The notes under the pieces are model-generated. The model worked only from the letters and a program-made list of their open reading frames with translations. It was not told where the DNA came from and searched no databases. Position numbers and translations under genes: made by a program. Positions 1 to 64,000 of a DNA stretch of 64,000 bases are shown here, one piece after another. Location of the stretch: NCBI GenBank assembly GCA_951812945.1, contig CATOTB010000002.1, positions 27,238-91,237 of the forward strand, in the 5' to 3' direction. Positions within the stretch are counted from its first letter, which is position 1, and each line of letters opens with the position of its first letter. The stretch comes from Candidatus Dadabacteria bacterium. GTDB lineage: Bacteria > Desulfobacterota_D > UBA1144 > Nemesobacterales > Nemesobacteraceae.

Positions 1-1
1 G

Positions 2-724
2 GCGGAAACCATGAAGCGGCTGACTCTTGAACTCGGCGGAAACGACGCCGGAATCGTTCTTCCGGACGTCGACCCGAAGCAGATCGCCGAAGGGCTTTTC
101 TGGGGCGCGTTCATTAACAGCGGCCAGACCTGCGCGGCGATCAAACGGCTTTACGTGCATGATGACGTGTACGACGAAGTATGCGATGAACTGGTCGCGT
201 TCGCCCGAAAGATGAAGGTTGGCGAAGGTACGAACGAGGATGTCGTTTTGGGTCCGATCCAGAACCGCAAGCAATACGATATCGTGGCCGACCTGGTGCA
301 AAGTGCGGAGTCCAAGGGGCGCGTGTTACTGGGCGGAAATCCCGGAGATATACGGGAAAAAACAGGCAGGAAGGGATATTTTTATCCGCTCACGATCATA
401 GCCGACCTTGAAAACGGAGACCCACTGGTCGACGAGGAGCAGTTCGGCCCCGTTTTACCAATCATCCGCTATCGCCGGATCGAGGAAGCTATCGAGAAGG
501 CAAACGACAACCCCAACGGTCTCGGCGGTTCGATCTGGAGCCGGGACATAGAAAAGGCGAGAGAGATCGCAAACCGGATGGAATGCGGTTCTGTCTGGAT
601 AAATAAGCACGGCATGATCCAGCCCAACGCCCCGTTCGGCGGGGTAAAACGCTCCGGCTTCGGCGTCGAGTTCGCAGAAGAAGGTCTGGTAGAATACACG
701 GATATTCAGGTTGTCTTTTCCTGA
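2..724 (+). CDS. Aldehyde dehydrogenase family protein, C-terminal part (5' end lies outside the window)
   Basis: ORF is open to the window edge. It carries an ELGGND motif, the catalytic-Cys motif GQTCAA and an EEQFGPV motif, all typical of the NAD(P)-dependent ALDH superfamily. Confidence 0.85.
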   Translation, partial: AETMKRLTLELGGNDAGIVLPDVDPKQIAEGLFWGAFINSGQTCAAIKRLYVHDDVYDEVCDELVAFARKMKVGEGTNEDVVLGPIQNRKQYDIVADLVQSAESKGRVLLGGNPGDIREKTGRKGYFYPLTIIADLENGDPLVDEEQFGPVLPIIRYRRIEEAIEKANDNPNGLGGSIWSRDIEKAREIANRMECGSVWINKHGMIQPNAPFGGVKRSGFGVEFAEEGLVEYTDIQVVFS

Positions 725-905
725 GCCGCGTCGGCGGCAATCCGCAGGGTCTCAAGCAACAAGTTCGATTGTCTCCGATACGCTTCCGTTATGAATCCAT
801 CCAGATTTCGGGAACCGTTATCTTGAATCTCGAGTTCCAAGATCCGCCGCTTACAACATGGCGGCTCCCGGAACCCGATTTATGTAGGAAGAGATGATCC
901 TTTTA

Positions 906-1322
906 CTACCATCTATACACCAACTTCATTCCGGTTGCTTCTTTCGCAATAGGTTCTAACCCAAAACCTTGCTCTAACCTTTTGTATGATAAGAGATTGG
1001 AACACACTTCATTATATTTATTTGCCGAACTACGCATATTCATACCCAAACCCATTAAACCGCCTCCAATAACCGCACTTGCAATTCCAACGGTTCTAGG
1101 ATTGTCATATATATCCTCATACGTATCGGGACTGCTTGCCATTACTATTCCACCGGCGGCATTTAGTCCTCCTATTATCATCCAGAACGTACCCCAACCA
1201 GTGCCTTTGGACGGTTCACCTTGGCATTGAGCTAGAGTCGGTTCTGCTGCTTCGACTTCTATTATTCCACTAAAACCAACAACAAAAACAAATACAACAA
1301 GTAAAGATAAAATCCTCCTCAT
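906..1322 (-). CDS. Small secreted/membrane protein with Gly-zipper-like segments (hypothetical)
   Basis: AAGGAGG lies 5 nt upstream of the ATG. N-terminal signal peptide MRRILSLLVVFVFVVGF...VEA-AEP. Gly-rich hydrophobic stretches GGLNAAGGIVMA and VIGGGLMGLGM. The gene sits in an AT-rich patch. Confidence 0.6.
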   Translation of the reverse strand: MRRILSLLVVFVFVVGFSGIIEVEAAEPTLAQCQGEPSKGTGWGTFWMIIGGLNAAGGIVMASSPDTYEDIYDNPRTVGIASAVIGGGLMGLGMNMRSSANKYNEVCSNLLSYKRLEQGFGLEPIAKEATGMKLVYRW

Positions 1323-1504
1323 AACGTCCTCCTTAAAATTTGCATTTCTCTATACAGGCCACCCATATCCCACCCCTGTTTCTGATTTCATATTCGTACA
1401 TATTGTTATTGCAGCTTAGTTTGAATCCGAACTTACTTGGATTGAAAAATGCAAGCTTTCTCATTGCAACACTCACACTATCACAACGCCATCCATTTGA
1501 ACGG

Positions 1505-1593
1505 ACTATCGAAACCAAATTTCCTATAACTCCATCCCTTGAACGGGTGTTTTATTCACGGAGACCCGACAGAGGGGGTTCCTTTCAACTAGT
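1505..1593 (-). promoter_or_regulatory. Conserved structured 5' leader RNA, copy 1 (unclassified cis-regulatory RNA candidate)
   Basis: About 65 nt are near-identical to 35260-35320 in the same orientation relative to the downstream gene. Closing stem is ACUA(G)UUGAAA / UUUCGAUAGU. The element starts a few nt downstream of the predicted -10. Confidence 0.45.
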
Positions 1594-1602
1594 TAGATTG
1601 GC

Positions 1603-1629
1603 ATTCTACCCCCCCCCTTTTTTTGTCAA
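1603..1629 (-). promoter_or_regulatory. Sigma70-like promoter TTGACA-15nt-TAGAAT with a homopolymeric A6G9 spacer
   Basis: Read on the minus strand: TTGACA (1624-1629), spacer AAAAAAGGGGGGGGG (1609-1623), TAGAAT (1603-1608). It lies directly upstream of the conserved leader. Confidence 0.5.
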
Positions 1630-1700
1630 GCTGTTTTTTAATCCGAACTTCATTCAACCAGACGGCATACTGACTAATAAAAGCGGGACGATCCGTAAAT

Positions 1701-1900
1701 TCAACCTGTCATTTGACTGGAAATATTCCCTTTGGTCTAAGGCCTAAATACTTGCAGCAGACTCAGTATCAGCAGGGCATTTTTATGGAAAGATTCGTAG
1801 GCTTCAACAGAAGAGCAACGGGGGTAGTGTCTTCTGTCTACCCATCTAACCTTCTAGATGTTGCACACAACTTTTTCTTCGGTATTGAATGTATCAAGAA
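1701..1900 (-). pseudogene. Degraded IS1595-family transposase remnant (N-terminal Zn-ribbon region with an in-frame stop and internal deletions)
   Basis: The minus-strand translation FLDTFNTEEKVVCNI*KVRWVDRRHYPRCSSVEAYE aligns codon for codon, without gaps, to FLERFNTEEKAVEFFEMLRWKGGTTCPSCGGTDTYP of the intact transposase at 34269. A later fragment KGNISSQ matches KGISSLQ. No DDE domain follows. Confidence 0.6.
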
Positions 1901-1968
1901 ATTAGAAAAGAAAGTCTTTAATCTTTTTGATTGGAATATTCTTTACATCTAAAAATAGCCCAATTTTT

Positions 1969-3627
1969 TCAGTTCGAGTATTTGCGCAAACCCTCCGGAA
2001 CAAACCACTCCCTGGCATCAAGTCCAAGCGGATAAAGCCTTACGTTATGGAACCTTCTGTGCACGGCCACGGTGGATTTTCTCGCGAACAGAAACGTGTA
2101 CGGCTGCTCTTCGTGGAGAATCCTTGAGAACTCCTCGTATTTTTTTATCCGCTCCGGCCGTGAGAACTCCTCCCTCGCCTCTTCAATCAGAACATCCGCG
2201 CGAGGGTTTTTAAAGCCCACGAAATTCGAACCCTCCTCGGCCTGGGAAGAATGCCAGAGCTGGTAGGGGTCGCTTTCCACTCCAAGGCTCCACCCCAGGG
2301 TCACGGCATCGAATTTTCGCTCGGTTATGCTCTGGATAAAAACCGCCCACTCTATTTTTCTTATGCTCATCTCGATGCCGGAGCGGGAAAGCTCCTCCTT
2401 CAGTATAGTCGCTATCTTCTCACCGGTCTCAGAACCGGTGGGAAGCAGAAACTCGAAACGGAAAGAAGTGCCGTCCTTGTCCCTTATTCCGTCGCCGTCG
2501 CTGTCGCGCCACCCCGCCTCGTCAAGAAGCGCCCTCGCCTTCTGCGTGTCGTAGACATACGGTTTTATGTCCTTTGGATATTCGGGACCGTTAACGTAAA
2601 AAGTCGTGGTCACTATCTCTCCGAGACCCAGTAGAATCTCCCTAAGGATGGTCTCCCTGTCGACAAAATGGGTCATCGCGCGTCTCACCCTTTTATCGCT
2701 GAAAAAAGGCTTTCTCGAATTCCACCCTATGTAGTTATAGCCCGGGGTCGTATAGGAGGCCCTGTAGAATTTTTTCCGAAACGGTTTCCCGCAGCTCTGC
2801 TTTGACCACTGAAGCGGAAGAAGACCCGCGAGATCAAGCTCCTGTTTCTTAAGAAGCTGTAGCTTGACGGTGGGATCAAGCACGATCTTGTAGACCACCT
2901 CACTTAGCCACGCGGGCTCGCCCCAGTAATCGGGGTTCCTTCTGACCCTGATCTCCCTTCCGGTTTCCCAGTGCTCAAATACATAGGGCCCGGTCCCGAC
3001 GGGTTTTCTTCCGGCGGGGTTCGTGTTGAAATCCCCCTTCCCGAACATGTGCTTCGGCACTATGGGAATTCCGCCGCAGAACTCAAAGGCGCGGAAGTAC
3101 GGTTTTCCGTACTCGCATCTCACTGTGTGGGAGTCAATCTTGGTATAGGACTTTACGTCCTGGTAGTAGCTTTGGAGATGAGCCGCGGCGACTTTGGGGT
3201 TTCTTATGGATTCATAGGAAAAAACCACGTCATCGGCGGTAAAAGGAGTGCCGTCATGCCATTTAACGTCTTTTCTAAGGTGGAAAACATAGGAAAGCTT
3301 GTCCTCTGAAACTTCCCAGGATTTGGCGAGCAGGGGCTCGAATTCAAGGGTTTCGTTATTCCTTCTTATAAGCGTCTCGTAGATTCCGCCGTTAACGATA
3401 CCCTCGTAAACATCCGTGGCTATGACGGGGTTAAGTGTGGCGGGCTCCTCGCCAAGCTCCCTTATAAGCGAACCTCCGGGAGAAAAAACTTTCGGGTCCG
3501 CGTTGCTCGCAAGGGAAGAATTGTCGTTTTTATTCTGACAGTCCGTGCTTCGGGTGCATCCGGCCAAAAGGAAACCTGCGGATACGACTAAGAACGTGAG
3601 CGCAAAGAGACGCAGAGGTTTGTTCAT
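1969..3627 (-). CDS. ABC transporter substrate-binding lipoprotein, family 5 (peptide/nickel/opine type)
   Basis: 552 aa with a signal peptide and lipobox LLAGC. Overall OppA/DppA-like sequence pattern (WHDG, GTGPY, GWS...DPY). Confidence 0.8.
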   Translation of the reverse strand: MNKPLRLFALTFLVVSAGFLLAGCTRSTDCQNKNDNSSLASNADPKVFSPGGSLIRELGEEPATLNPVIATDVYEGIVNGGIYETLIRRNNETLEFEPLLAKSWEVSEDKLSYVFHLRKDVKWHDGTPFTADDVVFSYESIRNPKVAAAHLQSYYQDVKSYTKIDSHTVRCEYGKPYFRAFEFCGGIPIVPKHMFGKGDFNTNPAGRKPVGTGPYVFEHWETGREIRVRRNPDYWGEPAWLSEVVYKIVLDPTVKLQLLKKQELDLAGLLPLQWSKQSCGKPFRKKFYRASYTTPGYNYIGWNSRKPFFSDKRVRRAMTHFVDRETILREILLGLGEIVTTTFYVNGPEYPKDIKPYVYDTQKARALLDEAGWRDSDGDGIRDKDGTSFRFEFLLPTGSETGEKIATILKEELSRSGIEMSIRKIEWAVFIQSITERKFDAVTLGWSLGVESDPYQLWHSSQAEEGSNFVGFKNPRADVLIEEAREEFSRPERIKKYEEFSRILHEEQPYTFLFARKSTVAVHRRFHNVRLYPLGLDAREWFVPEGLRKYSN

Positions 3628-3663
3628 GAAGTTTTTAAAAAGAGTTTCGGTCCGGGAAACAGC

Positions 3664-4425
3664 TTACGAATCCGTTTTTTCGTCTTTTTTTGCAAAAGCC
3701 GACAACATGTCAATCGGAAGAGGCAGAATGATCGTGGAAGCTCTTTCGGAAGACGCCATATCGTGCATTGTCTGAAGGAACCTGAGCTGGAGAGAGACCG
3801 GGTTTACCGACAGTATTTCAGAGGCTTCAGCAATCTTGGCCGATGCCTGGAACTCCCCTTCGGCGCTTATTACCTTCGCTCTTCTCTCCCTCTCGGCTTC
3901 TGCCTGCTTGGCCATGGCTCTCTGCATTTCCTGCGGAAGATCGACGTACTTAACCTCGACCATGGTAACCTTGATTCCCCAGGAGTCGGTCTGCTTGTCG
4001 AGAACTTCCTGGAGCTTGATGTTAAGTTTTTCCCTCTCCGAGAGAAGTTCATCGAGCTCTACCTGCCCGAGGATGCTCCTCAGGGTTGTCTGGGCAAGCT
4101 GGGAAGTGGCATAGAGATAATTTTCAACCTGAAGGATCGCCCTGTTCGGCTCAACCACCCTGAAATAGACAACCGCGTTTACCTTTACCGAAACGTTATC
4201 CTTGGTTATCACGTCCTGTGGGGGAACGTCCATGGTTACAAGCCTGAGACTGACTCTCACCATCTTCTCGAGAAACGGGATGACGATGATGAATCCGGGA
4301 CCCCTGACTCCGGTTATTCTTCCGAGACGGAAGATTACTCCCCTTTCATATTCAAAGAGGATTTTAAGTCCCGAGATAATGATTAGAAAAGCAACTACAA
4401 CAACTATAATTGCGGTTATTGACAT
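3664..4425 (-). CDS. SPFH/Band 7 (stomatin-like) membrane protein
   Basis: N-terminal TM helix and a PHB-domain pattern ([36 protein letters not shown]). It lies directly downstream of an NfeD gene, the classic pairing. Confidence 0.9.
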
Positions 4426-4437
4426 TGTGCGTCACTG

Positions 4438-5808
4438 TTAGCCGTCATAAGCCGAAACTTTGACGACGAGATCTCCTGTGCTCTCTACTACTTTTATTTT
4501 TTCTCCGGGTGAAAACTCTCGCTCGCCCGTCGCTTCCCAATGCTCTCCCCCTATGTAAACCTTTCCGCTTTTCTGAGACCAGGAAACAACTTCCCCCTTC
4601 TGACCTACCATCCCCTCAAAACCGCCCTGAACGGGCGTTTTTAACGATTTTATGCCTAAATATACAATAAAAACCGAAAGCAATCCAATGCTTACGGCCA
4701 CCGCCGCTATGGTTCCTTTGCTCACGCCGAGATCAGATTCCGGCGTATCGAAAAGCAGGAGCCCCCCGAATACAAGACACGCAAGCGCAGCTAGGCTTAA
4801 AAGACCGTAACTCGTCACGTAAACCTCCGATATCAAAAGCGCCGTGGCAACGAAAAGCAGTATGAGGCCCGCGTAATTAAAAGGAAGTATCTGGAGGGAA
4901 ACAAACCCCACAAGCAGGGCGATAAGCCCGGCGACTCCGGGGAAAATCATTCCCGGGTTGTAGAACTCAAGGAATATTCCGAGCGAACCCAGGGAGAGAA
5001 GCAGAAACGCTATGTCGGGGGTGCTGAGAATATTCACCACCTTCTGCCTGAGGCTCATCTCGAGACGCTGCGTCTTTGCCCCTGCGGTCTCAAGGCGGAC
5101 GCTTCGGTCGTTCACTTTTATTTCCCTTCCATCTATCTCGGAAAGAAGAGTAGGAATGTCAGGGGATATAATGTCTATCACCTTTTTTTTAAGCGCCTCA
5201 TCCGCCGTCACCGAAACGCTTTTTCTAACCGACTCGACGGCCCACTTCGCGTTTCTTCCCCTTTCCTTGGCTATGCTTTCCATAAAAGACGACGCGAAAT
5301 TCTCGATTTTCTCGTTCATAACGTCAGAAGACTTATCGTCTTTCTTTTTTTCAGGCTTCCCCGGGCCCCTCTGGCCACCCCCCAGCATCACGGGATGAGC
5401 CGCCCCTATGCTGGTTCCGGGAGACATCGCCGCGACATGTGCGGAGAGCGTGATGAAAACCCCCGCGGAAGTAGCGCTCGCTCCCCTGGGATAGACGTAA
5501 ACGATCACCGGAATTTCGGAATTAAGAAGTTCCTTCACTATGTCCTTAGTGGAATTAAGCAGTCCTCCAGGAGTATCCATCAGGATAAGAAGGGCCGCGG
5601 CGTTCTGGGCACGCGCTTCTAAAAGAGCGGTCTTTATATAGTCGACCGTAGAGGGGTTTATCGAGCCGTTTATCTCGATTTCAACTATCCCTCCCGCCTG
5701 CGGGGAAGGTTCCCCTTCGGCTGTGGAGACCTTGTAACCCACAATCGCAAAAAGAAGCAGAAGAAAGACTGAAGCGCGCAGAAGCAAATTCCCGCCTTGC
5801 TTTGGCAT
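4438..5808 (-). CDS. NfeD-family membrane-bound serine protease (ClpP-class), long form
   Basis: MDTPGGL and SATSAG protease motifs, multiple TM helices and a C-terminal NfeD OB-like domain. The ORF track extends to 5871, but the start at MPKQGG (5808) seems more likely. Confidence 0.85.
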   Translation of the reverse strand: MPKQGGNLLLRASVFLLLLFAIVGYKVSTAEGEPSPQAGGIVEIEINGSINPSTVDYIKTALLEARAQNAAALLILMDTPGGLLNSTKDIVKELLNSEIPVIVYVYPRGASATSAGVFITLSAHVAAMSPGTSIGAAHPVMLGGGQRGPGKPEKKKDDKSSDVMNEKIENFASSFMESIAKERGRNAKWAVESVRKSVSVTADEALKKKVIDIISPDIPTLLSEIDGREIKVNDRSVRLETAGAKTQRLEMSLRQKVVNILSTPDIAFLLLSLGSLGIFLEFYNPGMIFPGVAGLIALLVGFVSLQILPFNYAGLILLFVATALLISEVYVTSYGLLSLAALACLVFGGLLLFDTPESDLGVSKGTIAAVAVSIGLLSVFIVYLGIKSLKTPVQGGFEGMVGQKGEVVSWSQKSGKVYIGGEHWEATGEREFSPGEKIKVVESTGDLVVKVSAYDG

Positions 5809-5960
5809 AACTCTTTTCCCCTTATAATTCCGCGAAAATCTTTGACATTGCCTGAAGAAACAACGTATCATGTTTACCCAATAAATATCTTAACACAGAT
5901 GACTAACCCGCCGGTAATAACGAGGGGTTCCAAGTACGGGCAGGTAAAAACTTACAGTCC

Positions 5961-6578
5961 ATGTCCAAGATAAAATACACAACCAAAGAACTTAAACGTC
6001 CCGACAGATTCAGAGAGTTCCTGGCGGACTCCCTTGAAGGTCTCTCGGAGCACTTCAACAAGATACTCATCGGCATAGGCGTCATAGTCGTGGGCCTGCT
6101 TGGCATATGTTTTGCTTCCTCGCAGCAGGAAGAAAAAGACCTTCTGGCAAACGAGCAGTTCCGCAAGGCCGTTGAAAGCTACAACAGCGGAGAGATGGAA
6201 ACCTCTCTTTCACAGCTGCAGACGCTTCGCGAAGAGCATCCCAAAGCCAATGTGTCTTCTCTGGCCCTTTATCAGATGGGGATGATCAATTACCAGCTCG
6301 GGAACCACGAAGAAGCGATAAAACATCTCGAATTCTTCCTGGACGAAGGTCCTGAAGACGATATTTTCCGCGACGGCGCAAATGTTGTGATCGGCCTGTC
6401 CAACTTCAAGCTCGAGAAATGGGACAAGAGCATAGAGTATTTCTCCGAAGTGGACGGAAACACAAGCCCCTACTACGTCCAGGCGAGAAGGCATCTGAGT
6501 CTCGTGTACGAAAAGACCGGAGAGCCCGAAAAAGCGGAGAAAATCCGCAAAGAAACGCCAAGTGAAACGGTCCGATAA
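5961..6578 (+). CDS. TPR-repeat membrane-anchored protein (YfgM-like)
   Basis: One TM helix (ILIGIGVIVVGLLGICF) followed by TPR-like repeats. Confidence 0.6.
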   Translation: MSKIKYTTKELKRPDRFREFLADSLEGLSEHFNKILIGIGVIVVGLLGICFASSQQEEKDLLANEQFRKAVESYNSGEMETSLSQLQTLREEHPKANVSSLALYQMGMINYQLGNHEEAIKHLEFFLDEGPEDDIFRDGANVVIGLSNFKLEKWDKSIEYFSEVDGNTSPYYVQARRHLSLVYEKTGEPEKAEKIRKETPSETVR

Positions 6579-6640
6579 GCGGATCAGATAGCTTTTTACG
6601 TCGCTTCGCTTTTGTTCTTTAAGGTTCAACCCATGATCCG

Positions 6641-7630
6641 ATGGAACTTTTCCTGTTACTGCTCCTGATAGTCGTATTCATATTGTTTGTGGGATTTCGG
6701 AAGAAATCCGCATCCAAACCGCACGCGGCAAAAACGGAATCCTTGCTGGTTAAGCACAAAGAGCTTTTTGACAACCTGTTCCCTAACCCTCTTACTCAAG
6801 AGCAGAGACTATCCATAGTTGATGATTCCTATCGAACGTTGGTCATAGCCTCGGCCGGTTCGGGGAAGACTACGACGCTTGTAAGCAAATACGCTTTTTT
6901 GCTCGCAGAAGAGCTTGCGGCCCCGAAAGAAATTCTGGTTCTCGCCTTTAACAAGGCTATAGAGCAGGAGCTTTTGGAAAAGATAAAAAAACTCATCCCG
7001 GGTAGCGGGAATCCTGAAGTTTACACCTTTCACGGGTTCGGTCTTGAGTTGTTAAATAAGGCGGAAGGAAGAAAAAAAGTGGATATTCTCGCGGAATCCT
7101 CTTCTGACGGTCTCCTAGATACGGCAAACGTGCTTGGGATAATCGAGATGGCGAAGAACAGATACCCGAAGATTGAGGAGCGGATTTCAGAGTTCAGAGC
7201 CGAGTGTCCGTTCCATCAGATAGAGGAATTTGCCCGGAACGAGAGGGAATACAACGAGGCTGTCACAAGCTACCCCTATAAAAGGGAATTGTTCCGAGCA
7301 GGCGGGGAATTCAGACCGCGGCGCATTCCAAGTCTTGATACGAGGTACTGGGTGAGATCTCAGCAGGAGCTTACGATCCTAAACAGCCTCGTAATGAAAG
7401 GAGTGAAAGTGGAGTACGAAAGGCCACATCCAGACGGGGAGATAACCCCGGATTTCTATTACCCGGAAATAGATCTTTGGCACGAGCACTTCGCAATTAA
7501 CAGAAACGGCAACTCGCCCTTTCCGGGCTATGTCGAAACATTCCAGAAAAAAAAAAGAATTCTACCAAAAGCAGGGCAGGGACTTTCTTTTCACTTACAG
7601 CTACGAGTATTACGAAGGCACCGTACTTGA
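6641..7630 (+). CDS. SF1 UvrD/REP (helicase IV-like) helicase, N-terminal fragment (frameshifted)
   Basis: N-terminal TM helix, Walker A ASAGSGKTTT and LVLAFN. Nuclease-like block ITPDFYYPEIDLWHEHFAINRNG. The frame is lost in the A10 run at 7547-7556. Confidence 0.8.
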   Translation: MELFLLLLLIVVFILFVGFRKKSASKPHAAKTESLLVKHKELFDNLFPNPLTQEQRLSIVDDSYRTLVIASAGSGKTTTLVSKYAFLLAEELAAPKEILVLAFNKAIEQELLEKIKKLIPGSGNPEVYTFHGFGLELLNKAEGRKKVDILAESSSDGLLDTANVLGIIEMAKNRYPKIEERISEFRAECPFHQIEEFARNEREYNEAVTSYPYKRELFRAGGEFRPRRIPSLDTRYWVRSQQELTILNSLVMKGVKVEYERPHPDGEITPDFYYPEIDLWHEHFAINRNGNSPFPGYVETFQKKKRILPKAGQGLSFHLQLRVLRRHRT

Positions 7631-9134
7631 GAAAATTTACCGGAAACTTGACGAAAAAGGCATTTCTTATGACCCTCCCAAAAGGGAATATATCGATAGA
7701 CAGCTTGGAGAGCTTTATACGGACGACACGTACAATCTGATCGCTAGATGCATAAAACTTGCAAAGGCAAACGGTCTTTCCGTGGAAGGCCTGTCGATGC
7801 GCCTTGATTCTCTCCACGACAGATTCAGAAGCAAGCTGTTTAAAAAGTTTTTCCTACCAATACTTGAAGTTTATGAGGAGATGCTTCGTGAAAGAGACAC
7901 CATAGATTTTGAGGACATGATCCTTCGGCCGACCCGCCATCTAAGTGGTGCTGAAAGAGAGGGATTCTGGTTAGGTCAGTATAAATATGTTCTGGTAGAT
8001 GAATTTCAGGACATATCAGAATCCAGAAGGGATTTCCTTGTAGAGGTGCTCGCCCCGGATTCCCGTCTTTTTGCGGTCGGAGACGACTGGCAGTCTATCT
8101 ATCGGTTTACCGGTTCGAACAGCATGGTGATGAAAGAGTTCATTGACTCAGAAAATCCGTTAGTTGCCGGAAACGAAATGTCCGGGCGGGATGATTATTC
8201 GTTTAAGCCCCATGTGTACAGAATTCAGGAGACGTTTCGGACCTGCAAGCCGATCTCTGACGTAGCTTCTGAATTTATTCAGAAAAACCCCGCCCAGATC
8301 AGAAAATCCGTCCGTTCTCGCCCGCCAAACGATAGCACCCCTACCGTCAATATATGTTGCGTTGACCGTTACGATAATGAAAATCTGAAAAAGATTCTGG
8401 ACTTGATTCCCGAATCAGATAAAAGCAAGGGGGTTTTCATACTGGGGAGAAAAAATAGGGAGATTGAAGCTATTGATCCCCGAGATCTTATGGCCTACAG
8501 GGACGACCTCAGAATATCCAAGGAGACGATCCACAAATCAAAAGGTCTTGAAGATGATATCGTCATCGTCGTAGGAATGGATTCGGGCATGAGAGGCTTT
8601 CCGAACCACGGAGGGGAAGATCCTCTAGTCTCTGTTTTTCTTCCTCCAAGTGACAGTTATTTGAATTCTGAAGAGAGGCGGGTGATGTATGTAGCAATGA
8701 CCCGCGCTAGGGAGAAAATATTTCTTGTCAACCAGTCCGTTCAGCCGTCACCTTTTATCGAAGAGGTAAAGGAAATATGCAAGCGCTTGGATATTAAATC
8801 CAACGATATCGTTTTGAGAGGAGATATTGTCGGACCGTGTCCAGAATGCTTAAGCAAGGGATTAGTTGAAGGGAGATGGAGAGGGGCTCTTGTGAGGAGG
8901 GTAAGGAGCAATTCTCCTCCATATTCTATATTTTTGGGATGTACAAACTTCGGGAAAGGACTTTGCAATTACACCAGCGGTGAAGTGCCGTGTCCTGCAT
9001 GCTTAACGAAAGGCAAAACCACTCGACTAAACGTGCGTCCTAAAGAAAGCTTTGAAAAGCACGAGGTGTTTTGCGTTGGTTGCAACTACCGTAAGGATTA
9101 TGATTCGTTTAGGTCAAATAGTACAGAGAGGTAG
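7530..9134 (+). CDS. SF1 UvrD/REP (helicase IV-like) helicase, C-terminal fragment with two topoisomerase-type Zn ribbons
   Basis: YVLVDEFQD (motif II), GDDWQSIYRFTGS (III), IHKSKGLEDDIVIV (V), YVAMTRAREKIFLV (VI). Zn-ribbon patterns CPEC...GCTNFGKGLCNY and CPAC...CVGCNY. It continues the 6641 ORF after a +1 shift. Confidence 0.8.
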   Translation: MSKHSRKKKEFYQKQGRDFLFTYSYEYYEGTVLEKIYRKLDEKGISYDPPKREYIDRQLGELYTDDTYNLIARCIKLAKANGLSVEGLSMRLDSLHDRFRSKLFKKFFLPILEVYEEMLRERDTIDFEDMILRPTRHLSGAEREGFWLGQYKYVLVDEFQDISESRRDFLVEVLAPDSRLFAVGDDWQSIYRFTGSNSMVMKEFIDSENPLVAGNEMSGRDDYSFKPHVYRIQETFRTCKPISDVASEFIQKNPAQIRKSVRSRPPNDSTPTVNICCVDRYDNENLKKILDLIPESDKSKGVFILGRKNREIEAIDPRDLMAYRDDLRISKETIHKSKGLEDDIVIVVGMDSGMRGFPNHGGEDPLVSVFLPPSDSYLNSEERRVMYVAMTRAREKIFLVNQSVQPSPFIEEVKEICKRLDIKSNDIVLRGDIVGPCPECLSKGLVEGRWRGALVRRVRSNSPPYSIFLGCTNFGKGLCNYTSGEVPCPACLTKGKTTRLNVRPKESFEKHEVFCVGCNYRKDYDSFRSNSTER

Positions 9135-9346
9135 TATTGGGGATTTTTCAAAAATTCGGACTCCGTATTTCTTAAAAGACTCTAAGGACCCTTCTGGAAA
9201 GAGTGGTTATGGCGAGCGATATTTCCGGGAGAGCGAGGGCGTTTCAAAGCATGGTAGGCGGCGGGATGGGAATTGAAAAGGCCGCGGCGTTGTCAGGCTT
9301 GATAATTGAAGAATAGAAAATTAAGTACTATGGTTGCCAAGGTCAC

Positions 9347-9925
9347 TTAGGATTGATTCTTACTAAGTTTAGTCAGTTCTTCCTCTAACGTGCCAAGAAC
9401 CTTTTGGTTCAAATTCAAAAAGCGATAGTGATGTCCTCTTAGGCGTTTTGTAAAACCTGAAACATCCCAGTCAGCTCTTTCATTCTCATCCATACTCATT
9501 AACGTGTCATTCATTTTGTAATAGTCGATAAGGACCTTGAACGATGTATATACCTCTACTATTTCGTGTCGCAGGGCGGGATTTGGAATCTGACCGAGAG
9601 AATTTGCGTTTGAACTGTAAACAATAGAATAGTCTTGAGAAAGTGATATACGCAACTTAAACTCTTGTTTTTCGTACTCTTGAAATTTTTCCCAATTTTT
9701 CCAGTGCGTTCCAAGCTCTTCATTATAAAATTCTCCGATTACTCTGAGTTCTTCGCGAATCGCCTCCAAAGTGCCTTTAATTGTCCGACATCGATGCTCC
9801 TTATCAAGTTTTCTCTGGTTCCTCAACGTGTCGCGTACAGCCCAAACAGCGAAACCGCCAGCGATTAAACCACCAATTATACTAGCAACTAAGTTGTTAC
9901 TAAGTATGGTTTGCAAAAGAGACAT
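9347..9925 (-). CDS. Hypothetical membrane-anchored protein
   Basis: 192-aa ORF with an N-terminal TM helix (LVASIIGGLIAGGFAVWAV) followed by a helical, charged domain. Visibly AT-richer than its neighbours. No recognisable family. Confidence 0.5.
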   Translation of the reverse strand: MSLLQTILSNNLVASIIGGLIAGGFAVWAVRDTLRNQRKLDKEHRCRTIKGTLEAIREELRVIGEFYNEELGTHWKNWEKFQEYEKQEFKLRISLSQDYSIVYSSNANSLGQIPNPALRHEIVEVYTSFKVLIDYYKMNDTLMSMDENERADWDVSGFTKRLRGHHYRFLNLNQKVLGTLEEELTKLSKNQS

Positions 9926-10028
9926 TCTTCATTCCTCTCCAGTTTTCTCTAAGATGGTATTGAAAGTGATACTGAAATTCCCCATGCTCCTGAAAATTCA
10001 GTGATCTAAGGTAGTTATAACTTTATGG

Positions 10029-10114
10029 TGGTGCCGAAGGCGGGAGTCGAACCCGCACGCCCGTAGGGCACTACCCCCTCAAGATAGCGCGTCTGCCAAT
10101 TCCGCCACTTCGGC
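10029..10114 (-). tRNA. tRNA-Leu (anticodon GAG)
   Basis: Manual cloverleaf: acceptor GCCGAAG/CTTCGGC, anticodon arm CTATC-TTGAGGG-GGTAG, long variable arm, T-arm GCGGG-TTCGACT-CCCGC, encoded CCA. Confidence 0.9.
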
Positions 10115-10155
10115 CCAAAATCGGACTGTAAAAGATATCACGCAAAGTGTAAATT

Positions 10156-11379
10156 TCAAGCGCCAAACTTGCTAAGGCGCCCCGCATGGGCAAGAAGAAG
10201 CGGCATTATTTCTGTCGCCTTTATGATCCCCAGATCACCGGACAAACAGGACGATTCGGAAAAACCTGCCACGCCCCCTCCCCTGCAGTATTTAGAGCTG
10301 ATTATAAGGGGCACAGGGTGCCAGCTGTGCGATTTCATTGCCGCCGGGGTCGAATGATCACCCGTGACGGCAAGAACATCTACACCGAGTCCCGTGATTT
10401 CGGGCAGCAGCGAATCAAATTCCTCTATTACCCCCACCTTCGCGTCAAAATCGCCGTCTTCTCCATAACTGTCCGTTTTCTTTACGTGCAGGTAGAAAAA
10501 GTCATAGTCCTCGAAATTAGCAGAAAGCGTCTGGATCTCATCACCTATGGAATCTCCTGAGACATCAAGGACGTCCATTCCGAGCAGTTTCGATACCCCC
10601 TTGTACATCGGATAGGCGGCAACGCATCCGGCCCGAAGCCCGTAAGCCTGATCGAAGGTCGGAAGATTCGGCCTCACGGAAAAACCCCTTAGAAGCATGT
10701 GGTTAGCCGCGGGCTCATCCCTTATCACCTTGCAGGCCCGGTCAATCAGCTCTCCTGCGATTTCGGCCGTCTTCTGGGAACCGCTGTTCTCCCCCTGGGG
10801 TATGATAGGAGCTTTGCCTTCTGCCTGCGGGTCTGTGTCGCAGACAACTGCGTCTGATTCCGAGAGATGCGGTATAAATGACAGAACTACGACAAAGCGG
10901 TGCTCAAGGCCTGGATAGAAACTCACTTTGACCCCGCATATCTCACTGACGGCTGAGGAAATCCTGGAGATAATCCTCCTGTTCTCTTCCGTGCTGATCC
11001 TGCCGGCTCTCCTGTCGGTAACGACCGGGGTATCTCCTTCGTAGCTCACCGTGGCGAAGTTGCCCCTAACCGCCATGTCCGACGGACCGAGATCAATTCC
11101 AAGGCCCAGAGCCTCAAGAACTCCCCTTCCTATCTCGTTTCGAACGGGATCGTAACCGAAAAGTGCGAGGTGCGCGGCGCCGCTCCCAGGAGTTATCCCC
11201 CTCTCAACGGGCACGTGCAGCCCAAGGGATGCGCCAGAAGAAATTCGGTCAAGATTAGGAGTCCGGGCCGCTTCTAGCTCCGTTTTTCCCCGAACGGGAA
11301 GCCCCCCGAGTCCGTCAAGAACGCAGAGAACTATCTTTGAGGAATTTTTCTCGACAAGTTTTGTAACCAGATCCTGCAT
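10156..11379 (-). CDS. apgM: Cofactor-independent phosphoglycerate mutase, archaeal/ApgM type
   Basis: 407 aa with LCVLDGLGG and TGDHSTP motifs typical of ApgM-family metalloenzymes. Confidence 0.8.
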   Translation of the reverse strand: MQDLVTKLVEKNSSKIVLCVLDGLGGLPVRGKTELEAARTPNLDRISSGASLGLHVPVERGITPGSGAAHLALFGYDPVRNEIGRGVLEALGLGIDLGPSDMAVRGNFATVSYEGDTPVVTDRRAGRISTEENRRIISRISSAVSEICGVKVSFYPGLEHRFVVVLSFIPHLSESDAVVCDTDPQAEGKAPIIPQGENSGSQKTAEIAGELIDRACKVIRDEPAANHMLLRGFSVRPNLPTFDQAYGLRAGCVAAYPMYKGVSKLLGMDVLDVSGDSIGDEIQTLSANFEDYDFFYLHVKKTDSYGEDGDFDAKVGVIEEFDSLLPEITGLGVDVLAVTGDHSTPAAMKSHSWHPVPLIISSKYCRGGGVAGFSESSCLSGDLGIIKATEIMPLLLAHAGRLSKFGA

Positions 11380-11415
11380 TTTTCTTCCTTGTGCACCGTC
11401 TGAGCGGAGACACTG

Positions 11416-12183
11416 TCAGGGATCCCTGAGCTCTATTTCAGCTCCGTCATACGCGGGCTCTATATGATCGGGAAGCTCCGCCCGGAGCTTCTCATACTCA
11501 AGCTCATGTCCCATGTGGGTTAAAAGTGCTCTTTTGGGTCCCAGTTTTTCTATTTCCTCCACCGCCTGTTCTATGTTGAAGTGTGCCCTGTGGGGTTTGT
11601 ACCTCAACGCGCCGAGTATCAGAAGATCAAGTCCCTGGAGTTTTTCATAGGCGTCCTCGGGGATGGCGCTGCAGTCGGTAAGGTAACCGAAAGACCCGAT
11701 GCGGTAGCCAAGTATCTGCCAGTTGTGATGATAGATGTCTATGGGCTCTATCCTGATTCCCTCAAACTTTATCTCCCCGTTTATCTCCTTGAAATTAAGC
11801 CTGGGTTTTCCTCCCGCCGCCGGGAAGGAGTCGAATATGTAGGCGAAATTCCGCTTTATGTCGCCGAGGGTAACCGTGTTCGCATAACAGTCTATGTCCA
11901 TCGCATTTATGAAGTTAAACGCCTTAAGATCGTCTATTCCGTGGGTGTGATCGGCGTGGGAGTGTGTATAGAGAACAAGATCAACCCTGGTTATCCCTTC
12001 CCTCAGGGCCTGGGTCCTGAGATCGGTAGAAGTGTCGACAAGTATTTTCTTCCCAGACACCTCAACCAGCACGGAACTTCTCGTACGTTTGTTTCTTATA
12101 TTTTCCGATGTGCACACATCACATCGGCAGCCCACTATGGGAACGCCGGTCGAAGTAGCACACCCAAGTACCCTGACCTTCAT
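11416..12183 (-). CDS. MBL-fold metallo-hydrolase (PhnP/GPMB-like)
   Basis: HSHADHTHG metallo-beta-lactamase motif. The likely start is MKVRVLGC; the ORF track starts 12 nt earlier at a TTG. Confidence 0.75.
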   Translation of the reverse strand: MKVRVLGCATSTGVPIVGCRCDVCTSENIRNKRTRSSVLVEVSGKKILVDTSTDLRTQALREGITRVDLVLYTHSHADHTHGIDDLKAFNFINAMDIDCYANTVTLGDIKRNFAYIFDSFPAAGGKPRLNFKEINGEIKFEGIRIEPIDIYHHNWQILGYRIGSFGYLTDCSAIPEDAYEKLQGLDLLILGALRYKPHRAHFNIEQAVEEIEKLGPKRALLTHMGHELEYEKLRAELPDHIEPAYDGAEIELRDP

Positions 12184-12289
12184 AGAACACGCCAAACATG
12201 TTAGAATTTATTTCGTAAGAACATAACACACAAATCTTCCGAAAATAAATTTACAGAGGCGTAACTACACAATATAGTTTCTGCTTAAA

Positions 12290-14026
12290 GTGAAAAACTG
12301 CATAAAATTCTCTCCTTTTCTAATAGCGTTTATCTGCCTGTTTGTCTTTTCTTCCACCGAAGCAAGGGAAAAAAATCAGGCCATATACGAAGAGAATTTC
12401 AAGCTTTACCGCCAGCTTGAATCAAACTCCGAAAAAGCCAAAAGAAGCGAGACCTGGGATCTCGTTGGAAGCACTTTCTACAGAATATACTCCCAGAGCC
12501 CCGAGTGGAAGAACTCCCCGCTCTGCCTCTTCGTAGCAGCAAGGGTCTATGAGAAAAAGTCCCTGAGGTTCAAATCCCCCCAAGATTCGGAAAAAGCGCT
12601 TCAGTACTCGCGGGAGTTCGTGAAAAGATATCCGAACGACAGCCTGGCCGACGACTCGTGGCTTCGGGTGGGCAGAATTCATGAGCGCAGGGGCGAGAAA
12701 AAAGAAGCCGCCACGGCGTACCAGAGAATTGTCTACGGAATGGAGGACTCAGACACCTACGAGATCGCGAAGAAAAAACTGGCGATAGTTACAGGAGCCA
12801 CCACACTCAAGAAAACAAAACCTGAGCCGCCTAAAGAAATCATCCCCACGCCAAATCCGGAAGGCTACGCCTTGATAAAAAAAATAAGGCACTGGTCAAC
12901 GGACGATTATACGCGGGTCGTCATAGAAACCGACAAGAACGTCAAGTACACATCCAGGATGCTTCGCCCCGACCCGGAACTCAAAACCCCTCCACGTCTC
13001 TATGTGGATCTTGAGGAAACCATCCTTGACAATTCAATCAAGGTCGAACCTATAACGAAGGGACTTCTCGAGAAGATAGGTTATGCGACGAACCGCCCCG
13101 GAGTATCGCGCATCGTGCTGTACATAAAAGATCTCGAGGGCCACAAGGTCTTTTCCCTGCCAAAATCGGAGCAGAACCCGCATTTTCGGCTTGTGATGGA
13201 TATAAAGGGGCTGGGAGCAAAACCGGAGAAGATATTCGCAAAGGACGCTCCTTCATACGACAAGCAGGGACCTTCGCTTGAATCCAGGGTTCCCGAAGGA
13301 GAGATAGCGAGTCTCAAGCAGGCCCTCGGGCTCAAGGTAAGAACCATAGTAATCGATCCGGGGCACGGGGGACATGATCCCGGCGCCATAGGTCCAAGCG
13401 GCCTCAGGGAAAAGGACGTAAACCTCAAGATAGCCAAAAGACTCAGGCAAAGGCTGATCGAAGAAGGGAAAAGCTTCGGCATAGAGAATGTCTATCTTAC
13501 AAGAAGCAGCGACAGGTTCATTCCCCTTGAGGAACGTACCGCCATAGCGAGAAAAAGAAAAGCGGACATCTTCATATCCATACACTGCAACGGGGCAAGA
13601 ACGAAGAAGGCGCATGGAATAGAGACCTATATACTGGGCTTCACGGACGACCAGACCTCCCTGCAACTCGCGGCCAGGGAAAATGCCACCACGACCAAGG
13701 GACTGCACGAACTAGGAAACACGCTCAAGCAATACATGCTCAGCTCCAAGAAAGAGGAATCCCAGCAAGTCGCCGGTTACGTGCAGAAATCCATAATTCG
13801 GAACGTTTCCGGAAAATACAAGTACATAAAGAACAAGGGGGTTAAAAAGGCTCCCTTTGTCGTACTGATCGGCGCAGACGTACCGAGCGTACTGGTCGAG
13901 ACCTCCTTCATAACAAACCCCAGGGAGGAAAAAAGGCTGAAGAGCAAAGCCTATATAGAAAGAATAGTGGACGGAATAATTCAGGGAGTAAAACAGTACT
14001 CGTTGCAGGGCCAGAGAATCTCCTGA
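12290..14026 (+). CDS. N-acetylmuramoyl-L-alanine amidase (Amidase_3) with N-terminal TPR-like and AMIN domains
   Basis: VIDPGHGGHDPGA and SIHCN motifs. AMIN-like block RHWSTDDYTRVVIETD. Signal peptide present. Confidence 0.85.
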   Translation: MKNCIKFSPFLIAFICLFVFSSTEAREKNQAIYEENFKLYRQLESNSEKAKRSETWDLVGSTFYRIYSQSPEWKNSPLCLFVAARVYEKKSLRFKSPQDSEKALQYSREFVKRYPNDSLADDSWLRVGRIHERRGEKKEAATAYQRIVYGMEDSDTYEIAKKKLAIVTGATTLKKTKPEPPKEIIPTPNPEGYALIKKIRHWSTDDYTRVVIETDKNVKYTSRMLRPDPELKTPPRLYVDLEETILDNSIKVEPITKGLLEKIGYATNRPGVSRIVLYIKDLEGHKVFSLPKSEQNPHFRLVMDIKGLGAKPEKIFAKDAPSYDKQGPSLESRVPEGEIASLKQALGLKVRTIVIDPGHGGHDPGAIGPSGLREKDVNLKIAKRLRQRLIEEGKSFGIENVYLTRSSDRFIPLEERTAIARKRKADIFISIHCNGARTKKAHGIETYILGFTDDQTSLQLAARENATTTKGLHELGNTLKQYMLSSKKEESQQVAGYVQKSIIRNVSGKYKYIKNKGVKKAPFVVLIGADVPSVLVETSFITNPREEKRLKSKAYIERIVDGIIQGVKQYSLQGQRIS

Positions 14027-14039
14027 AACACCGCTACTT

Positions 14040-18555
<4,516 letters not shown>

Positions 18556-18559
<4 letters not shown>

Positions 18560-19938
18560 TGCGGAGCCTCCCGGACCGCAAAATTCTTTTTCACGTAGTT
18601 AATTTTGTACCATACGTTGTCGTCGATCCACTTGGCGTCCCACCACTCAAGCGGCCTCACCGGAACCCCCTGAACGTAAACCCCGAAATGGAGATGGTCT
18701 CCGACGGCAAGCCCGGTAGTGCCCGTCCTTCCCACACGGTCCTTTTTCTCCACGGTGTCTCCGACTTTTACGTCCATCGAGGTCAGATGGGAGTAAAGCG
18801 TCATAACCCCCATGCCATGGTCAATGATGACCGTATTGCCGTATATGCCGAGGTGGTCGGCAAAAACCACAACTCCGCTGTTAGAGGCGGGAACAGTGTG
18901 CTTTCTGGTAACGGAAAGGTCGTAGCCGAGGTGATACTGTCTGTCGATCACCTCGCCGTCCATCAGATATTTCCTGTGGTCAGCAAATGTCGCGCCCACT
19001 TTGGAATTGGGAAGCTGGTTGAATTTCCCTTTCCAGAGAATTTTATCTCCGCTTTGCCTTCCGACTTCATATATCCTGTTGTCGTTTTCCTTTCTCGTCT
19101 CACTGTTGACCTTGAGAAACGCCTTAAGAAAATCAGGCTGCCCGTCATCCCCTACCGAGGAATAGCCGTAAATCCTGCTGAAAAGCGGGAGGACCTTCTT
19201 TTTCAAAAACCCCTCTGAGAGGGCTATTTCGTCTTTTACGTACGAGGCTCTCAAGAGCCTGTAATGAACGGATTCACTCCTTTCGTTTCCGGCCGCGTCG
19301 GCCGCAAGAATTTCTATCTTTTCGCCCCTGGCGGCATTGTACGGATAGGCAAAAAAGGAAAGATATATCAGGGGATCTTCAAAGTATCCGCCGTAGCCTT
19401 CGAAAAAGAGGTCTTTTATCTGAACGCCACTTGAGACCGTGTCCTCGGAAACCTTGTAGATAACAACTCCCGCGCCGCCGTGTCTTATATACAGCATGGG
19501 CGAGAGTTCCTGCACTTCGGGAGGGATGAAATCAAGGGCTATTTTCTGGCTGAAAACGGCCTTTTTCCCTGAGAAAAGACCATTCATGAAACGGTCGGTC
19601 GCCTCTATGAAAAGCTCCGACTCCCCGCCTTTTATACCGAGCTTTTCGGGGTTGATGCTTACGTTTAGCACATCGCTTTTCGTTCCCTTCTTATACTCCT
19701 TTTCGACAAGAACGGACTCCCCGTAAGCGTCAAGCAGGTAGATGCGCACCTTGGAAAGCCCGGTACCCTTATCGGACACCGTTACCTCAAAGGGCTTTGT
19801 GCTCAGACTCTTAATGTCCCGCTCGATGGATATTACGGGAGGACTCATCTCGGCAATGGAAATAATTTTTATGAGAGCAATGATCAGAAGCAAAATCCCA
19901 AAAACAGCGGCAACCTGTTTCCCGGATACATGTAGCAT
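18556..19938 (-). CDS. M23 family metallopeptidase (LytM domain), membrane anchored
   Basis: N-terminal TM helix and a C-terminal HLGYD...HLHFGVY M23 signature. Its 3' end overlaps the downstream rlmB start by 4 nt. Confidence 0.85.
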
Positions 19939-20229
19939 TAAAACAACCTCCTTTAAGTTACGGCAGCGGTTTTATTTTTCATGTCATATGAATAACTTAG
20001 ACAGCAAATAGAAAGTTTTCCTTGAAATCGCCCAAGAAATGTAAATTCACCCTCGAACGATCCGGCTTTACGGCAAAAAACCCCGGTAAACAGAACAGAC
20101 TGAACCTTTCGCAGAGATCGAGTGAGTTCTGTTTTTATTTGGTGGCTTTTAAGTATAATAGGCTTGATAGGAAAATCCAGATCCTTTAGCGTGACCTAAA
20201 AGAAACCCCCTGCGTTTTCACTGAAGATA

Positions 20230-23200
20230 GTGCGTCGAAGAACGATTTTTTTTATATTGGCGGCAGTAGTTTCCGCCCTTATCGTAGGGCTTCTCCTGTT
20301 CTCCAAGACCGAGCAAAGCCGCCAGTACGCGAAAAACCTCATAGAGCAAAGGCTCAACTCGATTCCCAATTTCCATATAAGCCTCGGAGAGATAAGAGGA
20401 AGCATAATCTCCACAATGGAGATAGACGATATTGAAGTAAAGATAGCCGGGAAGAGTTTCATAGAGATCGAAAAACTCTCAACGAACTACTCAATTCCCC
20501 TTCTTTACTCGATAATCTCAAGAAAAAAGCTCTACTTATCAAACACGGAGGTACACGGCCTGAAACTCCTGCTGGAGAAGGACAGAAGCGGGGTATGGAA
20601 TTTCAAGAAGCTCAAAAACGAAGACAAAACCGCCGAGCGTCCGCAGGAGAAAAGAATAAGCCTCATTTTCGCGAACAACAGAGTCCGCAACTCCCGCGTT
20701 TCCATAACCGACCACACAAGAGACAAGGTATGGGAGTTTGACCTGGTGGAAGAGTCGCTTTTCTCCATAAACATCGTGGAACTTACGAAAAAACTCGAGC
20801 TTGACGCAAAGGACGTGAATTTTGACTACGTGTCTCCCAGAATCAGGATAAGAAACCTAAAGGGAGAGATTGAGATAGCATCCTGGAATTGCGTATTCAA
20901 AGACGCGGGATTTAAGGTTGAGGGCGTACCGATCAGGGGGGACGGTACCGCAAGGAACCTGAGAAATCCTGAATTTGACATGACCGTCTATCTCGACGCG
21001 CTAGGAATAAACGGCAAGGGAGAGCTTAACCTGCAGGCAAAGACGAAGGTCAAGATGCACTCCGTCGACAATCTGGTCGGCACGGTGGAGGTCTCAACCC
21101 CGGATTCGTTCCTTAACGGGCAGCGACTTTGGACAGACCTTAAACCGCTCAGAATCAACGGGACAAAAGCCCTTATAGAGGGCAAAGTGGGCGGAGGGTT
21201 CGGAGAATCCCGCCTGAAAGGGAACGTCGATCTAAGGAAATGGCTCGCAAAAAAAGAGAAAAACTGGTTTGACTTCGCAGTAGAGCTAAAAGACGCGGAC
21301 ACAGATGAGCTCACAGAGATACTTAACCGCACTCCCTACCCTCTTAAATTCGGAGATAATTCAAAGCTTAGCTCGAATCTTAGGATAAGCGGCAACTGGG
21401 CAAGCAGGGAAATCTATTCCCTTCGGATTGAACCCGATTACCTTGACGTAATCGACAGTGAGCAGCAAAACCTTCGGATGGCAGGCCATCTGACGCTCAG
21501 AAACGACGGCGTGGATTTCGATCTGAACTCAGAAGCAAAGGGGTTCAAGCTGAAGTTCGAATTCCCGGACGCAACGATTGACAACTACGTTAGTGGAAGC
21601 GCGAGCTTCCGGGGAGCGGCACCAAAAAACGCCAAGTTCTTTGAAGATGTGGACTTAAGAGTGAATGCCGACCTTAAAACAGACGGATTCTACGGAATAA
21701 CGAACATAAGTTCCCGGATTGACGCCGCCATCGAAAAAGGAACCCTGACGATAGACAGACTCAACGTCGTATCCGATCAATTCTCCCTGTCCGCGGAAAA
21801 AACCGAAGAAATACAAAAGGGTCTTGACTGCGCTTTTGAATTCGCGACGCAGGACCTGGGTTTTCTCTCCGAGATTGACGAAAGGGTCCCCATGCTCTTA
21901 GGAAAAACAAGCTCAAACGGAAGAATCAGCGGAAGCGTTTTCACTCCACATATAAAGGCGACCTCGCACGTGGAGAACTTCGCCTATAAAAAAGACTTCA
22001 TAGCTCAGCACATGTCCGTTCGCTCAAGTACACGGATTGATTTTAAGAACACGCCCAAGGTGTCGCTTGACATAAACCTCAATGGGCAGCAGGCGCGCGT
22101 TTTAGGCAATTCCTCGGATACGATCGAGGCAAAGCTTCGGGGAACGGAAGCTCATATTGAAATGGGTGTCCTTTTGAGCAAGAAAAACGGTGCCTTCGCC
22201 TCTTCAGAATTCAGTGTTAACAGCCCCTTGGACCGCGAGAAAAAATTAAGGATGACATATCTTGAAGGTCTTCTGGGCGAAAAACGGTTCAGGAGCAAAG
22301 GAGATATCCTCCTTGATATATCTCCTGACAGAACAAGGATCGAGGGAGATGAATTTCTCTACGGAGATGGGAAACTCGCCGATTTTCTTGGAGAAATCGA
22401 CAGGAAGAAAAAGACAGTCGAACTTCGGGGGGAAATGACGGACTTTGATCCGCTGATCATATCAAAGGTTCTCAATTTCAAACACGATCTCGAAGGAACG
22501 TATAACGGAAAAGTCAAAGTCAGCGGTCCTTTTGCCGCTCCTTCAGTGCAGGCTCAAGTAAGGTCGGACGGTTTTTTCTATAAAATCCCGGATGTCGCAG
22601 AAATGGAAATTGCGCTCCAAGGGAAAAACGGAAGACTTTCTCTTGATTTTGTGTCCTTAACGGACGAGGGAAACAGACTCAGTCTACGGGGAGACATTCT
22701 GGTTTCAAAAAAGGCCCAAAGCCCTCTCGAGGCGATAACGGGAGCTTCAGTGGACCTTGAATTGATGTCCGAGGGATACGGACTCGGCTTTATGAAAATT
22801 TTTTCAAATTCAATAGAAAGAATCGAGGGGGACTTCTCATCCGCCGGCCTTTCTCTCGGCGGCACCCTCGCAAAACCGAGGATAAAAGGAGATCTTGAGG
22901 TAAATGAGGTCAAACTCTCTCTGACCCAGCTAAGAAACAGCCTCTTCACGGAACATGCCGAGCTTTCGTTTAACGGTTCGAAAATGACCCTGCCCAGAAT
23001 GGAATTTCGTTCAAGAGTGGGGAGGGCCTACCTGCAGGGCAAAATGGATCTCTCTGATTTCACGTACCGCGCCGATCTTGAGATGGAAAAGATCCGTTTT
23101 AATCCCCACTCCATAAAAACGGACCTGTCAGGTGATCTCAGGATAGAAAAGAGAGATGAATTTCTGAGCGTGAAGGGAAAGGCTAAGGTCACGGCGGGGC

Positions 23201-24045
23201 GGATTCGCCTGTACCCCGGCAGACTGAAGGCCGTAAAAGATATCAGTTTCATAGAGAGAGGCGAGAATCTTGCCGCCGAGTTCTCACTCGAGGAACAGAG
23301 CCAGAGCGGTTTTTACAGAGAGAAGACTTCCCTGGATATTTCAGTCGACATCTCTTCAGGTACATGGATAAAAACCAAGGAAGCCAACTTTAACACAAGC
23401 GGAAAACTGATACTTAAGAAAAAACCGGGAGCGGATCTTAATCTTCAGGGAAACATAGTGTCATCCGAGGGGTACTACGCGGTCTTCGGAAAGCTTTTCG
23501 ACATAGAGGACGCCACGCTTAACTTCACGGGGGCATCAGACAATCCCGCTCTTAACGTCAAGGCATTTTACGACGCCGGTGATGTTGACGTGCATGTAAC
23601 CGTTACGGGAGATCTAAGGGAGCCTGACCTTTCCCTCTCAAGCAACCCGGATCTTGAAGAAGTCGACATAATATCCTATATAGTTTTCGGAGCTTCGAGC
23701 AACAGGCTTCAGAACCGCCAGAGGGCCTTTGTGGGAAAATTCGCGACGGCGATTGCCGCCGGCGGAATTTCGGAGCTTTTAAGTTCAGAGATCGGACTTG
23801 ACCTTCTGAGCATTCAGGAAGGGGAACGAGGGTTTGAGGACAGCACCCTCAAGGTCGGTTCCTACGTGACAAAGGATATTTTCGTCGGTTACGAGAGATC
23901 GCCCTCTACCACCCCCCTTGACCAGACGGTGCAGATGCGCAACAAGCTCAATCTTGAATGGAGACTAAACAGAAGATTCTCGGTAGAAAGTCAGATGGGG
24001 GGGGAGAATCCCGGAGTCGACTTTTTCTACAATTTTAATTTCTAA
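20230..24045 (+). CDS. tamB: Translocation and assembly module protein TamB (AsmA-like/DUF490)
   Basis: 1271 aa with an N-terminal TM anchor, long repetitive beta-rich sequence and a typical C-terminal DUF490-like end (...VGYERS...LNLEWRL...FYNFNF). Confidence 0.8.
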   Translation: MRRRTIFFILAAVVSALIVGLLLFSKTEQSRQYAKNLIEQRLNSIPNFHISLGEIRGSIISTMEIDDIEVKIAGKSFIEIEKLSTNYSIPLLYSIISRKKLYLSNTEVHGLKLLLEKDRSGVWNFKKLKNEDKTAERPQEKRISLIFANNRVRNSRVSITDHTRDKVWEFDLVEESLFSINIVELTKKLELDAKDVNFDYVSPRIRIRNLKGEIEIASWNCVFKDAGFKVEGVPIRGDGTARNLRNPEFDMTVYLDALGINGKGELNLQAKTKVKMHSVDNLVGTVEVSTPDSFLNGQRLWTDLKPLRINGTKALIEGKVGGGFGESRLKGNVDLRKWLAKKEKNWFDFAVELKDADTDELTEILNRTPYPLKFGDNSKLSSNLRISGNWASREIYSLRIEPDYLDVIDSEQQNLRMAGHLTLRNDGVDFDLNSEAKGFKLKFEFPDATIDNYVSGSASFRGAAPKNAKFFEDVDLRVNADLKTDGFYGITNISSRIDAAIEKGTLTIDRLNVVSDQFSLSAEKTEEIQKGLDCAFEFATQDLGFLSEIDERVPMLLGKTSSNGRISGSVFTPHIKATSHVENFAYKKDFIAQHMSVRSSTRIDFKNTPKVSLDINLNGQQARVLGNSSDTIEAKLRGTEAHIEMGVLLSKKNGAFASSEFSVNSPLDREKKLRMTYLEGLLGEKRFRSKGDILLDISPDRTRIEGDEFLYGDGKLADFLGEIDRKKKTVELRGEMTDFDPLIISKVLNFKHDLEGTYNGKVKVSGPFAAPSVQAQVRSDGFFYKIPDVAEMEIALQGKNGRLSLDFVSLTDEGNRLSLRGDILVSKKAQSPLEAITGASVDLELMSEGYGLGFMKIFSNSIERIEGDFSSAGLSLGGTLAKPRIKGDLEVNEVKLSLTQLRNSLFTEHAELSFNGSKMTLPRMEFRSRVGRAYLQGKMDLSDFTYRADLEMEKIRFNPHSIKTDLSGDLRIEKRDEFLSVKGKAKVTAGRIRLYPGRLKAVKDISFIERGENLAAEFSLEEQSQSGFYREKTSLDISVDISSGTWIKTKEANFNTSGKLILKKKPGADLNLQGNIVSSEGYYAVFGKLFDIEDATLNFTGASDNPALNVKAFYDAGDVDVHVTVTGDLREPDLSLSSNPDLEEVDIISYIVFGASSNRLQNRQRAFVGKFATAIAAGGISELLSSEIGLDLLSIQEGERGFEDSTLKVGSYVTKDIFVGYERSPSTTPLDQTVQMRNKLNLEWRLNRRFSVESQMGGENPGVDFFYNFNF

Positions 24046-24096
24046 AACGCAGAACTTCGGGGAAACTCATCCCGGGACCAGTAGCGGAGAAACGCA

Positions 24097-25440
24097 ATGA
24101 ACGTACAAAAACCGATCGTAGCCATAGTCGGAAGACCGAATGTCGGCAAGTCCACCCTCTTTAACAGAATAATAGGGTGGAACAAAACGATAGTAGAGGA
24201 TATCCCGGGCGTCACGAGAGACAGGGTTTATGAAGACACCCGGTGGAAGGAAAAGGATTTTACTCTTGTAGACACCGGTGGTCTTTCCCTCGGCGAGGAC
24301 GACCAGGACTACTCGCTCATAAAAGAGCAGATAGACGTCGCTATTTCGGAAGCGGACCTGGTGGTGATGCTTTTTGACGGCAGAGACGGGGCCTTGCCTC
24401 AGGATTCGGAAATAGTGCGGTATCTTCGAAAGACCGAGAAAAAAGTCATCTACGCGGTAAACAAGATCGATCATGGAAACATAAAACAGGTGCTAAAGAC
24501 CTACGAATTCTACGGGACGGGAACGGATGGCTTCATGGCGATTTCCGCGCTTCACAACAAGAATATCTACGAACTGGTGGAGCAGATAGCTTCCTGCATA
24601 GGAACTTACGGACAGCCGGAGGAATCGGAAGAGTCCGGGGAAACGAGAATCGCCGTTATCGGCAAACCCAACGTGGGAAAATCCACCCTGGTGAACAGGA
24701 TACTCGGAGAACACAGACTCATAACAAGCTCCACTCCCGGCACGACCCGTGACTCCGTGGACTCCGTCTATGAAAAAGACGGGAAAAAATATGTCTTTAT
24801 CGATACCGCGGGGATAAGAAGGAAGTCAAGAATAGACGCTCCCGTTGAAAAACACAGCGTCTTTCGGGCCATAAGGTCTATCGAAAGAGCCCATATAGTG
24901 CTGCTGATGGTAGACGGACAGGAGGGTCCCACGCATCACGACTCACGCCTTGCGGAGCTTGTAAAAGGCAGGAACAGGGCTCTTATAATACTGCTTAACA
25001 AGTGGGATCTCGCCCCCGAAGACATAGCGGACCCCAAAGAGGTTGAAGAGATAATAAAGGAAAAACTGATCGGGGTGAATTACGCTCCCGTGCTCACAAT
25101 CTCCGCGCTTACGGGCAAGAAGGTCGGGAAAATATTTGACGCTGTTGAGCGGGTGGGGGAAAACTTCAGAAAAAAGATATCCACGGGAAAGCTCAACAGG
25201 TTTCTTGAGGATCTGACGAAACGCCACCCTCCCCCCGTATACAGGAGAAAGGAAATCAAGCTTTTCTATATCTCGCAGCCCTTCACCGCACCACCGACAT
25301 TCACAATCTTCACGAACTCGGCAAAGGGCATCCCGGAGAACTACAGAAGGTTTCTTGAGAACCAGTTAAGGCAGTACTCAGACTTCGAGGGAGTCCCCCT
25401 GAAACTCCTGTTTCGGGACAGAGAAGGAAAGGAAGTCTAG
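24097..25440 (+). CDS. der: Ribosome-associated GTPase Der/EngA
   Basis: Two tandem G domains (GRPNVGKST, GKPNVGKST; NKID, NKWD) plus a KH-like C-terminus. Confidence 0.95.
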   Translation: MNVQKPIVAIVGRPNVGKSTLFNRIIGWNKTIVEDIPGVTRDRVYEDTRWKEKDFTLVDTGGLSLGEDDQDYSLIKEQIDVAISEADLVVMLFDGRDGALPQDSEIVRYLRKTEKKVIYAVNKIDHGNIKQVLKTYEFYGTGTDGFMAISALHNKNIYELVEQIASCIGTYGQPEESEESGETRIAVIGKPNVGKSTLVNRILGEHRLITSSTPGTTRDSVDSVYEKDGKKYVFIDTAGIRRKSRIDAPVEKHSVFRAIRSIERAHIVLLMVDGQEGPTHHDSRLAELVKGRNRALIILLNKWDLAPEDIADPKEVEEIIKEKLIGVNYAPVLTISALTGKKVGKIFDAVERVGENFRKKISTGKLNRFLEDLTKRHPPPVYRRKEIKLFYISQPFTAPPTFTIFTNSAKGIPENYRRFLENQLRQYSDFEGVPLKLLFRDREGKEV

Positions 25441-25441
25441 A

Positions 25442-26650
25442 TCACCTGACCTCGAGTATTATTTTCTGTATGTCCGCGGTACGCTCGGCCGCAGAACACA
25501 TCTCCATCACTCTGCGTCTCGCGTTTTGGCCCATCTTGTTCCGGGCCTCGGCGTCCCGTGTGAGAATCGATATGCTCTCCCCGATCTTCTCAAAATCCCC
25601 GGAGTCGCAGAGAAAACCGGTTTCCCCGTCCTCAATGGCCTCCGCTATGCCGCCTATTGAGAAACCGACGACGGGCAGGCTGAACGCCATAGCCTCTATT
25701 ACTGACCTTGGGAAAGGATCCGGATAATTGGACGGAATCACGAAAAGATCGAAATCCTTAAGATACGGCCTCACGTCCTCTCTGTATCCGGTAAAGATAA
25801 AGCTGTCCCGCAATCCCAGGCTGTCCGCGTGGTCCTCAAGTTCCCGCAGATGGTTTTTCGGAAAAAACCACGGGGTGTCTCCGACTATAACGAACTTTGT
25901 TTTCTCGTTGATATTGCCGTCTGAAGCAAGCCGGCTTACGGTGTCTATAAACTCCATGTAGCCCTTTCTCGGAACAACTCTTCCTGTGTTTCCGACAAGC
26001 ACGGTATCAGCGGGTATGGAGAACTCCTCCCTAAGAGAACCCCGTACGGAATCCCTGTCGAAATCCGAGGGGTCAATCCCGTTATAGACGACGTGAATCT
26101 TGCTCTTTGCTCTTCGAAACGGCTCGGCCGTGGCTCGGGAAACGCATACTATCTTTTTCACGCACTGAAACCCCGAGAGCGTTTCCATAAGAAACTTCAT
26201 AAACCAGGTCTGCTGTATGTTCCTTACGTGCCAGATAACGGGTTTTTTGTTTTTTCTTCCGATCAGAGTGCCCACAATTTTGGCGAGGGTTCCGTTGCAG
26301 TAGATAATGTCGATTCCGTTCTCCCTGACTATCTTCGGGGAACCGCAGAGCAGACGGAGCATGTTCACTATGTTTGCGATTATGGAGAAAACTCTCAGAA
26401 GACCTGGGGCCCGTTTGGTATCCGCTACCATTGCTGATTTCTGTATGTTCTCGGGAAACCTGGGGTCGACTATGACGTTTTCAAAAATGCCCTCGGATTT
26501 CAGGCTCTCAGAGAATATGTCGTGTTTCGGAACAAGAACAAATGGGTTTACCTTCCCCCGGTCGATATACTTCAGTATGTAGAGTAGACTTCTTCCCGGT
26601 CCTCCGTCCCTTACCGAGTGGTTGATAAAAAGCACATTTGTTTTTTTCAT
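25442..26650 (-). CDS. Glycosyltransferase family 4 (GT-B fold)
   Basis: 402 aa with a C-terminal Glycos_transf_1 pattern (PSNYPDPFPRSVIEAMAFSLPVV...GETGFL). Confidence 0.8.
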   Translation of the reverse strand: MKKTNVLFINHSVRDGGPGRSLLYILKYIDRGKVNPFVLVPKHDIFSESLKSEGIFENVIVDPRFPENIQKSAMVADTKRAPGLLRVFSIIANIVNMLRLLCGSPKIVRENGIDIIYCNGTLAKIVGTLIGRKNKKPVIWHVRNIQQTWFMKFLMETLSGFQCVKKIVCVSRATAEPFRRAKSKIHVVYNGIDPSDFDRDSVRGSLREEFSIPADTVLVGNTGRVVPRKGYMEFIDTVSRLASDGNINEKTKFVIVGDTPWFFPKNHLRELEDHADSLGLRDSFIFTGYREDVRPYLKDFDLFVIPSNYPDPFPRSVIEAMAFSLPVVGFSIGGIAEAIEDGETGFLCDSGDFEKIGESISILTRDAEARNKMGQNARRRVMEMCSAAERTADIQKIILEVR

Positions 26651-26764
26651 ATCGGCGGATATTGAGGTAGAATGCCCGGAACGTTAGAGCGGAACGGAAA
26701 AATAAACTAATACAAATTTCATGTTATCATTTACCGTAAGCAAACTAAAAATCAGAGGATCGTA

Positions 26765-27457
26765 ATGCATACCGAAACCCGCGCAAGCGCGGTGAAAATC
26801 TACCTGTTTTTCCTTTTTATTTCCTTATTCGCAGTTTCAGGATGTGGCCTGGATATCGATTTTGGGGGCGGAACCGGGAATGACGATGATGTGGAAGAAA
26901 ATGAGGTAATTATGGGATTCATCAAGGAAATTCCAGATATAGACAGAAATTCAAACCTTATTGTGAGAGCAAGTGTAGTAAAGGACGAAACAGTAGCTTG
27001 CTGCGAGGATACAACCTCTATAGGGAACGATTTTTACATAGAGGGTAATCTCGATCCAAAAGCTGAGCTTGAAATTCTTGAGAGCGGGAATGAAAATCCT
27101 CCACTAGGCACGATAACGGTTCCCGTTTTCCCCGGGGCGACGGTCGACATTCAAGATATCTCCATCGAGAATGGAGTCACAAACTATGGTTACATTAACG
27201 TAGATTTTGAGGGGCAGGTAGACTCGAAAAACTGTTTTAGTGAGACCTCAAAGACCGGAAGCATAAAGGTAACAATATCATCTGAGGGCAGCGAAACAGA
27301 AGTAGCAGTCAATCTAACATCAGGAACAAATATAGAAAGAGACGACGAACGAAATCTTCCGTGTGAAGAAATAGTCGAGGGACGCAAGATCAGGGTACAT
27401 AAGGGGGAACTGCTCATAGGTAACACCGTGGATGCGGAGGAAATTGAAATACTATGA
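26765..27457 (+). CDS. Hypothetical lipoprotein
   Basis: Signal peptide with lipobox FAVSGC. Acidic mature part. No recognisable family. Confidence 0.55.
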   Translation: MHTETRASAVKIYLFFLFISLFAVSGCGLDIDFGGGTGNDDDVEENEVIMGFIKEIPDIDRNSNLIVRASVVKDETVACCEDTTSIGNDFYIEGNLDPKAELEILESGNENPPLGTITVPVFPGATVDIQDISIENGVTNYGYINVDFEGQVDSKNCFSETSKTGSIKVTISSEGSETEVAVNLTSGTNIERDDERNLPCEEIVEGRKIRVHKGELLIGNTVDAEEIEIL

Positions 27458-27487
27458 GCTAGGCCTTTCTCCGTTCATTGCCGCAAA

Positions 27488-28588
27488 CTATCTCCCTTCC
27501 AAAGTCATCCGTGCTCTTTCTCTTCCTTTCTCAGTAAGAAAAAGCCCTCCGCCCGTAACGGCTATTTCCCCCTTCCCTTTTAGAAACCCGACCACCTTGG
27601 AGGCAAAATCGGCTGACCGGAACATGCCCCTGCTGTCGGGATGATTTTTTACCGCTTCCCCTTTTTCCTGATTGTAGAGACTCACGAGAAGCGAGGCCTC
27701 GGCAAAATCCATTCTCTGTCTCCTTTTTTCTCTCATTATGCCGAAAAGTCCCCTTTCTGGAGCAAGGAGAAAAACCACAAGGAAAAACACACCGCACACA
27801 AAGGCCATTGAGCCCGCTATGTTTACGTCAAGCCAGTTGGCGACCCAGAATCCGGAGATGGCAGCCGAAATGCCGAAAACCACGCTCAGGAAAATCATCC
27901 TGGAAAGCGAATCCGTAAGAAGATAGGCGCAGCAAGGCGGAATCACTATGAGAGCTATAACCAGTATCGAGCCCACGGCGTCAAACGCTCCCACGCAGGT
28001 AAACGACACGACCGCCATAAGCAGATAGTGAATCAGGCGGGGACGAAAGCCTATTGACGACGCGAAGCTCTCGTCAAAAGTCGACACCTTGAGTTCCTTG
28101 TAGAAAAAGGAGATAAAAAACAGGTTCAAAAGAAGAATTGAACCCATCACGTAGGCCGATTTGGGTCCCATGTCCATCCCCGAGAGAATGAACCGGTCAA
28201 AAGGAGCAAACGCTATCTCCCCAAGAAGCACGGAGTGGGTGTCGATATGCACGTTTCGCGCGTATTTGGAAAGCAGTATGACTGCCACGCTGAAAAGAAA
28301 CGGGAAGACGATCCCTATGGATGCGTCCTTTTTCACCAGCCTTGAGCGGTTGACCGCCTCTATCAGCGAAATCGCAAGCACCCCGCTTGCGGCGGCCCCT
28401 ATTATGAGAATCGGCGACGACAGGTCCTTTACGATGAAGAAAGCAAGTATTATTCCGAGCAGAATGGAATGGCTGATCGCATCGGTCATCATGGACATTC
28501 TTCTAAGAACAAGAAACGCCCCGGGTATGGAGCAGGAAGCCGCCACTATAATGGCTACCAGCTGTATATCGAACTGATGCGGGCTCAT
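27488..28588 (-). CDS. ABC-3 family metal (Mn/Zn/Fe) transporter permease with a ~85-aa C-terminal wHTH-like extension
   Basis: Multi-TM ABC-3 pattern and operon context. The tail ...LLVSLYNQEKGEAV...KVVGFLKGKGEIAVTGGGLFLTEKG resembles a winged-helix domain. Confidence 0.8.
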   Translation of the reverse strand: MSPHQFDIQLVAIIVAASCSIPGAFLVLRRMSMMTDAISHSILLGIILAFFIVKDLSSPILIIGAAASGVLAISLIEAVNRSRLVKKDASIGIVFPFLFSVAVILLSKYARNVHIDTHSVLLGEIAFAPFDRFILSGMDMGPKSAYVMGSILLLNLFFISFFYKELKVSTFDESFASSIGFRPRLIHYLLMAVVSFTCVGAFDAVGSILVIALIVIPPCCAYLLTDSLSRMIFLSVVFGISAAISGFWVANWLDVNIAGSMAFVCGVFFLVVFLLAPERGLFGIMREKRRQRMDFAEASLLVSLYNQEKGEAVKNHPDSRGMFRSADFASKVVGFLKGKGEIAVTGGGLFLTEKGRERARMTLEGR

Positions 28589-29712
28589 CTGCCCTTCTCC
28601 AACGGGGAAAGTTTCTTGACCTCGTGAATACCGCTTTGGGTAAGACGCCAGTTGTCTTCCCCCACGCTTTCCACGTATCCAGCCGTCTGAAGTGCCCAGA
28701 GACTTTTTTTAACGTTAAACCCCTTCTCGCTTCCAAGCGCAAGCAACCTCTCAGAGTGCGCGTAGCCGGGATCGTCATGCTCAAGTGCAAGATCGTGCAG
28801 GACTTTCAGAACGTAATCCTTTTTTATTTCCCTCCTGCTCCGCGCGTCTTTGAATTTAAGGGTGAAAAATCCGTTCGGGGAGAAAAGAACGGAAAAAAAA
28901 GCGATGACGCTAACGCAGACTATAACAGCGGGTCCAGTCGGTATGTTCTCGAATCCGGCACTCAGCGCAACGCCCGTAACGCCGGAGACGGCCGCTATAA
29001 GGGCCGCCAGAATCACCATCGAGCCCATGCTGCCGGTCCACTGCCTGGCCGCGACTGCGGGGGCGATCAGCATCGAACTCATGAGCACTACCCCTACGGT
29101 CTGAAGCCCGATCACTATTGCCGAAACTATTACGGCCGTAACGAGCATGTCGAGAGACTTCATGGAAAAACCCATGGTCCCGCCGAAATCCGGGTCAAAG
29201 CAGAGAAGCTTGAACTCCTTCCAGAAAAGCCCCACTACCAGAAGGGCGAAAAGGCCCGTAAGACCTATAATCAGAACGTCTTTTTCGACAAGCGCCTCGG
29301 CTTGGCCGAAAAGAAACTTATCAAGCCCCGCCTGGTTGGCATCGGGCATTCTCTGCACGTAGGTTAAAAGAACAAGCCCTAGCCCGAAAAAAACCGAAAG
29401 AGCCATTCCCATAGCGCTGTCAATCTTTATCCTTGAGTTCTGCGTTACGAGATTGATCACAAAAACCGCCAGGACGGCAGAGAGAGCGGCCCCGATAAAA
29501 ATCGGGAGCTGTTCCTTGACTCCCACTATCATGAAGGCAAGCACTATGCCGGGAAGCGCCGCGTGCGACATGACGTCGCCCACGAGGCTTTGCTTTCTGA
29601 GCACCGCGTACGAACCCACCACGCCGCTTACGACTCCTAGGGAAGCCGCTCCAAGCAAAATGGTCCTGGCCGTATAGTCAGAGAAAAGCTCAACCGCAAA
29701 TTCAAGCATCAC
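28585..29712 (-). CDS. ABC-3 family metal transporter permease with a C-terminal wHTH-like extension
   Basis: Multi-TM ABC-3 pattern. Tail DYVLKVLHDLALEH...SLWALQTAGYVESVGEDNWRLTQSG. 4-nt overlaps with both neighbouring genes. Confidence 0.8.
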   Translation of the reverse strand: MMLEFAVELFSDYTARTILLGAASLGVVSGVVGSYAVLRKQSLVGDVMSHAALPGIVLAFMIVGVKEQLPIFIGAALSAVLAVFVINLVTQNSRIKIDSAMGMALSVFFGLGLVLLTYVQRMPDANQAGLDKFLFGQAEALVEKDVLIIGLTGLFALLVVGLFWKEFKLLCFDPDFGGTMGFSMKSLDMLVTAVIVSAIVIGLQTVGVVLMSSMLIAPAVAARQWTGSMGSMVILAALIAAVSGVTGVALSAGFENIPTGPAVIVCVSVIAFFSVLFSPNGFFTLKFKDARSRREIKKDYVLKVLHDLALEHDDPGYAHSERLLALGSEKGFNVKKSLWALQTAGYVESVGEDNWRLTQSGIHEVKKLSPLEKGR

Positions 29713-30488
29713 ACTGCCCTTCTGGCCGCTTTTCTCTCAGGGAAAAAGGAGGTCTTGCCCCCGTAAGCCTTCATGAGGTTTTCGGAATTGAAAACATCTT
29801 CCACCCTTCCCGATGCCACAAGCCCCACGTTAAGAATGGCAATCCGCTCGTAGTACTCGGAAACGGTGTTAAGGTCGTGATGAACCGCGAGCACCGTCTT
29901 CCCCCCGGCCACAAGCTCTTTCAGTATCGTGACTATCGCTTTTTCGGTCGTGGCGTCAACCCCCTGGAAGGGCTCATCAAGCAGATAGACCGAGGCGCTC
30001 TGAACGAGGGCCCTCGCGAGAAAGACCCTCTGCTGCTGGCCCCCCGAGAGCTGGCTTATCTGCCTCTGGGCGAACTCAAGCATATCAACCTTCTCAAGCG
30101 CGCCGAGTGCCTTTTCGTGTTCCTTTCTTCCGGGACGCCTTATCCATCCAAGGTCCCCGTAACTTCCCATTTTCACCGTATCCACAACGGATGTGGGAAA
30201 ATCCCAGTCCACAGAACCTCTCTGGGGAACGTAACTGACTTCCTTTCTCTGCTTTTCGTAAGGTTTGCCGTGAATGGAGATGACCCCCGCGACGCGGGGA
30301 AGAAGACCCTGTATGGATTTTATGAGCGTTGTCTTGCCGGCGCCGTTTGGCCCCACAACTGCAACCATCGAGCCCTTTGGAATTTCAAGATCTATATCCC
30401 AAAGAACGGTCTTGTCGCCGTAAGCAACCGTGAGGTCCGTCACACGGATCGCCGGAGCGACCGGATTTTCCCCTCTTCCGCTCATCAC
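29709..30488 (-). CDS. Metal ABC transporter ATP-binding protein
   Basis: Walker A GPNGAGKTT, signature LSGGQQQR and Walker B LLDEP. Confidence 0.9.
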   Translation of the reverse strand: MMSGRGENPVAPAIRVTDLTVAYGDKTVLWDIDLEIPKGSMVAVVGPNGAGKTTLIKSIQGLLPRVAGVISIHGKPYEKQRKEVSYVPQRGSVDWDFPTSVVDTVKMGSYGDLGWIRRPGRKEHEKALGALEKVDMLEFAQRQISQLSGGQQQRVFLARALVQSASVYLLDEPFQGVDATTEKAIVTILKELVAGGKTVLAVHHDLNTVSEYYERIAILNVGLVASGRVEDVFNSENLMKAYGGKTSFFPERKAARRAV

Positions 30489-31498
30489 CCATCTCCGGCG
30501 GCCTTGGCTTCGGAGTCGGCAACTTCGATACTGCGGCTGAGTGACTCAACTATCGTATCCACATTGCTCTTGAACATCCCTATGTAACTGCCTTCTTCCG
30601 TTTCCGAGCTGCCCATTGAATCGGAGTAAAGGCTGCCGCCTATACGAACATCAAAACCTCTTGCCTTTACAGAGGCTCTGAGGGCGCGCATGTATCTTGG
30701 AGAAATCGAAGTTTCAACGAAAACAGCCGGGATCTTCCGCTCGGTGATTGTCTTTGAGAGATTCTTTATGTCTGCAACGCTGGCCTCAGAATCGGTGCTT
30801 ATCCCCTGGAGCCCCATAACTTCAAACCCGTAGCCCTTTCCGAAATAATTAAACGCGTCGTGAGCCGTTATAAGCACCCTTCTTTCGGGTCGCAGCATGG
30901 CGATTTTCTTCTGTATGTAAGCCTGCAGGAGGTCAAGTTCTTTGAGGTAGGATTCAGTATTGCTCCTGTAGACGGGGGCGTTTTCCGGATCGTAGAGCGA
31001 GAACGCCTCCATTACCACTTTAGCCGCCTTTTTCCACAGAGCCACGTCAAACCAGATATGCGGGTCGTAATATCCTTCATACTCCTCAGGAGAAACAAGC
31101 AGGGACTTGTCGATTCCCTCCGCGACACCCACGGTGAATACTCCGCTTTTTCTCATCTGCCCCAGAACATCCGTAATCTTGCCCTCAAGATGAAGGCCGT
31201 TATAGAAAATCATGTCGGCACGGGCAAGCTTCTCCACGTCCCCGGCGCTTGCCTTGTAGAGATGGGGGTCAACTCCCGTCCCCATAAGGGAAGTTACTTC
31301 TACGGCTTCCCCGGCGATGTTCTTGACGAGATCTCCGACCATCCCCGTGGTCGTAACCACATTTATAGTGCCTTCTCTTTTTACGCTTCCGCTGCTCTCG
31401 GCGCAGGCCGCGCAGAAGACCAGCAGCGCAGACAGCAGCAAAAACCGCATACCCGTTATGATTCCCATTTTTTCTCTCTCAGTTTCTCGCTTTCTCAA
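30485..31498 (-). CDS. Metal ABC transporter substrate-binding lipoprotein (TroA/ZnuA/PsaA cluster A-I)
   Basis: Signal peptide with lipobox (VFCAAC). Typical TroA-family pattern (DPHLY..., DPHIWFD, ITAHDAFNYF). The true start may be MGIITG (31468) or MRFLLL (31450). Confidence 0.85.
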   Translation of the reverse strand: MRKRETEREKMGIITGMRFLLLSALLVFCAACAESSGSVKREGTINVVTTTGMVGDLVKNIAGEAVEVTSLMGTGVDPHLYKASAGDVEKLARADMIFYNGLHLEGKITDVLGQMRKSGVFTVGVAEGIDKSLLVSPEEYEGYYDPHIWFDVALWKKAAKVVMEAFSLYDPENAPVYRSNTESYLKELDLLQAYIQKKIAMLRPERRVLITAHDAFNYFGKGYGFEVMGLQGISTDSEASVADIKNLSKTITERKIPAVFVETSISPRYMRALRASVKARGFDVRIGGSLYSDSMGSSETEEGSYIGMFKSNVDTIVESLSRSIEVADSEAKAAGDG

Positions 31499-32138
31499 CC
31501 ATTATGTACTTGGCCGCGTTTCGTCCTATGGGATGCTCCTTTCCGGTCAGTTCAACGATTATGGGACCCTTAAACGGCTGCTTCGAAACAACCGTCATCT
31601 CGGTTTCCGGGTAAAGACCTATCCCGCCCAGATAGCGAAGCAGTTCCGGGTCGTGATCGCTCACCTCAACCACTTTCACCAGAGTGTCCGGCTCCACGTC
31701 CACAAGAGCGTTGCACTGCCTTACAATCATGGTGCCGTCCCGCCGCGGAATCGGAGAACCGTGCGGGTCGGTAACCGGATAGCCAAGGAACTTGTCGATC
31801 CTGTCCTCAAGATCCTCTGAGAGCACATGCTCCCATTTTTCGGCTTCCTGGTGCACCTGGTCCCAGGGAACTCCGAGCGCCTCCTTGAGGTAAAGCTCAA
31901 CAAGCCTGTGGTGCCTGATTATTTCAAGGGCTATTTTCTTGCCCGCGGGGGTAAGTTTCACTCCCTGGTAGCGCTTGTGGGTTATGAGCTTTCTCTCAGA
32001 GAGCTTTTTCACCATGCTCGTCACCGAAGCCGGAGACACGCCCAGTTTTTCCGAAAGCGCGCTTGTTGAAACCTTCCCTTCGGAACTCTCAACCTCGTAA
32101 ATGGCTTTGAGGTAATCTTCTATTGACTGCGAAAGCAT
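31479..32138 (-). CDS. DtxR/MntR-family metal-dependent transcriptional repressor with a FeoA/SH3-like C-terminal domain
   Basis: MLSQSIEDYLKAIYE... wHTH followed by a dimerisation/metal-binding region. AGAGAGGA lies upstream of the ATG at 32138. The ORF-track TTG at 32159 is less likely. Confidence 0.85.
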   Translation of the reverse strand: MLSQSIEDYLKAIYEVESSEGKVSTSALSEKLGVSPASVTSMVKKLSERKLITHKRYQGVKLTPAGKKIALEIIRHHRLVELYLKEALGVPWDQVHQEAEKWEHVLSEDLEDRIDKFLGYPVTDPHGSPIPRRDGTMIVRQCNALVDVEPDTLVKVVEVSDHDPELLRYLGGIGLYPETEMTVVSKQPFKGPIIVELTGKEHPIGRNAAKYIMVEKARN

Positions 32139-32177
32139 TTTTTCCTCTCTAATCTCCAAAAAAAACCGCCTAAGATT

Positions 32178-32250
32178 CAGACAGGCAAAAAATTATTTTA
32201 GCCTTGTCTAAATTTCTTTTTAATTCTAGCAAAAACCGATGTGTTGTCAA
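32178..32250 (-). promoter_or_regulatory. Promoter (TTGACA-16-TAGAAT) and palindromic operator candidate of the mntR-metal ABC operon
   Basis: Minus strand: TTGACA (32245-32250), TAGAAT (32223-32228), then the inverted repeat AGACAAGGC-N14-GCCTGTCT (32178-32209) between the predicted TSS and the RBS. Confidence 0.5.
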
Positions 32251-32318
32251 GGGAAGATTCGGGGGAGGGATATCCAGCCGGGAGAGAATTCCCAGTTCCT
32301 TTGTTTCGCCTGCTCTAT

Positions 32319-33572
32319 CTAGATATGCTTTCTCAAGAAAACAGCCGAGAACAAGACAGACGCTATCAGGAGCAGGTTAAGCAAAGTGCTTTGAGGCGTA
32401 TTGGCGGTTGCGGCGATTGCGCACCCTTCGTCATCCTCGTCGTCGAGATAAATTCCTGAACCGACGATACGCCAAGACGGGGGAACACCCAAAGCGGTAA
32501 ACTCAGGTGGTGTTACGTCTACCACCTCAATATAGCTTTTCTTTATGGAGAAGCCGGGAACTTCATTTTTTTCGAGATAGCCCTCGTTGTTGTCCTCAGG
32601 AGTCTCGGGATGGTCCCAATGATACGTGACGAAACCGCTGTTTCCCTCTGCTAAATCTGCGAGGTCTCCGCTTCCGTTCGTTGTTGCATTAATAAAAGCT
32701 TCCAGAATATTTGCTCCGTCGCGCTGAATCGGGTCAGGATCGGTTAATGAAATACTTAGGCCGTAAAGATGGAAATCGAGTCCGTTTATAGTTGCGACGC
32801 CTTCAACCGGATCCAGCATGAAGGAGTATATAGAACCCTCCCTGTAATCTCCCTTGGCGAGACAGCCTGTTGTCCTGAGAGCTATCTGGACAGATTTTTC
32901 CCCGAGTTCTTCCCCCGCAGACTGTCTCTCTTCCGGTGTGCCTCCTGCGGCAAGGAAGACGAGTTGAGGGTCATCTCTGAGTAGCTGCAATCCTATCCTG
33001 CCCTGGCGCACTTTGAGTTTCTCGGCAACTGCTTTTACATATTGCACGAGAAGCCCTTCCTTTTCTTCCGGGTCTTGCTCATCGTTGACCCGCTTTGCGG
33101 TGACGGGAAGGCTGAACAGAGGGTCATCGCAGTTAGGATTGTCCCTCTCGACTAGATTGTAGTCATCCTTTGCGTGATGAAGACCCACTACATTGACTGT
33201 ACGACCGCCGGCAGAAAAGACATCCACACTCATTGCACACGCCACTCTGTCTTGTCCGTCATGGTGGTAATTCACACACGTCGGAGTATCCTCGCTGTCG
33301 AGCAGTGTCTGCACAGTTTCGGTCGTCATGCCGCTCCCATCTCTAAATTCGAAAGAAGCGAGATACTTGCTGAAATGCAAGTCGGAATACAACCCGTGAT
33401 TTACTATATATCCCTCGGGGTTTATAAGAATGGAGTAGACTTCGCCGTTATTGAAGACCCCTTGTTCCCTCGCCCGTTGTCCCAATATTACCAGTTCTTT
33501 GGCTTGCTCCGGGCGACTAAGGCTTGAGCCCTCCTGAATCAGGGTAATGTGCTTCGCGAAGTGACGAGCCAT
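32319..33572 (-). CDS. Extracytoplasmic cache-like (sCache_2-like) domain protein with a C-terminal hydrophobic anchor; the 5' end appears frameshifted (likely true start GTG at 33742)
   Basis: GFVTYHWDHPE...KKSYIEVV...WRIVGSGIYLDDED resembles the sCache_2 signature. C-terminal GC...TM helix...RKHI. The upstream reading frame stays open to 33732 but has no start codon. GGAGAGG-GTG sits in another frame. Confidence 0.6.
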   Translation of the reverse strand: MARHFAKHITLIQEGSSLSRPEQAKELVILGQRAREQGVFNNGEVYSILINPEGYIVNHGLYSDLHFSKYLASFEFRDGSGMTTETVQTLLDSEDTPTCVNYHHDGQDRVACAMSVDVFSAGGRTVNVVGLHHAKDDYNLVERDNPNCDDPLFSLPVTAKRVNDEQDPEEKEGLLVQYVKAVAEKLKVRQGRIGLQLLRDDPQLVFLAAGGTPEERQSAGEELGEKSVQIALRTTGCLAKGDYREGSIYSFMLDPVEGVATINGLDFHLYGLSISLTDPDPIQRDGANILEAFINATTNGSGDLADLAEGNSGFVTYHWDHPETPEDNNEGYLEKNEVPGFSIKKSYIEVVDVTPPEFTALGVPPSWRIVGSGIYLDDEDDEGCAIAATANTPQSTLLNLLLIASVLFSAVFLRKHI

Positions 33573-33767
33573 TTTCTCTATGGAATCCGCATCTCCAACA
33601 CCGACGCTTTCCGCATTTATGTCAAGGTCTGGACTGTGGGAATAACCCCTGTATTCATGAGCGGACGCTTCGGCACCGAATAAGAAACTAACGCCAAGTG
33701 CAAAAACAAACTTAAGAAAATCCCGTGCATTTTAATCTTCACGCTAACTACCTCTCCAATAAATTTT

Positions 33768-33792
33768 GGGAATTACATACATAAATAAAAAA
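33768..33792. repeat. Left terminal inverted repeat GGGAATTACATACATAAATAAAAAA (TSD TAAATTTT at 33760-33767)
   Basis: Exact reverse complement of 36825-36849. Confidence 0.9.
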
Positions 33793-33860
33793 GGAGAATT
33801 AAAACTATATTATGGAATGGATTACATTTCGATTCACAACTAGAAAACTAGTATATATTA

Positions 33861-34127
33861 CTACTGTTGCTGTTTAAGACGATCTATTGCGTCATTTAAA
33901 ATCTTAATTATTGCATTAGGACCTTCTTTTACATAATCATCACTTGGTGTAAGAGCAATCATTGTATCTAAATAATCAAGTTCAGGATCATTATATTCAA
34001 TTACAATTGCGACTTTTATTTCTTTATTTTCAGATAGAGGTTTCACTATCACATTACTAACTGCAATTTGAATCTGCTCCGCTAATTTTCCCGCCTCATC
34101 ATTTGGTCCAGATGGCTTTTTACTCAT
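33861..34127 (-). CDS. Hypothetical 88-aa protein (transposon-borne)
   Basis: AGGAGGAG SD upstream of the ATG. No recognisable family. Oriented outward towards the cache-domain gene. Confidence 0.55.
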   Translation of the reverse strand: MSKKPSGPNDEAGKLAEQIQIAVSNVIVKPLSENKEIKVAIVIEYNDPELDYLDTMIALTPSDDYVKEGPNAIIKILNDAIDRLKQQQ

Positions 34128-34268
34128 TCGACTCCTCCTAAGTTTTTTTAGAATATATCACTCTAGCCAACCTGTTCTTTCTGTCAAACATGTAAACTAA
34201 ACCCCCTCTAACTATTGACTTTTTCGTATTATTAGGTATACTTAGTACCACAATAAACGAGAAGTCAA

Positions 34269-35198
34269 ATGAGTAAAACAACCATAAGTGAATATAGCTT
34301 TCTAGAGAGATTCAACACCGAGGAAAAGGCAGTTGAGTTCTTTGAGATGTTAAGATGGAAAGGGGGAACAACCTGCCCTAGTTGCGGAGGAACTGACACA
34401 TACCCTCACAAGACAAGAAAGTTCTATTACCATTGCCGATCCCCCAAGTGCCGTAACCAATTCTCTTGCAAGACTGGAACTGTTATGCAGTCAAGTAAGC
34501 TCCCTGTCAGAATGTGGCTTTATGCTATGTATAAAGTCAGTATAGCGAGGAAAGGCATAAGCAGTCTCCAGTTAGCAAAGCAACTCGGTATCACTCAAAA
34601 GACTTCTTGGTTTATGATTCAGAGGATTAAAGAGGCTTGCGGGAATGACACCGATACAATGCTTTCCGGCATAGTTGAGATTGACGAAACCTATGTGGGA
34701 GGACTTGAAAGAAACAAGCACGAATCAAAGAAACTCAATGAAGGGCGTGGGGTAGTGGGGAAAGCTCCTGTACTCGGCATAAGGGAAAGAGGGGGGAAGG
34801 TGAAGGTTAAAGTGGTAGAAGACAGGAGAGCAGAAACCCTTAAAAGAGAGATAGCCGGGATAGTTGAAAAAGGCTCTATAGTTTTCACTGATGATTGGAA
34901 GTCCTACAACTGCCTTATTGACTCTGATTATGAACACGCCACTGTAAACCATTCGGCAAAAGAGTTTGTACGCGGGATGGCCTCTACAAACGGAATTGAG
35001 AGTGTTTGGGCCGTGCTTAAAAGAAGTATCATAGGAACCTATCATCACGTAAGCCTGAAACATCTACATCGTTACGTAAATGAGGCTGCCTTCCGTCTTA
35101 ATGAAGGGAATGTCAAGAATAAGCTAATGGACCGGCTAGAGGCCCTTTGCTGCAAGATGGTAGGGGTAACTCTTCCCTATAGAGCATTAACCGCATAA
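34269..35198 (+). CDS. IS1595-family (ISXO2-like) DDE transposase with N-terminal Zn ribbon
   Basis: CPSCGG...YHCRSPKCRNQFS Zn ribbon. EIDETYVGG, FTDDWKSY and NGIESVWAVLKR motifs. TTGACT-16-TATACT promoter at 34215-34242. Confidence 0.9.
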   Translation: MSKTTISEYSFLERFNTEEKAVEFFEMLRWKGGTTCPSCGGTDTYPHKTRKFYYHCRSPKCRNQFSCKTGTVMQSSKLPVRMWLYAMYKVSIARKGISSLQLAKQLGITQKTSWFMIQRIKEACGNDTDTMLSGIVEIDETYVGGLERNKHESKKLNEGRGVVGKAPVLGIRERGGKVKVKVVEDRRAETLKREIAGIVEKGSIVFTDDWKSYNCLIDSDYEHATVNHSAKEFVRGMASTNGIESVWAVLKRSIIGTYHHVSLKHLHRYVNEAAFRLNEGNVKNKLMDRLEALCCKMVGVTLPYRALTA

Positions 35199-35214
35199 CA
35201 GAAGTTCCCTAGTT

Positions 35215-35243
35215 TTTACTTATCCCCCAATCCAAGTTATAAT
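35215..35243 (+). promoter_or_regulatory. Sigma70-like promoter TTTACT-17-TATAAT of the cargo cassette
   Basis: Hexamers at 35215-35220 and 35238-35243. The conserved leader begins about 8 nt downstream. Confidence 0.45.
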
Positions 35244-35251
35244 CTTCTCCG

Positions 35252-35350
35252 CTTATTAGTTGAAACGAACCCGCTATGTCGGGTCTCCGTGAATAAAATA
35301 CCCTTTCTAGGGGAATTAACGGTACGTCCAAACTCGTTTTGACTAATAAG
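35252..35350 (+). promoter_or_regulatory. Conserved structured 5' leader RNA, copy 2 (unclassified cis-regulatory RNA candidate)
   Basis: 15-bp closing stem CUUAUUAGUUGAAAC / GUUUUGACUAAUAAG with two G-U pairs, inner hairpin ACCCG-CUAUGU-CGGGU and CCC-N6-GGG. Homologous to 1505-1593. Confidence 0.5.
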
Positions 35351-35389
35351 CAAGGCCCGACACCCATATAAACCAAAGGGCCAAGGAAA

Positions 35390-36304
35390 ATGCTTGTTAT
35401 GAAAAGGATTTTGTCTTTATTGGCTGTACTGCTTTTTGTTGTTGGTTGTGGAGGGGGAAGCGGGAGTGATTCTAATATCCAATCTACACAAGAGCCCTCG
35501 TGTCCTGAAAATGTGGATGGATTTTCTTATCAGGATCAGAGTTCATGGCAATACGTAGAAGAGCTTTGTGATAACGGTTCCGTAGTTTCATATTCCTGTC
35601 AAAGGGAAAACGGTGGTATTGTCGCTTTTGGGGGTAACTTGGACGGGGTTTGTGAGTATCTACATGAACAGAAAACCAACCCTCAACCTATGGAGAAAAC
35701 AGGATTTGAAGCATGTCCAAGTCCAGATGAATTAACTAAGTTTGTTAATACTTTCGACCCTGTAAACAGATTCGATTCAGCACCCGTTTTAAGTTTTGCC
35801 GATAGTTCCACGGAATATCATAAACAGCTTGCTAGGGAGTCTGTATCGCTTCTAAATAGAGCTTTGCCGGATGAATATGACATTACTGAATCTGGTGTGG
35901 ATGTAGAAGGAAGCGATGGAGGAGCACTACAAGTTCCAGAAGGCGAAATTTACATACAGTTTTTCCCAGAACAACCAAATGTTCCGGTAGGACTCGCTGT
36001 AGGAAGATACATAAGGATTACAGGTGGTGCGGAACATGAGATTGGCAGGAGTTCTGCTTTACGTAAGTCCTATGTTCTTTTTATAGCACACGAGATTATG
36101 CATGTCCTAGGGTTTTCCGGGCACATAGACCTTCCAACTAATTCTATAATGATGGACGGGTTTTATATCATAGACCGTTTTGTAACTGATCGTGAATGGC
36201 CTAGAGAAGAGATACTTTCTGCTGTTGATGTATGGGGGATCAGATATTTCTACGAGGACGCAACAGGAGACCCGGAAGAATGGTTAGAAAACAGGTGTCA
36301 ATGA
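35390..36304 (+). CDS. Secreted lipoprotein with metzincin-type zinc-protease motif
   Basis: Lipobox FVVGC. HEIMHVLGFSGH (HExxHxxGxxH) followed by a possible Met-turn NSIMMDG. By homology to the 906-1322 gene the start may be the second ATG at 35399 (MKRILSLL). Confidence 0.7.
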   Translation: MLVMKRILSLLAVLLFVVGCGGGSGSDSNIQSTQEPSCPENVDGFSYQDQSSWQYVEELCDNGSVVSYSCQRENGGIVAFGGNLDGVCEYLHEQKTNPQPMEKTGFEACPSPDELTKFVNTFDPVNRFDSAPVLSFADSSTEYHKQLARESVSLLNRALPDEYDITESGVDVEGSDGGALQVPEGEIYIQFFPEQPNVPVGLAVGRYIRITGGAEHEIGRSSALRKSYVLFIAHEIMHVLGFSGHIDLPTNSIMMDGFYIIDRFVTDREWPREEILSAVDVWGIRYFYEDATGDPEEWLENRCQ

Positions 36305-36322
36305 TTAACAGGAGGAAACACA

Positions 36323-36457
36323 ATGGGAGTAGAAGTACTATTTTTGGTAATACCCTTAACTGCGTTGGGGGTTCTAGTAGGCTTTACTTGGTTAATAGTA
36401 AATGATTACAAGTCGGGGCATACAAGAAAAAGTGAAAAGTTTTTTAGTGATGATTAA
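36323..36457 (+). CDS. 44-aa single-TM peptide (hypothetical)
   Basis: AGGAGG lies 7 nt upstream. MGVEVLFLVIPLTALGVLVGFTWLIVNDYKSGHTRKSEKFFSDD. Starts 19 nt after the metzincin stop codon. Confidence 0.4.
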   Translation: MGVEVLFLVIPLTALGVLVGFTWLIVNDYKSGHTRKSEKFFSDD

Positions 36458-36472
36458 TAGGAGGAGAAAAAA

Positions 36473-36670
36473 ATGAAAAAAGAACTTACATGCTTGGATG
36501 GGTCAAAAATTGCTTTTCGTCTTCAAGAAGAACCTGATAGCGATGAGTTAATTCTTTATGTCGATGTTTATACAGAGGGTGGGTTAACATCGTCTCCAGT
36601 AGCCACCTCCGAAGCTGAAAAAGAGATTCGAGAGGCAATAATTTCGCTATTTCAAGAATATCCCCGTTAG
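36473..36670 (+). CDS. 65-aa acidic hypothetical protein
   Basis: AGGAGGAG SD upstream. A fully antisense ORF (36486-36710) also has an SD, so the coding strand is uncertain. Confidence 0.4.
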   Translation: MKKELTCLDGSKIAFRLQEEPDSDELILYVDVYTEGGLTSSPVATSEAEKEIREAIISLFQEYPR

Positions 36671-36824
36671 TTTTTTTCGGTTCATTAGATAAAGAAGAAT
36701 TTTTAGTCATTTTTTGCTCCTGTTATAATATGTTATGACAATTCTTGAGGGGTTAGTAAGAGGCTGGGTTTTCAATTGCCCCCAACCTCCTAATGGCGTA
36801 TTTCCTCCGCCAGCTAATCTCTCA

Positions 36825-36849
36825 TTTTTTATTTATGTATGTAATTCCC
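36825..36849. repeat. Right terminal inverted repeat (TSD TAAATTTT at 36850-36857)
   Basis: Exact reverse complement of 33768-33792. Confidence 0.9.
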
Positions 36850-36978
36850 TAAATTTTTTACCGCACTTAAATAACAAATGACGGCCAACAGCCACCTTAT
36901 TAAATCAAAGCTGAAGTTGAAATGCAATAAATACATAGGGGTTTCAAAAAGAGCTATTTATGGCTTAGAATAAGCCTC

Positions 36979-37794
36979 ATGCAGAAGCAGTATGATAAAA
37001 GAATAAGTCCCCTTTCGGGTATAGCAGTTTTTATCTGCTTCTTTCTCCTTATCTTCTCCGTAAGCTACACGACGGAAACCAAGGAGAATCCTCCCGACCG
37101 GACCACATTCAAGGTGCTTAACTCTTTTCCCCACGACCCTACCGCCTTTACTCAGGGATTTGTCTACAGAGACGGGTTCCTTTATGAAAGTACCGGCCTT
37201 TACGGAAAGTCATCTCTTAGGAAAATCAACCCGGCCACGGGAGAGGTGATTGCTAAGACAAGCCTCTCCCGAGAGTTCTTCGGCGAAGGCCTTACCATAC
37301 TGGGCGACAGCATATACCAGCTCACCTGGAAATCCGGACAGGGCTTCATATACGACAAGGAGAACCTGGAGCGCAAGGGATCGTTTACCTACTCCAAAGA
37401 GGGCTGGGGGCTTACCGACGACGGAGCTAGCCTCATAATGAGCGACGGAAGCGAAAAACTGTATTTTCTCTCCCCCGAGAGCTTCAGGGTAACAAAAGTC
37501 TTAAGCGTAAAAGAGGGAGGATCCCCGGTCAGGGGGCTTAACGAACTTGAATACGCAGGGGGAAAAATCTACTGCAACATATGGCATTCAGACGATATCG
37601 TGGTCGTAAACCCGGAGAGCGGTGTGGTGGAAAGACGTATAAGCCTCGGGGAATTAAGAAAAAGACTGAGCCTTCCCGAAAGAGCGGAAGTGTTAAACGG
37701 TATTGCCTGGAAATCTTCCTCCGATACCTTCTTTATCACCGGAAAACGCTGGTCCGAGGTTTTTGAGATAGAGCTTGGCCCCGTCTTCCCTTGA
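36979..37794 (+). CDS. Glutaminyl-peptide cyclotransferase (beta-propeller, plant/bacterial type)
   Basis: FTQGFVYRDGFLYESTGLYGKSSLRKI..., WGLTDDG and LNELEY...IYCNIW are typical of glutamine cyclotransferase. N-terminal TM/signal anchor present. Confidence 0.8.
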   Translation: MQKQYDKRISPLSGIAVFICFFLLIFSVSYTTETKENPPDRTTFKVLNSFPHDPTAFTQGFVYRDGFLYESTGLYGKSSLRKINPATGEVIAKTSLSREFFGEGLTILGDSIYQLTWKSGQGFIYDKENLERKGSFTYSKEGWGLTDDGASLIMSDGSEKLYFLSPESFRVTKVLSVKEGGSPVRGLNELEYAGGKIYCNIWHSDDIVVVNPESGVVERRISLGELRKRLSLPERAEVLNGIAWKSSSDTFFITGKRWSEVFEIELGPVFP

Positions 37795-37833
37795 ACCGGA
37801 AACCCAAGCGGGTAGACTCATTTTCCCTTCTGT

Positions 37834-37907
37834 GTCCCCGTAGCTCAGTTGGATAGAGCGCAGGATTCCTAATCCTGAGGCCGCAGGTTCGAATCCTGCC
37901 GGGGACG
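37834..37907 (+). tRNA. tRNA-Arg (anticodon CCU)
   Basis: Manual cloverleaf: acceptor GTCCCCG/CGGGGAC, anticodon arm CAGGA-TTCCTAA-TCCTG, T-arm GCAGG-TTCGAAT-CCTGC. CCA is not encoded. Confidence 0.9.
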
Positions 37908-37921
37908 CGCCAGCAGAAATC

Positions 37922-38614
37922 CTACGAAAAAAACTGCCTGAAGATCATCCAGATGATCTTAACCCCGGCCATAACGCTTCCCGTGATTGTTCCGGTTACC
38001 TTTGAAGTTCCTATTCTCTTCCTGTAACTCACCGGAACCTCTGTGCAGCGAAATCCTTTCTTCGCGGCCTTCACCTGCATCTCAACCGTCCATCCGAATG
38101 TTTTGTCTCTCATATCGAGGGAGAGCAGTTTGTCGTATCCTATGGCCCTGAAAGGACCGAGGTCGGTAAAGCTCACTCCGTAAAACAGTCTTATAAGCCT
38201 GGTCGCCACGTAGTTGCCCACAAGGGCCTGGGGCAAAAGAGCCCCTTTCTGCCTTTCGCCGATGGTTCTTGACCCTATGACGAGATCATAGCCCTCCTCA
38301 ATTATCTGGGAAACGAGGTCTTTCATTTCTTCCGGATAATCAGAGTAGTCCCCATCCAGAAATACTATAATATCAGGTATATACGAAGAGTTCTTAATGT
38401 AATCCATCCCCGCAAGGCAAGCTTGTCCGTAGCCCCTCCTAACTTCGTCTATGACCGTGGCTCCGCAGCCCGAGGCAACCTGCGCGGTGGAGTCGGTCGA
38501 GCCGTTATTCACGACCACTATCTCCGTTACGAGGTCCCGGGGAATATCCGAGATTACCTGTCCTATGGAGCGCTCTTCGTTAAGCGCCGGAATTATCACG
38601 ACCGTTTTTTTCAT
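37922..38614 (-). CDS. Glycosyltransferase family 2 (dolichyl-phosphate sugar synthase-like)
   Basis: VVIIPALNEE...NNGSTD...DGDYSD GT-A motifs. Confidence 0.8.
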   Translation of the reverse strand: MKKTVVIIPALNEERSIGQVISDIPRDLVTEIVVVNNGSTDSTAQVASGCGATVIDEVRRGYGQACLAGMDYIKNSSYIPDIIVFLDGDYSDYPEEMKDLVSQIIEEGYDLVIGSRTIGERQKGALLPQALVGNYVATRLIRLFYGVSFTDLGPFRAIGYDKLLSLDMRDKTFGWTVEMQVKAAKKGFRCTEVPVSYRKRIGTSKVTGTITGSVMAGVKIIWMIFRQFFS

Positions 38615-38620
38615 GGAATT

Positions 38621-41600
38621 TTATATGGAGACAAGCTCCACCTGCGGGATAAGGACTATGTGGCGCGAGAGCAGCGGCTTTTCGAACCTTGAGCGTATGG
38701 CATCGCAGTAACCGTCCATCTGCTCTTCGTAAGCCTCACGGGCGTCGTCATTCATCGATTTTCTGTACTTGTAGTCAAAAAGACGCATTCCCCCTTCCTC
38801 TTCGGTCAGAAGATCTATCCTGCCCCTTTTTGAAGCGCCCTCTCCGGGGTGAAAGACAAATTTAAGCTCCCTTCTGACTTCTCCGGCCGCACGAATAAGG
38901 GGAAGAAGCTCGGAAGAAAGAAAATTCGAGGAAAGTTCATGCAGCAGATCCTTCATGTTCGGGTTTGAGACGAGGAATTCCCTCAGGACGAATTCAATTT
39001 CTTTCTCGACGGTTTCCTCCCTGAAATCCCAGAGCTCAAGGAACCTGTGCATTATGCTTCCCGCCCTCTCCGGATCCTTTAGGCGGTCGGTCGGTGAAAA
39101 CAGGTCCGGGAGCGGAGAGGCCTCCGCCCGTTTCGGCACATCCTCCTTGCCGTATACGGGTTCCACGTACTTAAGGTCCAAAGGAATTTCCGATTCCAAA
39201 GAAGGGGCATCTGAAATAGAGGCAGATTCCTTTGAAGCTTCGTCCTCATAGAGCCCCGGGAAGGAAATCCCCCAGGGTTCGTCGGTAAATCCCTGGGGCA
39301 TCTCAAGACATCGTGAAGACAAAGACAGCCTTGAATCGGCAAGTTCCGCGAAGCTGCCCCTTCGCACCTGCATCTGCTTTTTCCTGGCCATCCTGCTGCC
39401 GCTTAAGCATATGAAAAGTTCTTTCTTGGCCCGTGTCATGGCCACATAGAGGGCTCTTTTCTCCTCTTCGGCTTCTTTTGCCTCAGCGCGGGATTTAAGA
39501 TGCTGCCAGTTATCCGATGAGAACGCCGGGTACCTGACTATGAATCCTCCTCCTTCGGTATCCGCCATAACCCTCTCAGACGTAACTACCCTCTGGTAGT
39601 TCGTATGGCAGAGAAAAACCGTGTCAAACTCAAGCCCTTTGGCCTTATGCACCGTCATGAGTTTCACGGTCCCGCCGTCGTCTACTTCCTCAAACGCCCG
39701 TTCTTCCTGCGAACCGCGTAGCGAATCAAAATGCTCCACTATCTGGTAAAGCCCGTATCCTTGCCCCGAAACAAGGTCTTCCGCCATAAGAAGAAGTTTC
39801 TTCAGGTTGAGATGCTTTATCTCGCCGCCGGGAAGCGACCGCGCCGCGGAAGAGTAACCAAGTCCGGTTACAGCGAGATCAACCGCCCCGAAAGCATCTC
39901 CGTTGACGCATTCCTTTCTTTTCTCCCCGAGAAACCGCAGGTATTCCCGGGCTCTTGCGGCGTTTTTGTCTTCATTATCGCCGCGGAAATGGAAGAAAAG
40001 CTCGTCATCAGAAGCCCCGAAGTAGGGAGACCTCAGCACCGCCGCCTCCGCGATGACGTCAAGGGGGTCGAGAAAATACCTGAGCATGGACATAACGTCC
40101 ATCACTTCGGGAAGGTCGTAGAAATCGCGTCCTATAAGAGACTGAAATCTTATTCCCTCCTCCGTCAGGATATTCTCGTATATGACCACGTTTGAAGACC
40201 GTCTGAACAGAAGGGCGATCTCTCCTCGGGAATTCCTCTGGAGTTCCTTTATCCTCAAGGCCACGGCCCTTGCCTCCGCTTCGGCAGACTCCTTGGCGTT
40301 TTCGCCTTCGCAAGCGATGATTCCCACGGAAGTACCGGGGGCGGGGTCGGAAGAGTGTGCCTGCATCGTCTCGTAATATTCCTTGGAGAAAGTCCCGGCG
40401 AAAAAGATATTGAAAAACTCTATCAGGCTCCTGCGGGAGCGGTAATTGGTTGCAAAGGATATCTTCTCGAAATTCTCATCTTCAAGTATGTCCCCGAACA
40501 TCTCGGGCTGAGCGCCTCTGAAACCGTAAACTGACTGGTTGACATCGCCCACCACGATAAGATTGCCGGTCGGGTCTCCTTCCGTCAGAAGTCCCAGAAG
40601 TGCCAGCTGAAGAGAGTCGGTATCCTGGAACTCATCAACTATAATAAACTTTAAAAAGCTTCTGTAATACGCCAGTATTTCTGGATTTTCCGTGAGGAGA
40701 TCGATTGTGAAGCGTATCATGTCCTCATACTCTATTTTCTCCTCGGAGATTTTCGTCTCCACGAGAAAATCATACGCCTCGCCCGATAAATTAAGGTAAA
40801 GAGAATTGATCTCAGAATCATAAAGCTCCACTACAGAAAACAACTGCCTTAGAAGCGCCTGCCTCGATGTCTCGACTTCGGGCGTTTGGCTCTCCCTTCT
40901 TATCTGTTCGTAAACGGCCTGCAGGTGGCGGACGTTGCGGTCAATGCCCAGGGTCATGTCTATTTTTGCGCCGAGATCGCTAAGGATGAGTTTTTTCTTC
41001 CTAGACCTGGCGGAAAGGGTGGAGACATGCTCCCCGATCAACCGACGAAGCTCCCCGCCGATTGATTCAAGCTCATCGACGGAAGGTTCCTCGCGGCGCG
41101 TATTGCCTCCGTAATGGAGAAAAGGTGGAACCAAGTGCAGTTTTGCCGCTTCTTTCAGTATCATTCCTATTATCTTTACGATCTCTGCGTAATCATAAGA
41201 TTCCATCTCAAGCAGTCTCCCGAGGCGGGGATCGCCCTCTTCCATTCTCGTCCGAAGAAATTTCCCGATATTGCGTTCGTAAAAGGCCTGTTGCTCCGAA
41301 TCTTCAATCACGGAAAAACTGAATGGGAGCTTGGAATCGAAGATGTTCTCTTTAAGTATTTTCGTACAGAAGCCGTGAATAGTTCCTATGGGGGCGGAAA
41401 AGAACTTCCTGCGCCACCCCTCGGCTATGTTTCCCTCGGGTCCGTAGGTGGAGATATATTTTGTGATTTCAGAGCTTATTCTGGATTTGAGTTCCGCCGC
41501 GGCGGCTTCCGTAAAGGTGACGGCCACGATCTGGGGAATATCCGCTTCGCCGGCCTCGAGAATACGAAGATACCTGGCTATTATGGCCCTGGTCTTTCCC

Positions 41601-41695
41601 GACCCCGCTCCCGCCCTGACGGCGACTTTGCCCGTGGAGGGCAGTATCCGGGACTGCTCTTCGTTTAGCTCCAGAAATTTGGAAATTCTGTCCAT
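38621..41695 (-). CDS. addA: AddA-type helicase-nuclease (UvrD-like SF1 helicase with C-terminal RecB-family nuclease)
   Basis: GAGSGKT, VDEFQDTD, GDVNQSVYGFRGA, TVHKAKGLEFD and YVAMTRAK. C-terminal GRIDLL...LFDYKY nuclease motif. Confidence 0.8.
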   Translation of the reverse strand: MDRISKFLELNEEQSRILPSTGKVAVRAGAGSGKTRAIIARYLRILEAGEADIPQIVAVTFTEAAAAELKSRISSEITKYISTYGPEGNIAEGWRRKFFSAPIGTIHGFCTKILKENIFDSKLPFSFSVIEDSEQQAFYERNIGKFLRTRMEEGDPRLGRLLEMESYDYAEIVKIIGMILKEAAKLHLVPPFLHYGGNTRREEPSVDELESIGGELRRLIGEHVSTLSARSRKKKLILSDLGAKIDMTLGIDRNVRHLQAVYEQIRRESQTPEVETSRQALLRQLFSVVELYDSEINSLYLNLSGEAYDFLVETKISEEKIEYEDMIRFTIDLLTENPEILAYYRSFLKFIIVDEFQDTDSLQLALLGLLTEGDPTGNLIVVGDVNQSVYGFRGAQPEMFGDILEDENFEKISFATNYRSRRSLIEFFNIFFAGTFSKEYYETMQAHSSDPAPGTSVGIIACEGENAKESAEAEARAVALRIKELQRNSRGEIALLFRRSSNVVIYENILTEEGIRFQSLIGRDFYDLPEVMDVMSMLRYFLDPLDVIAEAAVLRSPYFGASDDELFFHFRGDNEDKNAARAREYLRFLGEKRKECVNGDAFGAVDLAVTGLGYSSAARSLPGGEIKHLNLKKLLLMAEDLVSGQGYGLYQIVEHFDSLRGSQEERAFEEVDDGGTVKLMTVHKAKGLEFDTVFLCHTNYQRVVTSERVMADTEGGGFIVRYPAFSSDNWQHLKSRAEAKEAEEEKRALYVAMTRAKKELFICLSGSRMARKKQMQVRRGSFAELADSRLSLSSRCLEMPQGFTDEPWGISFPGLYEDEASKESASISDAPSLESEIPLDLKYVEPVYGKEDVPKRAEASPLPDLFSPTDRLKDPERAGSIMHRFLELWDFREETVEKEIEFVLREFLVSNPNMKDLLHELSSNFLSSELLPLIRAAGEVRRELKFVFHPGEGASKRGRIDLLTEEEGGMRLFDYKYRKSMNDDAREAYEEQMDGYCDAIRSRFEKPLLSRHIVLIPQVELVSI

Positions 41696-41704
41696 AGTCT
41701 CTTC

Positions 41705-44692
41705 TTACAGGCGACCGGTCTTCCTGGTCACCCCGTCTTTAACCCTGCAAAGATCCCTGTAATCGCAGTAGGAACAGGGACGGCCCTTTGACATGTAGAG
41801 AGCATGTTCCTCCTGGTCCGGCTCCTTTTTCCCCACGTAGGGAGGGAAAAAACCATTTCTTATGCCCTTTATGTAGTAGTGGCTGAGCAAAACCGCCTCA
41901 TCAAAAGAGGAGTCCTCGGGCAAAGAGTTGTTGTCCGCGGGCCTGCTGATTGAAAGATAGCGGCCCCAGGAGGGAACAAACCCCTCCTCGCACAGGGCTC
42001 TCAGGTAAAGCGGGAGCTGCAGATTTTTAAAATCAGAATATTTTCTGTCCTTCACCCTTCCGATCTTGTAATCAATAACCGCGACGTTCTGCTCGTGGAC
42101 GTCGACCCTGTCTACCTTCCCTCTTATTACCGCGTCGGCCATGCGAAACTCCACTTCTTTCTCAAAAAACCGGGGAGCATGTTCATCCTTTTCGATCCTT
42201 AAAACCTCGTCCATGATAAAATTCGGCAGGAAGCGGTCAAAGAACCTCTTCTTCTCAATTTCCGCAACGCTTTTCGGAAGATGGGAAAAAGCGCCGGACC
42301 TGGCTTCGTATTTCTCTTTTACCTCCTCATAAGCATCAAGAAGTCGGCTGGTCCCGACAGGACCGGAGCCCCCGGCAAAAACAGTTTCCATCAGCTCTTT
42401 TAGCATATTGTGAGCGAGCGAACCCAGGTCAAGCTGGGAAGCCCTTTGCTCATCGATATCCCCAAGCGCCCTGAGCTCGAGCACTCTCTTGGAAAAATAC
42501 ATGAACGGGCATGTCCCATAGTCCTCAAGCTCTGTGGGCGAGAAGGCGTCCCGTTTCGGAGAGGCGCTGAGGAGAACTCCCTCAAAGCCCGTATAGGCCC
42601 CTGCGAGCGCGAGCCTCTGCCTTTCCGCGGAAATACCGCCGGAGAGATGAGCGACTATGTCGGAGCCATATTGCCGCTTCAGAACCTCGGCAATCTTCGG
42701 ATCGCCGTACTCTGCCCCCGAGGGTGAAAGGCAGTGAAAAAGAGCATCTTCCCCTGAAAAAACCTCCCCTAGTTCCGGAAAGTCCCCGGAACTCCTCTTC
42801 ACGGCAGAAACCCCCATTTCCCCAAGAAAGTCTGAGCGGTTCACATCCCTTGATTTCTGGTCGTAGCGGAAGCAGGAAAAAAATACTTTCTCGGAAGCCG
42901 CGGCACTAAGGGTAGAGAAAAGATGCTTTTCCTTCTCGTAATGAAGACCTTCCTCGTCAAACACCCTTTTTCCAAGTGCCCGGTTTATTTCCGCCTTCTC
43001 CCTGGGTTTGAGCACGGGGTCCACGGGAAAAGCGGAAGGAAAAAAAGTATCCGAAAGACCTATCAGAAAAAGAAACTTCGGGTTTATCCCGCGGGCCGAG
43101 GAGAAATCGGTAACGCTCACCCTTTTCGAATCGCCGTCGCAGGGAGTTTTATAGGGAACCGTTCTCTCTCCCATGAACTCATCCAGAAGAAAAAGATACT
43201 CCCCGGGGTCTGAAACCCGGAAATCAAACTCTCCGTAAGAAAAGGAAATCTCCCTCAGAAAAGAGAAAAACTCATCGAAACACTCCCTGGTGGTCTGATT
43301 TCTCTCCATAAGCAGCGCCGAGTTCTCGGAAACCCTGAGTTTTGAAAAAATCTTCCTGAGATCAGAGGTCATCTCGGCGAAACTCCTTCTGCCGAACTTT
43401 GACGATACCGAATCAAGCGCCAGCCCTATATCATGGGCGACTGCGGAGAGCCGGGAGTCCCGCTCCACTATGTGTTCAAGAATTCTCTTCCATCCCGGAA
43501 TGCCGCTTACGGTTCTGTATTTCAGGTTCGCGGAGGAAATCTCCTTTATCATGTTAACGCAACGGTGCGAGGATTCGGACTCTCCCAGGTAGAGAGAAAA
43601 AAGCGGGTTGTGAAGAAGCCCTATCAGGTCGTTCCTGTGAAAATTGCCTGACTTGAGGCGGAGAATATCACCCGCAAGGCGCCCGTATACGCTCCCGGCC
43701 AAGGTTCCTGAGTTTCTCATGTCAACGGCAACTCCGTTTTTCTCGAATATATGAACCATGGATCGGTCGCGTTTCTGCGCCGACCTCAAAAGAACCTTAA
43801 AATCAGAGGCTTTCCGCTCCTCATCCAGGATGAGCTTTTTGATCGTCCTTGAGACATATTCAATTTCGTCGTGAGAGTCGCGAAACTCACTGAACTTGCT
43901 TTGCGTCTTGGCTTCGGGAACTTCGTCTGTCATTGCGAAATCTTCTTCATAGGCCATGGAAGCTTCGCGAAGTCGGTCCAGAAAGCAGTTTCTGTATTCA
44001 TCCAGATCGCCGAAATCGCTTAGGAAAAAGAAGGCCTCAGAAACCGCCGAGGAAAGGCTTTTTATCACATCAAGCTCGCAGAGCGTAAAATCGGAGAACC
44101 CGAAGATAACAAGCTTCTTCGCAGACGGGAAAAACGGGGCAAGCCCTTCCCTATCCAGTTCCCCTGAAACGACACGGACGGAATCCGCGTCATCAAGAAA
44201 CCCTCTTTCCGCCACAAGCACCTCGTATCTTCCGTAAACATGTCCTATGTCAGAGAGTTTCCTGCGAAAATCGCGCGCCTTGATTCTCTTGGAGCACCCG
44301 ACAAATTCCTCCACGGATACCTTGCTTTGCTTAAGTTTTGAAACAATGGAAGCCGCGGCGTTAAGAAAATCCCGGTTCTGCGAGAATTCCCCAAAGACCT
44401 TAAGTCTCTCCGAGACCGACTCTGCCGCTTTTCTGGTTACCGACAAGGCCTGGGTCCTTGATATCCTTTTCTTTTTCAGGTTCGGGGATGCCTCGTTTAC
44501 AAAATCCGAGAGTTCATTGAACGTGAGCAGGTTTTTTCCCCATACCCCTGCGCCAGAGTAGTAATCTTCTATTTCCTGTACAACCGATACCCCGGGAAGA
44601 AGAAAAAGGGTCGTCTCGTCGCTTGGGGTAAGCCCGTGTTTTTTGAAAAGATTGCTGAAAGTAAGCTCTTTGGCGTGATAAATTAGCTTCAT
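41705..44692 (-). CDS. addB: AddB-type nuclease subunit (degenerate helicase-like N-domain, PD-(D/E)xK nuclease with Fe-S Cys cluster)
   Basis: CPFMYF ... GKVDRVD...IDYKIG ... CSYCDYRDLC (4-Cys cluster flanking the nuclease). No N-terminal Walker A seen. Lies immediately upstream of addA in the same operon. Confidence 0.75.
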   Translation of the reverse strand: MKLIYHAKELTFSNLFKKHGLTPSDETTLFLLPGVSVVQEIEDYYSGAGVWGKNLLTFNELSDFVNEASPNLKKKRISRTQALSVTRKAAESVSERLKVFGEFSQNRDFLNAAASIVSKLKQSKVSVEEFVGCSKRIKARDFRRKLSDIGHVYGRYEVLVAERGFLDDADSVRVVSGELDREGLAPFFPSAKKLVIFGFSDFTLCELDVIKSLSSAVSEAFFFLSDFGDLDEYRNCFLDRLREASMAYEEDFAMTDEVPEAKTQSKFSEFRDSHDEIEYVSRTIKKLILDEERKASDFKVLLRSAQKRDRSMVHIFEKNGVAVDMRNSGTLAGSVYGRLAGDILRLKSGNFHRNDLIGLLHNPLFSLYLGESESSHRCVNMIKEISSANLKYRTVSGIPGWKRILEHIVERDSRLSAVAHDIGLALDSVSSKFGRRSFAEMTSDLRKIFSKLRVSENSALLMERNQTTRECFDEFFSFLREISFSYGEFDFRVSDPGEYLFLLDEFMGERTVPYKTPCDGDSKRVSVTDFSSARGINPKFLFLIGLSDTFFPSAFPVDPVLKPREKAEINRALGKRVFDEEGLHYEKEKHLFSTLSAAASEKVFFSCFRYDQKSRDVNRSDFLGEMGVSAVKRSSGDFPELGEVFSGEDALFHCLSPSGAEYGDPKIAEVLKRQYGSDIVAHLSGGISAERQRLALAGAYTGFEGVLLSASPKRDAFSPTELEDYGTCPFMYFSKRVLELRALGDIDEQRASQLDLGSLAHNMLKELMETVFAGGSGPVGTSRLLDAYEEVKEKYEARSGAFSHLPKSVAEIEKKRFFDRFLPNFIMDEVLRIEKDEHAPRFFEKEVEFRMADAVIRGKVDRVDVHEQNVAVIDYKIGRVKDRKYSDFKNLQLPLYLRALCEEGFVPSWGRYLSISRPADNNSLPEDSSFDEAVLLSHYYIKGIRNGFFPPYVGKKEPDQEEHALYMSKGRPCSYCDYRDLCRVKDGVTRKTGRL

Positions 44693-44866
44693 CTAGCAAA
44701 GAAATGCCGGAGATTTCAAGAAAGGACGATTCTTAACCCATGACTAAAAACTCTAAAAAAGGACGGAACTCCTTGGATAAATTATATCCAACCGTAAAAA
44801 GAAGGAGAAATAAATGGTCTTCCTAAGCAATTCGAGGAAGAAGCAGTAAACCCAACGATATTATTC

Positions 44867-45160
44867 TCACCGCAATTCAAACTTCAAGGAGCGTCCTAAA
44901 ACCCGTGCTGCCCGTGACAAAACACCCAGAGTCACTCTATCATTCTCCGGGTCAAGAAGCCGGTCGAGTTGCGAGCGACTTGTTTTAAGCCGCCTGGCCA
45001 TTTCCACCTTCGTGATCTTCTGTTCCTTCATAACCTGTGCAATCTGGAATGCCAGAACTCGCTTCACCGCCCGTTCGGTCGTCTCTTCATAGGTTCCTTG
45101 TTCTTTAAGAAAATCCTCAAACAGGGAGCCAACTTTTCCTTTTTCAACTTTTTCAGTCAT
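44867..45160 (-). CDS. XRE-family HTH antitoxin (HigA-like)
   Basis: HTH block ITKVEMARRLKTSRSQLDRLL. 4-nt overlap (ATGA) with the upstream toxin gene. Confidence 0.75.
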   Translation of the reverse strand: MTEKVEKGKVGSLFEDFLKEQGTYEETTERAVKRVLAFQIAQVMKEQKITKVEMARRLKTSRSQLDRLLDPENDRVTLGVLSRAARVLGRSLKFELR

Positions 45161-45507
45161 TTCAGACCACTCATTCTCCTCCGCGCAAGATCGAGTTCTT
45201 CAGTAGGTGTTTTTTGCGTTTTCTTAATGAATCCATGCAAAAGCACCATTGCTCCTTCATGTACACAGAAAAACACGCGAGCAATGCGACCGCCCGGCAA
45301 GTTCGTCCTGATTTCCCATAACCCCTTGTGGCTTTTTATTGAACGACATAGCGGCATTCCTATCGGCCACCCAAACTCGGCCGTGCGTATGTCGTCACCG
45401 ATTACCTTGCGATCTTCGGAACTCAGAGACAAAAGCCACTCACGAACAGGCACCCTCCCTCTGTTAGACTCAAAGAATCTTGCCGGAAGTCGTTTCTTGT
45501 CTGTCAT
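45157..45507 (-). CDS. RelE/ParE-superfamily toxin (Gp49/HigB-like)
   Basis: Pattern ...RFFESNRGRVPVREWL...WEIR...ARVFFCV...LLHGFIKKTQKTP typical of Gp49-like toxins. ATG at 45507. The ORF-track TTG at 45540 coincides with the -35 box. Confidence 0.7.
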   Translation of the reverse strand: MTDKKRLPARFFESNRGRVPVREWLLSLSSEDRKVIGDDIRTAEFGWPIGMPLCRSIKSHKGLWEIRTNLPGGRIARVFFCVHEGAMVLLHGFIKKTQKTPTEELDLARRRMSGLK

Positions 45508-45512
45508 TTGAC

Positions 45513-45540
45513 ATTGTACCAAATAAAGTACATCTTGCAA
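45513..45540 (-). promoter_or_regulatory. Promoter TTGCAA-16-(TGG)TACAAT of the toxin-antitoxin operon, probably giving a leaderless mRNA
   Basis: Minus strand: TTGCAA 45535-45540, extended -10 TGGTACAAT ending at 45513. The ATG begins 6 nt downstream. GTAC-N9-GTAC sits in the spacer. Confidence 0.45.
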
Positions 45541-45663
45541 GTATATTTTAGCAGGTAACGAGCACTATCCAGATTCGTTCTATGCATATAAAACAAGTCA
45601 GACCGAACTCAATTAGCTGGTCACAAATAGCAATTAAATTTTTGAAAAATAAAGAGTCTCTAC

Positions 45664-45915
45664 CTATTTGTCTTTCAAATAATCCAAGATTGCCCTATTC
45701 TTAGTTATAGTTTCTGCAATAGTAGCCTCAACTTCGTCGGGATCAGCAAGTTTAAAGTTGATTTTATGCACGGCGGACGCGGGCACAAAATAGCCCTCCA
45801 GCTTGTTATCATCACTCAAGATAGCCACCGGTTTATCGCCGACTTTTTTGATCATCTTTTCTGGATCTTTAAGCTCGCTCAATAAAACGGTTTTATCGGT
45901 CAATAAGTTTTTCAT
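45664..45915 (-). CDS. Phd/YefM-family antitoxin-like protein (no cognate toxin adjacent)
   Basis: 83 aa. The N-terminal pattern ...TVLLSELKD...KPVAILSDDNKLEGYFVP resembles Phd/YefM/StbD antitoxins. Confidence 0.55.
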   Translation of the reverse strand: MKNLLTDKTVLLSELKDPEKMIKKVGDKPVAILSDDNKLEGYFVPASAVHKINFKLADPDEVEATIAETITKNRAILDYLKDK

Positions 45916-46149
45916 GGCATTATGTCCTATCTTTCAACCACAAGGTAACCACCCGCTATCGGACGGCTCACGGCTTGGCCCCGAAACGTCCGGCAAGCAG
46001 GTATCGATACAGTTTCAGCGCAAGCTACCCCTCGTGCGCCTCCAGCCAGCGGAGGGCGTCCGGGTTCAGTATCACCGTCTCGCAGGGTTCCTCCGCGCTC
46101 GCCAAGACCGCTTTCTCGTCCGAGCTGTTTATCGGCATGCGACTCCAAA

Positions 46150-46581
46150 TTATTTAACTTCCGAGATTCCCTGAAGAATATGGATCTTCTTCGCTTTCAT
46201 AATGTTCTTGCGCTTACTGAGAAAATACCTTTTATGCTTGCTGTAGCGGCCCCAGATTCTTACTCTGCTTCCGTTCTCAATACCTTCCACGAACCCTCTG
46301 GCATAAACGCTTATTCTTTTTTCCGGATCATCCTCGAAGAACTTAAATAGGGTGAACTTCCTTCCGTTTGCCGTTCTCTTAAGCCGCAGTTCACCCACCT
46401 GTCCGTCAAGGGTGAATATTTTCCTGTCAAATTCATCGCGGGAGGAAAGAACCTGCGAAATGGTTACGGTCGGCGGTTCAAGTTCTCCGATGTCGGTATA
46501 GGTCTTGTAACCCTCTTCCTCTCCGTAAGAAGAAACCGGAAACACCAAAAAAAGCAGAAAAACTAAAAGAAAATTTCTCAT
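46150..46581 (-). CDS. Hypothetical secreted protein
   Basis: Signal peptide MRNFLLVFLLFLVFPVSSYG followed by a basic C-terminal half. No recognisable family. Confidence 0.5.
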   Translation of the reverse strand: MRNFLLVFLLFLVFPVSSYGEEEGYKTYTDIGELEPPTVTISQVLSSRDEFDRKIFTLDGQVGELRLKRTANGRKFTLFKFFEDDPEKRISVYARGFVEGIENGSRVRIWGRYSKHKRYFLSKRKNIMKAKKIHILQGISEVK

Positions 46582-46593
46582 TCGCCCAGTCCG

Positions 46594-46632
46594 AAAAAAC
46601 CACCGCTTAACAAACCACCGACTTTCGGGTGG
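46594..46632 (-). terminator. Candidate intrinsic terminator downstream of fumC
   Basis: Minus strand: CCACCCGAAAGTCGGTGG followed by TTTGTT, then an alternative GGTGG followed by TTTTTT. Confidence 0.45.
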
Positions 46633-46638
46633 AAATCC

Positions 46639-48027
46639 CTATGAAGCCGGTTTTGTCATTGACAGCGGATCAAGAACCCTGTCAAGCTCCTCATCAGAAA
46701 GCACTCCTTTCTCTCTGGCAACCTCTCTCACGGTCCTTCCGGAAGCGTAAGCCTCCTTGGCAATCGCGGCCGCATTGTCATAACCTATGATCGGCGCGAG
46801 GCTCGTGCACATGGCGAGACTCTGTTCGATGATCTCCCCGCAGCGCTCCTCATCCGCTTCTATTTCCGAGATGCACTTGTCGACAAACACGGTGCAGACC
46901 CTCGATAAAAGCCTTATAGACTGAAGAAGATTGTCGGCCATCATCGGCATCATCACGTTAAGCTCAAAATTCCCCGCCTGCCCTCCGATCGTTATGGCCG
47001 CGTCGTTCCCGATCACCTGGGCCGCAACCTGGGTAACCGACTCCCCGATCACGGGGTTAACCTTCCCCGGCATAATCGACGAACCCGGCTGTATCGCAGG
47101 CAGAAGAATCTCTCCGAAGCCGCAGCGCGGGCCGCTTCCAAGCCAGCGTATGTCGTTTGCTATCTTCATCAGGCTCACGGAGACCGTCTTGAGCGCTCCG
47201 CTTGTCTGAACGACTGCGTCCTTTGATGCCTGGGCCTCAAAATGGTTTTTCGCCTCCCTGAATTTCACTCCGGTAGCTTCGCTTATCCTTGTGGCAACCT
47301 TCTTTCCGAAACTCTTATGGGTGTTTATGCCGGTGCCGACCGCAGTCCCGCCTATGGCAAGTTCCGAAAGATCGTTTCTTACTCCCTTTAACCTTGAGAT
47401 TCCGTGGTCAACCATGCTCGCGTATCCGCTGAACTCCTGGCCAAGCCGTATCGGGGTGGCGTCCATAAGGTGGGTGCGTCCTATCTTGACTATGTGGTCA
47501 AACTGCTTTGCCTTTTTCGAGAGAGCGTCGCGCAGATACTCAAGCGACGGTATAAGGTCTTTTTCGATTGCCTCAAGAGAAGATACATGCATGGCCGTGG
47601 GGATTACGTCGTTGCTTGACTGACCCATGTTAACGTGGTCGTTCGGATGCACGGAGGTCTTGCCCCTGAGCATTTCGGCCGCCCTGTTTGCTATCACCTC
47701 GTTTGTGTTCATGTTGGTCGAGGTGCCCGAACCAGTCTGGAAGACATCAACCACGAAATGATCGTCGAGCTTTCCGTCGACAACCTCCTGCGCGGCCCGC
47801 GCTATGGCCCGCGCGGTATTTTTCTTCAAGAATCCGAGTTCCGCGTTTGTCTGCGCCGCCGCGAGTTTCACAAGGCCCATCGCCCTTATGAATTCCCTTG
47901 GAAGAGTGCGTCCGCTTACGGGGAAATTCTCAACCGCTCTTGCCGTCTGCGCCCCGTAATAAGCGTCTGTGGGAACTTTCATCTTTCCCATAGAATCAGA
48001 TTCCACTCTGTATTTCGTCTTAGCCAT
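46639..48027 (-). CDS. fumC: Class II fumarate hydratase (fumarase/aspartase family)
   Basis: GSSIMPGKVNP signature. QTGSGTSTNMNTNEV is fumarase-like rather than aspartase-like. 462 aa. Confidence 0.75.
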   Translation of the reverse strand: MAKTKYRVESDSMGKMKVPTDAYYGAQTARAVENFPVSGRTLPREFIRAMGLVKLAAAQTNAELGFLKKNTARAIARAAQEVVDGKLDDHFVVDVFQTGSGTSTNMNTNEVIANRAAEMLRGKTSVHPNDHVNMGQSSNDVIPTAMHVSSLEAIEKDLIPSLEYLRDALSKKAKQFDHIVKIGRTHLMDATPIRLGQEFSGYASMVDHGISRLKGVRNDLSELAIGGTAVGTGINTHKSFGKKVATRISEATGVKFREAKNHFEAQASKDAVVQTSGALKTVSVSLMKIANDIRWLGSGPRCGFGEILLPAIQPGSSIMPGKVNPVIGESVTQVAAQVIGNDAAITIGGQAGNFELNVMMPMMADNLLQSIRLLSRVCTVFVDKCISEIEADEERCGEIIEQSLAMCTSLAPIIGYDNAAAIAKEAYASGRTVREVAREKGVLSDEELDRVLDPLSMTKPAS

Positions 48028-48096
48028 TTAAGGTTTCCTCCAGATAATTGTCAATGTTCAGTCAAGGGGTTTATTATGCCACAAACAAAACCGGTT

Positions 48097-51000
48097 TCAT
48101 AAGACGGAGGGTCTCCTGCGGAACTCGAGCATGAGGCTGAAGACCGAAGGGATCAGAAACAGTGTGAAGGCCGTGGAGAGAACCAGTCCGCCGACCACGA
48201 CGCTTCCAAGGCCCTTGTATAGCTCAGAGCCCTCCCCCGGAGCAAGCACAAGGGGAAGCATGCCGAATACGCTTGTGAGGGTACTCATGAAAATCGGCCG
48301 TATCCTCACCCTTACCGATTCGCGTATGGCCTCCTGCTGCTCCATGCCCGCCCGGATGTTGTTAAGCGCCTGGTGAACTATGAGTATGGCGTTATTGATG
48401 ACTATTCCTATAAGAATCACGAAACCCAGCATCGTCAGTATATCAAGCGGCTGGTATGTGAACAGGTTAAGTGCGAAAAGCCCCAGGAAACCTCCGAGGG
48501 AGGCAAATGGAACCGTGACCAGGATAACCAGCGGATGGAGAAAACTCCCGAAAAGGGCTGCCATCAGCAGAAACGATATCACTACGGCCAGAAGAAAATT
48601 CCACTGAAGCGCGTCTTTTGCCGTCGCGAGCTTGTCTGCGGTTCCGGCAAGGGCAAAACCGGTCCGCTCCCCCACCTGGCCGCTTTGCTGAAGCACAGAG
48701 ATTATATTGTTGTTGATGATCTCGATCGCCTCCTCAAGCGCAACTTCTTCGGGAGGAGTTATCTGTATCGTTATCACCCTTTGTCTTTCGTAGTGATTTA
48801 TCTGCTCCGGGCCGTTTTCAAGACTGACCCTGGCCAGGGCTCCCACGGTAATCACCTTCCCGCTCGGTGAAGTGATCATTATGTTCTCTATATCCTGGGT
48901 TCTCTCTGAGAAATCCTGCTGCGCACGCAAGACTATGTCGACCTCCTGTCCCTCGAGGTTGAACTCGCTTGCCTCGACGCCGTCTATCAGGGATCTCACG
49001 GTAAACCCGAGCTCGCTGTTGGTGATCCCGACCCGGGAAGCCGACTCCCTCTCGGTAACGATCCTGAGCTCTGGGTTTCCGAGATCAAGGCTTGGAATCG
49101 GTCTTATCTGCGCCCCGGGAATGCTCTCCATGGACATGAAAAACACGCTCCTCGCGGTCCTCAGTATCTCATCGAGATCATCTCCCGTGACGTTAATGTC
49201 TATCGATCTCCCCTCGCCTATGTTGGCGTTAAAGATGCTGGGCTGGATTATCACGCCGAACGTTCCCGGAATCTTGGATAAGGTCTGCTGAAGGACTGGA
49301 AAAAGTTCCCTGATTTCCTTTCTGTTCTCGGCGATCGCACCCATGAAAATCTGTTTCCCCCTCGCAACGTAGAAGAAATTCTTTATGCGCGGGAGATCTT
49401 TTCCAGTCGCGGTTTTTCCGTTCATGTAGGGTTCGAGATCAGCCTCGATCTGCTTTCCGATGGCCGTATATTCCTCGACATTGTATCCGGGAGGCGGGAT
49501 AAGTATCCCGAAAAGCAGGTTCCTGTTTCCCGTGGGCAGGTATTCGGTCTTGGGAAAAACAGCGATTATAAGCACTATGGACAAGAGGGTGAAGGAACCC
49601 ACAAGAACCACCCTTTTCTTAACGCTTGTCATTATCTGCTCGGTAAAGCGGTTTATAAAGCCGGAGACCCTTCCCGCGAAACCAAGCAGCCGCGACATGA
49701 TACCAAGGCGCTCAAGAGATTCCGCGCCCCCCGCGGAGAGGTATTTTGAAGACGCAGACGGTATGACGGTTATGGAAACAAGAAGACTCAGTATGACGGA
49801 GACGCTGATCGCTATGGCTATGTCGCGAAACAGCTGTCCCGTCTGCTCCTCAATGAACATGATCGGAATGAACACGGCGGCCGTGGTGAGGGTGCTTGCA
49901 AGCACCGCCCCCCAGACCTCGGTCGTGCCCTCATAAGCCGCGGTGAGCCTCGATTTTCCCATCTGCATGTGGCGGTATATGTTTTCAAGGACCACGATTG
50001 AATTGTCTATAACCATGCCGACGGCGAAACTCATTCCCGCGAGACTGACCACATTTATAGTGCGCCCGAGCGCCTCGAAAACTATGAAAGTCCCTATCAC
50101 GCTTGACGGTATGGCGATTGCCACGATCATCGTGCTGCTCGCGCTTCTCAGGAAAAGAAGAAGAACCGTTATGGCAAGCACACCGCCTATAATAAGATTG
50201 CCCCTCACGAGCTTTATAGCGTTTTTTATGTACCCGGTCTCTTCGTAGACATTGCGGAGGCGGAGGCCGTTGTCCTCTAGGACCCCCGAATTCAATTCCT
50301 CGACGGCCGCAAAGAGAGCCTCCTTGACCTCTATTGAGTTCGCTCCGCTTTCGCGAAGCACGTTAATGGCGATGGAGGGCTCTCCGTTCTGCCTTACGGT
50401 GTAGCCCGGGTCCTCGTATCCGAGGCGGACAGTGGCAACGTCCCTGAGGTAAACGGGAAGGCCGCTTTGCGCGGTAGCCACTACGATGTTTCCTATATCC
50501 CGCATAGTTCTGTACTCTCCGACGGTTCGAACGAGATACTGCCTTTTACCCTCGTTAAAGGAGCCGGCGCTGAAATTCTCATTCTCCCTGTCAATGGAAG
50601 CGGCAAGTTCTGCTATCGTGATATTTCTCTTGGCAAGCGCGGCGGGATCGAAAAGAACCTCTATGCGCCGCTCCCTTCCGCCGAACACGTTTGAAGCCCC
50701 GACTCCGGGAACCCTCTCAAGCCTGGTGCGGATCATCTCGTCCGCAAAATCGTAGTAGAGATTTATGTCAGTGGGATTGTCTGAAAGGGGCTTAAGGATA
50801 AACCACGCCATGGCGTTTGCCCTGGGGTCGACGGTGGTTATTACGGGACGCTCGACCTCGTCGGGATATTCCCTTACCTGGTCAAGCCTGTTTGACACCT
50901 TGACCACCTTAGAGTCAATGTCGGAGCCGGTTTCAAACTCGAGTATTACCTCGGAGGAGCTCTCCGAGCTCTCGCTGTCAAGCCTTCTGAGGCCCGTTAT

Positions 51001-51219
51001 TCCCCTGAGTTCGTCTTCCTGCTCGTTTACCACCTCGCTTTCCATCTCAAAGGGGCTTGCCCCCCTCCAGAAAGTGCTCACGGTAACTCTGAGCGTCTCG
51101 ACGTCCGGGGTAAGCTGAACGGGAATCCTGAAAAGCGAGATGACCCCGAAAATAACGAGGAATATAACGCCGACAGCTACGGTTACGGGGTTTTTTATAG
51201 AGGTCTCGACAAGATTCAT
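48097..51219 (-). CDS. RND efflux transporter permease (AcrB/HAE family)
   Basis: 1040 aa with the characteristic 12-TM / two-large-loop layout and AcrB-like N-terminus (SIKNPVTVAVGVIFL...). Confidence 0.9.
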   Translation of the reverse strand: MNLVETSIKNPVTVAVGVIFLVIFGVISLFRIPVQLTPDVETLRVTVSTFWRGASPFEMESEVVNEQEDELRGITGLRRLDSESSESSSEVILEFETGSDIDSKVVKVSNRLDQVREYPDEVERPVITTVDPRANAMAWFILKPLSDNPTDINLYYDFADEMIRTRLERVPGVGASNVFGGRERRIEVLFDPAALAKRNITIAELAASIDRENENFSAGSFNEGKRQYLVRTVGEYRTMRDIGNIVVATAQSGLPVYLRDVATVRLGYEDPGYTVRQNGEPSIAINVLRESGANSIEVKEALFAAVEELNSGVLEDNGLRLRNVYEETGYIKNAIKLVRGNLIIGGVLAITVLLLFLRSASSTMIVAIAIPSSVIGTFIVFEALGRTINVVSLAGMSFAVGMVIDNSIVVLENIYRHMQMGKSRLTAAYEGTTEVWGAVLASTLTTAAVFIPIMFIEEQTGQLFRDIAIAISVSVILSLLVSITVIPSASSKYLSAGGAESLERLGIMSRLLGFAGRVSGFINRFTEQIMTSVKKRVVLVGSFTLLSIVLIIAVFPKTEYLPTGNRNLLFGILIPPPGYNVEEYTAIGKQIEADLEPYMNGKTATGKDLPRIKNFFYVARGKQIFMGAIAENRKEIRELFPVLQQTLSKIPGTFGVIIQPSIFNANIGEGRSIDINVTGDDLDEILRTARSVFFMSMESIPGAQIRPIPSLDLGNPELRIVTERESASRVGITNSELGFTVRSLIDGVEASEFNLEGQEVDIVLRAQQDFSERTQDIENIMITSPSGKVITVGALARVSLENGPEQINHYERQRVITIQITPPEEVALEEAIEIINNNIISVLQQSGQVGERTGFALAGTADKLATAKDALQWNFLLAVVISFLLMAALFGSFLHPLVILVTVPFASLGGFLGLFALNLFTYQPLDILTMLGFVILIGIVINNAILIVHQALNNIRAGMEQQEAIRESVRVRIRPIFMSTLTSVFGMLPLVLAPGEGSELYKGLGSVVVGGLVLSTAFTLFLIPSVFSLMLEFRRRPSVL

Positions 51220-52277
51220 TGCTCTTTGGTGTCAGTGACCCTGACTTTCTGCATGGGCCTGAGTCTCTCGTTTCCTCTTACGACCACGCTCTCGCCTACG
51301 CTTATTCCCCCTTCAACGTGAGTGAAGCTCTCATACCAGCCCTTCTCTTCCACCGGCACCGGGTGCGCGAGGCCCTCCCTCACGGCAAAAACCACAGAGC
51401 CCTGGGGAGACCTGACTATGGAATCTTTCGGTACGAGCTTTATTTTCTCGGTTTCGCCGATCCTTGCCATGATTACGGCGGAAGCCGAGGATTTTATCGT
51501 ATGATCAGGGTTCTCAAGCATCACCCTTACCGGGAAGGATACGGCCCTCGGGTCCGCGTCCGGGATGACTGAAGAGATTTTTGCGGGAACGGTCAGCCGA
51601 TTGTGGGAGGGCAGTATGACCTCGACTTCCATGCCCTCTCTTACGTCGTCTATGTACCTCTCGGGCACCCCCGCCATTACCTCTATAGTGTCTATGTCCA
51701 CGAAGGAAACCACCTGATCCCCGATACCGAGCCACTGTCCCGCTTCGGCGTGGTGCTTCGTCACGTAGCCGTTAAAAGGAGCGGCGATTCTCGACGCCGC
51801 AAGATCATATTCGGCGATTTCTACGCGGCTTTCAAGACTGAGCAGCCCGGCCCGGTCAGATTCCCTCTGGGTCTCTGCCCTGTCAAAATCTCCGTCAGAA
51901 ATAATGCCCTTGTCGTAGAGCTCTTTCATCCTCGCGAAATCCTTTTCCGAAAGCTCGGCCCTAGCAAGGGCTTCCTTTCTCTCGTTTTTAAGCTGCTCGA
52001 GAGCAAGGCGGATCTTGTCGTTCTTTATCTCGGCGAGGATCTCGCCCTTCTTTACGTACTGACCCTCCTCGGCATTCATTTTCCCCACGATTCCTTCGAC
52101 CTCGCTTGATATGACGGATTTTCTCGCGGGAAATGTTGCGCCGACAAGCCTGAGGGGCTTGTTTGCCTCCCTCTCAACAACCACGGATACCACCACTGGC
52201 GCATCAGGAGGCTGGGCGAGTGAGAGCCCCGGGGAAAAACATATAGACAAAAAAAGCAGTAAGACTTTTATTCGCAT
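51216..52277 (-). CDS. RND efflux periplasmic adaptor (membrane fusion protein)
   Basis: Signal peptide, coiled-coil hairpin region and beta-barrel domain pattern. 4-nt overlap with the RND permease. Confidence 0.85.
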   Translation of the reverse strand: MRIKVLLLFLSICFSPGLSLAQPPDAPVVVSVVVEREANKPLRLVGATFPARKSVISSEVEGIVGKMNAEEGQYVKKGEILAEIKNDKIRLALEQLKNERKEALARAELSEKDFARMKELYDKGIISDGDFDRAETQRESDRAGLLSLESRVEIAEYDLAASRIAAPFNGYVTKHHAEAGQWLGIGDQVVSFVDIDTIEVMAGVPERYIDDVREGMEVEVILPSHNRLTVPAKISSVIPDADPRAVSFPVRVMLENPDHTIKSSASAVIMARIGETEKIKLVPKDSIVRSPQGSVVFAVREGLAHPVPVEEKGWYESFTHVEGGISVGESVVVRGNERLRPMQKVRVTDTKEQ

Positions 52278-52506
52278 AAAAAGAACTCGCTCTCCATTGC
52301 CGAAGCATTCTGTTCAGAATGACCGCAAAGAACCCGCACACATCGCATTAAAAGGCGTGGAACGGTACAGACATATTTTTAGATCTCCTGAATTATACAC
52401 AACTAAATGCTCAGTACTTACTAGGTGAAGAACATCTTCGATCTTCTTCTTGTATTATTACAAATCGGTATTAGCATATAGGCATACAACCCCCAAGGAG
52501 ATTAAA

Positions 52507-52839
52507 ATGGCATCCGAAAACATAGTTGAGGTAGTAGATTCCGCGTTCGACAAGGAAGTAATGAAGAGCGAAGTCCCCGTTCTGGTCGACTTCTGGGCCC
52601 CTTGGTGCGGTCCCTGCAGGGCTCTCTCACCCGTTATCGAGGAAATCTCCAACGACTACGAAGGGAGCGTAAAGGTAGGAAAGGTGAATGTGGACGAGAA
52701 CCCGGAGACGACCATGAAATTCCGCATCAGAAGCATTCCCACGCTGATAGTCTTTAAAAACGGCGAGGTCGCCGAGCAGATAGTCGGCGCCGTCCCGAAA
52801 AGTGAAATAGAAAAGGTACTGAACAAGACCCTGGACTGA
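52507..52839 (+). CDS. trxA: Thioredoxin
   Basis: WAPWCGPC active site. AAGGAG SD before the ATG at 52507. The ORF-track start at 52450 is unlikely. Confidence 0.9.
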   Translation: MASENIVEVVDSAFDKEVMKSEVPVLVDFWAPWCGPCRALSPVIEEISNDYEGSVKVGKVNVDENPETTMKFRIRSIPTLIVFKNGEVAEQIVGAVPKSEIEKVLNKTLD

Positions 52840-52865
52840 TACGTTTCGGGCACAGGCACGAAGAA

Positions 52866-53156
52866 ATGGGCAAATACATAATGCTTAGCAACCTCACCGA
52901 CGAAGGCAGAAGGACCATAAAAATGAGGCCCGAGAGGATAAAAGAGGTTAACAGGGAGCTTGAGGAGATGGGCGCCAAGGTTGAAGCCCAGTACGCGGCA
53001 CTCGGCCCTTACGACTTTGTGAACATAGTGGAAGCGCCGGATAACGAAACAATCACGAAAATCGTAATAGAACTCGGCTCAAGGGGAACTATCCACATAG
53101 AAACCCTAGCCGCAATCCCCATCGGCGAATTCGAGGAAAAACTGATAAACGAATAA
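52866..53156 (+). CDS. GYD domain-containing protein
   Basis: 96 aa. The pattern MGKYIML...TDEG...GPYDFV...EAPD is typical of the GYD family. Confidence 0.7.
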   Translation: MGKYIMLSNLTDEGRRTIKMRPERIKEVNRELEEMGAKVEAQYAALGPYDFVNIVEAPDNETITKIVIELGSRGTIHIETLAAIPIGEFEEKLINE

Positions 53157-53397
53157 TCCCTCCCTTCCCCAAAGCATTAAACGACAACAAGCTTTTTTAC
53201 CGACATATAATCATCGCAAAAAACTGAGCCGTTTAGTTCTGTTTTAGCATGTAATTATAGAGCACATCAACAGATCGGTGATGACAATACATATTTCAGT
53301 ACCGAAAGAATAATTCTGCTTGAAATTTCCCACAAATTCGATTTATGATGGAAGATGGTAGAATATTATTACACCAGCTAGAGGAGGATGCGTACCG

Positions 53398-54696
53398 ATG
53401 AAAAAAGTTAATTTGTTTTTTCCCGTTCTGGCAGCTGTATTTTTTCTGGCCGTCTGGGGATGCGGTGATGGTGACGTGGCGGTTTGCGGCGAAGACGCTC
53501 TTTGCGTAGGGGTACTCTCCCCAGATACGTCTCTCGTAAATTTTGCTGATGGCATTGCAGATGCGGTCAGGAAGGCTGAAACCGACATTGCGAACGCCGG
53601 CGGCAACATGGAACTTCACCTCAAAGAAGTAGGTGACTGCAACGATCTTTCTGTTCCCAGAGATGGGGCGAAAGAGTTAATTGATATGGGAGTCGACGCC
53701 ATAGTAGGACATCTATGTTCCGGGGTCTCAAACAGCATTCTAGGGGGCGGCGATGAAGCGGCCGTGTCTGGAATTGAGAACGTTATCATGATTTCGCCCG
53801 CCAATACCGCTGCCGTTTTCAGTCAGGATAATAGCATATACGATTATTATTTCAGGACTGCTCCTTCGGATGTAAACCAGGCGGCAGTTTTGGCGGAACA
53901 AATCAAAACGACTTCGTCAGCGCAAACATATGTGGTTTACCGTGACGACATCTGGGGAGAGCTTTTCAAAGAGGGTCTCCGAGAACACGGCATTTTCGAT
54001 GATGATAATATGGTCTTGAAGTATGATCCTGAGGAGGAGCTCGACACCATCGCTAGCATGGTTGAAGAATTTCTTGATGGGAAGGGGGATATCAACGTAG
54101 CCGTGATCGCGTTTGATGAGGCAGAGAACATACTGAAAAAATTGTTGAGTTCGGAGAAAATCTCCGACGAAAACAGGTATTACCTAAACGACGGATATTA
54201 CGTGGAACTTGACAAGCTAAAAGATGAATTGGAGGGGTTAGGGCAAGATCCTCTGGGAAAAAATCCCGAGACGCTGGCTGAGCTTTTCCACAGCAGCTCT
54301 TCCGGATTCCTGGCCACTTCAACAGACAGTTATGAATATGATGATATGGTGTTAGCAGATGCTCAGAGAGAGTTTCTGTCTCAGTCTGAGGGCGACTATG
54401 CCGCCAACACGTATGATGCGGTGGTATTGCTGGCGCTTGCGCATTTAAAGGCCGGCAGCGCTGAACCTGATGCTTTGGCCGGGGCGTTGGTGGAAGTCAG
54501 CAATCCGCCGGGGAAATGTATCAGTTACGAAGAATGTGCCATGCAAATTCAAAATGGAGTTGCCAATATTAACTACGAAGGACTTTCAGGACCGATTGAT
54601 TTTGATGATAAAGGAGATATACGAGTAGCAGTCTACAAGATACTTAGTTACTTTGGCCGTACTATAAATGAGCAAAGCGACGTCTCAGCTCCTTGA
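53398..54696 (+). CDS. Periplasmic substrate-binding protein, type I (LivJ/Peripla_BP_6-like), no transporter partners adjacent
   Basis: Signal peptide/lipobox (VWGCG). AIVGHLCSGVS and YYFRTAPSD patterns resemble branched-chain amino-acid-type SBPs. Confidence 0.6.
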   Translation: MKKVNLFFPVLAAVFFLAVWGCGDGDVAVCGEDALCVGVLSPDTSLVNFADGIADAVRKAETDIANAGGNMELHLKEVGDCNDLSVPRDGAKELIDMGVDAIVGHLCSGVSNSILGGGDEAAVSGIENVIMISPANTAAVFSQDNSIYDYYFRTAPSDVNQAAVLAEQIKTTSSAQTYVVYRDDIWGELFKEGLREHGIFDDDNMVLKYDPEEELDTIASMVEEFLDGKGDINVAVIAFDEAENILKKLLSSEKISDENRYYLNDGYYVELDKLKDELEGLGQDPLGKNPETLAELFHSSSSGFLATSTDSYEYDDMVLADAQREFLSQSEGDYAANTYDAVVLLALAHLKAGSAEPDALAGALVEVSNPPGKCISYEECAMQIQNGVANINYEGLSGPIDFDDKGDIRVAVYKILSYFGRTINEQSDVSAP

Positions 54697-55244
54697 CCTG
54701 AAAAATTATACGGATGGTTCGCGGGGCGGGGGTTTCTTGCTTTTTCCGGCGCTGTCGTCAAGACGCGGTTCTTTGTTGTCCGGAGAGACCTGCGGGGGTT
54801 TTTGATTTTCCAGGATACCGATAGCGTCTTGGGTTTTTTCGCAAATCCGCTTCCACGCCATCGCTGCTGCCCGGTGGATTATATCTCCGCAATAAAAATC
54901 TTAAATTCACTGCAAATTCCCTTGCCATTATCTTCGGATGAAGAGGATGCCGGCCATTTTCGCGCTCGGAGCGATTCTTGGGACGGTTTATTTAACTGTC
55001 GGAGAACATATTGAAGTTTGACATCGCTGAGTCCGCTTCCAAGACCCCGGTTCTCAAGTCGCTTCCGGAGCATCTGTTTAGGGTCACCGTCCCGATTTCC
55101 GTTTCCATGGAGACCGAGGGAAAAGCACTTGAGCGAGGCGGCGTTTCAATGGCGCTCTTCAATATCTGGAACTTTATTTTTGACTGAAGAGCATATAACC
55201 TTAACCAACCCGCGGGGATAACCTTTCACCCGGGGAAACGTACT

Positions 55245-56528
55245 ATGAAAGCGCCCCGTCTTCACGGATTCAAAGACATATTCCACCCTGAAACGGAAAG
55301 ACTGCGACTTGTAGAGAGTAAGACTAAAGAGGTGTTCGAACGCTTCGGTTTCTCCGAAATAATCATTCCGGTCCTGGAACCCTCCGGGGTCTACTCAACG
55401 GGACTCGGCGATACCACCGACATCGTACAGAAGGAGATGTACACCTTCGAGACCAAGGGTGGGGAGTGGGTTTCGATGAGGCCCGAGGGAACGGCGGGAG
55501 TGGTAAGGGCGTTTATAGAGCATTCCCTTCACAGAAAATCGCCCGTGACGAAGCTTTACTACTCGGGAGAGATGTTCAGGCATGAAAAACCTCAGGAAGG
55601 AAGGCAGAGAAGTTTTAACCAGATAGGAGCAGAGCTTTTCGGTTCCAAGGACCCGCTTGCGGATTCAGAGATAATCGCGATGCTCTGGCTTGCAATCACG
55701 GAACTTGGGCTCTCGGATCACGTGGAGCTTGAACTTAACTCAATAGGGCAGCCAATTGAGCGTGAGCGGTACAAAAAAGCCCTTACGGACTTTCTTTCCC
55801 CGAATAAGGACTCCCTTTGCGAGAACTGCCAGAATAGGCTCGGCACTAACCCCCTCCGCATACTTGACTGCAAGACCAGGACATGCCGCGAGATAACGTC
55901 CGAGATCCCCTTCTCGATCCAGGATTATCTCTCTGAGCAAAGCAGCGAGCATCTCAACACACTTACCTACTCTCTCGGCGAGAAGTCCATACCTTACAGG
56001 CTTAACCCCAGGATAGTCAGGGGACTTGACTACTACACGGACACCGTCTTCGAGATAACAACTGACAAGCTCGGTTCCCAAAACGCCGTGGCCGCCGGGG
56101 GAAGATACGACCTCCTGGTGGAGCGCATGGGAGGACCGGAAACACCCGCCGTGGGCTTCGCAATGGGGGTTGAGAGGATACTGCTTCTGCTTGAAAAAAC
56201 TAAGACCCGGAGAAACGCTCCGGGGAAAAAACAGCTCGTGTGTGTTATCCATATCGGGGATGAAGCCAGAGGAGAGGCGGCAAAAATAGCCGACGACCTA
56301 AGAAAAAAGGGCATGCGGGTCGAGACCGAATACGAAAACAAGAGCCTGAAAAGCCAGATGAGAAAAGCGAACAGAACCGGGGCGGCGTATTCCATCATTA
56401 TCGGAGAAGACGAACTTCGGAGGAAAATCTTTTCGCTTCGCAACATGAAAACGGGAGAGGAAAAAACGTTTCCACTCAAAACACTCGCCGACCTTCGGGG
56501 ACACGGCGATTTTCGGAAACTTCTCTGA
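55245..56528 (+). CDS. hisS: Histidine--tRNA ligase
   Basis: Class II motifs (MRPEGTAGVVRA, FRHEKPQEGRQRSFNQIG, GGGRYD) and a C-terminal anticodon-binding domain. Confidence 0.95.
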   Translation: MKAPRLHGFKDIFHPETERLRLVESKTKEVFERFGFSEIIIPVLEPSGVYSTGLGDTTDIVQKEMYTFETKGGEWVSMRPEGTAGVVRAFIEHSLHRKSPVTKLYYSGEMFRHEKPQEGRQRSFNQIGAELFGSKDPLADSEIIAMLWLAITELGLSDHVELELNSIGQPIERERYKKALTDFLSPNKDSLCENCQNRLGTNPLRILDCKTRTCREITSEIPFSIQDYLSEQSSEHLNTLTYSLGEKSIPYRLNPRIVRGLDYYTDTVFEITTDKLGSQNAVAAGGRYDLLVERMGGPETPAVGFAMGVERILLLLEKTKTRRNAPGKKQLVCVIHIGDEARGEAAKIADDLRKKGMRVETEYENKSLKSQMRKANRTGAAYSIIIGEDELRRKIFSLRNMKTGEEKTFPLKTLADLRGHGDFRKLL

Positions 56529-56570
56529 TTCGCCCGCTGCGGCGAAATCCCGTTTCCACTAAACAACCCT

Positions 56571-57803
56571 ATGCTTAGAAACAGATTTTTTTACGGATGG
56601 GTCATAGTCGTTGCAGGGCACCTGCTCATAATGCTTGACGGGATGGTTCTCTACTCGTTCGGGATATTTCTCCCCTACCTGAACGAAGCTTTCGGTCTCT
56701 CCAGTACCGTCGGATCGTCGTTTTTTTCCCTGAGATGCGTGTGCATGGCTTTTTCGTTTGTATTCGCGGGGAGGCTCATAGACACCCACGACGCAAGGTA
56801 TCTGACTTTCTTCGGAGGACTCATGGGGGCATTGGGCTTTTTACTCTCCGCTTATGCAGAAACCACCTGGGAGCTTTATCTTACCTACAGCGTGATGGTG
56901 GGAATAGGAGACGGCTTTCTCTACATACTGCCCGTCACCGTCATCAGCAGGTGGTTCGTTAAGAAAAGGGCGCTTGCCATAGGGATCGCCACGGCGGGGG
57001 TTCCGGTAAGCGGACTTGTGGTAAACCCGCTTACCACGTGGCTCATAGAATCTTTCGGTTACGAGCGCGCCCTTGTTTACATCTCGGTGATTTTCACCGC
57101 GATGCTTTGTTCCGCGCTTCTGGTGAAAAACCGCCCCGAGGAGATGGGGCTCAAGGCATACGGAGAGAACTCGGAGGATGCAGCTAAAGATACGGGAGCT
57201 TCTGACTGGAGTGCGAAGGAAGCGTTTTCACACTCAAGCTTCTGGCTTATGTATGTTGCCTTTTTCCTCGGGTTTAACACTTTTCTCATCATTATCGTAC
57301 ACCTATTTAACTTCTCCGTAGAGGCGGGACTATCCCCTCTTGTTGCGGCCGGTGCGCCCGCTTTTATAGGGGTTGGAAGCATCTTCGGGCGGATTTTCTT
57401 CTCGGGAGTTATGACCAACTACCTAAGCAACGTGCGTATACTGTTTATCTGTTATTTCTTTCAGGCGGCATCGATAATCCTCATCCTGTCGGTCGTGAAC
57501 GTGTGGTCTCTTTACCTGTTCGGCTTCCTGTTCGGCCTCTTCTACAGCGGATGGGTCCCGATGTTCCCGACGATACTTGGAAGATTCTACGGCCTCACGT
57601 CCCTTGGAAGCATCTTCGGTATTTTCGGCACCGGGTTCTCCCTCGCCGCGATCAGCGGTCCTCTTATTTCCGGACTTCTCCTCGACATGACCCAGAGCTA
57701 CCAGGACGCCCTAATCGTGGCAACGGCGGCATCCTTCTTAACGGCCTTCATAACACTCCTCATAAAGAAGCCGACGAAAAAAAAGAGCGAAGCCAGTACT
57801 TAA
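56571..57803 (+). CDS. MFS transporter (oxalate/formate antiporter-like)
   Basis: 410 aa with a 12-TM pattern and OFA-like N-terminus (RFFYGWVIVVAG). Confidence 0.75.
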   Translation: MLRNRFFYGWVIVVAGHLLIMLDGMVLYSFGIFLPYLNEAFGLSSTVGSSFFSLRCVCMAFSFVFAGRLIDTHDARYLTFFGGLMGALGFLLSAYAETTWELYLTYSVMVGIGDGFLYILPVTVISRWFVKKRALAIGIATAGVPVSGLVVNPLTTWLIESFGYERALVYISVIFTAMLCSALLVKNRPEEMGLKAYGENSEDAAKDTGASDWSAKEAFSHSSFWLMYVAFFLGFNTFLIIIVHLFNFSVEAGLSPLVAAGAPAFIGVGSIFGRIFFSGVMTNYLSNVRILFICYFFQAASIILILSVVNVWSLYLFGFLFGLFYSGWVPMFPTILGRFYGLTSLGSIFGIFGTGFSLAAISGPLISGLLLDMTQSYQDALIVATAASFLTAFITLLIKKPTKKKSEAST

Positions 57804-57845
57804 TCCGCCGGTTTTGGTTATATTAGACACCGGGAGAAAGAAACC

Positions 57846-58061
57846 ATGTTCGGACTTGGCACGGCTGAATTACTAATAATACTTTTTATCGCCCTTGTCG
57901 TTTTAGGGCCCAAGGAGTTGCCCAAAGTCGCAAGAACTCTCGGCAGGGGGATAAGAGAGCTCCAAAGAGCCAAGGATGACATAAAAAAGAACATAGAATT
58001 TGAAGACGATACAGACGAGAAAACCGAGTTTCAGGCGCCCGAAAAGAACGGAAGCTCCTGA
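57846..58061 (+). CDS. tatA: Twin-arginine translocase TatA/TatB-family protein
   Basis: MFGLG..ELLIILFIALVVLGPKELP TM helix plus amphipathic helix signature. Confidence 0.85.
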   Translation: MFGLGTAELLIILFIALVVLGPKELPKVARTLGRGIRELQRAKDDIKKNIEFEDDTDEKTEFQAPEKNGSS

Positions 58062-58124
58062 CTTGTCAAAAGCACTTTCTCTGAATAGTATTTACGCTAA
58101 TCGTTTTTCCCTTGAGCCCTCTCT

Positions 58125-59732
58125 ATGCCCAAGATAACCATCGACGGAATCGAACTTGATGTGGACGACGGACTGAACGTCATCCAGGCTGCCGCGGTGG
58201 CCGGGATAGAGATCCCTCACTTCTGCTATCACCCCTCTCTAAGCGTAGTCGCCCAGTGCAGGCAGTGCCTAGTGGAAGTGGAAGGGGTTCCCAAGGTCCT
58301 TCCCGCGTGCAACACAACGGTAAGAGACGGCCTCGTGGTAAAAACAGACACCGAAAAAGCTTTTGAGGCCAGAAAAGCGGCCGTTGAGTTCACGCTTATA
58401 AACCACCCGCTTGACTGTCCCATATGCGACAAGGGGGGAGAATGTCCGCTCCAAATGACCACTTTCGCTCACGGTCCCGGCTACAGCAGGGTCGGCGGTC
58501 CCGAGAACAAGAAGGTAAGGCAGAAAAGCTACCTGAGCGACCGCATAATGTACGACGCCAACAGGTGCATCATGTGCACCAGGTGCGTGCGTTTTACGGA
58601 TGAGGTGACGAAAACCCATGAACTCGGAACTACCGGAAGGGGGTTTCGCAAGAAAATCTCGGTTTTCCCAGGGAAGACGCTTGATAACGAACTTGCGGGA
58701 AACGTGATTGACATCTGCCCGGTCGGAGCCCTGCTCCCCAAGGACACGCTTCACGACGAGAGGGTCTGGTACATGGAATTCACAGACTCGGTGTGTTCTC
58801 TCTGCAGCAACGGGTGCAACATTACCGTGGGCGTTGACCCGAGGAAAGGAGAGGTCTCCCGCATCCGCCCGAGAATAAACCAGGAAGTGAACGGACACTG
58901 GATATGCGACAGGGGAAGATTTGATTACAAGGAAGTCCAGGAGTCAACCAGGCTTAAAGATCCAATAATGAGAAACGATAAAGACTACGAGATAGCATCC
59001 TGGGAAAACGCGATTAACAGCGTTGGGGCAAGGCTCTCGGGAATAAAGTCGGGCGGCGCGGGTCGCTGCGCGATTGCGGGATCGGCCAGGCTTACAAACG
59101 AGGAGATGTTCCTTTCGGTGAAGCTTTCATCCACACTTGGAGACTGCCCGGCAATCTGTGCTGCGGGAACCGAGAAAATAGAGAAAAAATTCGACCTCGT
59201 AAGCAACGATCCCTATCCAAACAGCGCGGGAGCGAGAAACCTCATGACGCAGGTAAACGGAGAGGATGTGAAAACGACGATCGACTCGCTGCTTGCCGGC
59301 GGAATCGATACTCTGGTCATCATTGAAGCGGATCTGTTTGAACTGGTTTCCTCCAATGAAAAGTACGCTCTTTCGCGCGCACTTGAGAAAATCGGATTTC
59401 TCGCCGTTATAGACTACAAACTCACCGAGACCGCGAGATACGCCCACGTGATACTTCCCGCGGCAAGCCCCTATGAAAAAAACGGAACTTTCACGAACGA
59501 TACCGGACGGGTTCAGAGAATAAAAAAGGCCATCCCTCCTCCCGGGAATGCTAAGTCCGGATGCGAAATACTGTGCATGATCGGGGAGCGGGTCGACAAG
59601 CCCCTGTTCAGCTACGGCTCCGCGTCGGAAGTGATGGACGACATAAGCCTCAAGATCCCCGGATACGGGGGGATCAGCTACGACAGAATAAGCACCGTCG
59701 GAAAAGTTCTTGAACACGGCGCGGGCAGATGA
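58125..59732 (+). CDS. nuoG: NADH-quinone oxidoreductase subunit G (short form)
   Basis: N-terminal 2Fe-2S Cys pattern, HPLDCPICDKGGEC, CIMCTRCVRF and a molybdopterin-like domain. Confidence 0.85.
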   Translation: MPKITIDGIELDVDDGLNVIQAAAVAGIEIPHFCYHPSLSVVAQCRQCLVEVEGVPKVLPACNTTVRDGLVVKTDTEKAFEARKAAVEFTLINHPLDCPICDKGGECPLQMTTFAHGPGYSRVGGPENKKVRQKSYLSDRIMYDANRCIMCTRCVRFTDEVTKTHELGTTGRGFRKKISVFPGKTLDNELAGNVIDICPVGALLPKDTLHDERVWYMEFTDSVCSLCSNGCNITVGVDPRKGEVSRIRPRINQEVNGHWICDRGRFDYKEVQESTRLKDPIMRNDKDYEIASWENAINSVGARLSGIKSGGAGRCAIAGSARLTNEEMFLSVKLSSTLGDCPAICAAGTEKIEKKFDLVSNDPYPNSAGARNLMTQVNGEDVKTTIDSLLAGGIDTLVIIEADLFELVSSNEKYALSRALEKIGFLAVIDYKLTETARYAHVILPAASPYEKNGTFTNDTGRVQRIKKAIPPPGNAKSGCEILCMIGERVDKPLFSYGSASEVMDDISLKIPGYGGISYDRISTVGKVLEHGAGR

Positions 59733-60778
59733 CTCCACTTTTAATATCAATAGCGGTCGCAAAGATAGCGCTTGTTTTTTTCGTCGTTCTGACGGTGGTC
59801 GCCTATCTCACCTTCGCGGAAAGAAGGTTAAGCGCTTTCATACAGGACCGCTACGGACCGAACAGGGTTGGCCCTTCAGGGCTTCTGCAGCCCCTTGCCG
59901 ACGGCATAAAATTCATTTTCAAAGAAGACATAATTCCGAAGAATGCGAACAAGACTATGTATATCATGGCCCCGGCTTTTGCGCTCGTCACGGCCCTAGC
60001 GGCACTCGCGGTAATTCCCATAGGAAAGGGGTTTTACACGGATCTTTTCGGGTTTCTCCAGGATCCCGTATTCATAAGGTTCCAGATAGCCGACATAAAC
60101 GTCGGCCTTCTCTACGTGCTTGGAATAAGTTCGCTAAGCGTATACGGAGTGGTGCTCGGCGGGTGGGGTTCTAACAGCAAATACTCCCTTCTGGGAGGTC
60201 TTCGGGCGGCGGCGCAGATGATAAGCTACGAACTCGCGCTTGGCCTGTCCATACTGGGGGTAATCGCCATAACGGGTTCGCTTCGCTTAGGGGACATAAT
60301 CGAAGCGCAGGAAAGGATGTGGTTTATGATCCCGTCATTCATAGGTTTTGTGGTTTTCGTCGTCTCGGCGTTTGCCGAAACCAACCGGCTTCCATTTGAT
60401 ATGCCGGAAGCGGAACCCGAGATAGTCGCCGGCTACCACACCGAATACAGCAGCATGAAATTTGCAATGTTCTTCATGGCTGAATATACTCACATGATAG
60501 TTGCCTCGTGCATGATAACTTGTTTATTTTTGGGTGGTTGGTATCCCTTACCGTTCGGAGGGTGGTTCGGCATTGATATCAACACGCATTGGTATCTGCC
60601 GCCTGCCGTCTTTATCGGCAAAGTCCTTTTCTTACTCTTCCTGTTTATTTGGGTAAGATGGACTTTGCCACGGTTCAGGTACGATCAGGTAATGAGTCTC
60701 GGCTGGAAGAAGCTTCTCCCCCTAGCAGTAGTTAATCTGCTCCTCGTAAGTATTCTTATCGTTTCTGGAATCCTTTAG
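59729..60778 (+). CDS. nuoH: NADH-quinone oxidoreductase subunit H
   Basis: ERRLSAFIQDRYGPNRVGP and ETNRLPFDMPEAEPEIVAGYHTEYS signatures. 4-nt overlap with nuoG. Confidence 0.95.
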   Translation: MTPLLISIAVAKIALVFFVVLTVVAYLTFAERRLSAFIQDRYGPNRVGPSGLLQPLADGIKFIFKEDIIPKNANKTMYIMAPAFALVTALAALAVIPIGKGFYTDLFGFLQDPVFIRFQIADINVGLLYVLGISSLSVYGVVLGGWGSNSKYSLLGGLRAAAQMISYELALGLSILGVIAITGSLRLGDIIEAQERMWFMIPSFIGFVVFVVSAFAETNRLPFDMPEAEPEIVAGYHTEYSSMKFAMFFMAEYTHMIVASCMITCLFLGGWYPLPFGGWFGIDINTHWYLPPAVFIGKVLFLLFLFIWVRWTLPRFRYDQVMSLGWKKLLPLAVVNLLLVSILIVSGIL

Positions 60779-60914
60779 CATATAATTGCATTCATGAGTG
60801 GTTCACACGCTCTGCCCGCAGAAGAAATCAGGAAGGGTTTTAGCTTTGAGGGCAGATATGGTTTTAAAGCTCGTTTCACCAGACTATAGTAAGTCCCAAA
60901 CGATTTCCGGGAAC

Positions 60915-61595
60915 CTACGAAGATACAATCAGCAGACGGTCGTTGCGCTTCTGTAACGGACGTGCATTGTGTCCGAACATCCGCTCAAAGTTTGCAACCT
61001 GTCCTGCACTCACCTCAATTGCGTCCGGAAAAATGAACCAGTGTACTCCCTCACTGCAGGGAGGGGTGGTGAGTGACCCCTTGTAATGGAAGTAGCCGGT
61101 GGTCGCCGTCGGCAGTATCGCAGATGCATCCACTGTCGTGCCCGCAACATCAACTTCTATTCCTGCCTCGGTCGGTATGTTGTCAAACACCGCAGCCAGA
61201 GCATGGTTTTGTGTGCCTATTTCCATCATAACACCAACCACCGCGAGTACGCCTGTTAGGTTTTTATGTACGAAATGTGCCTCCATCGCCGTGTGCAAAC
61301 CATCAAAGGCGTGTTCGCTCGGAACGTGAAAGTGAAACTGCAACAGTTCGTAAATTTCATCTGCTGCAGTCAGTGTGCTGCCGGGTGCATAATTTATCTG
61401 GAGGGTATGTCCGCTGTTTAAAATCTTCAGAGAAGATGGCTTGTAATCAAATTTCAGTGCTGGTCCCTCGACGGGAAAGGCACTGGTGATGTCAATCGGT
61501 GACTGCATGCGTCCGATAGCGCAAGTCGCATAATCCGGCGAGAGCAAGCCCCAGTTATCGGGGCCTTCGACCCCGGTATAGCCCCAGCAAGTCAA
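60915..61595 (-). CDS. Alpha-class carbonic anhydrase without a recognisable signal peptide
   Basis: QSPIDI, QFHFHVPSEH, HFVH and TTPPCSEGVHW motifs. TTG start with GGAGGA 5 nt upstream. An in-frame stop lies 26 codons upstream. Confidence 0.8.
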   Translation of the reverse strand: MTCWGYTGVEGPDNWGLLSPDYATCAIGRMQSPIDITSAFPVEGPALKFDYKPSSLKILNSGHTLQINYAPGSTLTAADEIYELLQFHFHVPSEHAFDGLHTAMEAHFVHKNLTGVLAVVGVMMEIGTQNHALAAVFDNIPTEAGIEVDVAGTTVDASAILPTATTGYFHYKGSLTTPPCSEGVHWFIFPDAIEVSAGQVANFERMFGHNARPLQKRNDRLLIVSS

Positions 61596-61713
61596 CCCAG
61601 TCCTCCATAACGTATTCCCGTATGGGTTTCCGTGAGCGCATATATCACTAGCTGTGGTTCTTGGGAAATTCTATAAAGCCATCGCATCGCGGCAAGCGGA
61701 ATAACTAAAGTTA

Positions 61714-64000
<2,287 letters not shown>

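Follow-up and report, generated by a model that had tools for sequence, protein, structure and literature searches.

Why do two unrelated secreted proteins, encoded on opposite strands of a 64,000-nucleotide stretch of the Candidatus Dadabacteria contig CATOTB010000002.1 (the whole of which we call the window), begin with similar leaders and similar signal-peptide codons? A sequence-only reading had proposed that the two loci share a promoter, a leader, and a signal peptide, which together act as a portable adaptor. The underlying repeat is genuine. The 22-mer TGTCGGGTCTCCGTGAATAAAA is present exactly twice, at 1550-1571 on the minus strand (copy A) and at 35277-35298 on the plus strand (copy B), where shuffled sequences give an expectation of 0. 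The proposed leader homology of about 65 nt is recovered by blastn as 56 nt with 89 per cent identity (35257-35312 versus 1591-1536), and that of the signal-peptide codons as a second, collinear block of 52 nt with 82.7 per cent identity (35396-35447 versus 1325-1274; E approximately 0.001-0.005). Besides these two blocks, blastn found no further match of this kind within the window, and our own covariance model R1, run with filters off, found no RNA copies there beyond A and B. The mature proteins are unrelated, as had been stated, with tblastn returning self-hits only. Chance, or an assembly artefact that duplicated one locus, has next to no probability as the source of the similarity and is already refuted by the shuffles, by the different flanks and states of the two copies, and by independent counterparts of the elements in other assemblies (L059 for copy A; L027, L056, and L057 for copy B).

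Table 1. Features of the two loci and of the transposon, in window coordinates.
Feature	Position	Strand	Basis or remark
IS1595-family transposon, 3,082 bp	33768-36849	+	Carries copy B
Terminal inverted repeats, core GGGAATTACATACATAAATAAAAA	33768-33797 and 36820-36849		40-nt inverted repeat, 93 per cent complementary
8-bp target-site duplication TAAATTTT	33760-33767 and 36850-36857		Read directly from the sequence
IS1595-type transposase, 309 aa	34269-35198	+	Pfam
Promoter-like TTTACT-17-TATAAT	35215-35243	+	Scan; 8 nt ahead of the stem; start predicted a few nt before seqA
Conserved block	35236-35458	+	From the -10 box; end close to the lipobox/GGG(SG), varying by locus (about 35437-35482)
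Copy B, intact structured RNA	35251-35367	+	Heads the mRNA of the 304-aa HExxHxxGxxH lipoprotein
seqA, 5' box GCUUAUUAGUUGAAACGA	35251-35268	+	18 bp with seqB; inverted-repeat pair, minimum-energy fold
Conserved linker AACCCGCUA	35269-35276	+	Potential anti-P1 hairpin with the 5' arm of P1
sRNA-Xcc1-like core	35277-35367	+	Rfam RF02221 and model R1
P1	35277-35286 with 35353-35362	+	Closing stem of the core
P2	35287-35290 with 35319-35322; 35301-35304 with 35309-35312	+	Encloses the invariant GUGAAUAAAAYACCC / GGGGAAU loop
seqB, specificity box UCGUUUUGACUAAUAAGC	35334-35351	+	Within the RNA; complements seqA and, less well, the start-codon region
Tail CCCAU	35363-35367	+	After P1
seqC, translation-initiation region AUGCUUGUUAUGAAAAGGAUUUUGU	35390-35414	+	Spans in-frame AUGs at 35390 and 35399
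Copy B cargo, 304-aa lipoprotein	35390-36304	+	ORF; lipobox VVGC; HEIMHVLGFSGH
Promoter-like TTGACA (1629-1624) and TAGAAT (1608-1603)	1603-1629	-	Read from the sequence; 15-nt A6G9 spacer
Copy A relic	1536-1596	-	seqA-like box (1596-1579), P1 5' arm (1571-1562), and P2 5' side with loop kept; remainder deleted
Cys-rich secreted protein remnant, C-terminal ~60 codons	1333-1533	-	Intact in L002 (98-101 aa); includes the 1514-1505 arm
138-aa secreted or membrane protein	906-1322	-	Second gene after the relic; signal-peptide codons match the common block

Copy B is carried by an IS1595-family transposon (Table 1). The core of the terminal inverted repeat has exactly two occurrences in the window, and the copy B block is bounded by the IS ends and the target duplication. 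The transposase matches the Pfam families DDE_Tnp_IS1595 (PF12762; E = 4.8e-46) and Zn_ribbon_IS1595 (PF12760; E = 3.8e-10) and is 82-89 per cent identical to copies in the Thermodesulfobacteriota MAG OZ252213.1; the closest relatives of the IS and of the RNA come from Thermodesulfobacteriota MAGs. Three proteins of the window have no exact match on record. Like other IS1595-family insertion sequences, the element has a zinc-ribbon and DDE_Tnp_IS1595 transposase, terminal inverted repeats, an 8-bp target duplication, and extra genes between its ends, and insertion sequences with passenger genes are part of this family in the ISfinder classification. To our knowledge, no structured regulatory RNA has been described at the head of a passenger operon of such an element. 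The RNA-plus-IS1595 arrangement recurs in at least six elements, and the related elements in L027, L056, and L057 are flanked by the same terminal repeat. The RNA is absent from the 13 IS1595 loci of MAG OZ251221.1 (transposase 67-72 per cent identical) and thus belongs, as a passenger, to a single IS lineage and not to the IS1595 family in general. The segment 34200-35199 of the window has the opposite orientation to that in five related elements.

The leader, which had been taken for part of a new adaptor, is instead a divergent member of a known mobile RNA family, sRNA-Xcc1. In Xanthomonas, sRNA-Xcc1 is a discrete 88-nt RNA (PMC2996969); in integron cassettes, where it was first described, it lies upstream of symE (10.1101/2025.06.18.660453). 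The sole Rfam match to copy B at E <= 10 is RF02221 (sRNA-Xcc1; 31.1 bits, E = 0.001), below the gathering cut-off of 53 bits. Four related loci (L027, L040, L048, and L051) score 31-35 bits with this model, likewise under the cut-off, and the proteobacterial loci that the core pattern picked up reach 57-73 bits. That pattern, GTGAATAAAANACCC..GGGGAAT, retrieved 18 genome loci, eight of them above the Rfam cut-off. Model R1 gives copy B 66 bits, with copy B itself in the R1 seed, and copy B aligns end to end with both models. Metagenomes yielded no match to the exact 21-mer and two loci with a looser pattern, neither of them matched by the model; matches in Kitasatospora, Thermoplasmata, and Gemmatimonadaceae are due to chance. 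The conserved block had no blastn match in plasmid and phage collections. Twelve intact subfamily loci, from Thermodesulfobacteriota MAGs and metagenomes, mostly adjoin IS1595 transposases. The copy B RNA represents a divergent, non-proteobacterial subfamily of sRNA-Xcc1.

The structure of this RNA is under selection. P1 and P2 covary over 17 family members, and 12 of the 19 pairs in P1, P2, and P3 show double changes; in L058, P1 is retained via compensatory changes (GCCGGG/CCCGGC). The P2 loop is invariant from Proteobacteria to Thermodesulfobacteriota. The helix between seqA and seqB is paired in all cells (187/187) of 11 distinct relatives, with up to five pair types per position, and can form only on the sense strand, since many of its pairs are G.U. 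This pattern bears on a DNA-level explanation, by which the inverted repeat would be a recombination site (integron attC-like or transposon-associated) that exchanges cargo genes. The first description of sRNA-Xcc1 in integron cassettes (10.1101/2025.06.18.660453) and the variation of cargo downstream of the conserved block agree with such a site. It is nevertheless very improbable: G.U pairs are frequent (U.G at position 10 in eight of 11 relatives, G.U at position 11 in five of 11) and become A.C mismatches on the other strand, a promoter-like site lies 8 nt upstream, cargo breaks off after the signal peptide and not at the repeat, and the vehicle is an IS with inverted repeats and a target duplication of its own.

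Copy B shares with sRNA-Xcc1 the invariant P2 internal loop and P1 as the helix that closes the molecule, and probably the three-helix plan, as well as its location on mobile DNA just upstream of a gene that it possibly regulates (10.1101/2025.06.18.660453). It differs in host, its subfamily being found in Thermodesulfobacteriota-type MAGs and not in Proteobacteria; in vehicle, an IS1595 transposon; and in cargo, which consists of exported lipoproteins instead of symE, anti-repressors, and HTH proteins. Among the family loci in this analysis, the RNA lies upstream of KilA-N, Rha, Bro-N, and HTH genes. P3, moreover, is essentially replaced in the copy B subfamily: in copy B, this region forms three weak pairs at most and pairs with seqA instead. 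The seqA of the subfamily is located 8 nt from P1 and forms a helix of 15-18 bp with the P3 region, whereas in sRNA-Xcc1 it lies 70-110 nt upstream, beyond a hairpin and a U-run.

Conservation extends past the RNA. In a blastn comparison of nine loci, a block comprising the -10 box, the RNA, the ribosome-binding region, the lipoprotein signal peptide, and the lipobox is 73-84 per cent identical in L002, L027, L039, L040, L051, L056, and L057, whatever the cargo; in L048, the RNA alone is conserved with the window element, and in L058, the match extends from the RNA into the cargo. A TTTTTACTTAT...GTTATA(A/C)T block similar to the promoter-like site of copy B precedes L027, L039, and L040. Signal-peptide codons are 70-88 per cent identical between loci, and the mature parts are at the background level of about 50 per cent; in the alignment of the copies, cargo diverges after the signal peptide and not at the repeat. 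In related MAGs and metagenomes, the RNA precedes about six unrelated exported proteins with signal peptides. Cargo encoded directly behind it includes two lipoproteins of 154 and 180 aa besides the metzincin-like lipoprotein family, as well as an ankyrin-repeat protein, a Cys-rich protein of 98 aa, and possibly a 39-aa peptide.

The copy B cargo belongs to a very narrow family, with 16 relatives among 5.8 billion proteins. Residues H234, E235, H238, G241, and H245 are invariant, and the HExxHxxGxxH motif is invariant in 14 relatives. Pfam and PDB sequence searches gave no match for this protein, and Pfam gave none for the small ORFs. In a structural model of low confidence (pLDDT 59), its best Foldseek matches are MMP-like catalytic domains (E = 0.011, probability 0.97), with karilysin and MMP-12 at the top (E = 0.011-0.06, TM-score 0.52 relative to the target).

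The portable adaptor therefore survives in part. A conserved, IS1595-linked 5' block does precede different exported proteins, but no promoter is common to the window copies, copy A is a relic, and the RNA and the signal peptide are separable, since L047, L048, and L001 combine the RNA with other signal peptides and homologues of the 138-aa protein have the same signal-peptide type with the RNA absent upstream. The signal-peptide similarity probably reflects a lineage-specific 5' block that recombines between genes. The 'upstream homology box' of Borrelia erp/mlp genes and the Mycoplasma vlp/vsp genes likewise combine a promoter-proximal block, a ribosome-binding site, and a lipoprotein signal peptide with differing mature parts, and these blocks are maintained by recombination among paralogues. 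We know of no structured antisense RNA in their leaders. Those systems serve antigenic variation in host-associated bacteria, whereas the block described here is transposon-borne and found in environmental bacteria.

Plain paralogy would explain the same loci as a lineage-specific family of secreted proteins with fast-evolving mature parts, duplicated by IS activity, with the leader as non-regulatory baggage and the window copies as old duplicates. Most cargo behind the block does belong to one metzincin-like family, the 138-aa homologues keep their signal-peptide type without upstream RNA, and copy A is decaying. The perfect and heavily covarying seqA:seqB helix and the maintained P1, however, point to selection on RNA structure; the 154-aa, ankyrin-repeat, 180-aa, and 98-aa cargo proteins have no detectable metzincin-like similarity, and the core RNA is common to distant phyla. 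We consider paralogy of this kind improbable.

Copy A is a deletion relic. Its alignment with L002 shows that about 190 nt are missing between the P2 loop and codon ~40 of a small ORF, so that the 5' half of the RNA is now fused to this ORF, and residues 42-101 of the L002 ORF match the remnant with 44 per cent identity (tblastn, E = 5e-12). The closing stem of copy A had been described as re-formed, with a compensatory base pair, from a different 3' arm. That arm, UUUCGAUAGU (1514-1505), aligns with the L002 coding sequence GTCCAGATAAT and not with the 3' arm of copy B; the compensatory change cannot be upheld because the arm is non-homologous, small-ORF coding sequence. The stem is weak, with a folding energy of -6.2 kcal/mol as drawn. 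The best duplex of the copy A arm with the next 70 nt reaches -10.5 kcal/mol (P = 0.045 against shuffles), compared with -23.6 kcal/mol (P < 0.001) for copy B, and the whole copy A fold is no better than shuffles (z = +0.37, versus z = -3.8 for copy B). Model R1 gives copy A just 21.6 bits, with P1 broken, and an Rfam search of copy A at E <= 10 returned only noise and no family match. The related strain L059 has the same relic, with an identical A6G9 tract. Copy A is a decayed copy of an L002-type operon (RNA, small ORF, second gene), in which the deletion took away the RNA's 3' half together with the 5' half of the small ORF.

The 138-aa gene does not stand directly behind the copy A leader, as had been supposed, but is the second gene, after the relic ORF. 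Its signal-peptide codons are 77 per cent identical to those of copy B over 57 nt, and its 33 homologues include at least three signal-peptide types; no RNA was found upstream of the homologues in L060-L062. Pfam has no match for the protein, and 'Gly-zipper' is a putative label. Action of the copy B RNA in trans on this gene was considered and rejected, with the duplex (-12.7 kcal/mol) at background. Nor is there a shared promoter: homology of the two copies begins only at about 35236/35257, and the region upstream of copy A differs. The promoter-like site of copy A is not homologous to the copy B promoter, and its 15-nt spacing misses the 16-18 nt required by our scan, which found no promoter in the copy A upstream region.

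What, then, might the intact RNA do? The distance from RNA to ORF is 31 nt in copy B and 23-36 nt across the subfamily, so the RNA and the cargo must share one transcript. The minimum free energy of the full copy B leader is -36.8 kcal/mol, with seqA paired to seqB (z = -3.8), and an RNA that starts at P1 adopts the fold typical of the family, at -25.0 kcal/mol. In the full leader, seqB is unpaired with a probability of 0.008, and in the RNA starting at P1 with a probability of 0.63. A third site, seqC, resembles seqA and is complementary to seqB. The seqB:seqC duplex has -16.9 kcal/mol in copy B (P = 0.08 against shuffles) and -15 to -22 kcal/mol in relatives, with P <= 0.033 in six of nine; in L048 and L051, as in copy B, it is not significant. 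Downstream targets of seqB in the subfamily lie from about -22 to +29 around the AUG, and those in the family overlie the Shine-Dalgarno sequence or the start codon. In ten of 15 family members, seqB pairs best with the cognate upstream site and in five with the cognate downstream site; the latter ranks first or second in seven. Targeting of the transposase start by seqB, as by RNA-OUT of IS10, was also considered and was rejected, with no signal in five of six loci (P = 0.14-0.40).

On this evidence, copy B is probably a mobile, self-regulating leader of an IS1595 passenger, which belongs to a subfamily of sRNA-Xcc1 and limits translation of its cargo by antisense pairing, with copy A as a relic of an RNA of this kind. 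We infer the transcription start, the processing, and the antisense repression with its direction along the following lines. A sigma-70-type promoter, suggested by the promoter-like sequence, would start transcription just before a structured RNA of about 115 nt, which can take up either of two mutually exclusive folds. As long as the leader is complete, the 18-bp helix of seqA with seqB and an ACCCG:CGGGU hairpin would mask seqB and break P1; if the 5' part were removed or displaced, the P1/P2 family fold would form and leave seqB single-stranded. Given its complementarity to the ribosome-binding and start-codon region, seqB could then, acting in cis or in trans, limit how much of the RNA's own cargo is translated. 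As seqA, seqB, and seqC vary in concert from copy to copy, specificity would be private to each copy.

The proposed mechanism would correspond to that of the c4 RNA of phages P1 and P7 and resemble that of CI of phage P4. RNase P processes c4, and the a'/b' loops of c4 bind the icd-ant mRNA by base pairing. Earlier work on the c4 antisense RNA includes that of Citron and Schuster from 1990 and Hartmann et al. from 1995. c4 has three stem-loops, undergoes RNase P processing, and occludes a ribosome site (PMC5320573), and a c4-a1b1 upstream motif has been listed (PMC2864571). Like c4 (RF01695; PMC5320573) and P4 CI, copy B would be a small structured RNA that lies upstream of its target and is transcribed with it, with specificity boxes that complement an upstream copy and a downstream ribosome-binding region, boxes and targets varying together. 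P1 resembles a tRNA acceptor stem, often followed by N-CCA; of 26 distinct members, 16 have a CCA no more than 5 nt after P1, by manual count. In c4, RNase P acts on an acceptor-like stem of this kind with its CCA-type tail, and for copy B such processing is a prediction. The location of the family RNA before KilA-N, Rha, Bro-N, and HTH genes also parallels that of c4 before ant. However, the Rfam C4/isrK models match neither copy B (E <= 10) nor eight classical loci (E <= 1), and the link to c4 is therefore one of analogy and not of homology. In contrast to the phage anti-repressor operons of c4 and CI, the targets here are secreted proteins on an IS, and their repression is a prediction. The seqA:seqB helix, furthermore, outcompetes P1 in the full leader, which counts against the ready formation of an RNase P-type substrate.

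The strongest competing explanation is a riboswitch-like or protein-responsive cis leader, in which the P1/P2 core would be the sensor and seqA, seqB, and seqC the expression platform: stabilization of P1 would free seqB for pairing that blocks the start codon, or would have the opposite effect, with neither a small RNA acting in trans nor RNase P needed. Such a sensor would account for the invariance of the P2 loop between phyla, for the conservation of both exclusive folds (the seqA:seqB helix with the anti-P1 hairpin versus P1), and for the RNA sharing a transcript with the start codon, 23-36 nt away from it. Against it, the downstream genes (anti-repressors, HTH regulators, symE, and lipoproteins) have no metabolic theme, which one would seldom expect of a metabolite sensor; in Xanthomonas, the RNA accumulates as a separate species of 88 nt (PMC2996969); and hallmarks of c4-type RNAs are present in the form of the upstream target mimic and the CCA tail. 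We regard a sensor as unlikely, if less so than the other alternatives to the antisense leader. Pure antisense action, for its part, leaves the invariant P2 loop unexplained, and this loop could be a site for a ligand or a protein.

The window adds a further phylum to the sRNA-Xcc1 family and, with IS1595 transposons, a new vehicle, on which a putative regulatory RNA travels with a recombining signal-peptide block before diverse exported proteins. Transposons could in this way spread surface or secreted functions together with a built-in control of dosage. In annotation, RNAs of the subfamily, which score below the Rfam cut-off, are currently missed. sRNA-Xcc1 has been catalogued as a mobile small RNA for 15 years, and the cited publications identify no confirmed target; three-site complementarity offers a testable hypothesis for its members in phages, integron cassettes, and genomic islands. 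More tentatively, IS1595 transposons in these bacteria may carry a self-contained cassette for expression and export, made up of promoter, c4-like antisense RNA, and lipoprotein signal peptide, and the sRNA-Xcc1 family as a whole may be an immunity RNA of the c4/CI type. If so, sRNA-Xcc1 in phages, integron cassettes, and islands would regulate the gene immediately downstream and would not be a trans-acting virulence small RNA. Recombination would bring unrelated genes in behind the cassette, with the specificity boxes seqA, seqB, and seqC private to each copy and co-varying, and the dose of exported protein per transposon copy would be limited by the element's own RNA as copy number rises.

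The repeat that the sequence-only reading saw in two loci of the window is a real feature that was partly misdescribed. The 22-mer TGTCGGGTCTCCGTGAATAAAA occurs in the window exactly twice, at 1550-1571 on the minus strand (copy A) and at 35277-35298 on the plus strand (copy B), with none expected by chance. When each region was compared with the whole window by blastn, the partner copy was the sole match. A 56-nt leader block (35257-35312 versus 1591-1536) is 89 per cent identical, and a second, collinear block of 52 nt (82.7 per cent identity, E about 0.001-0.005) covers the first codons of both open reading frames (ORFs), which bears out their proposed homology at the nucleotide level. Past the signal peptide the proteins are unrelated, as had been stated; their mature parts have no similarity. 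The promoter, which had been thought to be shared, is not: the promoter-like sites of the two copies are not homologous (see table).

Among Rfam families, copy B matches only sRNA-Xcc1 (RF02221), from end to end but below the curated cut-off of 53 bits (31 bits, E = 0.001), and copy A has no Rfam match. The conserved-core pattern GTGAATAAAANACCC..GGGGAAT retrieved 18 genome loci, 8 of which qualify as true sRNA-Xcc1 at the Rfam threshold, and 8 viral contigs. An alignment of 17 members, copy B included, has a consensus of helices P1 and P2 and a short P3, with compensatory changes at 12 of 19 consensus pairs; P1 varies freely among members (e.g. UGUCGGGUCU/AGGCCCGACA, UGGCGGGAG/CUCCCGCCA, UGUCGAGUG/CGCUCGACA). 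In the 64-kb window, the covariance model built from it matches copy B (66 bits, itself part of the seed), copy A (21.6 bits, with P1 broken and one segment missing), and nothing else. sRNA-Xcc1 is a stable 88-nt RNA of Xanthomonas (PMC2996969). On integron cassettes it lies upstream of symE and is transcribed independently of the promoter of the cassette (10.1101/2025.06.18.660453); APSE phages have it before an ORF6N protein (10.1101/2020.03.17.996009), and a Xylella island contains tandem copies (PMC12189769). These reports contain no confirmed target or mechanism.

Relatives were sought via the transposase, a looser RNA pattern, and homologs of the cargo, the protein gene behind the RNA. 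Covariance-model matches define a subfamily of 12 distinct intact members: copy B (winB) and the loci L001, L002, L027, L039, L040, L047, L048, L051, L056, L057, and L058 of other genomes or metagenomes. Named members belong to Thermodesulfobacteriota MAGs, of which OZ252213.1 by itself has five distinct copies. Because they score only 31-35 bits in Rfam, they are missed by standard annotation. In each member a promoter-like site precedes the RNA, which a linker of 23-36 nt separates from an ORF beginning with a signal peptide; the ORFs vary.

Features of the window and cargo of the subfamily members
Feature	Position or locus	Strand	Remark
40-nt inverted repeat, outer bounds	33758-36859		93 per cent complementary
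Mobile element proper	33768-36849		ends GGGAATTAC...GTAATTCCC, read from sequence
Small ORF, 88 aa	33861-34127	-	inside element; no Pfam match
IS1595-type transposase			inside element; Pfam
Inverted transposase segment, 1 kb	34200-35199
20-nt inverted repeat	34118-34137 / 34259-34278		at one end of transposase segment
Promoter-like site, RNA, 304-aa lipoprotein with HEIMHVLGFSGH			inside element
Small ORF, 44 aa	36323-36457	+	inside element; no Pfam match
Small ORF, 65 aa	36473-36670	+	inside element; no Pfam match
Promoter-like site, copy B			TTTACT-17-TATAAT; promoter scan
Promoter-like site, copy A	spacer 1609-1623	-	TTGACA and TAGAAT, 15-nt A6G9 spacer; read from sequence, rejected by promoter scan
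Cargo: putative metzincin-like family	winB, L027, L051, L056, L057, L058 (variant), L039 (truncated)
Cargo: 154-aa lipoprotein	L040
Cargo: ankyrin-repeat protein	L048		Pfam
Cargo: 180-aa lipoprotein	L047
Cargo: 98-aa Cys-rich protein	L002
Cargo: possibly a 39-aa peptide	L001

Related genomes thus bear out a portable, IS1595-linked 5' block common to unrelated exported proteins. In a blastn search with the window element, the stretch that begins at the -10 box (35236) and runs to the lipobox or GGG(SG) (about 35437-35482) is 73-84 per cent identical in seven of nine loci whatever follows, and the signal-peptide codons are 70-88 per cent identical where the 150 nt after them show the background level of ~50 per cent. 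The block is not obligatory: in L047, L048, and L001 the RNA is paired with unrelated signal peptides, and homologs of the 138-aa protein encoded behind copy A have a conserved mature part that is headed by the same signal-peptide type or by very different ones, with no RNA upstream in those examined. RNA and signal peptide are therefore separate, recombining pieces. What stands of the 'adaptor' is a portable block before differing exported cargo; the leader is not a new kind of adaptor but a variant form, itself new, within a mobile RNA family that was already known.

The 138-aa family (P0017-P0045; L059-L062) has at least three unrelated signal-peptide types on its conserved mature part (AEPSLAQCQGEPSKGTGWG...), which suggests signal-peptide swapping, and its genes adjoin toxin-antitoxin and phage-defence genes (HipA, AbiEii, BrxC, GmrSD, ParE). 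Several RNA-cargo units or IS ends have tRNA genes at a distance of 0.1-1 kb (L002, 2988-3086; L051, 1095-1270; window, 37834-37907), a possible sign of insertion near tRNA genes. Between cargo and tRNAs, L051 also has a weak rdlD-like match (32 bits, below cut-off).

The transposon carrying copy B is bounded by an inverted repeat whose core is found nowhere else in the window, and the element proper is flanked by an 8-bp direct repeat, TAAATTTT, the signature of a transposition event. ORFs of ~44 and 61-67 aa also follow the cargo in L056 and L057 and are seemingly conserved passengers. The family of the 304-aa lipoprotein numbers 16 proteins among 5.8 billion, and the protein has no Pfam match and no PDB sequence match. 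Because the zinc-site residues are invariant in 14 relatives and MMP-like catalytic domains are the first matches for a low-confidence predicted model (pLDDT 59), the description 'metzincin-like' is plausible, though not proven. The Cys-rich N-terminal domain of this protein (window 35480-35680, residues ~35-95; CPENVDGFSYQDQSSWQYVEELCDNGSVVSYSCQRENGGIVAF) is common to the proteins P0015 and P0016, whose protease-like domain (HELFHALGF) is only about 40 per cent identical to that of the window cargo; closer relatives of the latter domain have other N-terminal domains, a pattern that points to domain shuffling within the cargo family.

An IS1595-type transposase adjoins the RNA-cargo unit in winB, L027, L039, L040, L056, and L057, and lies farther away in L002, L048, and L058. 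The elements of the window, L027, L056, and L057 all have GGGAATTACATACATAAATAAAAA as the inverted repeat at their ends; L048 belongs to another element, 4.7 kb long, which has 55-nt repeats of its own. Transposase and RNA-cargo unit are divergent in L027, L039, L040, L056, and L057, relative to which the transposase segment of the window is inverted. A sister IS1595 lineage in the unclassified MAG OZ251221.1, with related transposases at 67 per cent (12 loci) or 72 per cent (one locus) identity, has at least 13 loci (L028-L038 and L043 among them), none with the RNA. This makes the RNA-cargo unit a passenger of a single IS1595 lineage.

Copy A is a dead relic. In L002, an RNA almost identical to copy B, with the same ribosome-binding region and start (ggccaaggaaaatgcttgttatgaaaaggatt), precedes a Cys-rich ORF of 98-101 aa and then a lipoprotein gene. 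Copy A is nearly identical to L002 up to ...GUGAAUAAAACACCC, where a gap of about 190 nt begins; homology restarts at about codon 40 of the small ORF and extends to its stop and the following AAGGAGG (residues 42-101 versus the copy A locus: 44 per cent identity, E = 5e-12, tblastn). In this decayed operon, the gene for the 138-aa protein comes second. The suggestion that the closing stem of copy A was re-formed with a compensatory pair is unsupported: the 3' arm UUUCGAUAGU (1514-1505) aligns with L002 coding sequence GTCCAGATAAT and is not homologous to that of copy B. The stem as drawn has -6.2 kcal/mol, and the best duplex of the copy A arm is marginal (-10.5 kcal/mol, P = 0.045) compared to that of copy B (-23.6 kcal/mol, P < 0.001). 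The whole copy A fold is no better than shuffles (z = +0.37; intact RNAs, -3.8 to -4.1). The same relic, A6G9 tract included, is present in L059 of a related strain (138-aa protein 96 per cent identical), and the deletion is therefore not an assembly error. A change of 1-2 nt in the A6G9 run, whose length is the same in L059, would give an optimal promoter; the run may be a switch prone to slippage, or else a homopolymer error of long-read sequencing. L002, a 6.5-kb contig binned as Cyclobacteriaceae (Bacteroidota) with IS3-, IS4-, and IS1595-type transposases, is either mis-binned or a recent transfer between phyla.

In all 11 distinct sequences tested, a box of 15-18 nt (seqA) lies a few nucleotides upstream of P1 and pairs without a single mismatch (187 of 187 cells) with a box at the P3 position (seqB). 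Since this helix has many G.U pairs, with up to five pair types per position, it holds only on the sense strand, which, with a promoter-like site 8 nt upstream, argues for an RNA rather than a DNA role. seqB lies just 1-2 nt from the P1 3' arm, so that seqA:seqB and P1 are mutually exclusive; in the fold of lowest energy, the P1 5' arm is moreover paired with the conserved ACCCG linker. As seqA:seqB is conserved and P1 is maintained (in L058 by compensatory change) despite this incompatibility, both folds are seemingly selected. In computed folds, seqB is unpaired at 0.8 per cent in the full leader versus 63 per cent in an RNA beginning at P1, which adopts the family fold (-25.0 kcal/mol).

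seqB is also complementary to the translation-initiation region of the cargo gene (seqC), often as two boxes flanking or covering the AUG (e.g. AGCUACU-AUG-AAAAGGAUU in L027). Against shuffled targets, the pairing is significant in six of nine members and not in copy B (-16.9 kcal/mol, P = 0.08), L048, and L051. Classical proteobacterial sRNA-Xcc1 loci, which precede genes for KilA-N, Rha, Bro-N, and HTH/CI-type regulators, have the same three-site layout: the P3 loop and the following single strand match a site 70-110 nt upstream and a second one that covers the Shine-Dalgarno sequence or the start codon of the gene that follows. Compared with 14 non-cognate partners, the cognate one came first in 10 of 15 cases for the upstream site and in 5 of 15 for the downstream site, and CCA follows P1 within 5 nt in 16 of 26 distinct members. 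In nine classical loci (L004, L005, L006, L007, L014, L015, L017, L020, L022), the stretch from the upstream target-like box to the RNA contains a conserved hairpin followed by UUUUUGUGCC. This feature resembles a terminator or a second small RNA that bears the target mimic, and it matches no Rfam family.

This three-site design is that of the c4 RNA of phages P1/P7. The P4 CI RNA, with its seqA, seqB, and seqC sites, works similarly to c4, and an upstream a1b1 copy reportedly exists in the c4 system. RNase P releases the c4 RNA, which has three stem-loops, by cleaving a longer transcript at the P1 base, and the a'/b' loops of this RNA pair with the mRNA, occluding the ribosome-binding site (PMC5320573); a c4-a1b1 motif is listed in PMC2864571. 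Given this likeness, and with structure, covariation, and complementarity directly observed, we propose that the window leader is a self-targeting antisense RNA that, like c4, regulates the gene behind it, here the cargo of its transposon, with transcription start, processing, direction of regulation, and action in cis or in trans being parts that we infer. By analogy, this mechanism is a serious candidate that falls slightly short of probable. Its weak points are the greater stability of seqA:seqB compared with P1 in the leader before processing, the modest seqC match of copy B, and the missing C4 match: neither copy B nor eight classical loci match the Rfam C4 model. A riboswitch-like sensor is kept alive as an alternative by the invariance of the P2 loop, which has no explanation under the antisense model.

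Much firmer than the antisense mechanism are the identity and context of the leader, of which we are highly confident: a known RNA family, here in a new phylum, on a new vehicle, and with a new cargo class.

Follow-up and report, generated by a model that had tools for sequence, protein, structure and literature searches.

The window (the whole 64-kb stretch of DNA analysed) carries an element of 3,082 bp at 33768–36849, inserted between a leftward cache-like gene and a glutaminyl cyclase gene of a Dadabacteria-like genome. The element and its immediate borders contain the following features.

33760–33767 (no strand): left copy of the 8-bp target-site duplication TAAATTTT, present once in the orthologous empty site of L034
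33768–33792 (+): IRL, identical to IRR at 25 of 25 positions, with weaker similarity to about 33797; common to 14 other complete copies
33861–34127 (−): 88-aa ORF, accessory to the basic IS and divergent from the transposase; three homologues at 82–88% identity
34215–34242 (+): transposase promoter TTGACT-16-TATACT, agreeing with the consensus at 10 of 12 positions; L108, L110 and L112 have a nearly identical one
34269–35198 (+): IS1595-family transposase of 309 aa with zinc ribbon and DDE domain (Pfam, NCBIfam, invariant residues)
35215–35243 (+): passenger operon promoter TTTACT-17-TATAAT, shown by the leader alignment to be conserved between elements
35251–35389 (+): structured 5′ leader RNA, sRNA-Xcc1-like (Rfam RF02221 31.1 bits, fold z-score −3.0, covariation)
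35399–36304 (+): lipoprotein, 301 aa from the ATG at 35399, in an ORF open from 35390; the lipobox is VVGC, and the C-terminal domain, which contains HEIMHVLGFSGH, is metzincin-like
36323–36457 (+): 44-aa single-pass membrane peptide, 72–80% identity in L007, L108 and L109; PspB-like matches at sub-threshold level only
36473–36670 (+): 65-aa acidic protein, with a homologue at the same position in L109 (61% identical)
36671–36824 (+): right-hand tail, with an outward-facing extended −10 (TGTTATAAT, ~36721–36729) and then a foldable segment of ~100 nt running into the IRR T-run
36825–36849 (−): IRR, exact reverse complement of IRL
36850–36857 (no strand): right copy of TAAATTTT, likewise present once in the L034 empty site

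The 25-bp sequence of IRL, GGGAATTACATACATAAATAAAAAA, and its exact reverse complement at IRR are the only two matches in the 64-kb window, allowing 3 or 6 mismatches, and none of 100 dinucleotide-preserving shuffles contained any match. Inward of the 25 bp, four of the next five bases still agree, after which the similarity decays. Directly outside both ends stands TAAATTTT. The orthologous cache/glutaminyl-cyclase intergenic region is unbroken across the insertion point in four related genomes (L034, L025, L027 and L037). In L034 the empty site is exactly CCTCTCCAATAAATTTTTTACCGCAC, in which TAAATTTT occurs once and the whole length of the element is missing; the sites in the other three genomes are near-identical. 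The perfect ends and the 8-bp duplication claimed in a preliminary description of this DNA are thereby borne out, together with its expectation that an empty site would hold exactly one 8-mer. It had also placed the insertion between a cache-domain gene and a glutaminyl cyclase gene. That position stands, but the cache assignment corresponds to a Pfam match below threshold (E = 7.8e-4, 19 bits against a cut-off of 26.5). The element is indeed AT-richer than its flanks, with a G+C content of 0.401 as against 0.505 and 0.498 over the 10 kb on each side. It may be the family as a whole that is low in G+C, in which case the value would be no sign of recent arrival.

Copies elsewhere end at the same termini, as had been anticipated. 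Fourteen further complete copies, in other genomes or contigs from related MAGs, are bounded by GGGAATTA(C/T)ATACATAAATAAAAA, each with its own perfect 8-bp A/T-rich duplication. They range in size from 1,863 to 4,515 bp, and bare IS copies of 1,411 bp occur in OZ251221.1. The GGGAATTAT-type ends of the window element may resemble the consensus of the ISNwi1 group, one of the named IS1595 subgroups (ISPna2, IS1595, ISSod11, ISNwi1, ISNha5, IS1016 and ISH4), which are told apart by catalytic motif and end consensus. The lipoprotein operon lies within the IRs of L007, L108, L109, L110 and L112, at different target sites, and the 3,082 bp missing from the empty site include the cargo. The passenger genes proposed earlier are therefore part of the element. 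The transposase is divergent from the lipoprotein operon in nine copies (L002, L004, L007, L108, L109, L110, L112, L114 and L115) and convergent with it in L111. Among the lipoprotein-carrying copies examined, only the window element has a transposase reading into the operon.

The transposase gene (930 bp) matches Pfam DDE_Tnp_IS1595 (PF12762) over its full length (1–153 of 153, E = 4.8e-46) and, at the N-terminus of its product, Zn_ribbon_IS1595 (PF12760, E = 3.8e-10). Against the NCBIfam model for IS1595 family transposases (NF033547), it scores 205 bits with a cut-off of 75. All 51 of the 51 residues invariant in a 30-sequence clade alignment are retained, including D139, D208, E244, C36, C39, C56 and C61; K251, nearly invariant (at least 90% of aligned relatives), is also present. 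Both the intact IS1595-family transposase and its own promoter, conserved in other copies, are thus confirmed. The protein is at most 43% identical to the plasmid-borne annotated IS1595 transposases.

Within the IS1595 family, the window element belongs to the transporter IS (tIS), a kind already described: the category is set out for IS1595 in 10.1101/2021.05.26.445724, and Siguier et al. 2009 is cited in a further source. Like the tIS of IS1595 (Siguier, Gagnevin and Chandler 2009; ISfinder/TnCentral usage), it combines a single DDE transposase bearing an N-terminal zinc ribbon with short terminal IRs, an 8-bp target duplication and, between the IRs, passenger genes unrelated to transposition. 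It differs from the known ones in its cargo, a leader RNA with a metzincin-like lipoprotein operon, which as far as we found is apparently undescribed. The IS1595-family element itself is ordinary, although the divergence of its transposase means that it would take a new IS name. The only new feature of this transposon is the conserved folded leader RNA before the operon.

The ORFs within the element are all as earlier described. The 88-aa ORF does lie on the opposite strand, but its treatment as loose cargo does not hold, since it occupies the same position within a 1,863-bp basic IS in L116–L118. Repeat I5 is an inverted duplication in which the RBS and start of this ORF match those of the transposase. 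Searches of Pfam, NCBIfam and further profiles gave no family match for this ORF, and its structure model (pLDDT 46) was unusable. Window positions 33761–35188 align with L116 5381–3939 at 82%, and positions 35236–36658 align with L109 at 79–81%. Judged from these alignments, the window element is a 1.86-kb basic IS with its tail of ~390 bp replaced by a lipoprotein operon of 1.6 kb.

The lipoprotein gene is present as reported; its start is most likely the ATG at 35399 (MKRI..., as in all homologues) and not position 35390. In the lipoprotein family (n = 16), HExxHxxGxxH is invariant in 16 of 16 members (H234, E235, H238, G241 and H245). The same motif characterizes the metzincins (the karilysin/MMP catalytic domain, snapalysin, astacin). 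The conserved SIMM, with S252 invariant, lies 7–10 residues after H245, the third His (its S-I-M at 7–9), at the place expected for a Met-turn, in a region (residues 244–274) where the model has a pLDDT below 50. The AlphaFold model reaches a pLDDT of 62 overall and 70–90 in the catalytic domain. Its Foldseek matches are almost exclusively metzincins (probability 0.8–1.0, TM-score normalised to target 0.4–0.58), the best PDB matches being karilysin, snapalysin, MMPs and BMP-1, which are weak at E = 2.4e-3 to 0.1 with a mean model pLDDT of 62. In contrast to the metzincins, the family members carry a lipoprotein signal peptide and an N-terminal region that is variable and contains cysteine, and the family falls outside the curated families: Pfam, NCBIfam, PHROG, PADLOC and PDB-sequence searches returned no significant match for the lipoprotein. 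Behind the earlier term metzincin-like there are thus only the motif and a weak similarity of fold, and no curated sequence family. We infer that the passenger lipoprotein is secreted and zinc-protease-like, with probable protease activity. All seven homologues with retrieved context (P0002, P0003, P0004, P0007, P0009, P0012 and P0016) adjoin an IS1595 transposase. For the 65-aa acidic protein, Pfam, NCBIfam and further profile searches found no family.

The leader RNA preceding the operon contains these helices, all on the plus strand.

35251–35268 / 35334–35351 (+): outer stem, with strong covariation
35269–35273 / 35280–35284 (+): hairpin H1
35278–35283 / 35356–35361 (+): long-range helix P1
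35287–35290 / 35319–35322 with 35301–35303 / 35310–35312 (+): core hairpin
35354–35358 / 35378–35382 (+): hairpin H4, abutting the Shine-Dalgarno at 35383–35389

The structured leader suspected in the preliminary description is a real conserved RNA, with a nearly invariant core and a strongly covarying outer stem. Across 15 distinct sequences, both sides of the outer stem are changed in 13 of 16 pairs, and 95% of cells are paired, compared with 28–52% when the partners are slid. This level of covariation was reached by none of 500 shuffles. For P1, compared in 14 sequences, 100% of cells are paired, and the variation comprises one compensatory double change and several wobbles. Because P1 and H1 are nearly invariant, covariation separates them weakly. 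H4 forms in 12 of 12 copies through two different solutions, as judged from single-sequence folds and not from a formal alignment test. In all 13 of 13 full-length copies, a Shine-Dalgarno and a start codon of the same orientation lie at a fixed 20–50 nt from the structure. The leader module is also found without nearby IS ends, in L106 and L119/L120.

We propose that the invariant GUCGGG may pair either upstream, forming H1, or with the downstream CCCGAC, forming P1. The CCCGAC could alternatively pair with the sequence abutting the Shine-Dalgarno, forming H4. Adjoining the ribosome-binding site and excluding one another, these helices suggest that the leader is a cis-regulatory switch. The leader, ~140 nt in length, would thus act in cis on translation initiation, probably by switching between these helices.

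The leader appears to be a distant variant of sRNA-Xcc1, a relative that is sub-threshold yet reciprocally detectable. It scores 31.1 bits against Rfam RF02221, below the gathering score of 53, and five other copies score 31–35.5 bits, making six independent Dadabacteria copies in all; true sRNA-Xcc1 members reach 68.8 and 72.6 bits. Conversely, our own covariance model, R1, picks up two true sRNA-Xcc1 loci (E ~5e-4), in which it detects the core hairpin. Aligned to RF02221, the window leader has P1 and the first hairpin with its conserved internal loops, whereas the second hairpin inside P1 is absent from this alignment, the region aligning poorly. Both RNAs share the closing GUCGGG...CCCGAC, literally identical in a Pseudomonas member, and the core hairpin internal loops AAUAnAAnACCC-loop-GGGGAAUA. 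Each of them also immediately precedes an ORF located on mobile DNA. Unlike sRNA-Xcc1, the window leader has, in place of the second hairpin, the 3′ arm of a covarying stem of 16–18 bp. Since this arm pairs with sequence 5′ of the core, P1 would have to be a pseudoknot or an alternative helix. Two further helices, H1 and H4, come in addition to those of sRNA-Xcc1, and the downstream genes encode exported proteins in place of SymE or BRO/KilA-N proteins.

It is possible, though unlikely, that the leader is instead a stand-alone gene for a trans-acting small RNA that merely lies upstream of the lipoprotein and plays no role in cis. Papers citing Chen et al. 2011 describe sRNA-Xcc1 as trans-acting and under HrpG/HrpX control in Xanthomonas. 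A nearly invariant core beside a variable flanking stem is also what an RNA functional in itself would present. However, no terminator was found between the structure and the lipoprotein ORF, and the set distance and orientation of the Shine-Dalgarno and start codon in the full-length copies, as well as the conserved H4 linking the core to the Shine-Dalgarno, favor a role in cis. Moreover, true sRNA-Xcc1 members themselves directly precede ORFs (symE, ORF6N, BRO and KilA-N-like).

Taken as a whole, positions 33768–36849 very probably represent a single mobile unit, an IS1595 tIS of mosaic build with a passenger operon and a cis-acting leader. DDE-transposase-mediated insertion into the A/T-rich 8-bp target TAAATTTT would have duplicated that target. 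The left 1.43 kb (IRL, 88-aa ORF and transposase) is collinear with the basic IS known from elsewhere, and the operon that stands in place of the IS tail brings its own promoter and encodes the lipoprotein, the 44-aa peptide and the 65-aa protein. The metagenome-type assembly and the sharp drop in G+C inside the block could point to a 3.1-kb piece mis-joined into the contig. We consider such an artefact barely conceivable, as a mis-join would neither turn an 8-mer that occurs once at the orthologous site into a perfect duplication nor create termini identical to those of 14 independent copies, all of which have duplications of their own. Capture by the IS of an integron-type gene cassette, or of another site-specific module, as the passenger block is also highly improbable. 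Integron cassettes of Xanthomonas are the best-known setting of sRNA-Xcc1, and the leader module occurs in places without nearby IS ends. Nevertheless, an ORF and Pfam survey revealed no integrase gene in or near the element, and the passenger block is bounded by IS1595 ends with the 8-bp duplication, where a cassette would be expected to have attC-like sites. The geometry of the RNA, a covarying stem around a conserved core with a promoter upstream and a Shine-Dalgarno downstream, is that of a leader.

More weight attaches to the idea of a dead mosaic, in which an element of the 88-aa-ORF type and one of the lipoprotein type recombined after insertion into a one-off arrangement, so that the ends and the duplication record the insertion of one parent. 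The two halves of the window element match different element variants, and its transposase, alone among the lipoprotein copies, reads into the operon. Nested or composite copies exist elsewhere (L115 and L117; L007 has an internal degenerate IR), and the inverted duplicate I5 hints at past rearrangement. Even so, we regard this account as rather improbable: the IRs and the duplication are perfect, the full-length transposase retains every invariant residue, and nothing needed for mobility is visibly missing. An internal rearrangement leaves the mutually identical ends unaltered, and hence it should make no difference which way the transposase gene points. For the single mobile unit that we favor, recent arrival and present-day mobility, as proposed in the preliminary description, are plausible.

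Some observations bear on this point from the other side. No second copy of the element was found in the 64-kb window, and the protein database search returned nothing more than 87% identical to the window transposase. Given its unique tandem order of transposase and operon, the window element could be a rearranged, possibly crippled derivative, although its ends and transposase are intact.

The right-hand tail was also compared with those of other copies. ARAGORN found no tRNA in this part of the window, and the fold of the segment is modest, with a z-score of −2.5. In L109, L108 and L007, the right-end alignment places the same extended −10 promoter before a tRNA-like gene of ~95 nt.

The insertion is real, and it was interpreted correctly from the sequence. 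Its 25-bp left terminal inverted repeat (IR), GGGAATTACATACATAAATAAAAAA, lies at 33768-33792, and the exact reverse complement lies at 36825-36849. Similarity extends inward from the repeats, with four of the next five positions identical, and then decays. With up to 3 or 6 mismatches allowed, the 25-mer matches the 64-kb window twice, at the two element ends, and not at all in dinucleotide-preserving shuffles; no second copy of the element was found within the 64-kb window, and look-ups of the exact transposase and glutaminyl cyclase proteins gave no match. The 8-mer TAAATTTT stands directly outside both IRs. The perfect ends and flanking duplication of the preliminary description were thus verified, as was an interior richer in A+T than its surroundings (G+C 0.401 versus 0.505 and 0.498 in the 10 kb on either side). 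Orthologous regions were obtained through the neighboring glutaminyl cyclase gene, by which the closest relative is a Candidatus Dadabacteria chromosome (92% protein identity). In the retrieved loci that have the cache-like gene to the left of the element (L025, L027, L034 and L037), the alignment is unbroken and joins window position 33767 to 36850. The empty site in L034 reads CCTCTCCAATAAATTTTTTACCGCAC, with a single TAAATTTT, as had been predicted. Therefore, compared with the ancestral state, the 3,082 bp and one 8-mer are inserted.

Sister copies were gathered by searches with the transposase and with the cargo proteins, and the 25-mer was also found in other Dadabacteria and in Thermodesulfobacteriota MAGs. 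Fourteen further complete copies share the ends assigned to the window element, terminating in GGGAATTA(C/T)ATACATAAATAAAAA throughout, and each (14/14) is flanked by a perfect A/T-rich 8-bp duplication of its own. Bare 1,411-bp IS copies are additionally present in OZ251221.1.

Table. Complete sister copies: locus, length and duplication.
L116, 1,863 bp, TTAAATTT
L117, 2,255 bp, ATAAATAG
L008 (OZ251221.1), 2,286 bp, TTCTTCAC
L010 (OZ251221.1), 2,286 bp, TTAATTAA
L013 (OZ251221.1), 2,286 bp, GAAAGATT
L017 (OZ251221.1), 2,286 bp, TTTCAGAA
L018 (OZ251221.1), 2,286 bp, TAACTTAT
L021, 2,603 bp, AAAACTTA
L109, 3,133 bp, AAAACTTT
L110, 3,486 bp, CAAACTTT
L007, 3,969 bp, AACATATT
L112, 3,982 bp, AAATCTTT
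L108, 4,254 bp, CAATGTTT
L115, 4,515 bp, AACAAGTC

The 8-mers flanking the 1,411-bp copies (L011, L012, L014, L015 and L016) are mismatched but pair between different copies: TTACTTAT is the right flank of L012 and the left flank of L014, and TTAATTAT is the right flank of L014 and the left flank of L015. This cross-pairing in the 4-Mb genome is a signature of IS-mediated recombination or rearrangement. Sister copies are themselves targets for other IS elements. At OZ252213.1, the transposase gene is broken by an IS256-like element in L002 (L002/L019) and by an IS21-like istA/istB element in L004 (L004/L020); the latter type also interrupts it in L114. Short IR-bounded or solo-IR fragments (L003 4576-5089, L117 5374-5765, L115 2951-3422, L001 4559 and 5839) comprise a MITE-like pair of ~514 bp that lacks a matching duplication, a piece of ~392 bp adjoining a complete copy, and nested incomplete copies, which indicates non-autonomous derivatives of the same IS family.

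A gap of 2 nt separates the duplication from the GGAGAGG Shine-Dalgarno sequence of the leftward cache-like gene (GTG start at 33742), so the insertion cuts this gene off from any promoter in the ~250-bp divergent intergenic region. Within 33617-33767, at about 33704, the gene is also 1 nt short in an A-run (5 A versus 6 A in L034, L025 and L027), which splits the signal peptide, now in a 41-aa ORF, from the 417-aa body. This could reflect gene decay after promoter loss or a homopolymer sequencing error. The orthologue in L034 is itself broken into three ORFs. Many related Dadabacteria (L026, L028-L033, L035-L036, L038-L040, L047) do not have the cache-like gene, and the flanks of window 32256-36937 are directly adjacent there; the spot is therefore variable independently of the transposon. 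Unrelated insertions occur nearby in other genomes. In the closest relative, a 1.4-kb insertion without IS1595 ends stands just 5' of the glutaminyl cyclase gene (L025 4541-5960, ~window 36940-36946), and at ~window 37910-37923, beside tRNA-Arg (37834-37908), there are ~2-kb insertions in both L037 (6921-8965) and L041 (6830-8914).

The 309-aa transposase was correctly recognized as intact and of IS1595 type. It matches Pfam DDE_Tnp_IS1595 across the full profile (E 4.8e-46), Zn_ribbon_IS1595, and the NCBIfam model 'IS1595 family transposase' (205 bits; cut-off 75). In an alignment of 30 sequences (51-87% identity), it keeps every invariant residue, including D139 (EIDETY), D208 (FTDDW), E244 (NGIES) and the four zinc-ribbon cysteines, together with K251, which is conserved in at least 90% of the sequences. 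With 87% identity to its nearest database relative and no more than 43% to annotated plasmid copies, it would receive a new IS name. The proposed promoter TTGACT-16-TATACT was located and is near-identical in L108, L110 and L112. A consensus promoter scan alone was not significant (9 found, 7.7 expected), and promoters were accepted solely because they are conserved between copies.

As a transposon, the element is a transporter IS (tIS, an IS1595-type element with passenger genes) of an already known type, a concept traced to Siguier et al. 2009. With its empty site and 14 sister copies, it provides a well-documented example from Dadabacteria, a little-studied small-genome lineage. The element is a mosaic whose modules occupy different slots in sister elements, because two of its parts align with different elements and the operon is placed differently among the sisters. 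Window 33761-35188 aligns end to end (82%) with the 1,863-bp perfect-IR element; for 35236-36658, the aligned partner is the lipoprotein operon of L108, L109, L110, L112, L114 and L115. The operon is divergent from the transposase in nine copies (L002, L004, L007, L108, L109, L110, L112, L114 and L115), convergent in L111, and in tandem downstream in the window. A simple inversion of the transposase block was dropped once the 1,863-bp basic IS was found to have the 88-aa ORF; no inverted repeats mark the breakpoints. The window element is best described as this basic IS with its ~390-bp tail exchanged for a 1.6-kb operon. An integron-cassette origin of the passenger block, prompted by the leader RNA discussed below, was also rejected, as there is no integrase and the boundaries are IS ends.

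The 88-aa ORF does lie on the opposite strand, as first described, but it is not loose cargo. Its three homologues (82-88% identity; L116-L118) are likewise divergent from an adjacent 309-aa transposase and lie at the equivalent place in the 1,863-bp element, making the ORF part of the basic IS. Its ribosome-binding site and first codons (34118-34137) are an inverted near-copy (18/20) of those of the transposase gene (34259-34278; GAGRAGTCRAATGAGTAAAA), and thus the two divergent genes have matching translation-initiation regions. Elsewhere the cargo differs: the 2,286-bp copies encode a DNA methyltransferase fused to an HNH domain, and an Owenweeksia copy has methyltransferase and nuclease-like genes. 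One IS backbone can therefore exchange cargo modules (lipoprotein operon, methyltransferase-HNH gene or tRNA-like genes) or do without cargo. The tRNA or ~95-nt tRNA-like genes are found in several sister transposons.

Table. tRNA or tRNA-like genes at sister loci.
L109 6433-6528
L108 6443-6537
L007 4160-4254, minus strand
L112 6173-6273
L105 2988-3086
L111 5776-5865 and 7227-7302
L115 5936-6012 and 6041-6114

For two of the tRNA-like genes, ARAGORN gives 'tRNA-???' and an anticodon of 2 nt. The gene of L108 and L109 lies 17-18 nt inside the right IR and follows a conserved TGTTATAAT promoter. This promoter recurs in the window element (about 36721-36729), where it is followed by a different ~100-nt segment with no detectable tRNA. 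This outward-facing extended -10 at the right end is directed toward the glutaminyl cyclase gene.

The transposon itself is of modest interest; what merits specialist attention is the combination of a transposon-restricted, metzincin-like lipoprotein and its conserved, sRNA-Xcc1-like leader. The lipoprotein probably starts at ATG 35399 (MKRI...) and has a VVGC lipobox. Only 15 relatives, none annotated, were found among 5.8 billion clustered proteins. Throughout the family, HExxHxxGxxH is invariant and is followed after 7-10 residues by a conserved S-I-M-M. An AlphaFold model built from the family alignment is of moderate confidence (mean pLDDT 62; 70-90 across most of the C-terminal domain). 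Its closest PDB folds are nearly all metzincins (karilysin, snapalysin, MMP-2, -7, -9, -12 and -13, BMP-1, meprin), with statistically weak matches (E from 2.4e-3, probability 0.8-1.0, target-normalized TM-score 0.4-0.58); a PDB sequence search with the family profile returned noise. The metzincin likeness noted at the outset is therefore supported by the motif and a weak fold match and does not extend to family membership, and 'metzincin-like' is a reasonable fold-level label.

An IS1595 transposase adjoins every homologue for which context was retrieved (seven proteins). The family thus appears to exist solely as a passenger of this IS, and its members would be candidate factors for host interaction or competition that spread by transposition. 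Conserved counterparts of the 44-aa membrane peptide are present in three copies (L007, L108 and L109), and L109 also has one of the 65-aa acidic protein. L111 and L112 instead encode a TM2-domain protein after the lipoprotein. The 88-, 44- and 65-aa proteins have no significant match in Pfam, NCBIfam, PADLOC or PHROGs, and the model of the 88-aa protein (pLDDT 46) is too poor for a fold search. A role for the small proteins as protease partner or inhibitor is speculation.

The leader ahead of the lipoprotein, described earlier simply as structured, contains a covarying stem. A covariance model, R1, was built from 12 distinct copies and recovered a divergent leader in L111 (98.7 bits) and one in a JGI metagenome (L119/L120; 70 bits). 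A pattern search gave five loci in the genome collection and two in the metagenome collection, the latter being one locus found twice, so the sample is small, at 15 distinct sequences. Across these, the 16-pair outer stem (35251-35268 / 35334-35351) changes on both sides in 13 of its pairs. In it, 95% of cells are paired, versus 28-52% after a shift of the partners by 1-3 columns, and its covariation was matched by none of 500 shuffles. The inner helix (35287-35290 / 35319-35322) shows double-sided change in two pairs, and the core within the outer stem is nearly invariant.

Three further helices are mutually exclusive. P1, Rfam's name for a long-range pairing left out of R1, joins GUCGGG (35278-35283) to CCCGAC (35356-35361); 100% of its cells are paired, with one double change (U-A to C-G, in L111) and several wobbles. 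In H1, seen in the minimum-free-energy fold, GUCGGG pairs instead with an upstream ACCCG. In H4, GGCCCGAC pairs with the stretch that directly precedes the Shine-Dalgarno; this helix occurs in 12/12 copies by one of two solutions, a long-loop GGCCC/GGGYC or a short-loop CCGAC/GUCGG. Such exclusivity is the geometry of an expression platform, and we therefore infer, slightly favoring this reading, that the leader is a cis-acting switch on translation initiation. The helices form a compact set that is directly testable with reporter constructs.

Rfam sRNA-Xcc1 (RF02221) scores 31.1 bits at 35278-35369, and 31-35.5 bits at the equivalent positions of five other copies. Because these scores fall below the gathering score of 53, we class the Dadabacteria leader as a related variant and not as a member. 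Two true members, in a Pseudomonas aeruginosa plasmid (72.6 bits) and a Neisseria gonorrhoeae record (68.8 bits), are both found at the correct place by R1 (E 3.5e-4 and 7.6e-4; 6 kb). The Pseudomonas RNA has a closing helix of identical sequence (GUCGGG...CCCGAC), and its core hairpin is likewise AAUAcAAgACCC-GAAA-GGGGAAUA. Both members lie directly 5' of an ORF, encoding a BRO-family and a KilA-N-like protein, in agreement with published reports of sRNA-Xcc1 preceding symE in integron cassettes of Xanthomonas and an ORF6N gene in APSE phages. In contrast, the Dadabacteria leader lacks the second Rfam hairpin, has an extra long clamp stem as well as H1 and H4, and precedes genes for exported proteins, namely lipoproteins; other signal-peptide proteins follow it in L105, L106, L119 and at window 906-1322.

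The leader would tie sRNA-Xcc1 to a cis-leader role on mobile DNA in very distant phyla. It is conceivable, though we consider it rather unlikely, that the sRNA-Xcc1 fold is a widespread, unrecognized class of cis-regulatory leader (riboswitch-like or factor-binding) that gates mobile-element cargo, rather than a trans-acting sRNA of Xanthomonas. The Dadabacteria version would then be a distinct sub-class on an IS1595 transposon, with a 16-18-bp covarying clamp and three exclusive helices linking the invariant core to the ribosome-binding site, and would control a transposon-restricted secreted metzincin.

A partial leader copy lies on the minus strand at window 1509-1588 (32.5 bits with R1). 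It comprises the 5' half of the leader and a similar signal-peptide start, and stands upstream of small secreted-protein ORFs on the minus strand (1333-1518 and 906-1322). No IRs were detectable around this fragment (900-1950); beside it, at 1797-1901, tblastn faintly matches residues 11-45 of the transposase (E 0.007). The fragment is possibly the remnant of an older element.

Follow-up and report, generated by a model that had tools for sequence, protein, structure and literature searches.

The transposon, its cargo gene and the leader RNA

The window (the whole stretch of DNA that was analysed, 64,000 nucleotides) contains a complete IS1595-family transposon whose terminal inverted repeats, 33758-33801 and 36815-36859, are about 44 bp long and 91% identical. 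In order, the transposon holds an 88-aa ORF, a transposase gene (34269-35198), a structured RNA, a gene for a lipoprotein and two small ORFs. The features of this unit are given below, where P1, P2 and P4 denote helices of the predicted fold and the outer, acceptor-like helix is that of the RNA family to which the element is assigned in the next section.

33758-36859: IS1595-family transposon, 3.1 kb, carrying the RNA and the cargo gene, delimited by its terminal inverted repeats
35215-35243, plus strand: predicted sigma-70-like promoter, TTTACT-17-TATAAT
35252-35268, plus strand: P1 5' arm (CUUAUUAGUUGAAACGA), a putative decoy similar to the cargo gene's start region (from folding and relatives)
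35269-35284, plus strand: hairpin P2, ACCCG-CUAUGU-CGGGU, which occupies the 5' strand of the acceptor-like helix (from folding)
35278-35285, plus strand: 5' strand of the outer, acceptor-like helix, GUCGGGUC (from the family model and family covariation)
35287-35322, plus strand: core hairpin, CCGU/ACGG around the internal loop GAAUAAAAUA / GAAUUA and a CCC-UUUCUA-GGG stem-loop
35334-35350, plus strand: P1 3' arm (UCGUUUUGACUAAUAAG), corresponding to the variable, putatively antisense region of the family
35354-35361, plus strand: 3' strand of the outer helix, GGCCCGAC, with the tail ACCC at 35362-35365 (from the family model)
35378-35387, plus strand: GGGCC (P4, 3' strand) and, immediately after it, the Shine-Dalgarno sequence AAGGA
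35393-35408, plus strand: predicted target of the 3' arm, CUUGUUAUGAAAAGGA, spanning the likely true AUG at 35399
35399-36304, plus strand: cargo lipoprotein gene (MKRILSLLAVLLFVVGC..., signal peptide), with AUG 35399 as its likely true start

The cargo lipoprotein contains a zinc-protease-like motif, HEIMHVLGFSGH, followed by SIMM, and as far as the protein sequence can tell, the two look like a metzincin-type zinc-protease motif with its Met-turn. No Pfam family was assigned to the lipoprotein, a weak NCBIfam match to a metalloprotease family falls at the motif, and only 19 homologues were found in 5.8 billion proteins. Elsewhere in the transposon, the transposase block (34204-35199) is inverted relative to the homologous units at loci L213-L215, and a 20-nt inverted repeat (34118-34137 / 34259-34278) is 90% complementary. 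The divergent 88-aa ORF and the transposase gene have a ribosome-binding site and first codons in common (GAGRAGUCRAAUGAGUAAAA), and both proteins start with MSK.

The promoter at 35215-35243, which had been proposed in the first-pass annotation, is the sole sigma-70-like site within 35100-35500, and it places the predicted transcription start at about 35250, at the first bases of the P1 5' arm. No terminator is predicted between the RNA and the cargo gene (35100-35500), and because of this we regard the RNA as the leader of the cargo gene. When the 99-mer 35252-35350 was folded, the minimum free energy (MFE) was -31.9 kcal/mol (z -4.7, with 0 of 200 shuffles equal), and the MFE structure was the fold that the first-pass annotation had put forward. 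The annotation had described a closing stem of 15 bp between 35252-35266 and 35336-35350 with two G-U pairs; these arms do pair, and the G-U pairs are exactly two (U35261-G35341 and G35262-U35340), but the stem is longer than described, P1 being a helix of 17-18 bp (35251/2-35268 with 35334-35351). Hybridized to the 3' region, the 5' arm gives -24.5 kcal (z -5.9, 0/200 shuffles). The inner hairpins were recovered as claimed (ACCCG/CGGGU at 35269-35284, CCGU/ACGG at 35287-90/35319-22, and CCC/GGG at 35301-03/35310-12), as was the downstream GGCCC/GGGCC helix (35354-58/35378-82) directly 5' of AAGGA at 35383-87. The proposed strand specificity is also seen in the energies, the opposite strand folding less well (-27.9, z -3.2). 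In the MFE structure of the full leader, the Shine-Dalgarno sequence AAGGA is itself weakly paired, with codons 4-6 (UUUUGUCUU) as its partner and the AUG in the loop between them (35383-35416), and a weak hairpin of this kind is predicted in several relatives too.

Relation to the sRNA-Xcc1 family

In the Rfam scan of the window RNA no family reached its gathering score, and scans at both gathering and permissive thresholds gave no match to a known riboswitch class. The description of the RNA as unclassified was not upheld: while there is no confident match at the gathering threshold, a permissive search yields one sub-threshold alignment, to sRNA-Xcc1 (RF02221), and the element is a divergent, 5'-extended relative of that family. 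sRNA-Xcc1 is the only sub-threshold Rfam match in the window RNA. The full RF02221 model (positions 1-87) aligns to 35278-35369 with 31.1 bits, below the gathering score of 53. The closing helix of this alignment is not P1 but that formed by GUCGGGUC (35278-85) with GGCCCGAC (35354-61), followed by ACCC, which provides the closing helix of 8-9 bp and the R-CC tail that characterize the family. Inside CCGU/ACGG, the core AAUAAAAUACCC-UUUCUA-GGGGAAU at 35292-35316 matches the family core AAUAMAAYACCC-loop-GGGGAAU, and the internal loop GAAUAAAAUA / GAAUUA of the core hairpin is invariant. The second variable hairpin of the family is absent from the window RNA, where the corresponding segment pairs with the 5' arm instead.

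A scan of public collections for the core pattern identified 89 metagenome loci and, among the matches listed, at least 120 viral or prophage loci. Under the Rfam model their scores range between 74 and 38 bits, forming a continuum toward the score of the window. The basis of a further covariance model (R1) was a set of 17 unrelated phage-type members that included neither the window nor its relatives; these members score about 72-74 bits on the Rfam model where tested, and the alignment used to train R1 has 98.8% of its cells paired and double changes at 11 pairs. R1 matches the window at 35277-35365 with 31.7 bits and a rough E-value of 2.4e-5 in 78 kb, aligning the second-hairpin part with low confidence and with a 24-nt insertion, and it matches all seven relatives described below with 26-33 bits. 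When 101 distinct members were aligned to R1, 97% of cells were paired, all nine pairs of the outer helix (9/9) had double changes, a result that 0 of 500 shuffles matched, and some 20 core nucleotides, located in an asymmetric internal loop, were invariant across these diverse members. Within this known family the element is a new variant, one that masks itself, and both its host group and its kind of mobile element are new for the family.

Some candidates raised along the way were set aside. A P2-type hairpin masking the acceptor-like strand is unsupported as a general feature of the family (mean z -0.29, with only 5% of members below -2). A BLAST search of a phage-type member against GenBank phages returned only 3 matches, all unannotated. 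A weak R1 match at 36980-37042 (minus strand, 12.6 bits, E 1.1) contains AUACCCGAAAGGGGA, the family core consensus, and sits inside the start of a glutaminyl cyclase gene just outside the transposon end; with this E-value and a position inside a coding region, it was treated as chance.

A scan of genomes for the conserved block identified two true relatives of the window RNA, L002 (a Thermodesulfobacteriota MAG) and L003, and five contigs of lipoprotein homologues were fetched, all five of which (5/5) carry the RNA just upstream of the gene. The window clade thus consists of eight sequences, the window and seven relatives on other contigs, with only six independent arm sequences among them. 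The relatives share the transposon unit, with the transposase block in either orientation, and the homologous units of L214 and L215 are bracketed by the same inverted repeats as the window transposon. Pairs in P1 were counted on hand-anchored arms, MAFFT alignments of the arms having misplaced gaps. P1 is perfectly paired in 8/8 sequences, with 15-17 bp, no mismatch and six distinct arm pairs; compensatory changes occur at most positions, and each of the eight sequences has 1-2 G-U pairs. The first-pass annotation had named arms that vary without compensation as one observation that would count against it, and in all eight sequences the arms stay fully paired. The -35/-10 pair is likewise present in 8/8 sequences, with the -10 hexamer ending 7-8 nt before the 5' arm, and given this fixed spacing, the stem starts at the predicted 5' end of the transcript. 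On this comparative evidence, the closing stem is an RNA helix under selection and not a chance or DNA-level repeat.

P4 in L214 is GACCC/GGGUC, a compensatory change, and the sequence of P2 is kept in all eight without covariation. The outer helix changes only from A to G or the reverse opposite U, and the acceptor-like strands and the ACC tail are intact in 8/8.

The first-pass annotation had also described a second copy, at 1505-1593, as preserving the fold, and this claim failed: the fold of that copy is no better than that of shuffles (z +0.4). What remains of the copy is a single feature:

1536-1629, minus strand: degenerate second copy, with a promoter-like site, the 5' arm, P2 and the core hairpin only

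The sequence that it has in common with the window RNA is limited to 56 nt of the 5' half (1536-1591, minus strand, 89% identical), together with 52 nt of the coding-region start (1274-1325). Its 3' half is unrelated to the window RNA, so that it has neither the outer 3' strand nor the antisense arm, and the family covariance model does not detect it. We rejected it as an independent second example of the element because only the 5' half survives. Its promoter-like site, TTGACA-15-TAGAAT (1629-1603), places the -10 hexamer 6 nt before the 5' arm. This site (1603-1629, minus strand) reads TTGAC-A7-G9-TAGAAT, that is, the 15-nt spacer is made of two homopolymer runs, and slippage in the G9 or the A7 run would alter the spacer length. 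Such an arrangement is a classic one for phase variation. A signal peptide (MRRILSLLVVFVFVVG) opens the 138-aa ORF behind the second copy (906-1322, minus strand), and the DNA encoding it matches the beginning of the lipoprotein gene (35399-35447) at 83% identity over 52 nt. Judging from these identities, the start of the coding region was duplicated along with the 5' half of the RNA.

Complementarity to the downstream gene and the proposed mechanism

sRNA-Xcc1 was reportedly first found in integron cassettes of Xanthomonas campestris. It has been described as a trans-acting, virulence-linked sRNA (PMC2996969), and it has been found upstream of symE in Xanthomonas integron cassettes (bioRxiv 10.1101/2025.06.18.660453) and, in the literature on APSE phages, upstream of an ORF6N gene. 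Among the phage-type members collected here, the genes directly behind the RNA encode P22_AR, KilA-N, AntA, Rha, ORF6N or Bro-N antirepressors or the SymE toxin, and the downstream genes of the family also include small hydrophobic peptides and secreted proteins. The lipoprotein of the window, unlike most genes behind family members, is neither an antirepressor nor a known toxin.

Several arrangements within the family were observed in passing. Members with a 5' arm at L004, L005, L021, L039, L047, L084 and similar loci, which are high-GC soil metagenome loci, lie upstream of hydrophobic peptides of 30-45 aa that resemble type I toxins, and at L036, L058, L061, L065 and L193 the RNA lies upstream of signal-peptide or membrane proteins without a Pfam family. 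In some prophage contigs the family RNAs occur in tandem pairs (L030, L098 and L101, with two matches each). At L150 (503-590 and 752-818), a near-threshold c4-2 RNA (38 versus 41 bits) is located directly upstream of an sRNA-Xcc1-like RNA, an arrangement that agrees with the C4 / IsrK / sRNA-Xcc1 clusters reported in Xylella (PMC12189769).

The variable region of the family is complementary to the start of the gene that follows. Against positions -38 to +6 of the next gene, the mean z was -2.36 (n=100 distinct members), whereas a control window taken from within the coding sequence gave +0.28 (paired p = 5e-16), and the complementarity peaks at -25 to -20 and at -16 to -8, the latter being the position of the Shine-Dalgarno sequence. 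The controls were dinucleotide shuffles and the coding-region window; a cross-locus control was dropped as confounded by GC content. The ends of the family RNAs follow a pattern as well, with U at position -1 in 66% of members, G at +1 in 95% and an NCC tail in 64%. U at -1, G at +1 and NCC after the helix are hallmarks of a bacterial RNase P substrate. In the numbering of the family model, U35277 of the window RNA is position -1 and G35278 is position +1, and with A-CC after the helix, its ends are RNase P substrate-like.

For the window itself, the 3' arm is complementary to two partners, the 5' arm and the start region of the cargo gene. Its pairing with the start region at 35393-35408 has an energy of -13.9 kcal (z -3.4, reached by 1 of 300 shuffles). 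Among the relatives, L003 (z -4.8) and L214 (z -3.2) give a comparable result, L216 is marginal (z -1.9), and L213, L215 and L217 give no signal, such that 4/7 relatives, L216 included, are not significant. In a cross matrix of arms and start regions, own-pair energies are best or tied for the window, L003 and L214, and the sequence just 5' of the AUG follows the arm in L003 and L214. The 5' arm CUUAUUAGUUGAAACGA resembles the target CUUGUUAUGAAAAGGA in the manner of a decoy, and the complementarity of the 3' arm to the start region may stem partly from common descent of decoy and target. We also considered the start of the transposase gene as a target of the RNA, and no arm paired with it beyond shuffles in the window, L213, L214, L215 or L216.

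Two sets of helices compete in this leader. P1 and the acceptor-like helix cross, so they must alternate or form a pseudoknot, and the GGCCC of the outer-helix 3' strand has an alternative partner, GGGCC at 35378-35382, with which it forms P4. Under nested folding only, the masked fold with P1, P2 and P4 is the whole-leader MFE in 8/8 sequences. In the window clade the acceptor-like helix may form only as a pseudoknot, or never, because every nested fold in which that helix is enforced is less stable than the masked fold, by 4-16 kcal/mol. Taken together, these results uphold the first-pass annotation in its description of a probably transcribed, strand-specific, structured leader with a conserved promoter and competing conserved helices, but not in its suggestion of a ligand-sensing riboswitch; they favor RNA processing and antisense pairing at the translation start of the following gene over ligand sensing.

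The reading that we favor, and hold with moderate confidence, is that the leader is a divergent, 5'-extended sRNA-Xcc1 member that works on the cargo operon in the manner of c4 RNA and masks itself. Its homology to the family, the covariation of both sets of helices, the conserved promoter, the complementarity and the linkage to the cargo gene are direct observations from the comparisons above; as for RNase P processing, the direction of regulation and the trigger of the switch, we infer the following course of events. In the general design of the family, a tRNA-acceptor-like helix, with U at -1 and G at +1 and followed by NCC, would close a compact RNA, and the variable segment of this RNA would pair with the Shine-Dalgarno sequence or start of the next gene, holding translation down. 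In the window, transcription would begin near 35250, and the 5' decoy arm (35252-35268) would capture the antisense arm (35334-35350) in a 17-bp helix as soon as the latter is made. With P2 and P4 holding the acceptor-like strands apart, this masked fold would leave the lipoprotein start region open to translation. If the RNA refolded, or if it were cut at U35277/G35278 and lost its 5' arm, the acceptor-like helix would form and set the antisense arm free. This arm could then pair with 35393-35408, either in cis or on sister transcripts, and shut translation off.

A more elaborate form of this model, which we regard as doubtful, is a "pro-antisense" design, in which the built-in decoy inactivates the arm until RNase P, a protein or a ligand recognises the core together with the acceptor-like helix. 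If it were true, the core would be a sensor, shared by the window clade and similar 5'-armed members of the soil type, and the whole leader would be a two-state switch that silences cargo on transposons, integrons and prophages.

Other readings of the same data have to be weighed against the self-masked antisense RNA. The three-way-junction core could be the aptamer of a riboswitch or protein-binding switch, with binding selecting either P1/P2/P4 or the acceptor-like helix and thus setting translation. Such a switch would fit the roughly 20 invariant nucleotides in the asymmetric internal loop of 101 diverse members, the mutually exclusive conserved helices, which involve both strands of the closing helix as in an expression platform, and the position of P4 adjoining the Shine-Dalgarno sequence; no known riboswitch class matches. 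However, the controlled genes form no metabolic or transport set, most family members do without the masking helices P1, P2 and P4, and the tRNA-like ends suggest that the core serves folding or processing. Covariation between the variable region and the ribosome-binding site behind it is something that an aptamer has no need of, and we consider this explanation unlikely. The joint change of the 3' arm and the pre-AUG sequence in several lineages also bears on the possibility that the 5'-terminal P1 duplex is an RNase III or stability element, either cut or protective, that sets the half-life of the mRNA, with the likeness to sRNA-Xcc1 being a leftover. That possibility leaves unexplained both this joint change and the acceptor-like strands and ACC tail that are intact in all eight sequences, and at 15-17 bp P1 is short for RNase III. 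It does account for a helix that is long, perfect, conserved in length, located at the predicted +1 and dominant in the MFE of all relatives, yet we judge it quite unlikely.

That the element acts at the level of DNA, as a site where the IS1595 transposon recombines or its transposase binds, or as an integron attC-like site, is brought to mind by its place inside the transposon, beside a transposase block that occurs in either orientation, and by the presence of sRNA-Xcc1 in Xanthomonas integron cassettes (bioRxiv 10.1101/2025.06.18.660453). Nevertheless, every relative has 1-2 G-U pairs, which would be A-C on the other strand, the sense strand outfolds the antisense strand, and the promoter is kept at a fixed distance. 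The true ends of the transposon lie elsewhere (33758-33801 and 36815-36859), no RYYYAAC/GTTRRRY attC core sites were seen by eye at the ends of the arms, and L217 has the RNA without an adjacent transposase. As such, we find a DNA-level role highly improbable.

If the self-masked antisense reading is correct, the window suggests a way for a transposon to bring along a gene for a secreted, protease-like and possibly harmful protein while also supplying the RNA that restrains it, and the masked variant would be a natural example of a decoy-controlled antisense RNA. The implications would extend to sRNA-Xcc1 at large, which many genome annotations list as a trans-acting virulence sRNA and for which we find family-wide, position-specific complementarity to the ribosome-binding site of the next gene, tRNA-like ends and a strong link to prophage antirepressors. 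The family would then be a second large class of c4-like immunity RNAs, unrelated to c4 in sequence, and it would come with a directly testable model, RNase P cleavage followed by antisense block, that applies to hundreds of loci on prophages, integrons and transposons. The searchable open-access literature does not state that sRNA-Xcc1 is a c4-like RNA that blocks ribosome-binding sites and has tRNA-like ends.

Comparison with known systems

The window RNA and sRNA-Xcc1 have in common the invariant core, the closing helix (GYCGGG.../...CCCGRC), the ACC-type tail and a location on mobile DNA directly upstream of a co-oriented gene, which is symE in Xanthomonas and an antirepressor gene elsewhere. 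In contrast to sRNA-Xcc1, the window RNA has a core loop of 6 nt in place of a tetraloop, lacks a self-contained second hairpin, and has a 5' extension of 26 nt with an arm that pairs with the variable region (P1). P2 and P4, additional hairpins of the window RNA, compete for the strands of the closing helix. Its host is Thermodesulfobacteriota-like and not a proteobacterium, and the cargo is a lipoprotein gene in an IS1595 transposon.

The c4 class (Rfam C4, RF01695; phages P1 and P7) includes the CI RNA of P4, the CB RNA of N15 and IsrK/seqA-like partner elements. The phage P1 record annotates promoters, a1/b1, the 77-nt c4 RNA, a2/b2 at the icd start, and then ant. The order is the same here: a promoter, an upstream decoy, a compact RNA that a terminal helix closes and whose antisense bases lie in a loop and a single-stranded stretch, and then a target at the ribosome-binding site of the next gene. 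Further points of likeness are U at -1 and G at +1, and the placement of sRNA-Xcc1 family members upstream of antirepressors. As in c4, an antisense segment is complementary to the start region of the next gene (family-wide p = 5e-16; weak in 3-4/7 relatives), and the antisense arm has a second partner in an upstream decoy that resembles the target, the helix between the two being 17 bp long in the window. According to a passage in PMC4919922 that cites Hartmann 1995, the c4 precursor is cut by RNase P.

The sRNA-Xcc1 family thus appears to work like P1 c4 RNA, by which we mean a likeness in working principle and not membership in that family. The C4, c4-2 and c4-a1b1 models had no match at E<=10 within 35000-35600, and direct homology to P1 c4 was undetectable, with R1 scoring 6 bits on P1 c4. 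The window RNA differs in that its decoy and antisense segments form one continuous 17-bp helix instead of two sites of 7-8 nt, and in that the gene concerned is a transposon lipoprotein gene and not an antirepressor or part of a phage immunity circuit.

A likeness also exists to type I toxin-antitoxin systems such as SymR/SymE, in which an RNA blocks translation of a potentially harmful gene at its start region, and some sRNA-Xcc1 family members precede SymE or small hydrophobic peptides. Unlike SymR, which is encoded as an overlapping antisense gene, the window RNA lies upstream of its gene, on the same strand, and is predicted to be co-transcribed with it.
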